This document shows, in pieces, positions 1 to 64,000 of a DNA stretch of 64,000 nt; the first letter of the stretch is position 1; each line of letters starts with the position of its first letter. Where the stretch lies: positions 23,808,001-23,872,000 of the forward strand of contig CM059440.1 in the NCBI GenBank assembly GCA_030390025.1, written 5' to 3'. The notes under the pieces are model-generated. The model saw only the letters and a program-made list of their open reading frames with translations, ran no database searches and had not been told where the DNA came from. The translations under genes were made by a program, and so were the position numbers. This DNA is from Squalus acanthias (lineage: Eukaryota).

Positions 1-1019
1 TCCTCCATTCTCACATTTGCACAATTCAATCCTGGCCTCCTACCCTCACCAGACAGCATTCCCCCTTCCAACAGCACCAGAAGCAGTATATGCCATGGCT
101 ATTTGATCACCTCAATCTGTATGTATCCCTATAACCTCCATCCCATTCCCAAGCAGAGATTGTTCTAGCTTTTATTTGTAAATCTGATAGAGATCAGTGC
201 AGTACTTCCCATCAGCTGTAGCCCAAGTCAGTCCTCTAACAAAACAATTCAGCAGATTACAGTTTTTCACTAATATATTAGAAAATGTTTATCAGAGGTT
301 TACAGGAGCTTGATGTCACATTCATATAATTATCACAACATGGCAAAGATTTATGCAACAGTGTGCATGTTGAACCTCATAGCCATTTAAGTAATGAAAT
401 AATATTCTTCAGACACCTTCATTGACATAAAAGGATGTAACATATACTTTGTATAAATTTTTCTGGAGTGTGGTATTTGAATGAAACATATACAGTTTGA
501 CATTGGCAGTTTGAAGTACGATACACAATGTTCAGGTACTGCTTTAAAAAGTTGTGTTTAGGACTATTTTTCCTTACCACACGAGGCACACTCTGTTTTC
601 AACATTATTTCCTTTTGCACAACTTTATTAACAGTACAAAGTTTTGAAATTCCCAGAACTTTCAAGACACTTGAAAAGCTGGCAGCCAACTGATTGAAAT
701 TCATGTATTATTGGCTCTTCCTTCAGAATTTCCTTAGGGTTGTGTGTGTCTGGACCAACACTGCTGAGGAACATGTTCCATTATCTCTGCATGGAGTCAG
801 ACAGCAGGTAGCACCATGCTCTAGTTAACCACATTTGTTTTTTATTGTCTGTGCCGCATTTAATTACAAATTGGAAGAGGTAGCTATTTAATGTCATACA
901 GCAGAACTGATGACTCAACACTGCCACAAGTATTTTGTTAAGTCGTCTGTTACTAACAGTTTAAATTAGTAACGCAACTCTGAGCTCGGGCAAAGTGCTG
1001 CATGTTCAACAAAATCAAG

Positions 1020-1500
1020 TTCCTATATATATATATATATACACTTGTATACCTCCATAAAATCCACCTCCTATATCCTGACCCACTCACTCATCACCTC
1101 CGTCTTCACTGGCCCCCTGTTCCCCAACTGATCAAATTCAAAACCTCTCCCTCATCCACAAACTCCTCCGCAGACTTGTCCCATCTTACTTCTGCAGCCT
1201 CTTCCAGTTTTATATCCCTTCCCATGCCCTCTGGTTCTCTGTCTTTGAACTTCTGTGCATTCCCCCCTAACCCCACTCCACCATTGGTGGTAGAGCCTTC
1301 CGCTGTCTCTGCCAACACTTTGGAATTTACACCTTAAACCTCTCCCCGTCTATTTCTCTCTGCCTTTAAAAGCCACCTTCATTTTGACCAAGCTTTTGGT
1401 CACCTCTCTCAACTCTACAGCAAAGGCTGTTCATTTCCCTATGTGAAGCACCTTGGGATGTTTTTCCATGTTGTTGGTGCTGTATAAATACAAGGTATTT
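1020..1500 (+). mobile_element. Degraded L2 3' end
   Basis: ttgaccaagcttttggtcacct..gtgaagcaccttgggatg..gctgtataaata resembles the L2 3' terminus seen elsewhere in the window. Confidence 0.55.
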
Positions 1501-1779
1501 CTGTATAAACCCGGAGCAGCAATGTAAAGGAACTTATTTGTGTTCTTGAAGCAAACACAGCAGACTTTGCCTTTAACAGTTGTGAATATTGTAATGTGGG
1601 TCAATTAACCAGACACAGGCATTCAGCCTTAAGATACCAAGACTAGAATAAATATTTGCTGCTACTGCACAGTCGGCACCAGATAGTCACTTTGGTCAAT
1701 GGCCACTAAAAGAGAAAGTTGTTTTATTTTGAAACATAAACACAAGGAGGAACAATTAGGGTGCTGCCCGGGTGACTCA

Positions 1780-2160
1780 GTGAATAAATTCATTCCCTGG
1801 TGTAGTAGTGAACCATACAGACCAGGACCAGCCCCAGGTTCAAAAAACAAGTTTAAAAAACTGGTTTACGGTGGGGCAACAGTAGGACCACTGCAACTGG
1901 CCTCACTGCCCCAGGTCAAAATGAGCCAGGGATCCCACTGCGGATTACTATCCATTGACTCCATTTGTAAAATGCTTTTGTGTGACGTCTCGTGAGGACA
2001 ACATTGTGCTCCTCTGTGATGCCCTTGTAATTGAATAGCCTGCTGGCACCCAATATCTGGACTCACATCTGTAAGCTGGCTACATACTCTAGGTACCAGA
2101 GCCCAGCCAGTGCCCCGGAACCATATCCCAGGGTCAGTCAATGCTTTAGAAAAGGAGGAC
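1780..2160 (+). mobile_element. MER131-like SINE, degraded
   Basis: aaccatacagaccaggacc..ccaggttcaa..ggcctcactgcccc..tgaggacaac..ttgaatagcctgctg. Confidence 0.45.
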
Positions 2161-3032
2161 GTTCCCCAGGATGAGATGTGCTTCAGGATACAAGGGGAGG
2201 AAAGGAGACTGAAGAAAAGAATAAGAACGCTAGCTGATCGTACCTCATTAAATCCCTGATACTTTTCTTTTCCTATCCTTTTTTCTCGCAATTAATTTGC
2301 AGGCTCTTCCAGGGAGCTTTGTATAACCTCCAGCCAAACAGTGATTTGGTCCCATTAGAGCTGGTGTAACCTTGGAATGTGCCCACATTCAAATGTCAGT
2401 GGGATCATTCTGCTCTTAGACCAATTGTTTTATTTAAATGGCTCAATATTTCTTAGAATGCAGACATACCCAAATATATGAAAATACTACCTTCCTGGAG
2501 GGGGAGGAGGCAAGCAGGATCTCTTTTCGGATCAATGTAATACACGGCTTCAAGATGACACAGCACAGGTGAACATTCAAAACAAAGTCAACCCTCTGTG
2601 TCGGGCCTGGTAATGCTATACCTGAGCCAGCAGATCTGCAGTACTCCAGGGCACTGTTGATAATTGACTAGCCTGGCTCATCAATGGAACCTGAAAAGAC
2701 AGACCTGTCACTGGAGGTTGGAATTCTTCTCACTCGCCTCCAGGTAAGCCTGCAGACCCAGTGCACTAACAAATAGGGTAGTCCGAGCTGGACAAACAAA
2801 AAGCTTAGTGTTCTGTGCTGGTAAGCTGCATGGTTTCAAACTTTAGCAGTACCCCTGCACATATGTGGGGATCCCTAACCTGTGGCTGTACCACCCTGCA
2901 CCTAAGCTCTCTGGACTTAAATAAGTGATGCATGTCCCTATGGGGAGTGAGTATGCACTCTGTATTGGGCAAAGAGTGTCCACAGACACAACTGTTTCAG
3001 CTGTGGAAAAATGTATTATTTTTGTTTTGCAG

Positions 3033-3422
3033 GTAAATGGACATTTAGATTATATGAAGCAAATGGACACAATATTAAAGGCTGTAGGCGTGAAAACTAA
3101 GGAATGTCGCTTGGAGGACAAATGGAATATTAGCCCCATGTTTAACACTGGTGAGAAGTGTGCAAGAGAAGAAGGAGAGGCACCTATAGGTGACACCGAA
3201 ATAAATTCTGCTGGAAAGAACAAGTCACAAGCGGCCAATACTCAGCCCTCTGATTCCTTGTTGGGTGATGATCTTTTGGAGACAGCAGGAGCAAGTCAGC
3301 ACTCTTCTGGTACAGAAGATTTGACACCAGCAGTGCAATCCACACTTTGTCCTGATAAAGACAGAACTGCTCATGGGTTAGTATCTACAGCCTTTGAGAT
3401 CTCCAAAGACAAAGAGAGTTAA
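3033..3422 (+). CDS. TMCO4: Last coding exon of transmembrane and coiled-coil domain-containing protein 4 (upstream exons are outside the window)
   Basis: A polypyrimidine tract and acceptor (ttttgttttgcAG, 3031-3032) precede in-frame VNGHLDYMKQMDTILKAVGVKTK, which matches the TMCO4 C-terminal motif (human ..SGHLDYAKQMDAILKAVGIRTK). A low-complexity tail follows to TAA at 3420-3422. The gene is convergent with HTR6, as in human. Candidate AATAAA at 3674-3679. Confidence 0.88.
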   Translation, partial: VNGHLDYMKQMDTILKAVGVKTKECRLEDKWNISPMFNTGEKCAREEGEAPIGDTEINSAGKNKSQAANTQPSDSLLGDDLLETAGASQHSSGTEDLTPAVQSTLCPDKDRTAHGLVSTAFEISKDKES

Positions 3423-4274
3423 CTACAAATTGCCAATGATCTAACAGTGCTGGGGTCTGACAGCAAATATTTTCACCAAATTTATTCAAATTCAAGTATA
3501 ATGGACAGGCACTTCTGAGAATCTGGGGAATGAGTGTCAGAATGAGGAGCTGCTGCACGCATCATGTTTGTTGTAATGAGAGATTGGACCAATAGGTGAT
3601 TGGTGCATATACGCTGTGAAAACCTTAGAGTTAATTAACTAATATAATTTAATATTGGCCTGAAATAATATTTAATAAAGAGATTGATAACATCAGTGTA
3701 TTAGAAGTGAACTATCAACAAAAAGAGATCACTGGGTTCTCTGTCACCCCATGTTTTCCTATTCCATTGATTCTTACTTGATTTCTGAGTCACTTTGATC
3801 CCTGATCTGTGCTGCGTTAACTAATCTCAGTTAGGATTCTACAGTTAGCCTTGGTGCCCTGGGTTAAGAAGCGGGGAAATCAGGCACGGTTCCTAATCAC
3901 TCATCAGCAACCTCTGCTGGAAATTGCATTTCTGTAATGGTTTATCACATCACCAGGATATCCCAAAGTGCTTCACACCCAATTAGTTTTGAAGTGTGAT
4001 CACTGCTGTCATGTAGGGAAGTATTGTGAATGTCAGGGGACAACCGGATCGGGCTTGACTGTAATACTCCCGTTTGAATATTCTGCTGACACACTGTCTA
4101 GGCTCACATGAGGAATGACCACTTGGGTAAGGAACAAGCTATACACCATGAATTGGTGTTTTCTGAAGAGGACTGGAGGTGCTAGGGTACAAAAGATCCT
4201 TTGACATCATAAATTTATGGCCTGAAAGCAGAGAGTTCCTGTTTACAAAAGATGTGTGACAACATTGAATCTGA

Positions 4275-4610
4275 CAGGACAGCAGACAATAATATCAGAG
4301 AGGGGAAATAACAGTTAACTCTCGTATCAATGTGACAGAGCACAGAAAACTGGTAACAGAGGAGGGGACAGGACAACAGACTATGATACCAGTGAAACAG
4401 GACAGAAGACTGTAAGTAGCAGTGAGAACCGATGACTGGAAACTAATATCAGTGAGATAGAAAACAACAATGTAATATCAGTGAGAAAGGGGACAGCAGA
4501 TTGTGATATCAGGGAAGAGAGAACAGAACACATTAATTCCGTGAGAAAGAAGACAGCAGACTACATTGAGTGAGTGGAAAGGACAAAAGATTATAATATC
4601 AGTGAAACTG
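4275..4610. repeat. Degenerate ~30-bp tandem repeat (~11 copies)
   Basis: Approximate consensus GGACAGCAGACTGTAATATCAGTGAGAAAG, recurring every ~30 nt (e.g. 4371, 4400, 4491, 4521, 4551, 4581). Confidence 0.6.
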
Positions 4611-5852
4611 ATGTGTTGATTTGCAAAAGGTGGCAAAATGAATGTTTGGACTTTTGATTATTAAAGAAAGAGAAAGCTACCAGCAATGCACACTGTGAAA
4701 TTCCATCGATTGTTTGTATTAATATTCAGTTGGAGGAGAGAGTTTGACTCAATTTGTATGGTTGGGCTGACCTTCAGAGGGCTCTTTGCACATTTATTAG
4801 AGGCAGTTTGATTCACATGGGCAGCCTGTCAATTCCGTGAAGTCTCTACCTCAGCCCTGCTCCCCCAGTCACACGGACTTCAGTGCCTATAGTACAGTGA
4901 GGATGTGCACTCGGAGCAAATCTTTGCCATGATTTCCCTAACAGTCCTTGAAGTGTGTGTGAAATTTGTGATGTGTTGATGAGCCAGACTGAAAACTCTG
5001 CACCAACCTGAACTATATAGATGGATAATTATGAATTGTTTCTGACCTATAAATCGATTTATCTCCACCGATTGCTCAAACCTGGCATCTGATTAATGGT
5101 TTAGGCCCATCTCACCCTTGACTGTCAGCCCTCCACAGAAAGCAGAGCCCTCATTTAATATTTTTTCAGAGGAATCTGTGTAGCATTTCCCAGTGAGCTC
5201 ATTAATCCACTTTTAATTTTGAAGAGTTTCATATTAATGAAGGGTCAGAATAATTCTGATATGATGAAGCATAAAGGGAAAGAATTATAATGAGAAATTA
5301 TAAAGAGGAATGATGGCAGAGCATCGTTCCTCCCCTCAAGCACGATCAGTTTCAAGTTGTGAACGTGAATGAACCACCTCTTCCATTGTGGGATTCAAAA
5401 AAATACATCAAATGTGGCTTCAAAAGCACAAGATGGCAAATAAGATGAGGTCAAGGAGATGAAAATGGTACGGCTGACTGGCAATTACTGTAATGAGCAG
5501 GTATGTTTTACAGTATGCTATTGTAGTATCAGTGATTCATTTTGAAACCAGAGCCTTGAAATTATTGTCAGTGATAGGTTGACAAATGTTTAACACATTC
5601 ATATGACAGTCTTTTGTCTGATATTTTAATGGTGGTGTTTAAATAAATGGGTTTAAAAACCATGCAGAGGAACATTGGACTGAAATTGTGAACATTTCAC
5701 AATTCAAAGAAGCATAGTGTACTAGCAAGAAACAAAATCATGTTAACGTTACTATAATGTACACGATTCACCATTGTAGTTTGGCCCAGCTCAGTGGAGC
5801 AAATTCAGTGGGGTATATTCTCCAAGTAGTGTATATTCTCTCTCGGCTATAT

Positions 5853-6765
5853 TAGAAGCATAGAAGATAGGAGCAGGAGTAGGCCATTAGGCCCCTCGAG
5901 CCTGCTCCGCCATTTAATGAGATCATGGCTGATCATCCAAATTCAGTACCCTGTCCCTGCTTTCTCCCCATATCCCTTGATCCCTTTAGCCTTAAGAAAT
6001 ATATCTAACTCCTTGAATATATTTAATGAATTGGCCTCAACTGCCTTCTGTGGTAGAGAATTCCACAGGTTCACCACTCTCTGGGTGAAGAAATTCCTCC
6101 TCATCTCAGTCCTAAATGGCTTACCCCTTATCCTTAGACTGTGACCCCTGGTTCTGGACTCCCCCGCCATCGGGAACATCCTTCCTGCATCTAGTCTGTC
6201 TAGTCCTGTTAGAATTTTATAAGTTTCAATGAGATCCCCTCTCATTCTTCTAAACTCTAGCGAATATAAGACTAATCGACCTAATCTCTCTTCATACGTC
6301 ATTCCTGCCATCCCAGGTATCAGTCTAGTAAATCTTCGCTGCACTCCCTCCATGGCAAGAACATCCTTCCTCAGATAAGGCGACCAAAACTGCACACAAT
6401 ACTCAAGGTGTGGTCTCACCAACGCCTTGTACAACTGCAGCAAGACATCCTTGCTCCTGTACTCGAATCCTCTCGCTATGAAGGTCAACATACCATTTGC
6501 CTTCTTAACCGCCTGCTGTACCTGCATGCTTACCTTCAGCGACTGGTGCACAAGGACTCCCAGATCTCGTTGCACTTCCCCTTTTCCCAATCTATTGCCC
6601 TTCAGATAATAATCTGTCTTCCTGTTTTTGCCACCAAAGTGGATAACCTCGCATTTATCCACATTATACTGCATCTGCCATGTATCTGCCCAATCACCCA
6701 ACCTGTCCAAATCATACTGGAGTTTCTCTGCATCCTCCTCACAGCACACACGCCCACCCAGCTTG
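5853..6765 (-). mobile_element. CR1 LINE, 5'-truncated (3' part of ORF2 + 3' UTR)
   Basis: 268-aa ORF with CR1 ORF2 C-terminal motifs (WADTWQMQYNVDKCEVIHFG, LVRPHLEYCVQFWSP, RRNFFTQRVVNLWNSLP) followed by a CR1-type 3' UTR and tail. Confidence 0.9.
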
Positions 6766-7200
6766 GAGAAATTACATCTAGTTCTCTCTGTGTATAGTAT
6801 CAGGAATGGGTAAGTGTGGACAATGGAGGAAATGTTACATTAAAGAACGAGAAAAAGACACTTTCTACCCACTGGGCTTTTCTCGGCTCCCTCTGCGGCT
6901 CTGTACTTTCCCTATTCCCATTTTTTAATGGTGGATCGCTGGATATTACTGAGCGACCAGGCTGGAATGGGTAATGGGCAGAGTGTCCTTTATAAACTGG
7001 TTTTACCTGACCTATCAATGTGAGTTATTAATATATCCGGAAAGAACCTAACTGGGATTTCAAAAATTGAGCGAGTGAAATGTTAATTGTGTTTAAAACC
7101 ACTGTGGAAAAAACAGGGAATTCTCTTACACAGAAAAATGTCAGCGTCAGATTATTGTAGAATGAGGTACCACCTTGTGTCCCACAGTCCAACAGAAATC

Positions 7201-7295
7201 AGATCTGGTGAAGGGTTAAACCCCAAACATTAACCTGCCTTTTTTCTCTCAGACTTGCTGTATGTTTCCAGTGTTTTCTCTTTATTTCAGGTTCC
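7201..7295 (+). mobile_element. Degenerate Penelope terminal-repeat fragment with a mutated hammerhead core
   Basis: ctggtgaagggttaaaccccaaacattaac..ttccagtgttttctctttatttcag parallels 41895-41995. Confidence 0.45.
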
Positions 7296-7729
7296 CACGT
7301 TCCTGTGTTTCCTCCCGCTGGTTACACTTTATTCCTGTGGTTTTTACACAAGGAATTTTGTGGGTTTTTTTAAGCTTTCCGGGAGATCTGAGGAATTAAT
7401 GAATTGTAATGGCTTTCCACATAAACACTCAATATTCACTGCCAGATGTGGAGCTGAGGTTGACTCATCCACCTTCCAAGATTCCCAGCTCCATCCCTTT
7501 GGGGGGTGGGGCTGTCTCTCCAGCCCAGGAGGGGCGCTGTGTGCCCAGCCCAGGGGAGGGGGCACCATTGGCTGCAACTATGTGGAGCCTTGTCTCTAAT
7601 CCAAAAGGGAGCATTGTAGGGTCCGCTGTCTCCAGTCCATTGAAGGCCCCGCTATCTCTAGTCCATGGGGGACAAGAGTCTACAGTCCATTGAGTGATAT
7701 CTGACTCTACCCCTTGGAGGGCGATATCT

Positions 7730-8164
7730 CTAGTCCATTGGTGTGTTCAGCTGGTTTACCTGCAATTCCTGATCAGTCTGCTCCAGATCAAAGAGATGCA
7801 GTGAATCCGCCCCCGTAGCCTCCAAGAGCTTGTCCTCGGTCACCTTGTGTTCCTTGCCAGTTGGGAGGAGGATGTGGTCGTTCACCTGGATAACAGACTC
7901 AACAGAGTCTGTTTCTGGCCGGAGAGCCAGCATATTTCTGAGGGACTGGCCCAACCGAGGGGCGCTGTTGGAGTTTCTCATGGAGAAGGACACGACACTC
8001 GGCCGCCGCTCCCACCATCGCCGGCAACAGGGCAAGTACTTGGCTATGGCCCGTTTGAAATCCCGCATGAAGAGAGGGTAGATGATGGGATTCATGGTGC
8101 TGTTACAGTAGCCGAGCCAGGTCAGTACATCAAAGAGCAGGGGTGGGACACAGTCACAAACCGC
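7730..8164 (-). CDS. HTR6: 5-hydroxytryptamine receptor 6, coding exon 3 (TM7, C-tail, stop)
   Basis: Acceptor cctgcAG|GCG. Encodes AVCDC..LTWLGYCNSTMNPIIYPLFMRDFKRA..LNTPMD* (NPxxY motif). The exons sum to 726+159+435=1320 nt = 439 aa + stop. Confidence 0.95.
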   Translation of the reverse strand, partial: AVCDCVPPLLFDVLTWLGYCNSTMNPIIYPLFMRDFKRAIAKYLPCCRRWWERRPSVVSFSMRNSNSAPRLGQSLRNMLALRPETDSVESVIQVNDHILLPTGKEHKVTEDKLLEATGADSLHLFDLEQTDQELQVNQLNTPMD

Positions 8165-9333
8165 CTGCAGGTAAGAGACAGACTGTTAAAGGGCAAATAA
8201 CGGCAAAATACAACAGAGAAATAAAGTGATTCAGCTCATCATCCTGAGAGAAAACTGGGATCTCGTTGAAATTACAATGTACAGTGATTCAAAACTTGTC
8301 AAACCCAGCCTGGGATGGATCAGCACAACATAATTAGTTCAGGAAAGTTTGCCCATTCTAATCAGGTAAATCAAACGATGGAAATGGGCTGCTTACTAAT
8401 CTCCAGATCTGGGTATGACTGGGAGCAGCCTCTTTACAGCAGATTGTGCAAACCCAGCGAGCTCCACGAATACCGGAGAATGAGCACCTTCCGAGCTGGA
8501 ATTGCTGTGATTTGGGATATTTAGAAATGTCTTTTCAGAAAATCTCATATTTTGTTCTTTGCAACAAGGAGGCTGAGATCCCGGGATCCTGTTTAATATT
8601 TCTGGCTGAAATGACAATTGTTAATGATTATCTAGGTTCGAGATTTGACATGGTTGTTAAGACTTGGAAATCGCTCGGTACACTAAGAATCCACTATCAT
8701 GGGTCACATGTCGCCTTGCTTTTAGAAACGCTAACGATAATGAAAATGTGTTTATGTATGTGTGGGAGAAAGACACAGAAAAAGATAGAACGAGACAGGG
8801 AGGGACACGGACAGAAAGCAAGAGACACAGAGCGTGAGCGGCAGAAGCACACAACGATAGATAGAGACTGACAGACATACAGAGAGCAATGTGTTATTCA
8901 ATGTTAGGGAATGACATTTCTCCCATGTTTGATCCCAGTGTTAGTATAAATTAATCCTAGGTAAAGTACAGCGTGGGCGAGTGTAATGTTCACACTGCTA
9001 TATCTTAATCCAACCCTCCCATAGTCACTGGCTGGTGGGTCAGTCGGGTTTCTTGCTGAGTTCTCTGAATGAGATTGACCAGTGTTGCACTCTGGACCCG
9101 CACTTATTAGAAACTGGATTAAGATTGGTCCAATTCTTTTCATTTAGGACCCATCCCCTTTCAGCTATCAGAGTGAAGAGACCGTCGAATGGAGTGGGCT
9201 GGACACCAACTGGTTAAAGAGGCCACAGAACAACTTTGAAATGAGATTTTCCGCTCAGGTTATCTAAGGTGCAGAGAGATTCCAGCCGGTGGGAGACCTA
9301 CGATTCTCCTCCTCCGCTCCCAAACATGCTCAC

Positions 9334-9492
9334 CTGCGTAACATTGGCCACAAAGAAGGGCAGCCAGGCCCCGAAGAACATTCCCAGTAAAATTCCCAGA
9401 GTCAGGCTGGCTTTCAAAGCCCTCTTACTGTGTTTGTTTGTGAATTTTCTGCTGTCGCTGGTTGCCGCTGATGGATTCGGAGCTCCCCGGAC
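9334..9492 (-). CDS. HTR6: 5-hydroxytryptamine receptor 6, coding exon 2 (ICL3-TM6)
   Basis: Acceptor ctccAG|GTC and donor CAG|GTGAGC. 159 nt encoding VRGAPNPSAATSDSRKFTNKHSKRALKASLTLGILLGMFFGAWLPFFVANVTQ. Confidence 0.95.
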
Positions 9493-10021
9493 CTGGAGAT
9501 AAGAACAGCGGCAGAATCTGAGCGATAGATGCTTTGGACAGGGACATCTCCAAAGGGAAATCCGAGAATATATAAAACAATGCATTAAAATAGTCAATAA
9601 AAACCTGAAGGTTCTCTCTAAGCGTGTCCCATTCCCGGTCCTGCGGGTTTTACGCGGCCACCTTGTCTAGAGATTAAATCTATGGCCGGGGTAATTTGCT
9701 CGGCTCTGTAAAGTAAAATTATTTTGGAGCTTTTTTAATTAAATATTGCGTTAAAAAGTTGGCAGATCCGCCAAAAAAAATACAAAGCATAGATTTGTAA
9801 AGTGCTGGGTATTTCGCTCAATCTGTTTGAATTGTGTTGTTGTCAGACTTAATTGTGAACGTGATGGGGAAACAAAACATTTTCCCAAATACAGAGAAAC
9901 CTGCGCTTGGAGTGTCGGCTAAAGGGGCCTCTGGGTCCCCGGCTGATTGCGGCTCCAGTCCGCGGTGGGCCGGGCCGGGCCGGAGCCGGAGCCGGAGCCG
10001 CCGGTCTGAGGGCGGAATCGG

Positions 10022-10042
10022 GTCGCTGTCTGAGGTGCTGAA
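10022..10042 (-). promoter_or_regulatory. RE1/NRSE (REST-binding)-like element in HTR6 intron 1
   Basis: TTCAGCACCTCAGACAGCGAC matches the canonical TTCAGCACCACGGACAGCGCC at 18/21 positions and lies in a CpG-rich intronic patch. Confidence 0.55.
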
Positions 10043-10490
10043 AGTAAAGCTCTTGCTCCAGCCTGGCGCTAGTGGTCAGTCCGAAACTCCGATTAGAATT
10101 GATCTAAATCCGATTGCGGTGTCCGCAGAATAACTCCCGCCCCCCAATACATTAACCCTCGGGGTCCAGCTGTTAGTTGTTGAATACACCACAAGCTGAA
10201 CCCAACTGAAGTCCTGTCACCTGCAGTGAAACGGGTCTGGAGACTGGATTTGAACAATATCAACCTTCTCATCCCCCTAATCATCCGTCATTGTGATCGT
10301 CTATTTAGCTCCTGTATAAGAGGTGGGAGCCCTGCCTGCACCGGTTAAACACTGTGGGGCGATGGCCCATGCCCGGCACCCCATCATCTCTCCCTGTCTA
10401 CTGCTGTCCCGGGGGGTCCTCAGTCAGGACAACCTGCGGCTCGGCGCAAACCACATGTTATTTGCGAACTGTTGGAAGAGGCTCCATTAC

Positions 10491-11216
10491 CTGCACAGGG
10501 TCATCGGAAGTGGTGGCCACGTTTGTGGTCAAAGAGGCCACTTGCACCGCTTGCTTCTTGGCGGCCAGCAGGATCCGGCAGTAGGTGAAGGAGATGGCTA
10601 CAGACGGGAGGAAGAAGGTGAGACACGAGGCGATGAGAGCGTAGGGAAGGCTAACCAAGAGCCGGCACTGAGGCGCTTCCACCGCAGGGGTGGAGTTGAA
10701 AGCCTGAACATCAAAGTCCACCTCATGCCATCCCATCTCAATGGGCAGGAAGGAAGCCAAGGCGGCCAGGGTCCAGCTGGTGAATATCAGAAAGAGAGCT
10801 CGGCAGGAGGTCATCCGCAGTTTGTATTTCAAGGGAGAGATGATGAGAAGGTATCTGTCCAGGCTGATCACACACAGGTTCAGGATGGAAGCGCTGCAAC
10901 ACATCACATCAAAGGACGACCAGATGGAGCAGAAGCCACTCTCCAACACCCATCTCCCGTACAGCTCGTTCAGCATCGCCGGGGGCATAACAACCAAGCC
11001 GACCATCAGGTCGGACATGAAGAGGGAGACCAAGAAATAATTGGAGGTGTTGCGCAGAGAGCGCTGGGTAAAGATCAACAGAATCAGCAGAAAATTGCCG
11101 GCGGTGGTCAGGATGATGATGAGACAGAGAAAGGCTGCGATCCACTCATTGCCCTCCTGAGCCATCCGCTGCTCCGGCTCGGTGGCGTTGCCCTCGGCGG
11201 ATCGTCCCCTTTCCAT
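10491..11216 (-). CDS. HTR6: 5-hydroxytryptamine receptor 6, coding exon 1 (TM1-TM5)
   Basis: ATG at 11216 (MERGRSAEGNATE.., N-glycosylation sequon NAT). Class A aminergic GPCR motifs: GNFLLI, SLFMSDLMVG, FDVMCCSASILNLCVISLDRY, FFLP, YCRILLAAKKQAVQVASLT. Phase-0 donor CAG|GTAATG at 10491/10490. 726 nt. Confidence 0.95.
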
Positions 11217-12384
11217 GTGGAGAGGCGAATGAAAAGACGGTGAATGCAACAACAACAAAAAACCAAAATCAGGTTGGGGGAATTGTCTCTCACATCTGGC
11301 AGGAGAGCAGAGCCGGGCAGCGAGTGTGTAGCCGGAGGAGACACATGCAACCGTCCGACCTGCCAAGGGTGGCACACGTTGGAATGAAGCTGCACGCGGT
11401 ATCTGCTTTCCGATTGTAACTGCGGCTTATAAATGTGGACAGAAAAGCGATGGTTGTTCCACAGAAAACACGCAAAGTACTGCAGCCCACGGAGTGTCTG
11501 TGAGCAGCGATGTACAGAACAGACTCCAGAATTCAGAATCCCTGTGCAATTCCTTCACCACCACTGTTAACTTATCCAAAGGTTTGATCTTGACTACGGT
11601 CATCTTATATGTTAGATAGGTAGACGGGAGAGAAAGATTGGCAAAGGATTGAGGCTGTTAATGAGACACATCCAGACTGAAAGATTTTCTTTAATAAATA
11701 GCTAAATGGAGCTGGCTGGGGCCTCGGTGAATTCAGGTCTCCAGTCTCACTGGTCCTCGGGAGGAGTGAGTGATGGGAGGGACTGACCGCTCTTCTATCG
11801 ACACAAGCGTAAAAAAACACCTGAACAAGTAGAAGTAATTGGTTTGTGACAATTAACCCACCCGAACACTGAGGGAGCAAAGCCACAATCAATAGGACCA
11901 GAAAAGGGGATGAAACGACCTCAACCTCTGTCCCAGGAGATCCCGACAGCCAACTGGATTCTCAAACACAGCAATCTAGCAAAAACAGCCCAGCAGAAAG
12001 CTCAACACAAGAGGGAGTCCGACTCTCTCCACCTCCCTGTAGCTGGGGTCAGGTTCCTGATTCCCCGCTAAAAAAAAATTAAAGAACTTTAAACAGCGAC
12101 TGGCGCTGTTACAGAAACGGTGCTTTCAGTGCCTCCGATTCTGCAGTTCTTCGGGTGTAAGTTGGAGATGGTTTCTGGATCTACTGTCAAAAATGTTCAG
12201 GATTCCTGCACTTTAAACAGAATGCTCACCCTCCCAGAAAATGAAATCGGCGGCCAGTCTCACTAACCGGCGATAATCCTGCCCAGTTATCGACTAACCT
12301 GCCCTCCCTCTGGCTGCCGGCGGGGTTCAGGCATTTCATCACCGCGGGTTTATGAAGCACATGAACGCGTCTCTGAGAGATTTA

Positions 12385-13220
12385 GGGCAGAATTTTCATT
12401 GACCCGTGGAGGCGGGTTTGGAGGCGTGTGGGGTGGGAAAATAGCAGATTCGGGGGTCCCGAACCCATCCCGCCCCCAACCCGCCTCCATGCCAGTTTCC
12501 CAGGAGGCGGGTACCCGACCTGTGCTGGGACCCGCCTCCCCGAGGCGGGAAGGGGATTAGTGACAATTAACTGCCTGTTAACAGGTAGTTAACAGGCAGT
12601 TTGTTGCCTAATCCCTATTTTTAGCCCTGAAGTGTGGGCTACCAGACCGCTCCAAACCACGCCGTTTCAGCAAGGCGGACCGTGGGTCTGCAGGGGTTGG
12701 AGGGGTCGAGATGTCCGGTGGGCAGGTGAGTGATGTGTGCAGAGGTAAGTGTGTAAGGTAAGTGTAAAGTGTGGGAAAAAGTTTTACTTACCTTAACTTC
12801 CTCCTGCAGGTGTCAGCCCTTTAGGTCTCCGGAATCAGAAATCTCACCGGCACAGAAAGCAGAATGGCCGTTGAGCTGTCAAAAGCTGCAGCCTCTGCTT
12901 TTTCTTCTGCAAAGATATCTAAATCAGCCTGAGAGGAAGGAATTAACTTAGAGGACAGATTGTCAGTGTTTGACAGCTTCAAGGAGCTGTCAAACGCTGA
13001 TATTTCATCTGTCAAAAGCTCTTGACAGATGAAATGTCAATCTGTGATGTCACCTGTTGCCAGGTGGCCCTTAATTGGCCTGCTGAGCCCGCTGGGCAGG
13101 CTTAACAAGGTCAATCAAGTGAAAATACAGTGGGTTGGCCACAAGTCGATGGAGGCGGGACTACAACCCAAAAAGTGGGAGTCCCGCCTCCATCACGTCT
13201 CCATTGACAAAATCCAGCCC
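12385..13220. mobile_element. PIF/Harbinger-like MITE upstream of HTR6
   Basis: Imperfect TIRs GGGCAGAATTTT / AAAATCCAGCCC, with a TTA duplication on both sides (12382-12384, 13221-13223). Contains internal palindromes and no credible ORF. Confidence 0.7.
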
Positions 13221-13879
13221 TTAACCTCTCCAGGTGAAGCGAGAAGTTTGAAAATTATGGGAATGGAAAAGTTAAGTGTTGGGAGGAGAGTGGAGATAAA
13301 AGGAATGCCACTGACTGTTCCCTATCTCACAACAGGAGGGAAAGTTCCCATTTAATTAGACCTCATCCCCTTTCATTTCTCGCCCCACCCCTTCCCCGAA
13401 GACTGATTCATGCCCAGGTAAGGACACCAGTACTTTGCCCAAGTGACTATTCTTTTTAGAGTATAAACAGTGAGCATCAGGAGCTTTCAACTCCTCGGGT
13501 CATCAGAGCAGAGTCCAGCCCTGCCTTACCCTTCCTCCAAATATCCACACTTGCCATTAGACCTCACTCAATAGTCACTGAGATTGAGACCACCGTTCAG
13601 CTGCCTCTGCTTCATGCCTCCCTTCCCCTTGCCCACCAAGCCAAGCTACCCCCAAGGTTCCCTCTTGCCCTAGCCCCAAACCCACATCTTTCTCCAGTAT
13701 CTCTTCTATCTCCTCTCATGCACTCTCCAAGCTCAACATGTCCATGGGACCCACCACCTGCTCTCTCAACCCTATTCCCACTAAACTGTTGATAACCCAA
13801 TTTCCCTTCATGGCCCCCATGCTAGCTGATATAGTAAACTGTTTCCTCTCTTCAGGCACTGTTCTCTTCCATTTAACAC

Positions 13880-14288
13880 TGGATGTAGGTGGTTCTTCTT
13901 TTCCCAGACAGTGGTGAGCCTCTGGAATACATTGCCAGCTGGTGTGGTGGGTGCTGACTCTATGTATGCCTTCAAGAGGGAGCTAGATTGGTTCCAGACT
14001 GGGGCAGAGATCACATTATATAGAATGTAAATGTCTTTATCGATGAGACTTGGTCCATGTGATCTCTTGGACTGGTTTTGATTGCCTGAGGGGGTCGGAG
14101 AGGATCTTTTTCCCCCTTTTTGGTACTGGAATGTTTCTCTTTTTTGCCTCTCCCAGGAGATTACATGGCTGCAGGGGTGGGTGGGAGGTGGGGAGAAGTG
14201 TTTAGCCATGATGATCCAGCCATCATGGTGTGGGGCAGGCTTGATGGACCAGCTGGTCTTTTCCTGCCCATCAATTTTGTATCTTCAT
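13880..14288 (+). mobile_element. CR1 3' fragment
   Basis: ttttcccagacagtggtgagcctctggaa..ttcaagagggagctagat followed by a 3' UTR. Confidence 0.6.
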
Positions 14289-14289
14289 A

Positions 14290-15455
14290 CTTTAAATCTG
14301 CTGTCATCACCCCTGCTCAAAAAAAACACCTTTGATCCCTCTGTCCTTGCAAACTACCACCCACATCTCCAACCTCCCTCTCCTCTCCAAAGTATATGAA
14401 TTGTTGCCTCTCAAATCCATGCTCATCTTTTCTGGAACTCTATGTTTGAATCTCTCCAATCAGGTTTCTGTCCCTGCCACAGCACTAAAATTGCCCTAAT
14501 CAAAGTGACAAATAACATTCTCTGTGAATGTGACCATGGTGCACTATCCCTCATTTTCTTTCTCGACCTATCTGCAGCCTTTGACACAGTTGACCACGGC
14601 ATCCACCACCAACTCCTCCATTGTCCAGCTGAGTGGGACTACCCTCAACTAATTCCACTCTTACCTATCCTGTCATACTCAGAGAATCTCCTGCAATGGC
14701 TTCACTTCCCGCACCTACACCATTACCTCTGGAGTCCTTCAAGGAACTATCCTTGACCCCTTCCTATTTCTTATTTACATGCTGCCCTTCAACAACATCT
14801 GAAGATATGACGTCAGGTTCCACATGTATGCTGATGACATCTAGCTCTATCTCACCACCAAATCTCTCGACCCCTCCACTGCCTCTGTGTTGGCAGACTG
14901 CTTGTCTGACATCTAATACTGGATGAGTCACAATTTCCTCCAATTAAACATTGGGAAGGCAGAAGCCATTGTCTTTGGCCCCCACCACAAACTGCTCCCG
15001 TGGCACCAATCCCATTCCATTCCCTGGCCACAGTCTCGGGCTGAACCAGACTGTTCACAACTTCGGAATCCTTTTTGGTCCTGAGCTGAGCTTCTGACCC
15101 CATATCCTCATCATCACAAAGACTGCTTAATTCTACCGTGGTAATATTGCCCATCTCAAGGAGTTGCCGGACTGGGAGCCAACGCCGGTCAGGGATGATG
15201 GGTAAACGGCACTTGGAGCAAGTTAGGATACGGGCAGCAGAGTTTTGGATGAGCATAAGTTTACAGAGGGTGCAAAGTGGGAGAGCAGCCAGAAGAACAT
15301 TAGACTAGTCGAGTCTAGAGTTAACAAAAGCATGGATGAGGGTTTCAGCAGCAGATGAGCTGAGGCAGGGCGCAGAAAGGTGATATTACGAAGGTGAAAG
15401 TAGGTGGTCTTGGTGATGGAGAGGATATGGGGTTGGAAGCTCAGCTCAGGGTCAC
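14290..15455. mobile_element. Two degraded L2-type LINE fragments in opposite orientation
   Basis: On + (14290-15155): QSGFCPCHSTKIAL, LDLSAAFDTVDH and YADD-like remnants. On - (15175-15455): IQNSAARIL and FHLRNI remnants. Confidence 0.75.
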
Positions 15456-15667
15456 TCATACAGCTAGAGGAGGCGGTCATTGACAGGCACTATGATGCAA
15501 TCTAAGTACCCTGGACATTGTTTTGCTATGAAACAATGTAGGAGTTTCTGAATTGACTGCAATTACCACAATGGATTATAAACTAATTAGAAAGACAATG
15601 CTTTGTTTATACTGAAAAAATTGCCCTGCTTGAATAATAAAAATTACACATCCATTTCCTAACCAGT

Positions 15668-16204
15668 AAGAAAAAATTAATTGCATTTATATAGCGCCTT
15701 TCATAACCCCAAAGCGCTTAACAGCCAATGAAGTATTTTTGAAGTGTAGTCGCTGTTGTAATGTAGGAAACACGGCAGCCAATTTGAGCACAGACAAGTT
15801 ACTAGGGTCTGCATCCACGCCAGGTAATTCCACATTCGTAACTTCGCCCCCACAATTAAGGCGGGAATTAAGCTCCCACAAACAACAATGTGATAATGTC
15901 CAGATTATCTGTTTTTTTAGTGATGTTAGTTGCTTGGATAAATATTGGTCAGGACACTGGGGAGAAATCCCCCACTCTTCTTTGAAACAGTGCCATGGGA
16001 TCTTTTCCTTCCACCTGTAAGGGCACAGGGCCTTGTTTTAATGTCTCATTTGAAAGACGGCACCTCCAACAGTGCAGCACTCCCTCAGTGCTGCACTGGA
16101 GTGTCAGCCCAGATTTTGTGCTCAAGTCTCTGAAGAAGGACTTGAACCCACAACCTTCTGACTCAGAGGCGAGAGAGTGCTACCAACTGACCCATGATCG
16201 ACAC
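15668..16204 (-). mobile_element. SacSINE1-like DeuSINE, diverged, with a ~70-bp internal insertion
   Basis: Colinear with the other copies except for extra sequence at ~15799-15870. Confidence 0.72.
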
Positions 16205-17159
16205 CAAGAGTAGTCAAACTATGTCTTTGTGAGCTGCATGTCATGGAGTTCTAGGACCCACAAAAAAGGGTAAACATATGTTCCAATTAATGTGGATATC
16301 TCTCTCACTCTTTCTCTCCCTGTACTTCTGTTTAGGACTCATCTACGAAGCAGTCAATAGCACAGAGAACTGCCTTTTCCAAAGTTCCAGGTCATGAAAT
16401 TCAAACAAGACAAACCAAGGAATAAGAAATAAAAGCAGAGTTGCCAGGGCTTTGTGGCTGGATAGCCAGAGTTCACAGGCCACAGTTTGAACAATGTAGT
16501 GCTAGAGATTACATCAATTTAGTCACCAAAGTCCCATAGAGTCCCACCATTCAAGTCTCCATTTGCACCCAGTGCAACTCCACTAACTAATATATACGTC
16601 AATGCTTTACATGGTGTGGATGCAGACCCTCATTACTTGAACTGGTGAGAATTAGTATTAGCTGGGTAGCGGTATTGCTGTATACAAATGGTCAACCTTT
16701 TAGTGAAATGGGACTTGAAGCTGTGCCAAGTATCTCACAAGTTAGATGTCAGAGAACTCCAAGGAACTGTGGCTCCCAAGGATAGCTGTTGTGAACTAGT
16801 GTAATCAGCAGACTTGATGATAGAACATTGCTCCTGAGGTAAGTCTGCAGTCTTCTGATACCTCACCAACTAGTAATTTTTTACATGCAAAGCTGACAGT
16901 GAGCATCATCAGGCTATTTGGCCACTGGGGGGGGGGAGCAGGGTGGAGCCATCATAGTGAAGTCCAACTCTATTCCTCACCCATTGCCCATAATGTATGC
17001 TTTCTGCAGGGATCCCTAGATGGTGATTTGGAGCAGGGACCATGGCTGATTTTTTTTCTTCCCTAACCAAGATGCACTGAGGCCAATTACAGCACCCCTA
17101 CCACTGCCCCAGGTGAGATCAGATAAATCTCCATTTATAAACATCTCAGGAGACACCAT

Positions 17160-17682
17160 GGGCTCGATTTTAACTCTTGGGCGAGAATGTGACCAAGCTT
17201 GAGGCTGTGCCCACCCGGGAGCAGCAGCAGCAGGCAGGCTTGACTGATTGTAATGGCCGGGCCTCATCAGCAGGGCGCTTACCAATACGCCCAGAAAGTT
17301 GTCGGGAAGCGGCTGCTCAGCCATTAAAATCAGGCAGCAGGAAACTGCCCCCAGGGCCCCGGGGGAATGGTCCCCGGCACAAGGTACGTGCTCCAGGAGG
17401 AAAATCTCAGTCGGGGGGGGGGGGGAACCTGTGGCAGAGGAGGCCCAAGGTTTCCTGTGGGACCTGGAGGAGCCCGTCTCTTCTAGCCCTGGTTGCTTTT
17501 TTTCTGGCAGGTTTTTCCTCGCTGGGAAGCCCCCATCGCTCCCTCGCTCAGGCCTCAGGTTACAATGGCAGATTATGTCAGCCGGGCTCAATCTGCATAT
17601 TTAAAATTGGGCCAGATCGGGCGGGAAATGGGCGGGCAATTCCCCACGCTCCATTTTAACCCGGTGAGTTAAACCTGACCCC
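17160..17682. mobile_element. MITE-like element
   Basis: GC-rich island with ends GGGCTCGATTTTAACTC / GAGTTAAACCTGACCCC. Confidence 0.55.
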
Positions 17683-17889
17683 TGCATCTCTGGGTTTAAC
17701 CTTATAGACTCACAAAAGGGAATCACATAGAATCCATCAGAATAAAATCGAACAGTTTATAAAAAGAAAAATACAAGTACAGAATTTGAGCAGAAGAACA
17801 CAATGGTATTAAACAAAATGGGAACTATTTACCCCGCCCCCGCCCATGTTTCTTTCCACCCTTCCTCCCACTGCCCCCACCCCATTTCA

Positions 17890-18260
17890 TTTTTGCCTTT
17901 TATTCCCTCTAGAAGAGAGTGATTCTTGCTGGATGCAGTTCAATGGTCACTGGTCTCCCACTGGTATCTCACCCAGGTAGGCATTCTTCCCAAGACCCTG
18001 AGCAGTGACCGTCAGCAGGCTATTCCATCATGGGGGCATCACAGCTAAGGATCCTGACCTCCACACACCTGCACTTTCCAGCAGAGGCCACTGGATAGTG
18101 ATCGGGAGTGGAAACCTTGACCAAGCTTTTCTCCTTTCCCTGGTTTAAATGCTGTGGGCATCTCACATCAGCCCAAATGGAGATCAGCTGAGTCACCACA
18201 GAGTCAGGGCCAAAGCTGGAACCTTCGTGGTCTGTCTGCCTTAGCGCCCACACCACACAA
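17890..18260 (-). mobile_element. MER131-like SINE
   Basis: Same family (ccagcagaggccactggatagtgatcgggag, gagatcagctgagtca). Confidence 0.5.
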
Positions 18261-18404
18261 ACTTTACCATCAAACCTAGAGACTGTTTCACTGTGTTCCA
18301 AACTCCCATTGCATTTTCAGTACTCCTTACATGTCAAAAATACACAATCATTACACACAACTTTATCTTAACAAAATTTGCATTTCCTTCTGAAGTGCTG
18401 TGTG

Positions 18405-18630
18405 GGTGTAGTGTCTCAATCTGTCTCTTTCTCTCTGTCTGCCTCTGCCTGTCTGCTCTGCTTATGTTTCTGTCTGTGTCTCTGCATGTGTGTGTCTCTC
18501 TGTCTGCCTAACTCTCCATCTGTGTGTGTCTCTCTCTTTCTCTGTGTATGTGTCTGTCTGTGTGTGTGTGTGCCCTCTCTGTCCCTGTGTGTGTGTCTGT
18601 CTGTCTTCCTGTGTTTCTTCTTCTCTCTCC
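18405..18630. repeat. (CT)n/(GT)n compound microsatellite
   Basis: Low-complexity tctgtgtgtctc runs. Confidence 0.85.
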
Positions 18631-19064
18631 TACATCTGCAAAGTCTTTGATGACCAGAAAATTAAATGAAAAGGAAGATTTTGAAAAAAAGTTTACACAG
18701 ATTTATAAACTGTAATTTTATATACAAACAGTTATAAGTTTGAAATGGCTACACACAGGGATTTCTGTGGTATAAAAAACAGGCTTACTAATTACAGACA
18801 TTGTGAACCCAACACTGATCACCAAATTCTAATTATACTTTGCTGGATCTTGGTGAGGTATATATTAGTATCTGAATGGGATTCCTGCTTAATTTCTACA
18901 ACAAATGTCATTCTTTAAAGACTTTCTCCTTAAATAAGTCTGCATGGTTTTTTAAAATTTCATTATATTTTGATTTTCTCTCTAAAATTCAACAAATAAA
19001 ACAAACTGAAATTTTATACCACAACTTCACTTTTTTTTCTCCTCGTGTCAAAGTCTCTATTTGG

Positions 19065-19295
19065 CTACTCTTCCTCTCTGCCATGTTCGAGAGCAACATC
19101 CTCGTTGTGGTGAATGATCTGAGGGGATTTGACCACCTCCGGGGGAGAGGCCTCTTCCTCATTTAGAATTACATTAAAAAGTTGGGAATCTTGGTGCTGC
19201 TCTTTTCCGCACGCCTGGCAACGGCAGTGTACAATTTTCTCCACTAGTTTGTCCACTCTGGGCATTTCCTCAATGCCAGGACATTCCAACTTGAC
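19065..19295 (-). CDS. NBL1: NBL1 last coding exon
   Basis: Acceptor gtattacAG|GTC. Encodes [37 protein letters not shown] (CxC of the cystine knot). Confidence 0.95.
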
Positions 19296-19807
19296 CTGTA
19301 ATACAAACCATGGCACATCTTTAATTCAGTATTTCAAATTTTTAGGATTGATTTTTTTTTAATTTATTGCCTTTTAGAAACCCAGGTGAACAGCCAAGGT
19401 CCGCAGTGCAGGAGAGTAGAAAGGGTGAAAAGAGGAGGAGATAAGAGGAGGTAAATCAGGACGTGATGATTAGGCAACTCCAAGTTCGGGTTTTAAAAGG
19501 CTGCAGATTGCAGGAGGATGGGAAGACTGAGTGAGGCGAGGAGTTCCACAGTTTTGAGGTCCTGGTAAAGAATGAGTGAGAGTAGGAGACAGCGTGATGA
19601 ATCTTTATTTCCGAACAATGAGGCTGTAGCGGGGGCGGGGTCAGGAATCAGTGTGAGGGATGGGATATTTGGAGCTTAGGAGGAACAACAGAGGAAAGGT
19701 CAGAGGGGTGCTGACCATAAAATGGAGAGATATGAAAGAGTGCAATGTAGAAAATGTTTGAGTTTGTAGATGTAGATCAGGTAGGAGAGACTTAGAGGAA
19801 GGATAGG

Positions 19808-20911
19808 TTGCGTATAACCAGACAGGGAGGCTGCGCGTAATCAGACAGGGAGGCTGCGCGTAATCAGACAGGGAGGCTGCGCGTAATCAGACAGGGAGGC
19901 TGCACGTAATCAGACAGGGAGGCTGCGTATAACCAGACAGGGAGGCTGCGTATAACCAGACAGGGAGGCTGCGCGTAACCAGTCAGGGAGGCTGCGTATA
20001 ACCAGTCAGGGAGGCTGCGTATAACCAGACAGGGAGGCTGCGCGTAACCAGTCAGGGAGGCTGCGTATAACCAGTCAGGGAGGCTGCGTATAACCAGACA
20101 GGGAGGCTGCGCGTAACCAGTCAGGGAGGCTGCGCGTAATCAGACAGGGAGGCTGCGTATAACCAGACAGGGAGGCTGCGCGTAACCAGTCAGGGAGGCT
20201 GCGCGTAACCAGACAGGGAGGCTGCGTATAACCAGACAGGGAGGCTGCGTATAATCAGACAGGGAGGCTGCGCGTAACCAGACAGGGAGGCTGCGTATAA
20301 TCAGACAGGGAGGCTGCGCGTAATCAGACAGGGAGGCTGCGCGTAACCAGTCAGGGAGGCTGCGCGTAACCAGACAGGGAGGCTGCGTATAACCAGACAG
20401 GGAGGCTGCGTATAATCAGACAGGGAGGCTGCGCGTAACCAGACAGGGAGGCTGCGTATAATCAGACAGGGAGGCTGCGCGTAATCAGACAGGGAGGCTG
20501 CGTATAATCAGACAGGGAGGCTGCGTATAATCAGACAGGGAGGCTGCGTATAATCAGACAGGGAGGCTGCGCGTAACCAGACAGGGAGGCTGCGTATAAT
20601 CAGACAGGGAGGCTGCGTATAATCAGACAGGGAGGCTGCGTATAACCAGACAGGGAGGCTGCGTATAATCAGACAGGGAGGCTGCGCGTAATCAGACAGG
20701 GAGGCTGCGTATAATCAGACAGGGAGGCTGCGTATAACCAGACAGGGAGGCTGCGCGTAATCAGACAGGGAGGCTGCGCGTAATCAGACAGGGAGGCTGC
20801 GCGTAATCAGACAGGGAGGCTGCGCGTAATCAGTCAGGGAGGCTGCGTATAATCAGACAGGGAGGCTGCGCGTAATCAGACAGGGAGGTTGCGTATAATC
20901 AGACAGGGAGG
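19808..20911. repeat. 23-bp minisatellite (~48 copies) in the last NBL1 intron
   Basis: Unit TAA(T/C)CAG(A/T)CAGGGAGGCTGCG(CG/TA). Confidence 0.95.
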
Positions 20912-20926
20912 CAAGCAGTTACTTAC

Positions 20927-21038
20927 AATTTCCCACATGGACTGTGCTGGCATGCAGGAGTCACAGTGAACGAGGGATTCAGTGGACTGTGGAAAAGTAT
21001 TGGGCACACTGTAGCTGAAACACTGGCCAAGGCATGCT
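20927..21038 (-). CDS. NBL1: NBL1 second coding exon (cystine knot)
   Basis: Not in the ORF track; read manually. Acceptor ccctcAG|A, 112 nt encoding [37 protein letters not shown], donor ATT|GTAAGT. Confidence 0.95.
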
Positions 21039-22592
21039 CTGAGGGAGGGAATATAACAGTTTATATTATTATATCATTTAAATTGTTCTTATAAACAGGA
21101 TATTCACTTTTTTTGGCTGAAATAAAACTGGATCAATCCCATCATCTGATAATCAGTGATTATTGTTCAACTAAACCTGGAAACTGAGATGAGGTGGAGT
21201 TGCTCACACTTTGTTTGTTCCTGCCCAGTTCCTCCCCCCCCCCCCACCCCGCCAAGGTGCTGACTTTGTGGCACGGGTTCCATAGGTGCCAGGAAACCTC
21301 TGGTGCCTCGCTCATGGGGCCATTCTTCACATGTGATCCCAAATACTGAGCATTGGCAGGCTATTCAACAAAGGTACATATAATATTTATTGAGTGAATG
21401 AGACACTCACAGGCACTAAACCAAAGGAAACAGACCGCTACAGTGTCAGAATCTCACAATGAAACAAGTGCCACAACCTTTCACACGCGCAATGGGACAC
21501 CAAATTCCCTGTGAATGGTGTGATGTTCTAATTATGCCTTTTACAAGTGTTCAGATCTTGAGGTTCTCGGAACACTGCAGTCCATCACTGTGTCAGTGGG
21601 TACTGAAGTATTCATTCACACCTCGAATAAGCCGAGGGAGCAGAGAAGCAGCCAGTGCTCACTATGTGCTCAGCCAGATGAAGGGCAGATCCACCATATC
21701 CGTCACCTTAGAACCAGACAACTGAAAAACTCATCAATGCCATCAGAGATCCAGTTGCTGAGTTCAACTACCAAGCAGCCCAAGACTCAGAATCAGCAAC
21801 ACTGGGTTTTTAAGTAGTTTTTAAGCCTCTCACCCCTTGCTGCCATCTGGCTGGGATGTTTTGAGTCACTGCAGGAACAGCTGAGTCCTTTCAAAGAGCA
21901 ATGTGTTACTTTATTGTCGACCCGCATAAGCAGCAGTTTTCAATTCAAGGTCGAAACTCAACATTCTCATTCATCTATTTCCAAATCTCCGCTTACTGGA
22001 AGTAGAGTCTATTCCCAGGATAATGTACAGCCTTTAACCACTATAGCAAACCATCTCACACAATTTAATTCTAACATATAATTTTGAAAGCGTATTATAA
22101 AACAGCTCTTAGAAATGAGAGAAGGCTATTAGGTCCAACAAGCCCATCCCTTTTGCACTACCCACCTTCTCACTATATCCCTCAATCTCTTCTCTGTACA
22201 AATCCATCTAACTGTCTCTTGAATCCATTTATACTGTCCACTTCGATGACCTTCCCTGGGAAGTTATTCTACAAATTGATTACTCTTTAGATATAAAAGA
22301 TCCTCCTGACTTCCCTTCTTATCCCGGAGGGTGATGAATGTATGGAATGAACTTCCAAGGAACATAGCAGGGGGCTAACTGTATCCACAAGTTCTAGGGA
22401 GAATTGGATAAGCAACAGGAGAAACAAATTGATAGTGGGGCATGAGAATATGATAATTCCTAGACACTGGGACTGTCCAGATGGACCACAATGGTCTTTT
22501 CCAGTCCTGTGCATTCCTCTGCATTCTGACATTTTCATATAATTCAAATACAGTTTGGAAGGCTAGTTTAACACATTGATTTTTATATCTAC

Positions 22593-22780
22593 CTGTTCTG
22601 GATGGACTTTGACTCACATCCAGTGTGGCCAACTATCTGGGTGATGTTCTTTGCTTCACACCAGGCACTTTTATCAGGAAACAGTGCCAGCTTATTGATG
22701 GGTGGAGGTGCTGCAACAACTAGAGCTGGAAGCAGAATGCCCAACATGAACCAACACATCATAGTCAACTGCTCCACCAT
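22593..22780 (-). CDS. NBL1: NBL1 (DAN family BMP antagonist), first coding exon (signal peptide + N-terminus)
   Basis: The acceptor tctctctAG| puts the exon start at 22784. ATG at 22780 in ACCATGG context; the orthologous MM start is at 22762. Encodes [41 protein letters not shown]. Phase-2 donor AG|GTAGAT. Confidence 0.95.
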
Positions 22781-24640
22781 GGTCCTAGAGAGAAAAGATG
22801 CCAATTAGCAATGAGTAGTCACCTCAAAGAATAGCTCAACCCATAGACATATCCACTTGAGGGAGGGGGGGGGGGGGGGGGGGAAGAGAATGAGAGAGAT
22901 GCACGAACCCTCCCCCAGAAATTTAATCCGTGAGTTATGTCCTTCAGTGTCTCTCGCTCCCCCCCATCTCACTCTAAGCCCATGAATTGGCCCTGATTTC
23001 TCCCGTTTCTCAGTACATGGCTGTGCCTCTGGAAATCAAACCGGTTGAGAGTTCACCAGGAAAGAATTTGAGCTCAGCTGGAGTCATTCCTGAAGCAGAA
23101 AGGACAATGCATCTGATGTGATGAGATGCAGTTTCCAATACCACGAGCTTCACTATGCTGGAATAGAAGACGTGGATTTGGCCCAACTTAGCTCATTCCT
23201 GCCATCTCCACCTCCTATTTACACATAGAGGATATGCTGTCTTCGTTCCTGTAAGTGCCTCACAACAGCACATTTCAAGTGTCTGATTGAGTTTGAATGA
23301 TGTAAATGTTCGAGTTTATCACAGTGGGTGCTCACACAGGCTGCTGGCAACAAACGCCCAAAATCATTCACATAAAAGACAATTTGATTGGGTTAAACTT
23401 CTTCTGGACCTACAGAGGTGGCAGCTCCATTCTCTCCTTCTGGATTCAAAAAGAGACAAGAGTAAAACACAACACAATCACACCCACATCACCCTCACAC
23501 CACACAGGAGATATATACTGCTTAAAAATTACACTGCAATAAGACTGCAATCTCTCCCTTTTCCCCCCTAGTCCAGAGGAAGATGACTTTGATTTAAGCA
23601 TTATTGGATAGTTCCTTCTTATTTTTCCAAAGTTGCAACTTGGACATAGAAAAGATCACCGTTAAAATTTGTCATATCTGAACTTCTTTATTGAGCTTGA
23701 ACAAGGGGAAAGATGGCATGGTGATGGTGAACTTCTCAAAGCATTGATCAGTCTGGATTCTGACTCCTTACTCTGCTAATTCACCAATGTTAAATGGGTT
23801 TCATTATTGCAAAGATTATATAAATAGGCTATAATTTAAGTGTCCTGACAGCTCAAACTAACGTTAACTCAGTCCTTTAGGCTTTTATCACACCATTCTC
23901 ATTTTTTTATGCAGCCCTTTACAAGATAGATACAGATCAGAAAGGCCGTTTGGCCCGTCATAGCTCATCCCTGCAGTCTCTGCCTCCTTTAAATTATTCC
24001 AGGGTTTTTTCCTCCACTACGCTACTGCGGAGTGTTGATCACTCTGTGTGTGAAGAAGAACTTCCTGATATCTGTCCTAAATGTTCCTTTTCCTAGTTTG
24101 AACCTGATCGTGTCTTGGGATTTTCTTTGACCATATAACCTAAGAGGAATTGGGGGAAATTTATATAAAGGTCTTTAAATGAATTATTAATTTAAATTTA
24201 GCTCACCAAGGATTATATCCCCAGAACGGCATCATGCTGGGAGTGTAAATTAGACACAGTCGAAGCATCTATCCAGAACGGTGCTTCCCACACACCGAAT
24301 CAGCTCGGGATAGTGGAGGCTCATTGAAAACATTCCCACGTGATTTGTTGGAATGGGTGTATTTATATGAGCTCAGCCAAGGTTGGTTGTCTGATATCTA
24401 GGCCTAGGAGGATGGAAGCAGGTTTAATTGGCAGCTCAACTGAGCCAATCCCCAAGCACGGCAAGCTGGGGGAGGGTCAGAGGTCAAACCTTTGGCTTCC
24501 TGTCAAGCTAAGAAAGGAAACGTAGATTCTTCAGAGGTGTGATAAGAAAATAAGACAGAAAGAGAGTGAGAGCTCCCTGCTTCAGAGTCAACTGGTTTCA
24601 GGAAAATTACTAGTCTTAGAAGTGTATTTAGGCTGCTAAC

Positions 24641-25115
24641 AAAGAAAGAAAGAAAGACTTGCATTTATATAGCGCCTTTCACGACCACCAGACACCTCAA
24701 AGTGCTTTACAGCCAATGAAGTACTTTTTGACGTGGAGTCACTGTTGTAATGTGGGAAATGCGGCAACCAATTTGCGCACAGCAAGCTCCCACAAACAGC
24801 AATGTGATAATGACCAGATAATCTGTTTTTGTTATGTTGGTTGAGGGATAAATATTGGCTGGGACACCGGGGATAACTCCCATGCTCTTCTTCAAAATAA
24901 TGCCACGGGATCTTTTACGTCTACCTGAGAGAGCAGATGGGGCCTCAGTTAAATGTCTCATCCGAAAGACGGCACCTCCAACAGTGCAGCACTCCCTCAG
25001 CACTGCACTGGAGTGTCAGCCTAGCTTTATGTGCACAAGTCCCTGGAGTGAGACTTGAACCCACAATCTTCTGACTCAGAGGCGAGTGTGCTACCCACTG
25101 AGCCACGGCTGACAC
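24641..25115 (-). mobile_element. SacSINE1-like tRNA-derived DeuSINE, full length
   Basis: On the minus strand: pol III A box TGGCTCAGTGGG, B box GGGTTCAAGTC, Deu-domain-like core (cggatgagac..aaaagatccc), L2-type tail gcgctatataaatgcaagt(cttt)n. Near-identical copy at 34400. Confidence 0.8.
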
Positions 25116-26702
25116 GGACAGGGATAATGTTGCGTATATTGTTATTTTCTATGTTACAAAATGCATTACGTAATAGTTAAATATCACTCTAAAAATTACT
25201 CTGTTCATATATCATATGTAAAATAAATCAGCTTGTTGATTTATAATGGGCCTCATCCACTAGAATGTTCTTCAGTCCACTTTTCAGAAGATGGGGAAAC
25301 GCATGTGAGGGGCATATGTGAGATTACAATAATTGCATAATGTGGGATTTCATTGTTACGACCCCCAGGTCATGCTAACGTAAAGCTAGATATCAGCCAG
25401 TAAAGGCAAACTTCTGATCGTAAGGGATGCAAGGTTCACTTACGAGACAGTGTTGATGCCGAACCTGAGAGAATATCTAGTCCAGACACAACATTTAAAA
25501 CAGTCTCTTGTCCAATTCTCATGGTTTAGTTTGAATTAGGGTGCTTAACCTGACCTGCATTTTTCTGTGCACCCTCCTAATCACTAAATCCCACTTTGCC
25601 ACTCTTCAGCTGGGCCGGTAGGCAAGTGAATTTCCAGATTGCTACACCGTTCAGTCTATGCATTGTTCTGTAGGAGGCAGTGTTGCTGGAGCATAGAATG
25701 GATTCTTTCACTTGCCTGTTACTACCCGAGCACAATTTCTCAGAGTCTTTTCGAGCTTGCAAAGGGTGATAGGGTGAATTTTGAGACACGCCTGTCTCTC
25801 TTACCCCACCCACCATACAAAACAAAACAAAATACAAAATAATTGGTACCAGACCTACACTAACCAGCTGCGCCTTTTCTGGTCAAGATATGTGCTCAGC
25901 AGATTAGAAAAGGCTGAATATGCAATAGAAAGAACAGCGTATGGATGTCGAACATGTCAGATCGTGAATCGCTGTTCATTCCTCTTTAGTGATCCCATAT
26001 CTGAATCTGCTCAATATAATCAGTTAATTGGCAACTTGAGATAACCTCTCTCCAAAGGCAGAGCTTATGCTGACATCTCAGTCCCATAACAAGAACCCGA
26101 GCTATTTTTTGGATCCACATAGCTTACATTTTTGTTCTCAACCTTTCTTTCTCCACTGTTACATATTAAAAGGAAAGATTTCTGGAAGACAGATAGGGAG
26201 CAGTAGTGAACCGAGGAAAGGAAGTGGTTGACCATCAACAGAGGGAGGAAGATGAACCAGAACAGGAAGACCCAATGGGTCTGGGTGTTCAATAGTTATG
26301 CAGCTCTTGACACATATGATGAGGACAAGGGAAATATAATCCACAGGAAGATCGCCACATCATGGAGCAAGGTGTTACCCGTGGGGAAAACAGAGACATA
26401 AGAACAAGGAAGTGGTAGTGAGGAATTTCATAATTATTGCAAACATAGCAAAGAAAAAAAATGATTACCATTTATATGCCATCATTAACACACTCCTGAA
26501 ACCCTCAGTTATTCATATAGTAGGCCAGTTGCCTTTAGAATGTGTTAACCTTACCTCTCTATAACTTGATTAGATCAGCCTGACTCAAATCAGTTGGATG
26601 CATGGTGTGCTGCAGCCAGAGTGCATCTCAGAGTTGCAGGTGGCCTCCGCCATTATCCAATCTCAGCCATGTCACCATGGGCAGGAGCCAAGAGAAGGGA
26701 GA

Positions 26703-27022
26703 GAGGGCGAATCGCCATGGGGCTCACCCAATGACTGAGAGAGAATCGCCATGGGACTCAGCCAATGACTGAGGGAGAATCGCCATGGGACTCAGCCAAT
26801 GACTGAGGGAGAATCGCCATGGGACTCAGCCAATGACTGAGGGAGAATCGCCATGGGACTCAGCCAATGACTGAGGGAGAATCGCCATGGGACTCAGCCA
26901 ATGACTGAGGGAGAATCGCCATGGGACTCAGCCAATGACTGAGGGAGAATCGCCATGGGACTCATGCAGGACACAGGGAGCATCGCCATGGGTCTCACAC
27001 ATGACACAGGGAGCATCGCCAT
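26703..27022. repeat. 34-bp minisatellite (~9 copies, degenerate ends)
   Basis: Unit GAGAATCGCCATGGGACTCAGCCAATGACTGAGG. Confidence 0.92.
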
Positions 27023-27111
27023 CAGACACCCAGGGTGAAAGGGAGCAGGACTCACCCAACCTACTGGAGTAGATCCTGCCAGCAGGTCTCATAGCAGCAA
27101 TGGTACAGGCC

Positions 27112-27256
27112 AGGAAGCTGGTCCCTCCCAGAGTCTGCAGTGGGTACAGGGCATGGGAAGCTGGTCCCTCCCAGAGACTGCAGTGGGTACAGGGCATGGG
27201 AAGCTGGACCCTCCCAGAGACTGCAGTGGGTACAGGGCATGGGAAGCTGGTCCCTG
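27112..27256. repeat. 43-bp tandem repeat (~3.3 copies)
   Basis: Unit GGGAAGCTGGTCCCTCCCAGAGACTGCAGTGGGTACAGGGCAT. Confidence 0.9.
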
Positions 27257-27959
27257 GCTGGAGGGGTGAAGGACACTGGGATAACTCACGACACGGAATG
27301 AGAATGAACAATTTTTTACAAAGCAGAAGAGATATACTGACCATAAACAAATTTCCTTATTTAGACAGACAATTGTAAAATGCTACCTCCTATGCCAAGC
27401 ACATAATGCAACATTATTCCCATGCAAGTTACATTCTGGGTTTTACAGATAGGACTACACCATCAGAAATGGCGGGGCGTATAAAAACGCAACAATTAAA
27501 TTTCATCACACAGAGAAACTTTAAGTTTACTTAACTGGACTGGCACCGACACAGGACCTTAAATCTCACAGACTGAACGCTGGCTCTCTCCCAATCACAG
27601 CTACATTCCTCATCAGCCAAATGGAGCAAGCGGAGCCTGGAGTTTATATAGCTTTTCAAACAGGCCAAAGTAATCAAAACCAGAGCATCAGTCATTCTTA
27701 AACAGTCAACAAACAAGTTAGAACCAGCAGCGAGCAAGTTAGAACAAGCAATGTAAACTGTACTGTGAACCTACCCAAGCAAAATATCACAGCGCCCCGG
27801 AATTCCCATTCCAAGATAATCATTCCCTATTAATAAACCAGCCCCTATACACTCCTTATAAACACAGCCCCCGTCACATGTCAAATCCATCCACTTGGTC
27901 CCAAGCTATTTCCCCATAAAGATGCCAAATCTTTGCTGTGGTCTTAATTGACTTGTTGC

Positions 27960-28950
27960 CCACCACAGTGTGAGACAGTAAGAAACAACGCTCATAGGAT
28001 GCTAGGTTATATTGCCATATCAGTTGCGTTGAAATCCCAGGAGGTCATGTTGAAGCCATACAGTGCTCTTGGTCACCCTGCACCTAGATTAGTGCATACA
28101 GTTCTGGTTACTGAAACAATAGGCCCGAGAGGCAGTGCAGAAGAGTATGAGGTTGATCCCTGGTGTCAGAAGGATGAACTGTGAGGAATGACTTGATAAG
28201 CTAGAGCTGTTCAGCCTCGGAAGGAGACATCTTACAGGTGACCTTCAAGCTACTTAATGGGATAGAGAAAACAAACACAACACAATACACAATACATTCA
28301 CATACACCAGGGCAGCAGAACAAAAGGACACTGGGTCAGGAGTCAGAAAGGGTGGTTGAGGCCAAAACTTGGACCCATTTAAGAAACAGTTGGATGCTGT
28401 AATGAAGAGGTGCTGGGTTGGTATTCTGGAAGCATGAGATCAAATGGGTTAAACTGATCTTGTGATTTCACAGGTACCAGGGCACCACTCTGGACACCTC
28501 ACCCAAAGGCCCATGTTTCATGTTTGAGCCTAAACAAGGCGCATTCAACCGCTGCCACTGGGATCAATGTCCACCTCTTCCACCACTGGCACATTGTGGC
28601 TGCAGTATGTACTATGTACAGGATGCACTGCAGCAACTCACTAAGGTGATATCAATAGCACCTCCCAGCCCTATGATCACCGAGAAGGACAAGAGCAGCA
28701 AGATCATGGGAACATCATCATCTGCAAGTTCCCCTTAAGTCACATACCATCCTGACTTGGACACATACCACTGTTCCTTCACCATCACTGGGTCAAAATC
28801 CTGGAATTCCCTACCTTGCACCATTGTGAGAGCACATCAGCACAAGGACTGTAGCAGTGCAAGAAGATGGCCCACCGCCACCTTCTTAGGACAACTAGGG
28901 ACGGGTAATACATGTAGGCTATCCAACATCGCCCACATCCTGTGAACATT
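27960..28950 (+). mobile_element. Degraded CR1 fragment followed by the 3' end of the LINE family seen at 39917
   Basis: NNAHRMLGYI..QEVMLKPYSAL remnant; 28570-28945 is homologous to the reverse complement of ~39950-40290. Confidence 0.55.
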
Positions 28951-30540
28951 TTTTTTCAAACAATGGAAGGTATTAAAGGCAAGTCTGATCTGTTCCTCAC
29001 TTGACATCCACACAAGCAGACTTCCAACAGGCGTCACTGGATGGAGATCTACAGCAAAAACCCTGGCTGATTTTCTCTTCTCTAAACCAGGAGCACTGAT
29101 GCTGGTTGTAGTACCCTTACTGAGTCCCCATCTGAAATATTCTAACTCAGCACAGACCAGGGTTCAAACATGGGATCTTCAAGTCTGTTCCACTTCAGGT
29201 GGTATTTTTACCTACTGAGCTAGCAGGGCACCTTCCATCCTTCCGCTCCATGTGATTTTTGCATCTGTTTAGATCCTAGTTCCCATATTGTCAAAGTCAT
29301 CTGTCTATCACTGGAGTTAAATCTTCTGTGTTTACATCTAAGGATCTATATTGTTCTATCATATCCAAACATTCATGCCTTACCCACCCGTACCAAGACC
29401 TACAAGCCAACATCATGACCTATCAATACATAGTAAGACTTTCATGCCCAGTCCTGCTCATTGACACTTTGCTCTACCCATCCACACCCTGCATAGTGAA
29501 TGTGCTACAGGCCATACAGAAGCTGGGAACACATCCTATTGAGGTTTTAAGTTAAGTACCAGGACAGAGTGAAGCCACCTTTGCCTCATTACAGACTGAA
29601 ACTCAGCTTTTTTAGTCTGACAGATCTAGGCTAGCGGTTGATTGCTTTATACGGCTATTGCCCATTTAAAAATGCGTTGGCTTTGATTATTTTGGCCTGT
29701 TTTTGAAAGGTTATATAAACTCCGAGCTCTTTCTTATCAACTTGGCCTGATGGAGGCAGCAGATTTGGCTGCAAGACACAAATTTGAACTTTCCAATTGT
29801 ATGGCAACATTTTTTCAGAAAGGGGTTTTTGCTGACATCAGAAATGTCTCTTTCAGTGTTTTAGACGGAAACCTGCCGGATGTGTGTGTGAATCAGCAAC
29901 ATCCACCCTCCCTGTGAAGCACAAATCTGATTGATAAATAAAGGAGAGAACGAACCGTTGGCCGCCTCCGGGTGCATCACCAGCTCGGCCATTCTGAAAG
30001 GAACAGACGGAGGGGAGGACAGTTTCTCTGCTGATGTTTCAGCCCAACCCACTGCTGGCGCAGCAACAGTGAAACCTGACCTTTAACCAACATTTGAGGA
30101 ACAAGAAAAGACTTGCAAATTGTCAGGGTTCGTGAATAAAGAAGCACTTGACTATTTGCGCTCATTAAAGTAATTTAATGCTAATTCTAATTTTATTTCC
30201 TGCTCTCCTTAAGGCTTCCCCCAAGTGCTGAGCGCCACTCCCCAGTCAGGGCAGTAGGAAGGCTGCAGGTAAACTGCCCCACACCCTCCAGCAATCTGAA
30301 CAGCGACTGGGAGCTAAATGAGAGGAGCCTGGGCTGAATTCTCCCTCCACCCCTCTGTCCCCCTGATGCCTCAGCAACATCAGGGATGTACACAAGCTAA
30401 CACAGGTCGTGTACAATCTAGCCTCTCGTGGATTCTATGCGCCCTCCACCCCCACACCTATCCCTGAGGGAATGTTTTGCATAAATACTCCCTAATGAAA
30501 ATCAAAAAAAAAATCCAGAATATTCACCCATCTTCACAAT

Positions 30541-31278
30541 CTTCTCTCCAGAAAAGAGAAGACTGAGGGGTGACCTGATAGAGATCTTTACAATTATGAA
30601 AGGGTTTGATAGGGTAGACATAGAGAAGATGTTTCCACTTGTAGGGAGTGCAAAACTAGGGGCCATAAATATATGATAATCACTAATAACGACTTTCGGA
30701 TGAGATGTTAAACCGAGGCCCCGTCTGTTCTCTCAGGTGGACATAAAAGATCCCATGGCACTATTTCGAAGAAGAGCAGGGGAGTTATCCCCGGTGTCCT
30801 GGCCAATATTTATCCCTCAACCAACATCACTAAAACAGATTACCTGGTCATTATCACATTGCTGTTTGTGGGAGCTTGCTGTGCGCAAATTGGCTGCTGC
30901 GTTTCCTACATTACAACAGTGACTACACTCCAAAAGTACTTCATTGGCTGTAAAGCGCTTTGAGACGTCCGGTGGTCGTGAAAGGCGCTATATAAATGCA
31001 AGTCTTTCCTTCTTTCTTAATAAAGCCAATAAGGAATTCAGGAGAAACGTCATTACTCAGAGTGGTGAGAATGTGGAACTTGCAGCCACAGGGAGTGGTT
31101 GAGGTGAAGAGCATAGATGCGTTTAGGGGACGCGATAAGTATATGAGGGAGAAAGGAATAGAAGGATATGTTGATAAGGTTAGCTGAGGTAAGGTGGGAG
31201 GAGGCTCGGGCAGAGCATAAAGACCAGCATAGACCTGTTGGGCCGAATGGCCTGTTTCTGTGCTGTAAATTCTATGTA
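30541..31278 (+). mobile_element. CR1 3' fragment interrupted by a SINE insertion
   Basis: CR1-like sequence (gagaagactgaggggtgacctgatagag.., cagagtggtgagaatgtggaact..) on both sides of the SINE at 30690-31017. Confidence 0.75.
30690..31017 (+). mobile_element. SacSINE1-like DeuSINE, 5'-truncated
   Basis: Matches the 3' ~330 bp of the copies at 24641 and 34400; flanked by a TAATAA duplication. Confidence 0.8.
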
Positions 31279-31787
31279 AGCCCTGGCCTGCTGCCCTCTG
31301 TATTTCCACCCCTCCTCCCAAACTGGAGGGAATAAGGGGAACTCTCCCCGAATATTTCTGGTATGGATCACACCCCCCTTCACCTTCTCCAATTCCCAGA
31401 ATTGCCCTTGATGTCTCTTCCAATTCTTCATACTGGGTTACATCTGTGCTTTCTCTCCAGGTCCATCACATCCCATGAAGTACTGGGTCATCTCAGTCTG
31501 ACATGTGGAAAATCACAGAGGTGAACCCACACCATATCTGCATCGACACACCACACCCACTCCTCTGTGTGCACCAGAAGTCCAGTTAAACCTCACTTCT
31601 AATTAGAACAGAAAACATAAATGCTCACAATCCTTCACATGGCAACATGTTGTACTGTGTCATTTATTGGAGCATCTAATGAAGTTGTCCTTTAAAAATG
31701 TTCACTTTCTCATTACTTCCTACTCTACAAACTATGAGAGAGCTCCAGGCAAATAAAATTTTACCAATGTCAAAATTTGTATTTACT

Positions 31788-32086
31788 CTCAATGCACACC
31801 ACCCTGGGCTGTGAATGGAATCAATGCACACCGCTGTGGGCCGTGAATGGAATCAATGCACATCGCCCTGGGCTGTGAATGGAATCAATGCACACCGCCC
31901 TGGGCTGTGAATGGAATCAATGCACACCACCCTGGGCCGTGAATGGAATCAATGCACACCGCCCTGGGCTGTGAATGGAATCAATGCACACCGCCCTGGG
32001 CTGTGAATGGAATCAATGCACACCACCCTGGGCTGTGAATGGAATCAATGCACATCACCCTGGGCCTTGAATGGAATCAATACACA
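31788..32086. repeat. 32-bp minisatellite (~9 copies)
   Basis: Unit TCAATGCACACC(G/A)CCCTGGGCTGTGAATGGAA. Confidence 0.92.
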
Positions 32087-32173
32087 ACACACAGGCAAAT
32101 GGAATATACTTTCCATTTGAAACTACTCACAGCAGATACTCTTACTCAGATACGATCACATATAAGACACATA

Positions 32174-32761
32174 GGGAGAGACTTTAACTCCCTCCACCAG
32201 GTGGAAAGGGGAAAGTAGGAGAATTAAAATGGAGGTGGTGGATTTACCATCCCATTCCTGTTTCACCACCATTTTTCCAGGGTCCTTCTGGTGGGCGCCT
32301 CGTTAATCTATGCAAATCAGGGGTCCTATGACGTACATACCCCAATGCTATTTTAGCTATTGATTGGGCAGAGCATCCGCTGTGGACAGTCCGCTCAGTA
32401 AAACCTGGCAGAAATACAGGCGGCCTAATAAAGTGCGACCATTATTTTTATGGGGCCAAGAGGAGCAGAGCTGCACCTCCACAAGAACAATGTGGGCCGC
32501 TGCCACCCCGAGGTCCTCTCTCCACACTTGCAACCATCCTCCCACATGGACCTAGCCATAACCAGGCCGGATTGGCCTTTGGGCTGTCCAATATTAAGCT
32601 GCTTCGGCGAGCTGCATCGGGACACCCGTTTGGGTGTGGATCTGGCTGCTCACATGTCAATGAGGCTTGGTCATTCGAAATGGACCAGGCCTCTCGCTGG
32701 CACTATCGAGCGGCCAGGCAGTGCGCTGGCACTCCGCTACCCGATGGTTAAAATCTACCCC
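32174..32761. mobile_element. MITE-like element
   Basis: Ends GGGAGAGACTTTAAC / GTTAAAATCTACCCC, flanked by ATA on both sides. Confidence 0.55.
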
Positions 32762-34399
32762 ATAGGGTTCCACCCACAGCACCTCAAACACTACAAGAAC
32801 CCCTCCCCAGCACATGTCATGTAACCCAGCGGTAACACTGACCAAAGTGAAGGGTGTTGCCATTCTGCAGCACGACATCAGTCACCTTCATCAGCCCAAA
32901 TATTCACCCAAATATTTGAAATTAAATCAATAATTCAAAAAAAATCTGGGAACTGAACCAACCCTTGCTGTCTGGGCCTTCTTAAATGGAGTTGAGGTAC
33001 AGATCATGATCAAATTGAATGCGGTACAGGCTCGAGGGGCTGAATGGTCTACTCCTGTTCCTATGAGATGGGGAGTGAAGTATTACTGGGAGATAAACCA
33101 TTAATAACACAAGGAGAACCTGATCCTCACCCTGCAGTACTAGTCACTTACAGGCATATCTCACCAGTTTACATATCCTAATAAACTAGCCATTTCCTCT
33201 TTTGTTCCCCCTAAGATTCAAATACCCCGACCTACACAGTCTTTGTCCTCACTGTGTTGAAATCAAGACACCGTACTGCCTCCTACATTCTTTCCCAGGA
33301 GCTCAAAATTGAGGAATCCTTCACCTCCCTCAATCTTCCCTCCCTCCTACAATTTACAGGCTTTTGAAACTCAAGTTTGGTGTCAACTAATCACCTCCTC
33401 CTGATTTACCGCATCTTCTCCCCTATTCTTTTCAGTCTTGGTAATGTCCTGCACCATAGGCCTGAACCCGTCACCTGAGTTTGCCAATGATGAGAGCCAG
33501 TTCCTGTTTGTATGTTCCATTTACAGCACTGGAACAGATTGTAAAATACCATTCAACAGATGTAACATTGATGTATTTGTTCAGTTACAGTCACTGGAAG
33601 CTTTTGCAATTGAGCAGAGTTTGCCCCTCAATGGCCCCATATAATAAACTCCTAGTGTTCCCCAGCCACTGGAGGAGCACCCAGCAGGGATCAGGGGCCC
33701 AAGGGAGCCTCTTCCTAGTGGCTTGTACTGAAGAGATAGAAATTGGCCACCTGACTGCCTTCTCAGTCAGGAAATGGGGCAGGAACCCAAAGGCGGTGTG
33801 GGATGGAGCAAAGAACAGGGATGAAAGATCATGCAAAGAATGAGATCCATTCTTGTGATTGCCTACAAGTGTCTGATCTCAGTCATGATACAGGGAGAGG
33901 CAAAAATCAGAGGCTAGGCAAATCCTGATGCAAGGAATGGAGGGGTTATTATTCCTCCCAGCCCATTTTCATTCATTTCCTTGTAATGACTGGAGCCAGA
34001 GAGCATCTGAAGAATGAGTTTAACTTAAAAGAGCGTGATTAAGTCCCCAAGGTCCCCATTTCTGTCACATTACTCTGTCATCTGTCTGTTGCTGAGGGAG
34101 CCCCCAAGACACTCAGCTGCATGGCCAAACATCGCCTCCATACACCAAATTGCAATTGCTTCTATTCTCATTGGCCATCATGAGCTGAGTAAGGGGACGC
34201 TCCCCATCCATATGCAAGAGATGCCTTCACTGGAGAGTCACAGCACATTCAAACATCAGAGGACCAAATCATCCCACTCCATTTGGAGGATCTTACATGG
34301 ACTTCTGGTATGAAATGATTCAGGCGATCTTCAGCAGACTTGAGGGCTGTGCACATCACTGAGCCATCTTCAAGTCTAGAGAATGTGTTGGAAAGACAC

Positions 34400-34871
34400 A
34401 AAGAAAAAGAAAGACTTGCATTTACATAGCGCCTTTCACGACCACCGGACATCTCAAAGCGCTTTACAGTCAATGAAGTACTTTTGAAGTGGAGTCACTG
34501 TTGTAATGTGGGAAACGTGGCAGCCAATTTGCGCACAGCAAGCTCCCATAAACAGCAATGTGAAAATGACCAGATAATCTGTTTTTGTTAAGTTGGTTGA
34601 GGGATAAATATTGGCCAGGACACCAGGGATAACTCCCCTGCTCTTCTTCGAAATAGTGCCATGGGATCTTTTACATCGACCTGAGAGAGCAGACGGGGCC
34701 TTGGTTTAACGTCTCATCCGAAAGACGACACCTCTGACAGTGCAGCACTCCCTCAGCACTGCACTGGAGTGTCAGCCTAGCTTTATGTGCTCAAGTCCCT
34801 GGAGTGGGACTTGAACCCACAACCTTCTGACTCAGAGGCGAGAAGTGCTACCCACTGAGCCACAGCTGACA
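34400..34871 (-). mobile_element. SacSINE1-like DeuSINE, full length
   Basis: Colinear with 24641-25115. Confidence 0.8.
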
Positions 34872-36825
34872 GAGGAGAAAAGAAAAAGTAAATTGATAGA
34901 GGAAATGTGAAAAATGCTGTTTCGGGGCATCCTGATTTACTCTCCAATGTGGGTCCACTGATGTGTCTGAGTGAGAATTAGGTTTGCAACAGTGAGACTC
35001 TTTGCCTGTTTGATCAGGACTGAGAGTGAAGTAGCAGGAGCTGCCATCTTATGCCAAGGCCCAAGTGGACATGGGAAGGGTCAGGACGCAGGGCTCAGGA
35101 ACTGATGTTTGCTTTGAAATTCAGCAAAAATCAAACTAATAGCAATAATTAATGCTTCCATATCACAAATACAGGAAAATAGACTTTAATTCTTTTAAAT
35201 AAGCAAACTTTCAGTATCTGGTTTCGAAATTTTGAAACAACCTACGTAAAAGCAGGCTGTCTGAGCCAAATCCATGATGACTATCGGGCAATAAATATTC
35301 ACGTCCTGAGCTTGTGCTGGGTGAGGTTAAAACAGTCAAACTTTCCAAACCAAATCCATTTGTGTTACAATCTTACAGCTGCAGGAAAATCAGAAGATTC
35401 CAGACACCAGTGAGTCCACTCAGATACATTCCTACATTTGGGATAATTGTGGTGTAACTGACTCCACGGAGCCGTGGTACAGATTGCAGCTCGAGTGTCC
35501 CTAACTGAGGCCCGACCCGTACTCATGTTACAGATTCTGAACTGGTGCAGCATTTCTCGCTGAGGGTTACTTTCTATTTCCAGCTTGGATTAATGGGAGC
35601 GACTCCTGTCTCGTGTCCTGGGGCATGGTGCTGCTCAAAACTGGAAATTGCTTCCTTACCTCCCGAGAGTCAGACTCCTGCCTGACCTCAGAACGCTGGT
35701 TAAATAAATGTTTTGCAAACAGGTATTACGCTAACACTGACTATCAGCTCAAAGCACAGAACTGGATTATAGCAATTGAACAATATGAAACTGTGTAGCC
35801 AGAACCATTTACCAGTCTGTGGGATCAGTTCCTGACCCGGTTCATTTGCTGCAGTTTATATTGTTGTGCATTTCGTGCACTGGTGATTAAAATTTCATTT
35901 CCTGATCTGCCTGTATATTTTACCATAAACTAGGGACTGACCCAAAGCTTCTATCTGTTCAAAAATTCTAATTAAAACAAGGTTTCTCCTTACAAATCTT
36001 GTATAAAATTGTATTTTTTTTCTTACATTGACGTATTTTAAATGCAAGTATTTTTGTTGATCCAAACTGCTTGGCTCAGCCCCATGCTCAGTGAGCCTGC
36101 TGGGACAGGCCTCAATCTGTATGCTGTCAAGTTTGATTTCAGCACAGCGGGTGACCTGGTGGTGTCTCAATAAACTACATGTGTTTTATCCAAGTCTGTG
36201 CAACCCTGCATCCAAACTTGATAAATGAGGAGGGCCCAAACTTGAGATACTTCTGTCTCCAAAGCTGGCGTCCACATGTCAGCTGAACATCCAGGGGCTC
36301 TGTCCAAACAGCGCAGGAATTACAACCTCCTCCCCAAGACCCTGGTCAGTTATCCCGGCTCCCACAGAGGAGCTGGACAGGCTTGCCATCTCGGGTGAGG
36401 TGGACATCCTGATTGCGCCAGCTTTTGGTGCCAAGGGGCCAGTTCAGTCCGGTATGGATCGGGCAACCACAGAACTACATCATGAGTCGCCCACAGGGAC
36501 GTGACTCATACATCGAGCTAGTTTGCAGCTGTACTGCAGCCAGAGTCTTGGCTAGTTTGGGAGTGCAGCTACACAACTGCAGCTCAACCCTGGATTTCAG
36601 GCCTCTCTTCTAGTTTTTAAAAAAAACATTTTTTTTCCTGTGTACAAAAGGAGGGACCTGCGTTCCATCTTTGGGTTTCCTTATTTAAAATCTATCACCC
36701 CCTTCAATTACAACCCTGGTGCCAACGCTGGCCCAGATTCCGTGGCAGCAGCGGAACGAGGTGCTGCTAATGCCCCCGGCCGAGCCAACAACATCAGGAA
36801 GGGGTTTGAAAGGCAGCACCACCAC

Positions 36826-37470
36826 CAACAACTTACATTTATATAGCGCCTTACAGGTAGAACAATGTCCCAAAGTGCTTCCTAGAAGCTTAAGCAAAAA
36901 ATGGAGACTGAGCCAAAGGAAATATTAGGAGGGGTGACCAAATCTTAGTCAATGATATGGGTTTGAAGGATAATCTTAAAAGAAGAGAGGCAGAGGATGT
37001 GGGCAACAACAACTTGCATTTATATAGCACCTTTAAGGGAGTAAAACATCGCAGGGCGCTTCACAGGAGTATTATCAGACAAAATTTGACACCAATTCCA
37101 CAGCATGGAGGCACGGCTGCCACTGGTGGGGTGAAGAGGAGTGAGGGAGGGAGGGATCACAGGATGTTTACCAAATTAAACAGTCGTTACCAACTGCCAG
37201 TTTTTCTAGCCATAGATAAGCAAAGCCCAGGCGAGCAGTGCGATTCATAAACTTACATTTATACAGCACCTTTAACATGGAGAACATCTCAAGGCACTTC
37301 ACAGAGGAGAAGGGGATACTGAACACTACTAGAAGAGTTAGGAGAGATGATCAAAAGCTTTGTTGAAAAGATCGGTTTTGAGAAGGAGGTCCTTAACCAT
37401 GGAGAAAGACACTGGCAGGGAGACAGGTTGAGGGAGAGAGTTCCAAAGAGCTGAAGGTTGTGCCACCAAC
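36826..37470 (-). mobile_element. Cluster of three short L2 3'-end fragments
   Basis: aac(t)tacatttatatagc(a/g)cc tails recur at ~36830, ~37010 and ~37250. Confidence 0.55.
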
Positions 37471-37731
37471 GCCATTGCTGTCAAGTAGGGATCATCTCAG
37501 CCAGAAACCAAAAGCACCAATCACAACTTTTTAAATGACTGTCCGTGCAGTTTTTGTTCCCCCCTCCCATTTTCAGTTTATTTGTTCCCCTCTGCAGACC
37601 TCTCTAAGCAGCATTCCCAGTTGACTGGGGGAGGGGTAGAATAGGTACGCCAATGCTTCTCTGTTACCAGCCTCTGAGAGCAGCAAGATAGCTCTCAGTC
37701 ATCACTATGTCTCTGTGGAGGTTATGTCTAG

Positions 37732-38950
37732 GTGTATGGTGAGGGTAGTGCAGTTGATGTAGTCTACATGGACTTCAGTAAGGCTTTTGACAAAGTTCTG
37801 CATGGGAGACTGATCAAGAAAGTAAGAGCCCATGGGATCCAGGGCAATTTGGCACATTGGATCCAAAATTGGCTTAGTGGCAGGAGGCAGAGGGTGATGG
37901 TCGAAGGTTGTTTTTGTGACTGGAAGCCTGTGTCCCGTGGTGTACCGCAGGGATCGGTGCTGGGTCCTTTGCTGTTTGTAGTGTACATTAATGATTTAGA
38001 TATGAATGTAGGAGGTATGATCAGTAAGTTTGCAGATGACACGAAAATTGGTGGAGTGGTAAATAGCGAGGAGGGAAGCCTCAGGCTACAGGACGATATA
38101 GACGGGTTGGTCAGATGTGCAGAACAGTGGCAAATGGAATTTAACCCTGAAAAGTGTGAGGTGATGCATTTTGGGAGGACTGACAAGGCAAGGGAATACA
38201 CAATGAATGGTAGGACCCTAGGAAGGACAGAGGATCAGAGGGACCTTGGTGTGCATGTACATAGACCCCTGAAGGCAGCAGGACAGGTAGATAAGGTGGT
38301 TAAGAAGGCATATGGGATACTTGCCTTCATTAGCCGAGGCATAGAATATAAGAGCAAGGAGGTTATGATGGAGCTGGATAAAATGCTAGTTGGGCCACAG
38401 CTGGAATGCTGTGTGCATTTCTGGTCACCACACTATAGGAAGGATGTGATTGCATTGGAGAGGGTGCAGAGGAGATTCACCAGGATGTTACCTGGGCTGG
38501 AGCGCTTCAGCTATGAAGAGAGACTGGACAGGCTGGGGTTGTTTTCCTTAGAGCAGAGAAGGCTGAGGGACCACCTGATTGAGGTGTATAAAATTATGAG
38601 GGGCATAGATAGGGCAGGTAGAAAGGAACTTTTCCCCTTAGTAGCGGGGTCAATAACCAGGGGGCATAGTTTCAAGGTAAGGGGCAGGAGGTTTAGAGGG
38701 GATTTGAGGAAAAACTTTTTCACCCAGAGGGTGGTTGGAATCTGGAACTCACTGCCTGAAAGGGTGGTAGAGGCAGGAACCCTCACAACATTCAAGAAGC
38801 ATTTAGATGAGCACTTGAAATGCCATAGCATACAAGGCTACGGACCAAGTGCTGGAAAATGGGATTAGAATAGATAGGGCTTGATGGCCGGTGCGGACAC
38901 GATGGGCCGAAGGGCCTCTTTCTGTGCTGTATAATTCTATGACTCTATGA
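37732..38950 (+). mobile_element. CR1 LINE, 5'-truncated, uninterrupted RT C-terminal half
   Basis: 378-aa ORF with DFSKAFDKV, GVPQGSVLGP, KFADDTK and LECCVHFWSP; the 3' UTR ends in a tandem tail (ctatgactctatga). Confidence 0.92.
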
Positions 38951-39916
38951 GAGCCAGGGGCACAAATCTGCCAGCTCATGCCCCATGGCACAGTGTTTCA
39001 GTACACAAGCTTTGAATACAACACTTATTTTTTTTTAAAGGATCAAATTCAGCCTGACTTTGATTGTTATTGAAGCAACTGCACCCAGTCATATTCTAAC
39101 AAACTCAACTCAAAGCTGTGCTTTTGTACCTCCTCATCCTGTAGAGCTGAAAGTGTCAGATTGTGTCAAAATGCAGATCAATGCTTACCATTGTGTTGTG
39201 TTGTGGGAGGGGGTGGCGGAGGGACAGGGATTGGAGCATCACACCAACATGTACAATCAGTGCGTTTTAGACACAGTAGGTTTTGTACTGCGTTCGTTTT
39301 ATACCTTCACCTCCAGCTTTTCTCTATGTGTTATATTCCACATCTGTATATCCCACACTGAACTCACCAGAGTTCCTGACTGTCCCTTATATACTGTCTA
39401 CTCGTTAATCACACCCACGGTATCAACACTTCTCCCATTCAGAACCAGTAAAACTAGTGATTTCCTTAAAGTTTGCAGTGTTCTACAATTCATTTCAAGA
39501 TCCACCTTTGGTAAGTTTGACACTACCTGATCACTGCTTCCTGACTGACCTTCTCTTCTCTCCTATTCTTTTCAAATGTGGTGGTGCCCTGCACTCTGAT
39601 CCCTTCACCTGGGTTTCTCAATGGGTTTTTCTGACCAGGTGACTGGATGTTCTCTGACAGCCTATAACGAGCATACGAAAAAATGAGGGACAGGAAAAGA
39701 CCTACTGGTCCAACCAGCCTGTCCCATATAGTTATGATGCCTTGTAACCCACCCCAGCATGTAATCTCCTGGGAGAGGTGAAAAAACAGATTAAAAAACC
39801 AGGCCAATTAGGGGGCAAAATCTGGAAAATTCCTCTCAGACTTCCTTAGGCGATCAAAAATAGCCTAGGAGATCACTCTGGCCCTGTTTAACATTTGAGG
39901 TATGGATCTTTCATGT

Positions 39917-40903
39917 TTTTTTTTTATTCGTTTTTATTGGATGTGGGCGTCGCTGGCAAGGTCAGCATTTATTGCCCATCCCTAATTGCCCTTGAGAAGG
40001 TGGTGGTGAGCCGCCTTCTTGAACCGCTGCAGTCTGTGTGGTGAAAGTACTCCCACAGTGCTGTTAAGGAGGGAGTTCCAGGATTTTGACCCAGCGACAA
40101 TGAAGGATCAGCGATATACTTCTAAGTCAGGATGGTGTGTGACTTGGAGGGGGTGGTGTTCCCATGTGCCTGCTGCCCTTGTCCTTCTAGGTGGAAGAGG
40201 TCGCGGGTTTGGGAGGTGCTGCCGAAGAAGCCTTGGCGAGTTGTTGCAGTGCATCTTGTAGATGGTACACACTGCAGCCACGGTACGCCGGTGGTGGAGG
40301 GAGGGAATGTTTAAGGTGGTGGATGGGGTGCCAATCAAGCGGGCTGCTTTGTCCTGGATGGTGTCGAGCTTCTTGAGTGTTGTTGGAGCTGCACTCATCC
40401 AGGCAAGTGGAGAGTATTCCATCACACTCCTTACTTGTGCCTTGTAGATGGTGGAAAGGCTTTGGGGAGTCAGGAGGTGAGACACTTGCCGCAGAATACC
40501 TAGCCTCTGACCTGCTCTTGTTGCCACAGTATTTATGTGGCTGGTCCAGTTAAGTTTCTTGTCAATGGTGACCCCCAGGATGTTGATGGTGGGGGATTCG
40601 GCGATGGTAATGCCGTTGAATGTCAAGGGGAGGTGGTTAGGCTCTGGCTTGTTGGAGATGGTCATTGCCTGGCACTTCTGTGGCGCGAATGTTACCTGCC
40701 ACTTATCAGCCCAAGCCTGAACATCATCCAGGTCTTGTTGCATGCGGGCATGGACTGCTTCATTATCTGAGGAGTTGTGAATGGCACTGAACACTGTGCA
40801 GTCATCAGCAAACATTCCCATTTCTGACCTTATGTTGGAGGGAAGGTCATTGATGAAGCAGCTGAAGATGGTTGGGCCTAGGACACTGCCCTGAGGAACT
40901 CCT
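39917..40903 (-). mobile_element. Non-LTR retrotransposon (CR1/L2-group LINE), 5'-truncated
   Basis: GVPQGSVLGP at ~40875-40902, MFADD, AWADKWQVTF, IYKAQVRSVMEYS, then a 3' UTR and A-rich tail. Confidence 0.85.
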
Positions 40904-41890
40904 CGACAAATGCTGGATTTTGGCCCTCAGGAGGAACGCCTGATCTCACACAAACCCATGAGAGAAGGTGTTGTAAGGAGGGGGGGGCGGGGAATTAGGA
41001 GAGAGGGGGAAAAGTCAATGAGTGACTCCATCAGCAGCTCCCTGGGGTCCTTCCCAGAAGAATTACAATCAGTAATAGCCAGAGGTCATAGGTTTAAAAT
41101 CATTGGCAAAAGATCTAGAGGGGAGATGAGGAGACATTTTTTTTCACTCAGAGTTGTCAGGATCTGGAACTGCCTGAAAAGGACAGACACAAAAGGCATC
41201 AAGGGGTATGGGGAGAGAGGGGGAATATGGTATTGGGATAGAGGATCAGCCATGATCATATTGAATGGCGGAGCAGGATCGAAGGGCCTACTCCTGCTCC
41301 TATTTTTTTTCTATGTTTCAAGACAAAAAGCGGGGATGTGCAACTAAACACAACAGCCAACACAGACACGATGGGCCGACAGGCTGTAAATGTCTATGAT
41401 TGTATGATTCGAGTATCCAGGCAGCAGCACTGGCTGGGAAGGAAGGCAGTTTCCCAACTCAGGATTTTTTGACTCATCTATCTTCCCACCATTGGAAAGG
41501 CTCCAAAGACCATCCCTTCACCCCTTCCAGACACCAGACACCAGCACAGGCAGCTCCTGAGACCCAACATTAATTATGGACGGATGTCGAGTGTCTCGTC
41601 GCTTCCCTAAGGAATGAGACTTAGAATAAGGAGGGGAAATTACAGAGCAGTTACACTAAGACACTGTAGCCGCGGAGGCGTCAACGATTAAGATCTCACT
41701 GCTCAAAAAAGGGAATGGGCACAGGTGATGCTGGAAGACTGTGGCACTATCAGCCTGTGTTATCGAACAGTTTTGTGTCCACAGGGTGAGATCATCTTTT
41801 CTACAAGCGGCCGAGTTACACATTCGAGATATTTTCGTTACTGACAAGGTTTACCCTGGCCTTAAATCTATTTGATTTCCAGCTCTTCCC

Positions 41891-41927
41891 AGTTCTGATG
41901 AAAGGTCATCGACCTGAAACGTCAACT
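41891..41927 (+). ncRNA. Minimal type I hammerhead ribozyme motif, copy 1
   Basis: AGTT-CTGATGA-A-AGGTC-ATC-GACCT-GAAA-C-GTC^AACT: stem I AGUU/AACU, core CUGAUGA, stem II AGGUC/GACCU, GAAA, palindromic ACGU stem III, GUC cleavage triplet (after 41923). Confidence 0.72.
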
Positions 41928-42297
41928 CTCTTTCTCTCTCTACGGATGCTGCCTGGCCTGCTGAGTTTTTCCAGCGTTTTCTGTTGTTATTTCGGATTTC
42001 CAGCATCTGCAGTATTTTGCTATTGTATTAGTGTTTGGTTCACTGCCACCTCTCTTCTTGGAATGCCTACCTTGAAGAAGTTCTGCTCTTCTCTTCGACG
42101 GGATTTCCGTTTGGCTCTTCAACCTTGTTCATCTTCATTGATTTCAGTTTCCCTTCTCGTGTTTGATCAGGTATCTGCCAAGACTCGGTTTCACAGCCAC
42201 ATTACTTTCCTCAGCAACTGTCCTTTGTTCCTTTATCCCCTCCCCCTTTTCCCAGCTTTACCCTGGCCTTAAATCTATTTGATTTCCAGCTCTTCCC

Positions 42298-42334
42298 AGT
42301 TCTGATGAAAGGTCATCGACCTGAAACGTCAACT
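42298..42334 (+). ncRNA. Minimal type I hammerhead ribozyme motif, copy 2
   Basis: Identical to copy 1; predicted cleavage after 42330. Confidence 0.72.
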
Positions 42335-44544
42335 CTCTTTCTCTCTCTACGGATGCTGCCTGGCCTGCTGAGTTTTTCCAGCGTTTTCTGTTGTTATTTT
42401 ACATCTGTATTAAAACTGCTCAGAACAAGTCAGAAGATGGGCAATAAAATCAGAGGCCAGCAGAGGTCCTCAGTCACGTTTTTAAACGAGAGAAATAATC
42501 TGGGGGAAAAAACCTCTCCAATCTGGTCAGTCAGGGCCGCTGCTAAAGCTGACTGAAGTCGGGCAAGCGGAATCTAGATTTGAAACAATTCCGCTGTTTT
42601 GATACGTTATTGGATTTTTTTTAAATGACAAGAAATACGTGTGAGATTTTTGAAAACAATTGTAGGTGAAAATGAGAATTCTTACAAGTCCCTAAAAAGT
42701 AAAACAAAGTACAATCAATTTCAGCAAAGTAGCAGAAAGGGGAAACCTGGGTCTAAACCAGGAGGGGAAAACGGTTCAAATGTGTTAACCCAGCGGAGGT
42801 GTTTGAGTGTGTTTGTTTATTTGGTAGTTTAATAACAGGCGAGGGAACCCAAGCTAAAAGAAAGCGAGACTCAACAACTATCGATGGCCAGGGTTATTGG
42901 AGATAGTGGGCTGGACGGTCCTTTGTAACATTAAAAACAAGTTCAAAAACAGCTCGACACGATCGGTACAAAAGCCCGTCTTCCTATTTGGTGTCTGTTT
43001 TTTTTAAACTGAGTGTCGAATCCATGTTACAAAAAAAACAAATCAGACTTGAGACTCCTGACAAATGTAAATCGCCATTGTGTAAATAAATCTCAGTCTA
43101 CTTTCAGGAGTTAACCGCTAACAAAAAGCATTAGTTTGTTACAGCCGAAAATAACAAAAAAATCAGGATTGGTCAGTGGGCGGCGGGCGAAGGCTGCTGC
43201 TCACATCATTCTCCCCGGTCACCCAGGCACTCAACCCCGGGCAGGTGTCCAGAGGTCCGACCCACCCGCCCCAGGGGGATCAGCTGATTGAAAACGGTGA
43301 GAAATGTAACCAGACATTTGCTTCGAACAGAGAATCAGACAGCTCACTCCGGACAGACCGGGGGGGCGAAACTGGGCAAGCGGCTGAAAAACACTCCCCA
43401 GCCCGGGGGGGGGGGTTGCCGGAGCTCAGTCACCAGGCAGTGAACGTGGTAAATAATAAAACCAGTGGAGTCAGAGCCTGGGACAGACTGGGTGAAGGGC
43501 AGATTAGAAAGGAGCTGGGACTCTCTGCACGACCCGGGCTCGGCACAGACACGTTCAAACCGCTTTAAAACAAACCAGATTGTTCAACAAATCCGAACGT
43601 GGTCCTTAGAAGGGAGCAGGTTTTATTTATTAAAAAAAACGAACCCAGCCCAATTTATACACCCACCACACACACACACACCTTTCTGGGACTGGGCTGG
43701 GATAACGGCAGCGGTCTGCAGGTTACCGGGAGCATCCGTCGAGAGAGAGGAGGATTGTTTTCAAAATCCCTGAAGTGAAATGTATTTTTTTTTAGCAAAC
43801 GTCAAACTTTAAGACACGGGGTGAAAGTCAGTGTTTGAACCGTTAATGTTTGCGGAGCGCAGGACCGTCCGGGGTTTAACCCCCAGATCCGAGGCTGTAG
43901 CTCGGTTCTACTTTACTGAATCTTCACTTTCTGATTTCCGGAGAGAGCTTGAGATTTCACGAAAGGAATTTTAACTCACAATGCACCCGATGCAAAAAGG
44001 AAAGCGTTCGTAGAAAAACAATTCAAATTTAAATTAATCTCAATAAATGAACGGATTGTAGAATGAGATAGGAAACAAAAAGAGAATTAAAATCTAATCT
44101 GATAGTTGGAGTTTATCATAAAACCTTCACACCAGAAACTGACACTGCTCCCGAGAAACAGACAAACACACAGTAATTTAATTAATACTTTCTGTAACAC
44201 AGCAGAAGTGTCGGTGTGTATTTCCGACAGACTCAGAGCAACAGAATCCAATAACTTCAAATATATGTTTAACTGTCGTGTGTCAGAAAACCCGCATTTT
44301 TCTGCCATTTAAGAAATCCACATTGAACTTCTTTAAAGATGAAGAATTTACGGGTGAAACCTCTCCCCCAAAATTGAAACCTCGGCTATTTAAATATTCG
44401 GGAATTCCTGATCTTTGATCACTTCAATCTCGGGTCTGGAACAGTTTAGAGCTGATGGCAGAGTCCGGGTGAAGTCCTGGGTTTCTGCCGCCGAAAGCCC
44501 CCCGGCACGGGGAATGAAGGGAGAACGGGTGGGAAAACGGGAGG

Positions 44545-46810
44545 TGGAATGAGGGAGGGGGAGCGGGAGGGGGGAAATGGGGGAGCGGGAGGGGGGAAAT
44601 GGGGGAGCGGGAGGGGGGAAATGGGGGAGCGGGAGGGGGGAAATGGGGGAGCGGGAGGGGGGAAATGGGGGAGCGGGAAGGGGGGAAATGGGGGAGCGGG
44701 AGGGGGGAAATGGGGGAGCGGGAGGGGGGAAATGGGGGAGCGGGAGGGGGGAAATGGGGGAGCGGGAGGGGGGAAATGGGGGAGCGGGAGGGGGGAAATG
44801 GGGGAGCGGGAGGGGGGAAATGGGGGAGCGGGAGGGGGGAAATGGGGGAGCGGGAGGGGGGAAATGGGGGAGCGGGAGGGGGGAAATGGGGGAGCGGGAG
44901 CGGGGAAATGGGGGGAGCGGGAGCGGGGAATGAGGGAACGGGAGGGGGAGCGGGAGGGGGAACGGGAGGGGGGGAATGAGGGAACGGGAGGGGGGGAATG
45001 AGGGAACGGGAGGGGGGGAATGAGGGAACGGGAGGGGGGGAATGAGGGAACGGGAGGGGGGGAATGAGGGAACGGGAGGGGGGGAATGAGGGAACGGGAG
45101 GGGGGGAATGAGGGAACGGGAGGGGGGGAATGAGGGAACGGGAGGGGGGGAATGAGGGAACGGGAGGGGGGGAATGAGGGAACGGGAGGGGGGGAATGAG
45201 GGAACGGGAGGGGGGGAATGAGGGAACGGGAGGGGGGGAATGAGGGAACGGGAGGGGGGGAATGAGGGAACGGGAGGGGGGAATGAGGGAACGGGAGGGG
45301 GGGAATGAGGGAACGGGAGGGGGGGAATGAGGGAACGGGAGGGGGGGAATGAGGGAACGGGAGGGGGGGAATGAGGGAACGGGAGGGGGGGAATGAGGGA
45401 ACGGGAGGGGGGGAATGAGGGAACGGGAGGGGGGGAATGAGGGAACGGGAGGGGGGGAATGAGGGAACGGGAGGGGGGGAATGAGGGAACGGGAGGGGGG
45501 GAATGAGGGAACGGGAGGGGGGGAATGAGGGAACGGGAGGGGGGGAATGAGGGAACGGGAGGGGGGGAATGAGGGAACGGGAGGGGGGGAATGAGGGAAC
45601 GGGAGGGGGGGAATGAGGGAACGGGAGGGGGGGAATGAGGGAACGGGAGGGGGGGAATGAGGGAACGGGAGGGGGGGAATGAGGGAACGGGAGGGGGGGA
45701 ATGAGGGAACGGGAGGGGGGGAATGAGGGAACGGGAGGGGGGGAATGAGGGAACGGGAGGGGGGGAATGAGGGAACGGGAGGGGGGGAATGAGGGAACGG
45801 GAGGGGGGGAATGAGGGAACGGGAGGGGGGGAATGAGGGAACGGGAGGGGGGGAATGAGGGAACGGGAGGGGGGGAATGAGGGAACGGGAGGGGGGGAAT
45901 GAGGGAACGGGAGGGGGGGAATGAGGGAACGGGAGGGGGGGAATGAGGGAACGGGAGGGGGGGAATGAGGGAACGGGAGGGGGGGAATGAGGGAACGGGA
46001 GGGGGGGAATGAGGGAACGGGAGGGGGGGAATGAGGGAACGGGAGGGGGGGAATGAGGGAACGGGAGGGGGGGAATGAGGGAACGGGAGGGGGGGAATGA
46101 GGGAACGGGAGGGGGGGAATGAGGGAACGGGAGGGGGGGAATGAGGGAACGGGAGGGGGGGAATGAGGGAACGGGAGGGGGGAATGAGGGAACGGGAGGG
46201 GGGGAATGAGGGAACGGGAGGGGGGGAATGAGGGAACGGGAGGGGGGGAATGAGGGAACGGAGGGGGGGAATGAGGGAACGGGAGGGGGGGAATGAGGGA
46301 ACGGGAGGGGGGGAATGAGGGAACGGGAGGGGGGGAATGAGGGAACGGGAGGGGGGGAATGAGGGAACGGGAGGGGGGGAATGAGGGAACGGGAGGGGGG
46401 GGAATGAGGGAACGGGAGGGGGGAATGAGGGAACGGGTGGGGGGGACGGGTGAGGGAACGGGTGGGGGGACGGGTGAGGGAACGGGTGGGGGGGACGGGT
46501 GAGGGAACGGGTGGGGGGGACGGGTGAGGGAACGGGTGGGGGGGACGGGTGAGGGAACGGGTGGGGGGGACGGGTGGGGGGGACGGGTGAGGGAACGGGT
46601 GAGGGGGACGGGTGGGGGGGACGGGTGGGGGGGACGGGTGAGGGAACGGGTGGGGGGGACGGGTGAGGGAACGGGTGGGGGGGACGGGTGGGGGAATTGG
46701 GGGGGTGGAATGGGTGGGGGAATTGGGGGGGGGGTGGAATGGGGGAATGGGAGGGGGAATTGGGGGGGAAACGGGAGGGGGAATTGGGGGGGGAAACGGG
46801 AGGGGGGACT
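44545..46810. repeat. Compound G-rich minisatellite (22-bp, 22-bp and ~25-bp domains)
   Basis: GGGAGCGGGAGGGGGGAAATGG (~44558-44910), GAGGGAACGGGAGGGGGGGAAT (~44930-46430) and GGGTGAGGGAACGGGTGGGGGGGAC (~46430-46690). Confidence 0.95.
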
Positions 46811-47640
46811 GGCGAGTCTCTGCTCGGAATTTCTCCCGTTTTGAGCCCAAATCCTCCTCACTTTCCCCGCGGACATTAACTTCAGTCCCCGCTCACCTCC
46901 CGCCTACTCTCGGGCTGTCACTGGCCGTTCCAGAGCGGGGGGGGATTCGGGGAGACCGACAGGGAACAGCCGCCCATTCAACACCCGGGGACCGGGGCAA
47001 CAAGAGTCCCGGAGCTCGGTAAAGCTCAGCCCGCTGACCCTCCCCTGGCTCCCCCGGGCCGACCCCGGCCCCACTCTTCGGCTCCTGGTCCCTGGGTCTG
47101 TCCCGCCAGCCGCAGGCTCCAACAAAGCCCGGGGAGCCGACAATCGGCTCCCACTCCCAATAAAGCCGACACTCGGCGAGAAAGAGCCGGGCTCCAAGCG
47201 GAGACTCACCCGCCGCCGCCGCTCACCGTCTGCCGTGACTGCGAGTGGGGGGCTCGGAGCCCCAGCCCAGCCAGCAGACATCTTTTTAAATGACATTTTA
47301 TCACCAGTTTTTTGTTGTTGTTACCTTTTAATCAGCAAAACGTTGTCCAGTGTTGGGATCTCCATTATTACAGAGAAAAAAAAGCTCCTTCGGATATGGA
47401 GAGGCTGTTTCTAATGAAAGGGGGAGGACGGCGAGTGTGAGCAGAGCAGAAACCCGCGGCTCTCAATCTCAGATTCAAGCGAGAAAATCGGTGAAGTTTT
47501 TCGTAAAAGTCAAGGAGGCGAGGGCTCGGAGCCGCGCTCTTCAATGGGGACACAAGTTGCCCACAGTCAGGGGACAGTCCCTGCCCTGTACCTGGGCTGG
47601 GGAAGGCACGGTGATAGTTGGTCGGGCACCTGTATTTAAC
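46810..47640 (-). promoter_or_regulatory. CpG island; probable NBL1 promoter and non-coding first exon
   Basis: CpG-dense, repeat-free segment between MICOS10 and the NBL1 coding exons. It has two minus-strand donor consensus sites (ACG|GTGAGC after 47227; CGG|GTGAGT after 47210). The NBL1 first coding exon begins with an acceptor, so an upstream exon is needed. Confidence 0.5.
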
Positions 47641-48559
47641 CCTCCCACCCACCCTGGTCCGCATTTAAACAGATTCTCTGCTTTTCAGCAGATTCATGAT
47701 GTCGTTTTGCCAAGTTGGATCCAGGCGGGATCTCTCAGGCAGTGCCCACTGCGAACCGTTATAGAAACGGGCTGTGCCAACCAGGCTGGCATTGGGGAGA
47801 TTCGCCACCTGAATCAACCTGAGTGCAGTTTACAAACCGAATGGGCAGAGGTGGTTCAGGGTGTTGGAGCGGCCATACGCAGCGATAAGATGCAGGGTGT
47901 GAGGCCACGATTTCAGACCAGATGGGTTGCCAATCTCAGTCCTGCCGTCACCCACAGAGGCTTCAGGAGATTCAGTGGGAAAGAAAAATCAGAAAGTCAC
48001 CCCGGCCACATGATACTACAGCCTGGTGACCGAGAGATGCTGGAAGACTCCTGACCAGGGTATTTCTCAGCTGGGCTCGGAAAGGGGGCTTGGGGGAGTG
48101 GTGGGAGAGGACAAAACAATAACAATTTAACAGAGACATAACAACCGCTTAAATTCACATTTTAGGTCCTGTGACCTATTCTATTCATCAAAGTGAAGGA
48201 TGTCACTGCTGGGGAATGGGACATTTTCCATATCTGGTACCAGTGGCAGCATTGGGCACACCCAGATCAGGCCCAGAGTAAAGCTTCCTCGACACGGCCC
48301 CAGCGAGCATTCTCGGATTAGGTGCAGCGTGGGTTAGATGCATTGAATCATAGAATAGTTACAGCACAGTAGGAGACCATTCGGCCCGTCGAGCCTGTGC
48401 CGTCTCTTTGCAAGAGCACTTCAGCTAGTCGCATTCCCCCGCAGCCTTGCAATTTTTTCTTCTTCAGGTACTTATCCAATTCCCTTAACGCTCCCTCTAC
48501 ACTGCCCCATCAAGCATTCACAGGTAAGGTACAGCATGGGTTAGATGCAGAGTAAAGTT

Positions 48560-48800
48560 CCCTGTACATTGCCCCTCCAATGCACCAGTGTGACCATTTC
48601 TAGTTCCTACACTAATCATGTGAGATTGCCCATTAACGCTGAATTAGCTTCAGTTTTGGGTTGTGGGACCCATATCCACTAGGACTGGGCTGAGAAGATG
48701 TCGGACCCGTACAGCCGGCAGCAGACAGAGCGGGCTTTCATCCTGTAACTCTGGGCTGGGTTTGAAGCTAAGTGCCAGAGATAAAAAGATGGTTTTTCCT
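48560..48800 (-). mobile_element. LF-SINE-like remnant
   Basis: tccactaggactgggctgag and ctgggctgggtttgaa..ccagagataaaaagat resemble the reverse complement of the LF-SINE 5' half (from memory only). Confidence 0.35.
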
Positions 48801-49139
48801 TCTATGTGAGGAGCTGCTGTTACTGCTCAGGGAGTTTGCTCACTAAACAATGGGATGAGTTCCACAGGTCAGAATTAGTTAATATGCTTCAGTTAGCAAA
48901 ATTAAACATGAAGACAAATGACACAGATTAAAGCAGAACTTGTCACTGTACTGGTGCAGTATCACTGCTGTGCGTTTAACTCCTGACTGACAGGAATCTG
49001 CAGATTGCCGCAAGCCCAGAGAGTCCTTATTTAAAGTCAAATTGTAAAATGTATTTCACTTACCAAAGTTAATGCTCTTGAATCTAGTACAAAATTGCAC
49101 TCGACTTGAACATTCACTTAACAGGAATTCAAATATGAC

Positions 49140-49510
49140 TTGTCTCTTTTTTCATTTTTTTCCCCTTACTGAAGGTGTTGATTTTTCTGTTGTCAGATGC
49201 CTCGAGTACTTCGACCAAGTGACCATTCGATATACGTGTGCCTGGACAGTGAGCGTCAATAAGCTATTAGACTGTGCCTGGACAGTGAGCGTCAATAGGC
49301 TATTAGACTATAGAGGAGACAACAGCCGAATCCAATCCTCTCCTCGCCCTATAAGCACACCCCATACTTTCCAGCAGCAGTGACTGGTTGGTGGTCAGGA
49401 GTGGGAACCCTGCTCTGAACCCAGGGCTCTGAGACTAGTTGGAGCATTCCTCCTGACAACCGAGTTCGATCAGCTATCTCAGAACCTGGAGCCTGCCTCG
49501 ACTGTATGTT
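49140..49510 (-). mobile_element. MER131-like SINE with an internal 36-bp tandem duplication
   Basis: Same family; tgtgcctggacagtgagcgtcaata(a/g)gctattagac is duplicated at ~49237-49308. Confidence 0.5.
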
Positions 49511-49524
49511 CTACCATAAATAGT

Positions 49525-49689
49525 AGGGGTAATATTCAACTCCGTCGTCTGGGCAGTAGCCTGGTGGAGCTATCGGATCGCTCGCCCACTTGAACCCATT
49601 GTTCATTCCATTGATTCTCTAGAACTAAACTCAGACGGGTTCTACAACAGGGGGGTGATCGACTCTAAGCGAATTTGAAAATTACCCCC
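49525..49689. mobile_element. Small MITE (165 bp)
   Basis: TIRs AGGGGTAATATTCAA / TTGAAAATTACCCCC with AGT on both flanks. Confidence 0.6.
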
Positions 49690-49984
49690 AGTATCTGTAC
49701 TAACTGGGTTCTGATGGAGTCCATAATCCGAGTGTTAAAAAAACTCGCAAACATTTATAGGTAAATTATTGCTTTCTGTAGAATCAATCTGTGGTTTGCA
49801 GATTCGATTACCTTCCGGTACTGATGATTCTTGAAGCCCATCGGCCTTTACAGCGAGAAATAGCTCTGCATTCACCGTCCGTGTGCTGCGAGATTACAAT
49901 AAAATCAGATCATTTCTGCTTCTTCAGTCTACTCTGGTTTCTTTGTAACCTATTAGAAATAAACCTACAGATGTAAGCGCCAAG

Positions 49985-50330
49985 TCTGTGGCATGTGAGC
50001 AGAACTGGATTAAGAGTTCTTGGAGCTCAAGTAGGTGGTACTGCAATTCACTAAAGGGTGGGGGGACGAGCCAGGGCTCCCATTCCTGACCACTGGAGAA
50101 TGACTCCTGCTGGGAAATGTGCACAAGTGGGAGTTGGATGAGGACAGGATTGGGCACCATTGTGACGCCCCTCCCTGTTGAATACCCTGCAGGAACTCAC
50201 CGGCCAGGTTCGCGCGGATGAGGAATAGTTATTCGGCGACGAACCAGTAGCTGTTGATCCCTGACGCCAGGGTGAGTCCGCACTGTCAGAGGGAGGACCA
50301 AAATCTAGCAAAAAGAAGCAAGCGGTTAGA
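49985..50330 (+). mobile_element. MER131-like SINE
   Basis: Same family (agccagggctcccattcctgacc..cctgctgggaaatgtgc..tgaggacaggattggg). Confidence 0.5.
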
Positions 50331-51404
50331 CTGGGAACGTGAAGAGACTGTACCTCTGACTGGGAAAAACACTCGATTCTTCTTTGCTTGGAACCGTGAC
50401 AGTGCTGAATGATTTCTCCTTGAAAACGCATCAATATGTTTCCAGATTGCTTGAATTAAATCGTTTTCTGAGGCTGAGGGAGGCGGTAGAGATTCCTCCA
50501 GTGAGTGCGTTGTATAATCCAGAATCACTGTTAATATATATAACAAGGGATCACCAGTCTAACAGCGCCGTGTAACTGGAACACATTTTTACATTCTGCT
50601 GCAGCCCATCTGGCCTTATTCCTGAAACCCACTTGCAGTGGGCGGTGCTCAGAGTTACTTTGTGACAGATGTAACAAGTCTGAGAGTCCTTGGTATTACC
50701 AATCCCTGATGTGATGGCCCCCCCTCCCCTCGGGACTGTGTACAACCTGAATGGATTTGTCAAAGGAGGGCGGATAATTAAAAGTGAAACAGCTGCAAGG
50801 AGCGGAAACGCGCCCTGGAGGAAACACAAGCTCCGGGAGCAGTCCTGATCCTCGCCGTTTGGAATGTGCACCAGAGCCGGCTGCTTTGATATCAGCTCCC
50901 GGCCTAATCCTCACCACCGCCTTAATGCAGCCTCCGTCTACATGTCATCCAGGGAGTTAATGGCTTTAACATTTCTCAAACTTGATCTTACAGGAAGAAT
51001 CGCTGTTTAACGACCGATGTGGTTTATTACATTGTTTCCCGACAAAAAAAAGCTCCAGTAATGCATGTTAACCACATTCTAGCATAGCGAGAACACCAGA
51101 AAATACCGCTGGGATTGTGAAATTCCTTCTTTTTAAATAACGTTTTGTGCTGGGTTATTTCAGGCACCCAAGCAGCACCCCCAGGTAAAGCAGGAGTTAG
51201 ATAAAGTAAAGCTCCCTCTACACTCCCCCATCAAGCACTTCCAGATCAGGTACTTGGTGTCGTCCCCATGGGGCCCAGGCTGCCTGTTTAGGGAGATGTT
51301 AAAGATCCCATGGTACTATTCTGAAGGGCAAGGAATTCTCTAGTGTACTGGACAACATTCCTTCCTCAGTCAAAACAGATTAACCGGTCATTGAAGAACA
51401 GTAA

Positions 51405-52330
51405 CAACTTGCATTCACATAGCACCTTTAACACATAAGAAAATGTCCTGCGGTGCTTCACAAACAGGTGTAAGCAGAGAGCTCAGGAGGGGTGACCATA
51501 AGCTTAGTCAAAGAAATGGGTCTTGAGGATGTTTTTGCAGGTGGAGAGAAAGGTGTCGAAGTGAAAAGATTTAGAGAGGGAGTCGAAGAATAGGACAAAG
51601 GTGGCTGAATTCTTTGCTGTGAATGGCTAGGCAAAGGGAGAGGGGATGCACAAAAATCCGGAATCCGAGGACAGGGGCATTCAAGGGGGATTATGGGAGA
51701 AGATTGCAGAGATAGGGTGGAGCAAGGCTTTATTGATCAGGACAAGGACTTCGAATGTGATACATTGGGGGATACCTATTGCAGGACAGTATGATGGACA
51801 CAAAGCATTTCAGGTGGGACAGAATGTGTGTGGAAGGGTTGAAGATGGGAGGCCAGTGAGTGGAGCATTGGAATAGTCAAGTCTCCAGGTGACAAAGGGT
51901 CTCAGCCCTGGAAGAGCAGAGATAGGTGGTGATGGTGGGCAATGATATTCAGGTGGATGTAAGCAGTTTTGGTGATGGATAAATGTGGTGTCTGAAGCTC
52001 AAGCGTGGGTTGAACAGGATGCTGAGGTTATGAATGGTCTTGTTCAGCCTGAGAAGGGAAGGGAGTGGAGTTGATGACGGAGGTCGATAGAAGATGGCTT
52101 TGGTCTTCTAATGTTGAGCTGGAGGAAGTTATGACTTATCCAAGATGCTGCCAGACAAGAAGTGTAATACCATGGAGGCAGTCGAGGGATCCAGATCAGT
52201 GACAGAGACATGGAGCTGAGTATTATTTGCGTACATGTGAAAACTGACCCCGTGCTTACAGATGAAGTTGCTGAGGGACAAAACATAGATAAGCAGGTGG
52301 TGGGGGATAATCCTTGGGCGATTCCGGTAG
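51405..52330 (-). mobile_element. Degraded L2-type LINE fragment
   Basis: Remnants FHMYANNTQL and WISHNFLQLN, with an L2-type 3' tail (aacaacttgcattcacatagcacc on +). Confidence 0.65.
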
Positions 52331-52789
52331 TGATAACCACATTGCTGTTTGTGGGTTCTTGCTGTGTTTAAAAGAGTTGCTGTTTTTTGCCTACAGAACA
52401 GCCGCCACTGCACTTCACATAATGAATTGTATGTGAAGTACTTTGGGACATTTCTGAGACTTGATAAAATGCTATATAAATTCAAGTCTTTCTTTCAGGA
52501 AATACATTTTATATCTCACTGAGATTATGTGGCAATTCAAAACAGACAGCACGTAAAAAACATATTTAATCAGTGTGATTATTGTAGTCTGCACACATCA
52601 CATTCAGCTGCCGACCACTATCCAGTGACTCCTGATGAAAAGTACACGTGTGGACATTGGACTAGGAGAGATTTTGGCTAAACTGTGGTGCCATCCACAA
52701 TCAAACACGCTGCCTTGTGAAAAATGGGCACTTAGTTAAGATACTGGACCAGGGCCTATGGAACTCTGCCCAGGAGGGGGAATTGGAGT

Positions 52790-53420
52790 TGGCCTTTATT
52801 ATAAAAGGATTGGAGTACAAGTGTAAAGGAGTCTTACTGCAATTACATAGGGCCCTGGTGAGACCACACCTGGAGTATTGTGTACAGTTTTGGTCTCCTT
52901 ACCTAAGGAAGAATGTACTTGCCATAGAGGGAGTGCAACAAAGGTTCACCAGACTGATTCCTGGGATGGGAGGATTGTCCTATAAGATGAGGAGAAATTA
53001 AGTAGGCTAGGCCGATATTCCCTGGAATTTAGAAGAATGAGAGGTGATCTCATTGAAACATATCAGGGCTTGACAGGGTAGATGCTGGGAAGATGTTTCC
53101 CCCGGCTTGGGAGTCAAGAACCAGGGGTCACAGTCTCAGAATAAGGGGTCAGCCATTTAGAACTGAGATGAGGAGAAATTTCTTCACTCAGAAGGTGGTG
53201 AATCTTTGGAATTCTCTACCCCAGAGAGCTGTGGAGGCTCAGTTGTTGAGTGTATTCAAGAGAAAGGTCAATAAACGTTTGGATATGAAGCGAATCAAGG
53301 GATATGGAGATAGTGCAGGAAAGTGGAGTTGAGGTAGATCAGCTGTGATCTTATTAAATGGCAGAACAGACTCAAAGGGCCAAATGGCTACTCCCGCTCC
53401 TAATTCTTATGTTCTTATGT
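52790..53420 (+). mobile_element. CR1 LINE 3' fragment (frameshifted)
   Basis: LVRPHLEYCVQFWSPYLRK and RRNFFTQKVVNLWNSLPQ lie in different frames; the tail reads ttcttatgttcttatg. Confidence 0.85.
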
Positions 53421-55984
53421 AAAAAAATATGGCAATGAGGAGTAGGGATATATTCTGAAAATACTTTAGGTTTGTTAGTGCTCCACTACTTGGGGCGGGG
53501 GGGGAGCGGAAGGAAAGAGAACTTGTCAATTATTCCCTGAAGCTCAATCCGCGTTGTCCAAGCCTTTGTTGGGTCACAAGGTAAAACTTCTGAGGCCTCA
53601 AACTGAACATTTGCAGCTCTCTTCTGCACACATTTCTTTTGCTACATCAACTCTTTCGCTAATATCAACTGGAAGTCTTCCTCCCCCCTCCCCCAACCCC
53701 TTTCCCGCTCATGTACTGGATATGGTCAGACCCCGGTAACCATCTGTCGCTTGAGAAGGTGTTGACAGGAGGCGGGATCGTGGCGAAGCTGTTCTGCTGC
53801 AGACACCCATACCCGTTCAGGAGCTGGGAGAATCCGAGAGGCACAGCTGGATACATACTTAGCTTTATTTCAGTATAGACTGTATAGACCATGCTCCTTG
53901 AAGTCATTGTGAATGGATAATAGTATAGATTTTTTTTTTTTAAAAAACATTACTCAATGTCATTAATAAACATAACAAAAAATGTTAGGTTATCATTCAG
54001 GCAGAAATCTCCAACCAACATTGCCTGGTTCCTGAACATGAAATGGGAAGAGTTCCAAATCTACATATGCTTAAAGTAAAACCCCATTTACTGAAGCAAC
54101 CCGATTTATCAGTTTTAAAAATCGATTTTTTCCAAACAATTTATTATTAAAAATAATCAAGTGTCTTTAGTGTCACCTTTGAGCAAGCTGATGAGTCCCA
54201 GCCCAGAATCAGTAGGGGGTTTCACTCATTTTCATATTCTGAGTCTAGGAAGTTTGTAAATTCTAAAAGTTACATTACCAAAGTTTTTCTTCCATTATGA
54301 CAGCACAGTAGCATATTCCGTCAGGGATAGGGTATGGTATAAGGGAGAGGTTATGATTAATAATCATTTGAAATAGTTTTAATTTTTAATAGTTCAGTTT
54401 GATATAAAATGGAAAACACAATCAGAAAAAAAATGTTGATGACCTCAAAGAAAATAGGTAGATAACGAGGGAGGGGCAGATAGCAGTGGCACAGGCAGTT
54501 TATCTATGCCTCTGGACATTGCTTTCCACAGAAAAGCAAAAAGCTCCCCAATTGATCAGTTGGCAGAAAACTCTATGCATGACTGGTAGGGAAGATATGC
54601 AGGAATGAGATTAAGGAAAGTAGCATCTGCAGACGTATATGTATACTGCCTAAAAATATCCTTTACATCATCACCACACATGCGGCCATTGAAACTCTAA
54701 CTGGATCGCAGCAAGGTCATATAGATTTATTTAGTCTGCATATTGTTCTTCCAGAAAATGGAAAAGAATCGGACTCGCAGTGATAGAAAGTGTGAGAGAA
54801 CTATAGAGAGACAGAAACAATCAGAATAGAAGGCAACTAGAGAGAGTTACAAGAAGATACAAACTTAAAAAAAAAAACTTTGTCCTAAAGCCAGGTTATG
54901 GTAAATCAACTGGTATTTCCAAAAATCTATATTGTGAGATGTAAATGTTGAACTCACATTCGAAGAGTGTCATTTGATTTCATTAGTCTCATGGACCAGT
55001 CACAGCACTATTCTCATGTATCTCAATGTTAAGGTGAATTATATAATGAAATGCGATGAGCATAAGTCAAAAAATGAAACATAACCTCAAGCACTACTGT
55101 TACCTTGCGTTGCAGAGTTTTTAGAATCCCAATATTTAATTCACTTAAAGATTGAGTTTTTTTCCCCATATGTAGTCCTTTAAAAATAGTCACGATTAGA
55201 AAGAGCAATTATGAATACCTATTTTTTCAATTTTGTTTTTAAATAGGAGATCTTCCATGGCATTGCTCACAGTAAATCAGAGGGTGCACTGTTTAAGGAC
55301 ACAGTGTATTATTCTACTGCTAAAGTGCAGCTGTGTGTAATTGGGTGTCCTTTTAAAACCATATGGTCTAATTGTTATGTCTATTTGTGGTCTTTTAGAG
55401 GCTAATTACTCTTAGGCAGATCCTGAGGGAATTTTCACCCCCATTCATTTCAGGATATGGTGATGCTGACAAGGCCACATTTATTGCTCATCCCTAGTTG
55501 CCCATAAACGGTAGTGCCATGGTGGGATTTGAACTCTCTGCCTCTAATGTGCTAGTCTAGGATCAGAACCACTACACTGGCCTATCTCAATGAGAGGTGG
55601 GTTTTTTTTTTGGGGGGGGGGGGGAATTATTCCTTTATTTCTCTTTTTAATACTTTCTATTTTAAAAATGTTGCCTAAATTTGCGTGCTTCACATTTGAA
55701 GGTCATAATTTAAAACTTTTCGTTTTCTGTTTTAAACTGTGTGAGGGATGGGAGGACTTGATTAGGAATTGTATGGCAGCAGAATTAACATAAGAAATAA
55801 GACTTACAAACACTGGATACATCAACAATCTGAGCATATGCACTCAGTCTTTATAATTTCTGCAAGGCAGTTGCTTTGATGAAATACCAGCACTAAATCA
55901 AATTATAAACTGAACAAAGTACAGAACCAAAATGATACTGAATTGTCATAATTCTAAGTAACCACTGATTTTCATTGCTAAATT

Positions 55985-56345
55985 TTCACCCCTTCTACAG
56001 TTCTGACTCTCCATGGGTACAGTTCCATAGATGACATTAGCCATCTGGTACCTCACCTAAGTGGCCATTATTGAGGTGTGATCCTGGACCGTGAGCATCA
56101 GCAAGCTATTCCACTATGCATAGCATCAGAGCTGAGCTTAACCCTGTCCTCAGCTACACACACGCACTTTCCAACAGGATAGCTGGTAGCAGTCCAAAGT
56201 AAAAACGCTGAGTTATTTTTCTTCTCTTAACCCAATAGTAGTACCTGTAGTGCAGCCTTTGCCAAGATCAGCCAACTCAGCACAGACCAGGGTTGGAATC
56301 TAGGACCTTCTAGTAGAACTCAGTACCACCCTCACCAAGCTGTTT
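55985..56345 (-). mobile_element. MER131-like SINE
   Basis: Same family (gggtacagttccatag..gatcagccaactcagcacagaccaggg). Confidence 0.5.
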
Positions 56346-59139
56346 AGTTTATCAAGGCGATGCTCCCTTTCATTTATTCTTGATGCTGCGCTGATTTAAT
56401 TTCAACAGTTTGTAATGTCAGTCAACCCACCCTATTGACAATAAATCAGCTGATGTGAATAATCTTGTGCCAGCAACTTCCCTTATAAAGTTGCTTTATA
56501 AAGGGTCCTTGCAACCAGGTCACAGCTTATAGGTAACTCTCATCCACTTTCATCTCTAACTGGGTGTTTTTGTAGTGACTCTCAGGCGCGCCATTACCGT
56601 GTAGCACTAAACTCAACTAATAAGGCTTGCACTTCATGCACCTTATCTCTCTTTCACTAGTTTTAATTTCCCAACCAATCCTTACTTATGAACTATTTGT
56701 TTTGCCTTGGTCAAGATTAAAGCTGCTTCATCCCATAGCAATCATTTTTTCTCAAAAAGCATGGTTATCTTCATATTATACACCTTAGATTCTGTTTCGG
56801 GGTTCAGTGCGGGAGCCGGAATTATTTTGTGAATTTGGTGCCCATGAAGAATGGGAATGTTGGTGCTGAGGATGGAAGACTTTCTATTGTGCACATCAGT
56901 TACCCAGTCAGGTAAAGGAAAAGGCAGTATAAAGGTGGATGAGGAGACTTCAGCAACAGAAAATGTATTTAGAAGTCTGCTTCATCCTACTTCTTCAGCA
57001 ACCATTTACTTCAGCTGCCTGCTCTGTACAGGCAGCGGAAGATACAAGACACACACCTCAGGAAAATAGCACAAAAAATCATGGTTTCCATAATAAATAT
57101 TCAAAATCTTATGTTGCATGTATAACCCTGTAAGCTATACAGTCAATAATTTCACTTTTAATAGTGCAATGTAATTCTATGAAAGCTTGGGGGTGAATGG
57201 AAATGGAAATCTTTATGTAGTTTATGAAGGATTTGCATCTCCAAAGTCAGTGTCTGTAATTGTCCTGGTAAAAGCCCACATCATCCTGTATATGTTAAGA
57301 AACATACAAAGTAGAAAAAAAGAACTTTAAATCAAACTAAAAGTTTGCAGTAACTCTGCCGGGACAACAGCTAGGCAGTAAGTCATCATCCTGGTGTTTA
57401 ATTCCTGATCACTATCCAGCTCAAACTCCTGCTCAAAAGCAAGCTTCTGTAGGTAGGACCGGGCTTGGCTATGATGCCCCCACCCAGTGAACAACCTCCC
57501 AATACTCACTGTCCAGGCTCCCACACAAAGTATGGTCCTTCGTCTGAGGTACCAGAGAGCAACTGGAGAAAAATGTAAAATAAAATTTAGTGAATTATAG
57601 CACTGGTTAAATCACAAAGATATCCCTGCAACCTGCATCTGCAACATGTTATTTTGAAAATTTTTTTCCTCCAGATTTAAAAGATACCCTGAAAGGTTAA
57701 TTTTTCTGTTAAGTTTCCAAACCTTGCTCTATATAAATCATTTTCAGTGCCTGAGTAATAATATTGCTGTTATACGCTATTTTCAAGCTCATGGAAACCT
57801 GCTGTTTCTCACTGCTCCACTTTTTCCAAAGATGTACATGGTCCTCATACATCTGGAGCAGCTTGGAAGAGAGGGTAGGGGATGGAAGATCATTACTATC
57901 TTGGTACTGCTGCATACCTAACCAGTAGAGGGTTTTCTGGGGTCTTGCACCTCCAGATTGACCCACAGGCTGGTCCAAGTTCCCACTGAATTCAACAGTA
58001 TTGCTCCAGGAAGCATGCGAGGCATCCCCATAACACACCTCAGGAAAATGGCTCTGGAAGATCTGAAATGGCACAATTCCTTAGCCTGAAAATATCCTGT
58101 AAAATTGACAATTACAGATAGGTGTGGTGTATAACATACTTTTGAGTGTCAGGGAGAGGGCACCGAAAGTACTTTCCCCCGTTCTCCTCTTTCCTCCTTT
58201 CCCAACAGAACAATCCCTTTACCAGCTATGCAAAAATAAAAGTTAAAAGACCATTCACAGATTTATGCAATCTTTGGATAATTTAAGCCTATATGTCGAC
58301 CAGGGTTTATTCTAGTAAAAGTGTTAACCAACAAATCATACTTATTAATATACAGGTAATTTATAGACTGGGGAATCCACATGCATGTGGACAGGACACT
58401 CAGCAAGAATTATTTGAAAATGTACCGTTAACATTTGACTTATAGCAGGCTGCCTATTACAGAGGTGACTCTATAATTTCACTGTAGTAAATCTGCAGTG
58501 AACCTTTGTGATTTTGCTCTCCAGTGCAAAGCATTAATTGAGCTGATTTACTACCAGCCTGGACTGCATTTAGCAGCAATACATTATCACACTGTAATTT
58601 ATTGTTAGCTACACAGTGGTTCTAGATTCCAGAGATTGCACAGAGGGAACATTCCAAACCAGGAGCTCAGCTTATAGTCTGACTATAAACACAGGAGTGA
58701 TTTAAAATGCCCTCCGGGGGAAGGCTGTTGTGGAGAGCAGAGGCCGTGTGCTGCACTGCTCCTGCTTCACAAGAAAGCAAGAGCTCGCCTTTCTTTCAAT
58801 AACTCCAGCTGTGGGTGTGTGCTCCTTCGCTCAGCTCCTGTGTAACAAGTAAAAGGAAAGGCTTCCTTAGAAAAAGATTCCTACGACCAGAACGCCACAA
58901 GAAAGACAAAAACGTTTCAACAAATGTCCATTTAAGGAGACGATCAAAAAAACAAAAACAATTTGATAATTTAACAACTTATTTTCAGAACTCCACCTCA
59001 CTTGCTCATGCCACCAGTGACCATAGCTTGCATGATTTCCCAGATGTGCCCAGCTGTTAGTCCTTAGTCCTATACCCTTTCTCATTTCTATGCACAAATG
59101 GATCAAGCTGCGCACAATAAATAGAAGTCGTTAGCTCTT

Positions 59140-59145
59140 TTTATT
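59140..59145 (-). terminator. Probable MICOS10 polyadenylation signal (AATAAA)
   Basis: TTTATT on the + strand, 140 nt 3' of the predicted MICOS10 stop. Confidence 0.5.
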
Positions 59146-59284
59146 AATGACGATTCTAGTGTACAAGTTTGAGGAGTGAAATTAAATACAGCACAACAAT
59201 AAGAATCTCTATTACAAGCACACAGGCAGAAATGATCCACAGAAAACTGGTACTGTACAGTAAGTAGAGTCTGAGAAAATCATC

Positions 59285-59299
59285 CTAAGGCGATTGGTC
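59285..59299 (-). CDS. MICOS10: MICOS complex subunit MIC10, terminal exon 4 (DQSP*)
   Basis: A strong acceptor tttttattttttcacAG| is followed by GAC CAA TCG CCT TAG, the same 15-nt coding length as the human terminal EQEQ*. AATAAA lies ~140 nt downstream. Confidence 0.72.
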   Translation of the reverse strand, partial: DQSP

Positions 59300-59469
59300 C
59301 TGTGAAAAAATAAAAATGTCCAAAATTAATATTGAGGGTAATTCTGCAAAATTTAAGGAATAGTGATAATATTCTATTATAATTAATAAAGAAGCAACAG
59401 TTATATCTTGTGTTGCTCACAAAAGCACTGGTGTCCACCTTTTTCTGTTACTTGTTAAGCACGCCAAAC

Positions 59470-59476
59470 AGAGTGA

Positions 59477-59524
<48 letters not shown>

Positions 59525-59565
59525 GAGAGTGAGAGAGTGAGAGAGTGAGTGAGAGAGTGAGAGAG
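59470..59565. repeat. (GA)n microsatellite
   Basis: gagagaga runs interrupted by gt. Confidence 0.9.
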
Positions 59566-60765
59566 GGAAGGAAGGAGAATTGGGAAGGCAGGAGGGCCTC
59601 CAAAGAGACAGTCAAAGAGATGAGCTTTGTGGAAGGAGGTGGCAAGGCAAAAGGATTTGGGGAGAGAATTCCACAATGGAATGCATCCACAGATGTAAGA
59701 TTATCAATTTGTGCTCTTGACTCTGCACTGGCAAAGACCTAGGAATAAATCAGCTTCCTGTCCAGAGTTGGGGAAATTCTCTGTGTGTAGCGAGAAAATA
59801 GAAAGGTTTGCGGTGGCGGGGGGAGAGAAAAAAAAAAGTACGAGGAAAGTTCTAATAAAGAAGGCTGAAAGGGAGGGAGGAAGATACCTGCGTAATTCAT
59901 TCCCATTTTGCAACCTTTATCTTGACCATACAAGTCTAATTTCAGCTAAAATGCAATAGTGTCATATATACCATACAAGTCCAAATTAAGCTGGAACATA
60001 GTATACACAGTGCAATTTCCTTACACATTAGGCTACATGTGAATTACCATTTCAATTATATTTGGGTTCTAGTGGGATGTACATATTGCAGGTGAATTTC
60101 AGTATTTCTGGTTTACTCTAAAGTTTTGTGATTCACAACCGAGCAAAACAAAGGGATATGCCGCAATGATCCCACTAAGCTTCGTGGCCACGCAGCCATT
60201 GGCAAGGTCCTGCGCAGGTTGCTCACCGGCTTTTCCATTGTAGGTACCGCACATGCGCAAAAATTTGAATGGGCCACGCATTGGGGGAGGCAGGCCGCGC
60301 AGGAGGCAGTGCGGCTTACAGGGGACGTTGGCCGCATGTACTACTTATCAAGTTGTGTTTTATTACCCTGCCTTGTCCAGAAAGCTCCTCGCTGGGGTCA
60401 GTTTCATGGGCCCTGACTGCCCTCTGGTACCTCATAAGGGATCATTCTTCATGCTTGACCCTAGGCATCGAGTGTTGACAGAATATTCATCTATAGAGGG
60501 CGTCATAGTTGATTCATCTGATACCCGCACAACTGCATTTTGTAGCAGAAGGAATTGTAACTTGACAATCCACCCTGCCCCCCCACTCGAAGAAATTATA
60601 AACTTACACCAATTGCAATATAGTCTTTTCAGGATAAAAAAAACACACCTGATCCAAATGTTGCATTTTAATGTACAAATCATATTCCATATAGCTTGAT
60701 TAGAGAATAAAATGTTCAACTGTTCAATTTTTTTTTAAGTTTATAATTAAATTTTAAACACATAC

Positions 60766-60863
60766 ATTGAAACAGAGCTCTCTCCACAGATGCTGCCTGA
60801 CCTGCTGAGTGTTTCCAACATTTTCCAGCATCTGCAGTACTTTGCTATTGAAACAGAGCTCTC
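60766..60863 (+). mobile_element. Short Penelope terminal-repeat fragment flanked by a 17-bp direct repeat
   Basis: gatgctgcctgacctgctgag..ttccagcatctgcagta is homologous to 41945-42025; ATTGAAACAGAGCTCTC occurs on both sides. Confidence 0.6.
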
Positions 60864-61887
60864 CGTTTTAAAAAATAATCAATTTAATGTAAAACATGTT
60901 TTTAGTCTGGGCCCAATTAGTGAAAGAATTAATCATGACTATCACTTGAAATCTGCTGAAACTTCCTCAGGAAAACCCTGGTATTTTGCTAAACTAAGTA
61001 TTTTTATTAAGGTTCAACTACAGAAGCATTTGTTTCACATGGCAGTCGGAAAACTACAAGTGGCCTCACTGCCGAGGTCTGGGGTGGGAAACAGAACTTC
61101 TGATCACTATTCAGCAACCCCTGCTGCAGAGTGCACGTGTGTGACTATCGGGTAATGACGAGTAGGTCCGCTTCCATTGCTCCCCATAGTTAAATACATC
61201 TTTCCTGTGGGACAGCGAGATCCAGAAAGTATGGTTCTGTGGTAGGATGTCCTACAGGTACGATATGCAAGGCCAGTAAGGCGCTCCTTCCTGTAAATAT
61301 TCTACAAACCTGGGCTTCAAGGGAAATGGAGGAAACACATGTCCAAGAAAAGGAGAGACCATCTATCCTTTGCGCTAACTTGTCAATGACTGTTGAGCAG
61401 AAGCAGAGGAGCTGGTCACTGTCCGACACAAAAAGGAACTGCAATAACAGCCACTGAAAGTTGTAGGCAAGTCAGCTAATGGAGCAAGATTCCCCAGGGC
61501 ACTGATCTCACTCCTGTGTCTATGGCATCCAGTGCAGAATAGACCTGGTACAGACGGAATAGTGAGCTGCCTGCCCCAGTCTGGAGCTGTGGCATCCCAT
61601 GCTGACCAAACCCTACCCAGTAGAATTCATGACAGGAGTCAATCCTGAAAAATTACTGCCTAATTGGCAATACAGGAGATTGATAGAGATGCAGTGGACT
61701 AGTAGGTCTTGTCTCCATTGACCATAATTCCAGACTACTTACATATGACAGCACAGACTCCCTTGGCAAGGGCCCAACAGAAGCTGAAGGAAGGGACTGT
61801 TGAGAGATTGTTTATTTCTCACAGTATCGTCTGTCCTGTAATATTGATCAAAATCACTGAAAATTCAAATTCAGTATCTGTACTCAC

Positions 61888-61997
61888 TTTGACAAACTTT
61901 CCATGCAGAAGATATGGAAACTGGAAATCATTCTGGCAGTTAGCATAGGCCATTCCTATACCCATTCCTGCACCAAACGTAATAGGCCATACACGCC
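61888..61997 (-). CDS. MICOS10: MICOS complex subunit MIC10, exon 3
   Basis: Acceptor tgtgtttAG| and donor AAA|GTGAGT. 110 nt encoding [37 protein letters not shown]. Confidence 0.95.
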
Positions 61998-62109
61998 CTA
62001 AACACACAAAAAAAAATTAGGCTAGTTGTAAATTCCTAGAACATGGAAATGCTTAAATACATTTTTACTCAACCTCTACAACTAACTCATTTGATTTTTT
62101 ATTTAATAC

Positions 62110-62490
62110 CCTCTTTCCTCCTCTTCTGAAGGCACAGACTCACGCTGGGGTACAGTTCCATAGCCACAGACCGCCACTGGGCAACTCACTCAAGTGACCA
62201 TTCTTCACATGTGCATTGAGACAGCAAGTGTCAGTACACTATTCAACCATGGGAGGCAAGGTAGCCCAGCCTGATCTTTACACCGCCCAGCATTAGCTTG
62301 CCAGCAGGGGTCACTGGATAGTGTTCAGGAGGTACAACCCTGGGGGAATTTAGCCCCTTAGTTGCACTGACATGCCTACCACCACCGAGAGTAGATAACT
62401 CAACATAGACCAGGGATTGCACCTGGGTTGCAGGTCTGTATTGCTCAGTTACACAATAGTCAATGCATTTAACTGAGTTATTAGGGGAGC
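62110..62490 (-). mobile_element. MER131-like SINE
   Basis: Reverse-complement homologue of 63362-63745. Confidence 0.55.
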
Positions 62491-62726
62491 AAGAGCGTTA
62501 ATCATTTTCATGAACGCATCAAATCATGGTTTTGCTTTTCCTGGGCCATAATGGCAGCACGTCCCATAATGTTGCTATGAGTCATCTGTTAGGAAGCACT
62601 CTGTACAGCAGCCCGGGAATGACCCCATCCTCCTGTCTAGATCCTCCCCGGATTTTCCTTCTCAGTTATGACACACTCATTTACTGTTCCATACATGTTC
62701 CACAAACAGTAAATAGCAATACTTAC

Positions 62727-62774
62727 GCTTAAAAACGACGACAGAAAATACAATTCCTAAGCCAAGGCCAACAC
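62727..62774 (-). CDS. MICOS10: MICOS complex subunit MIC10, exon 2
   Basis: Acceptor ttttcAG| and donor |GTAAGT. 48 nt encoding (G)VGLGLGIVFSVVVFK(R), the TM1 GxGxGxG motif. Confidence 0.92.
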
Positions 62775-63361
62775 CTGAAAATATAAGATAGAAGTTTAAA
62801 AATTGCTTTAAATTTAACCATCAAAAGCCACAAGCTAAAGTGCACCAGTCCTAAAAACTGCTCGAATCATTGGCATTGCAGCATTTAATATTTCTGTACA
62901 CTCACAACTCAGTCATTTATGACTGTTTTGTAGCTTTTTTCTAATAACCTGATATCTACCCAATCAATACTGGACTAGTCTATAGACCTCTCCTCTCTCT
63001 GGCCTCAAAAATCATCAGGGTGGGGGAGGGCTGTTAAGTTAGTTTTTTGGCTTTTCATCTTGAATGAGAATCTTCCTTAGGGGCAACTAACACAATTACA
63101 ACTTGAGTCAAGTCATGGTGTTCAACAAATTGCAGGAACTACTGCAGGGGAAAAAACTTCCGCCCGCACAACTGTGAATTTCAGCTTGTCTGGCACTATT
63201 AGTCTTAACAGATTGATTGTATAAAGAAAGACAGGTACCTACTAACCCAAACTAATAAATGAACACACTTCAACTCGGTGCTAATTAGCTCCATGTCAAA
63301 GACTTTAAGACCAGACCTACCCGCTCCAAAAAAAGTTTACAGTTTTTGTATTTTTATATCG

Positions 63362-63745
63362 AGGGCTCCCTGATGGCTTGATGAGCTTATCAGGGATGTA
63401 GCCGAGACATACAAACTAGGAGGTCTCAGATTCAATCCTTGGTCTATGCCGAGTTAGTTGATCCAGGGCAATACTCCGGAGAAAGTGAAAGCAGAGCTGA
63501 GGGGTCAGGTTTTCCGCTCCTGATCATTACTGAGTGACACCCGCTGGAAGTGGACAATGACTGAGGACAGAACCAGACCTAGCTGTGATGTCCTTAGTAG
63601 TCGAATGGCCTGCTGAAACTCTCAGTCTATTCTCACACATGAATAACGTGCACTTGAGTGAGGTACTGGAGGGCAACCAAGACCCGTGGTACAGCACTCC
63701 AGGCAACGAGTCAGTGCCTTCAAGAGGAGTGGAGAAAATTTGGCA
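63362..63745 (+). mobile_element. MER131-like ancient tRNA-derived SINE
   Basis: Head ctccctgatggc..ttcaatccttggtctatgccgagttagttgatc, core ctcctgatc..gtgac..gctggaa..gaggacag, tail gagtcagtgccttcaagaggag. Recognised from memory of the MER131 consensus. Confidence 0.55.
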
Positions 63746-64000
63746 AGAAAAGGGAGGGAAAGGGGATCGAATACATCATGTTGGAGGATGGGACAAAGAG
63801 TAGAAATTAGTTTTCTAAACAAATCAGTTACTAGCTAAAAGGAATTGGAAAATATAATGCACGCACAATAATCTCACATCAGCTGTCACCTCACACTGCC
63901 ATGAGCAGACCTCTCAATTTTAGAGAACAGAATTACTAAGAGTTTCAGATTTTAAATTCAATATTTATTTTGTGAAATATGCTCAACATTTTCAAGATGC

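What the first reader, a model, noticed from the sequence alone, without database searches (positions are those of the whole stretch)
41850..42399. Twin hammerhead ribozymes 407 nt apart in a mini Penelope element: candidate shark retrozyme / circular RNA unit
Seen: two apparently identical 143-bp direct repeats (41850-41992, 42257-42399), each with AGTT-CTGATGA-A-AGGTC-ATC-GACCT-GAAA-CGTC^AACT. Between them are only the first ~53 codons of a Penelope-like ORF (ATG 42063, ..RFHSHITFLSNC) joined to a pyrimidine tract. Established: Penelope-like elements and animal non-LTR retrozymes carry minimal type I hammerheads whose palindromic, near-absent stem III requires a double-hammerhead fold, and tandem copies can release unit-length RNAs that circularise. 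Here stem III is just ACGU with no loop, so one copy cannot fold alone and the second copy could supply the partner. Inference: a + strand transcript (antisense to the NBL1 pre-mRNA) could self-cleave after 41923 and 42330, releasing a 407-nt monomer that might act as a non-autonomous element mobilised by a Penelope RT. Identity of the two repeats suggests a recent insertion. Caveats: stem I is only 4 bp and there is an extra A after A9.
Basis: partly seen in the sequence, partly recalled or inferred. Interest (0 to 1): 0.75.

Follow-up and report, generated by a model that had tools for sequence, protein, structure and literature searches.

The report
Internally deleted shark Penelope retrotransposon copy
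This is a shrunken copy of a Penelope-type jumping gene in a shark-like genome that kept both end repeats, each with the tiny self-cutting RNA motif such elements normally carry; the kind is known, and nothing here shows that it cuts itself or makes circular RNA.

Summary
There are two identical 143-bp repeats 407 bp apart, each with a minimal type I hammerhead; the same descriptor found none in 100 shuffles. The 53 codons between them start a Neptune/Nematis-type Penelope-like (PLE) ORF. The locus is a PLE partial tandem that has lost almost its whole ORF: 5'-truncated pLTR plus ~30-nt tail, ORF start, deletion, pLTR without tail. Its 3' end and ATG spacing match a distant relative with a long open ORF (69 vs 57 nt and 139 vs 135 nt past the cut). 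'Retrozyme' is not met: 1.35 units, a minimal rather than canonical hammerhead, no excess folding (z +0.38). The insert crosses the cut site twice, so its template was uncleaved or re-ligated RNA, not a free linear monomer. Whether the deletion recurs, and whether the RNA is made, cut or circularised, could not be tested. PLE-derived retrozymes averaging 363 bp are already reported in one chondrichthyan (bioRxiv 10.64898/2026.07.22.740005). Verdict: new member of a known kind, interest 0.25.

The parts
41850..41992 (+). Upstream pseudo-LTR, 5'-truncated; identical to the downstream copy
41891..41927 (+). Minimal type I hammerhead 1 (helix I 4 bp, extra nt after A9, helix II 5 bp closed by A10.1-U11.1, no helix III loop); predicted cut after 41923
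   Evidence: consensus in PMC4209133 Fig. S3
41993..42025 (+). PLE 'tail' (29-33 nt), on the upstream pLTR only; its end coincides with the 3' end of the solo insertion at 60.8 kb
   Evidence: tail described in PMC8557442 and PMC11167929
42026..42062 (+). Rest of the PLE 5' UTR; ATG 139 nt past the cut site (135 nt in relative L001)
42063..42221 (+). First 53 codons of a Neptune/Nematis-type PLE ORF
   Evidence: 81% to Heterodontus P0001; 32% to the N-terminus of the L001 RT ORF, pairwise E 8e-7; profile match, probability 99.3
42221..42222 (+). Deletion junction (position uncertain by about 1 nt): ORF start joined to 3' UTR; RT, endonuclease and stop codon lost
   Evidence: relatives continue C-L-x-x-x-x-I-P-x-G; no protein hit crosses the junction
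42222..42256 (+). Pyrimidine-rich remnant of the PLE 3' UTR upstream of the point where the 5' copy was truncated (inferred)
   Evidence: sequence; junction-to-core 80 nt vs stop-to-core 120 nt in L001
42257..42399 (+). Downstream pseudo-LTR, ending 69 nt past the cut site, without tail; inferred start of reverse transcription
42298..42334 (+). Minimal type I hammerhead 2, identical; predicted cut after 42330
42398..42402 (.). Candidate 5-bp target-site duplication (other copy 41850-41854, doubling as 5' microhomology); weak, about 5% of random junction pairs share a 5-mer
60766..60863 (+). Solo 5'-truncated relative: 64-nt insert (60783-60846) ending at the tail end, in a perfect 17-bp target-site duplication that starts with ATT
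7190..7320 (+). Old decayed relative with a broken hammerhead core (from 7205); helix II still fully paired with two double-sided changes

Best explanation
A short, non-coding derivative of a shark Neptune/Nematis-type Penelope-like element, inserted by the PLE protein (RT plus GIY-YIG endonuclease) supplied in trans. Shown: order of parts, ORF family, tail on one end only, relatives in the window. Inferred: the endonuclease nicked AT-rich DNA; reverse transcription began inside the pLTR 69 nt past the hammerhead cut site, ran 550 nt (1.35 units) through both cut sites, and joined the target at a short microhomology. Both repeats were copied from one template, hence their identity. The template was uncleaved or re-ligated RNA longer than one unit. 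I think it a little more likely that the 407-nt unit already existed in a short master (tandem transcript or circle) than that the deletion arose once here. The hammerheads are the ordinary pLTR min-HHRs: active only as a double hammerhead, slow, probably needing the PLE protein. This copy, antisense to NBL1, is most likely a passive insertion.
For: ORF family: hits in Heterodontus, Chiloscyllium, Hemiscyllium and Rhincodon. P0015 joins the same N-terminal family to an RT region 54% identical to L001. L001 has the N-terminus in one frame with DKG and YMDD motifs, and an inverted copy with CX4CxxC, a GIY-YIG-type core and a min-HHR downstream (motifs as in PMC8557442). Geometry shared with L001: 3' end 57 vs 69 nt and ATG 135 vs 139 nt past the cut. 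Two 3' ends 29-33 nt apart in the window match the optional 30-40-bp tail. The solo copy's 17-bp TSD starts at ATT, the cut preference of the anole PLE. Helix II: 5 of 5 pairs kept, 2 with double-sided change, in the one old relative. For a short master: a 550-nt cDNA is an ordinary length, whereas copies with both pLTRs are rare (PMC4209133); short PLE-derived units averaging 363 bp were found in one chondrichthyan; unnamed protein P0010 has two hammerhead-compatible repeats about 357 nt apart round a similar N-terminus.
Against: The junction is seen once. No protein among 12 hits, 1 of 13 candidates or the near-length search (0 candidates) crosses it, though protein sets are a poor test for non-coding DNA. 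Internal deletion is a common way PLE copies die (PMC3846280). P0010 may be a spliced gene model. The TSD is only 5 bp (chance about 5%). Pfam and PDB searches did not recognise the L001 ORFs (0 families), so the RT/EN call rests on motifs and on Atlas leads (RVT_1 on 14-15% of members in two listed clusters). The covariation rests on one relative (71 of 500 shuffles reach it).
Confidence: 0.55

Rival explanations
1. One-off dead remnant: a full-length PLE lost about 2.5-3 kb once, by an RT template jump during this insertion or by a later DNA deletion. No 407-nt family exists.
For: Junction seen once; no hit crosses it. Microhomology-mediated deletions disable many Penelope copies in Adineta (PMC3846280), and an internally deleted Chlamys copy is described (PMC8557442). 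Repeat identity leaves up to about 15 million generations for a later deletion.
Against: Needs a rare two-pLTR insertion or a long jump that spares both pLTRs and the ORF start (inference). Similar short anatomy in P0010 and short PLE-derived units in vertebrates.
Confidence: 0.35
2. One reading: an active retrozyme. A + strand transcript of this locus self-cleaves at 41923 and 42330, and the 407-nt monomer is circularised, accumulates and is mobilised.
For: All catalytic-core positions are intact, and the swapped double-hammerhead fold is nested and possible. Size is at the upper edge of the 170-400-nt retrozyme range. A circle would template exactly a 1.35-unit insert, the model proposed in PMC4209133.
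Against: Minimal, not canonical, HHR. The active fold lies about 19 kcal/mol above the free ensemble in a model that ignores core contacts; inter-copy helix III p about 0.001, core trapped in a rival helix p about 0.5, and about 0.99 at five core positions in the isolated motif. The circle is 51% paired, z +0.38. Published min-HHR dimers cleave poorly; the anole PLE HHR needs protein and no RNA-seq reads end at its cut site; 8 of 9 Xenopus dimers did not cleave. No evidence of + strand transcription; the upstream pLTR starts only 45 nt before the core.
Confidence: 0.08
3. Local tandem duplication or assembly artefact made the second repeat.
For: Perfect identity of the repeats.
Against: The order pLTR-tail-5'UTR-ORF start-3'UTR-pLTR is the native PLE order; the right end matches a natural PLE 3' end; the downstream unit holds 35 nt of 3' UTR that the upstream one lacks.
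Confidence: 0.02

Closest known systems
EN+ Penelope-like elements, Neptune/Nematis clades, with pLTR min-HHRs (PMC4209133; PMC8557442)
   Same: Partial tandem with 5'-truncated upstream pLTR, tail at one end only, min-HHR in each pLTR (short helix I, extra nt after A9, palindromic 15.2-16.2), ORF N-terminus of the same family.
   Different: RT and endonuclease deleted, so hammerheads are 407 nt apart instead of about 2-3.6 kb (Table S1). A10.1-U11.1 instead of the consensus G-C (A-U in at least 2 of 56 rows of Fig. S3, read by eye). No chondrichthyan among those 56 rows.
Animal non-LTR retrozymes (PMC7229834; bioRxiv 10.64898/2026.07.22.740005)
   Same: Unit of a few hundred nt bounded by type I hammerheads, GC 45%, no intact ORF, PLE-derived; chondrichthyan families average 363 bp.
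   Different: 1.35 units rather than dimers to multimers; minimal rather than canonical HHR; predicted circle not highly self-paired; keeps a recognisable ORF start; no expression data.
Poseidon of Anolis carolinensis, PAc (PMC11167929)
   Same: Two RT start sites bounding a tail just past the hammerhead; ATT target preference (solo copy); uncleaved RNA as template.
   Different: Other clade; in PAc the ORF starts inside the hammerhead, here 139 nt past the cut.
Drosophila willistoni 450-bp tandem repeats with a PLE-type HHR (PMC4209133 Fig. S5); non-autonomous Chlamys such as MRC1 (PMC8557442)
   Same: Short non-autonomous PLE-related units forming pLTRs or head-to-tail repeats.
   Different: Those are shown multi-copy families; this is one locus, and Chlamys lack canonical HHRs.

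Membership tests
Penelope-like element (EN+, Neptune/Nematis type), defective copy | ORF homologous to PLE RT-GIY-YIG polyproteins | tested here: met
   Only the N-terminal 53 codons remain; linked to RT and GIY-YIG-type motifs through P0015 and L001. Motif-level support; Pfam and PDB gave no match.
Penelope-like element (EN+, Neptune/Nematis type), defective copy | Partial tandem forming direct pseudo-LTRs | tested here: met
Penelope-like element (EN+, Neptune/Nematis type), defective copy | 30-40-bp tail at one end only | tested here: met
   29-33 nt between the two 3' ends seen in the window
Penelope-like element (EN+, Neptune/Nematis type), defective copy | Hammerhead in each pLTR | tested here: met
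Penelope-like element (EN+, Neptune/Nematis type), defective copy | Intact RT and endonuclease (autonomy) | tested here: not met
   Stop after 69 codons; none of the 16 fetched proteins, RT-bearing P0015 included, matches the window outside 42015-42359
Penelope-like element (EN+, Neptune/Nematis type), defective copy | Clade placement by RT phylogeny | not tested
   No RT at this locus; clade inferred from the CX4CxxC linker in relative L001
PLE minimal type I hammerhead | Core CUGANGA, extra nt, GAAA, palindromic N-N, UH; short helix I | tested here: met
PLE minimal type I hammerhead | G10.1-C11.1 closing pair | tested here: not met
   A-U here, G-C in the old relative. A >80% consensus trait with published exceptions, so not exclusive.
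PLE minimal type I hammerhead | Self-cleavage as a dimer | not testable with these tools
   Fold possible but disfavoured in silico
Non-LTR retrozyme | Tandem repeat, dimer to multimer | tested here: not met
   1.35 units; not reported by TRF. Arrays elsewhere in the genome untested.
Non-LTR retrozyme | Canonical type I HHR with helix III loop and loop 1-2 contacts (2020 definition) | tested here: not met
   No helix III loop, 4-bp helix I; no Rfam match. The 2026 preprint also admits minimal models.
Non-LTR retrozyme | Unit 150-450 nt, GC below 45-50%, non-coding | tested here: met
   407 nt, GC 45%
Non-LTR retrozyme | Highly self-paired circular monomer | tested here: not met
   51% paired, -72.6 kcal/mol, z +0.38, 37 of 60 shuffles as stable; linear form z 0.05
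Non-LTR retrozyme | Multi-copy family of the same unit | not testable with these tools
   No shark DNA collection; protein proxies negative
Non-LTR retrozyme | Expressed as linear and circular monomer RNA | not testable with these tools
   No RNA data

The most novel reading that the evidence does not exclude
The 407-nt unit is a multi-copy shark mini-Penelope caught midway from PLE to retrozyme. It keeps the pLTR, the tail and the first 159 nt of the ORF because these form the binding site for the PLE protein (the anole PLE needs the first 172 nt of its ORF). It is cut by a protein-assisted double hammerhead and spreads by RT rolling round a 407-nt circle, leaving 1.x-unit insertions with identical repeats. 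That would tie minimal PLE hammerheads to circles in vivo, which the papers read here leave open.
Probability: 0.15. Interest if true: 0.55.

Novelty: new member of a known kind. Interest (0 to 1): 0.25.

Why it matters
As it stands this is one more defective PLE copy. Hammerheads in PLE pLTRs (2014), tandem hammerhead retrozymes (2020) and their origin from PLE ends, with a chondrichthyan included (2026 preprint), are all in print. Its value is as a compact test object. The role of minimal PLE hammerheads in vivo is called a mystery in PMC7761336, and a natural 550-nt piece with both ribozymes, the tail and the ORF start can be assayed whole. If the junction recurs genome-wide, it would be a clear intermediate in the proposed PLE-to-retrozyme path.

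Tried and rejected
Rfam: no hammerhead match; curated models miss these minimal motifs, so this is no evidence against them. DNA relatives: none in plasmids or, by exact 27-nt pattern, in prokaryotic genome contigs, as expected for an animal element. Junction by protein proxy: nothing crosses it. Cluster look-up for P0001 could not be made. Single-sequence fold of the P0015 RT region was unusable (pLDDT 37.5) and was not searched. Pfam, NCBIfam and PDB did not name the PLE proteins (the ClpX hits are a host exon fused into P0015). Tail hairpin: predicted in both the focal and solo copies but not beyond shuffles (z -1.22 and -1.23), so not claimed. CpG content as a clock: element 0.54 vs flanks 0.56 and 0.65, uninformative beside a CpG island. 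Deletion by splicing: rejected, because the pyrimidine tract and AG that a splice would remove are still present and relatives show no intron there (L001 frame is open). The 160-codon open frame 41790-42269 has no Pfam match at E<0.1 and is taken as a by-product of the U-rich strand. The sigma-70 scan is irrelevant to a vertebrate. P0002, P0005 and P0011 (3 of 12 hits) were dropped as repeat-driven or unrelated. Lunse et al. 2017 is not held; only its title was seen. Supplements of the 2026 preprint were closed, so I could not check whether this family is in its tables. Searches for a description of this shark family found none; subscription papers, Repbase and Dfam were not searchable.
Full report
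OBSERVATION. The two repeats are real and exact: 41850-41992 and 42257-42399 agree at 143 of 143 positions, 407 bp apart. Each holds a minimal type I hammerhead at the stated place: 4-bp helix I, CUGAUGA, one extra A, 5-bp helix II with a 3-nt loop, GAAA, CGU and C17, cut predicted after 41923 and 42330. A descriptor for this motif finds these 2 sites and no other on both strands of the window, and 0 in 100 dinucleotide shuffles of 24 kb. Rfam finds no hammerhead.

HOST. Exons of HTR6-like (about 11.4-7.7 kb), NBL1-like (22.8-19.2 kb) and MICOS10-like (62 kb) genes lie on the - strand (the gene names are recalled from motifs and come from no call). A CpG island spans 42-47.5 kb with - strand donor-like sites at 47209, 46861 and 43979, and the first NBL1 coding exon starts at a splice acceptor. 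So the element probably sits antisense in NBL1 intron 1 (inference). The closest named protein is from Heterodontus francisci (81%), so the host is a cartilaginous fish (inference).

THE ORF PIECE. The 69-codon frame from ATG 42063 hit 12 representatives at E<=0.001. Nine share the N-terminal motif; 3 were dropped as repeat-driven or unrelated. Matches stop at residue 49-54 in eight of the nine and at 61 in one. A profile of six N-termini found Chiloscyllium, Hemiscyllium and Rhincodon proteins and P0015, 6 hits among 7999 candidates scored. It also found one contig, L001, 1 of 8 pattern matches in a prokaryotic genome collection and evidently animal DNA. In L001 this N-terminus runs in one open frame of 683 codons, cut by the contig end, into DKG and YMDD motifs. 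An inverted neighbouring copy carries a CX4CxxC linker and a GIY-YIG-type core, the Neptune/Nematis layout described in PMC8557442 (passages). The window peptide is 32% identical to the L001 N-terminus (E 8e-7 pairwise; profile probability 99.3), and P0015's RT region is 54% identical to L001. Pfam and PDB name none of these proteins; the Atlas gives DUF8422 and, on a minority of members, RVT_1. The family call therefore rests on motifs and linkage.

ANATOMY. L001 also has a min-HHR 120 nt after the endonuclease stop. Its element ends 57 nt past the cut and its ATG lies 135 nt past it; here the figures are 69 and 139. So the right end at 42399 is a native PLE end, not a random break (inference). 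The window holds two more relatives. A 64-nt solo insert at 60783-60846 sits in a perfect 17-bp duplication starting with ATT and ends 29-33 nt further along the pLTR than the focal element does. That difference is the optional 30-40-bp tail of PLEs, which in the anole element lies between two RT start sites, with ATT the preferred cut (PMC11167929, parts 1-2 of 4). A decayed copy near 7.2 kb has a broken core but a fully paired helix II with 2 of 5 pairs changed on both sides (one relative only, 71 of 500 shuffles reach it). The focal element reads: truncated pLTR plus tail, 5' UTR, 53 codons, deletion, 3' UTR, pLTR without tail. A 5-bp duplication is possible but weak (about 5% by chance).

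THE RIBOZYME. PMC4209133 (parts 1-2 of 4 and supplement parts 1-2 of 3) defines PLE min-HHRs by a 4-5-bp helix I, a nucleotide between 9 and 10.1, G10.1-C11.1 and a palindromic 15.2-16.2. The real departure is A10.1-U11.1, seen in at least 2 of that paper's 56 examples (read by eye; none is a chondrichthyan). In a double hammerhead, helix III forms between the copies and helix I is swapped; that fold is nested and possible, but lies about 19 kcal/mol above the free ensemble in a model blind to core contacts, with inter-copy helix III at p about 0.001 and a rival helix pairing the core with the cut site at p about 0.5. In the isolated motif five core positions are 98-100% paired, against 0-26% in L001's motif. 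At least 5 of the 56 published motifs have the same complementarity (by eye), so it may be a normal off state. Published activity is low: min-HHR dimers cut weakly, the anole motif cuts only with protein and is not needed for insertion, and 8 of 9 Xenopus dimers gave no product. One paper's title says such variants cleave as dimers (Lunse 2017; not held).

MECHANISM. The insert is 550 nt, 1.35 units, and passes through both cut sites. A cleaved linear 407-nt monomer cannot template it without a jump. The template was uncleaved tandem RNA, as found for the anole element, or a re-ligated circle, as proposed in PMC4209133; the sequence cannot tell these apart. One template explains the identical repeats. 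Their identity says little about age: 0 of 143 allows about 15 million generations at 7e-10 per site per generation (PMC10587355, passages). Whether the deletion pre-existed is the open point. For: a short master makes a two-pLTR insert easy, and P0010, an unnamed protein, has two hammerhead-compatible repeats about 357 nt apart round a similar N-terminus (11-residue two-frame match vs at most 9 in 30 shuffles; core motifs fit), though it may be a spliced gene model. Against: the junction was seen once, no protein crosses it, and deletions commonly kill Penelope copies (PMC3846280, passages). I put short master at 0.55, one-off deletion at 0.35, an active circle-making locus at 0.08.

COMPARISON. 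It is a defective PLE by every feature I could test except autonomy. It works like a non-LTR retrozyme only in outline. Against the 2020 definition (PMC7229834, parts 1-4 of 6) it fits size and GC, but it is not a dimer or multimer, lacks a canonical HHR, and its circle is 51% paired with z +0.38. The 2026 preprint (parts 1-3 of 5; supplements closed) reports retrozymes in 20 of 31 vertebrates, including its one chondrichthyan (mean 363 bp), and derives them from PLE ends. I found no paper on this shark family, within an open-access library only. Also seen: PMC6765202, PMC7761336 and PMC6155905 (passages) and PMC2377424 (abstract and section 14), which places the Penelope promoter inside the pLTR; whether the truncated upstream pLTR here keeps one is unknown.

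VERDICT. Observation confirmed; interpretation partly supported. New member of a known kind; interest 0.25. The boldest reading left open, a multi-copy mini-Penelope spreading by 407-nt circles, has probability 0.15 and would merit 0.55. One genome-wide search for the junction would settle most of it.

Noticed in passing
window 60766-60863: Solo 64-nt pLTR-tail fragment in a perfect 17-bp target-site duplication that overlaps element sequence at both ends; it lacks about 19 nt of the predicted tail hairpin present in the focal copy.
   Followed up: yes
window 7190-7320: Old relative with decayed hammerhead core, about 0.4 kb past the end of the HTR6-like coding sequence; three family members in 64 kb suggest a very abundant family.
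   Followed up: partly
window 41891-41892 and 42298-42299: An acceptor-like pyrimidine-CAG ends exactly at the 5' end of helix I, as the intron end does in Drosophila virilis Penelope. Weak: the strand is pyrimidine-rich and has 4 such sites.
   Followed up: partly
window 43728-43748 (- strand): 19 of 21 nt match to the pLTR in the opposite orientation, next to a donor-like site in the CpG island (E 0.036); chance or an old fragment.
   Followed up: no
window 44559-46812: About 2 kb G-rich 22-bp minisatellite (91 copies, 97% matches) plus 12-38-bp G-rich arrays inside the CpG island, with extreme GC skew.
   Followed up: no
window 19805-20912: 23-bp minisatellite, 48 copies, in an NBL1-like intron.
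   Followed up: no
window 37732-38865 (+), 40926-40111 (-), 6839-5946 (-): Long open frames that look like LINE reverse-transcriptase fragments (CR1/L2-type by recalled motifs, not searched).
   Followed up: no
L001 3818-7049: A contig filed under a bacterial genome assembly carries an apparently animal PLE: long open RT frame, inverted 5'-truncated copy with endonuclease, and a textbook min-HHR at 3902 (- strand); probably host DNA in the assembly.
   Followed up: partly
P0010 residues 14-160: Unnamed protein with the same DNA repeat read in two frames about 357 nt apart round a PLE N-terminus, compatible with a hammerhead core: a second mini element or a spliced gene model.
   Followed up: partly
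P0001, P0013, P0015: Gene models in which PLE pieces are fused to host exons (acid phosphatase in P0013, ClpX in P0015, a zinc-finger-like end in P0001): likely annotation artefacts.
   Followed up: no
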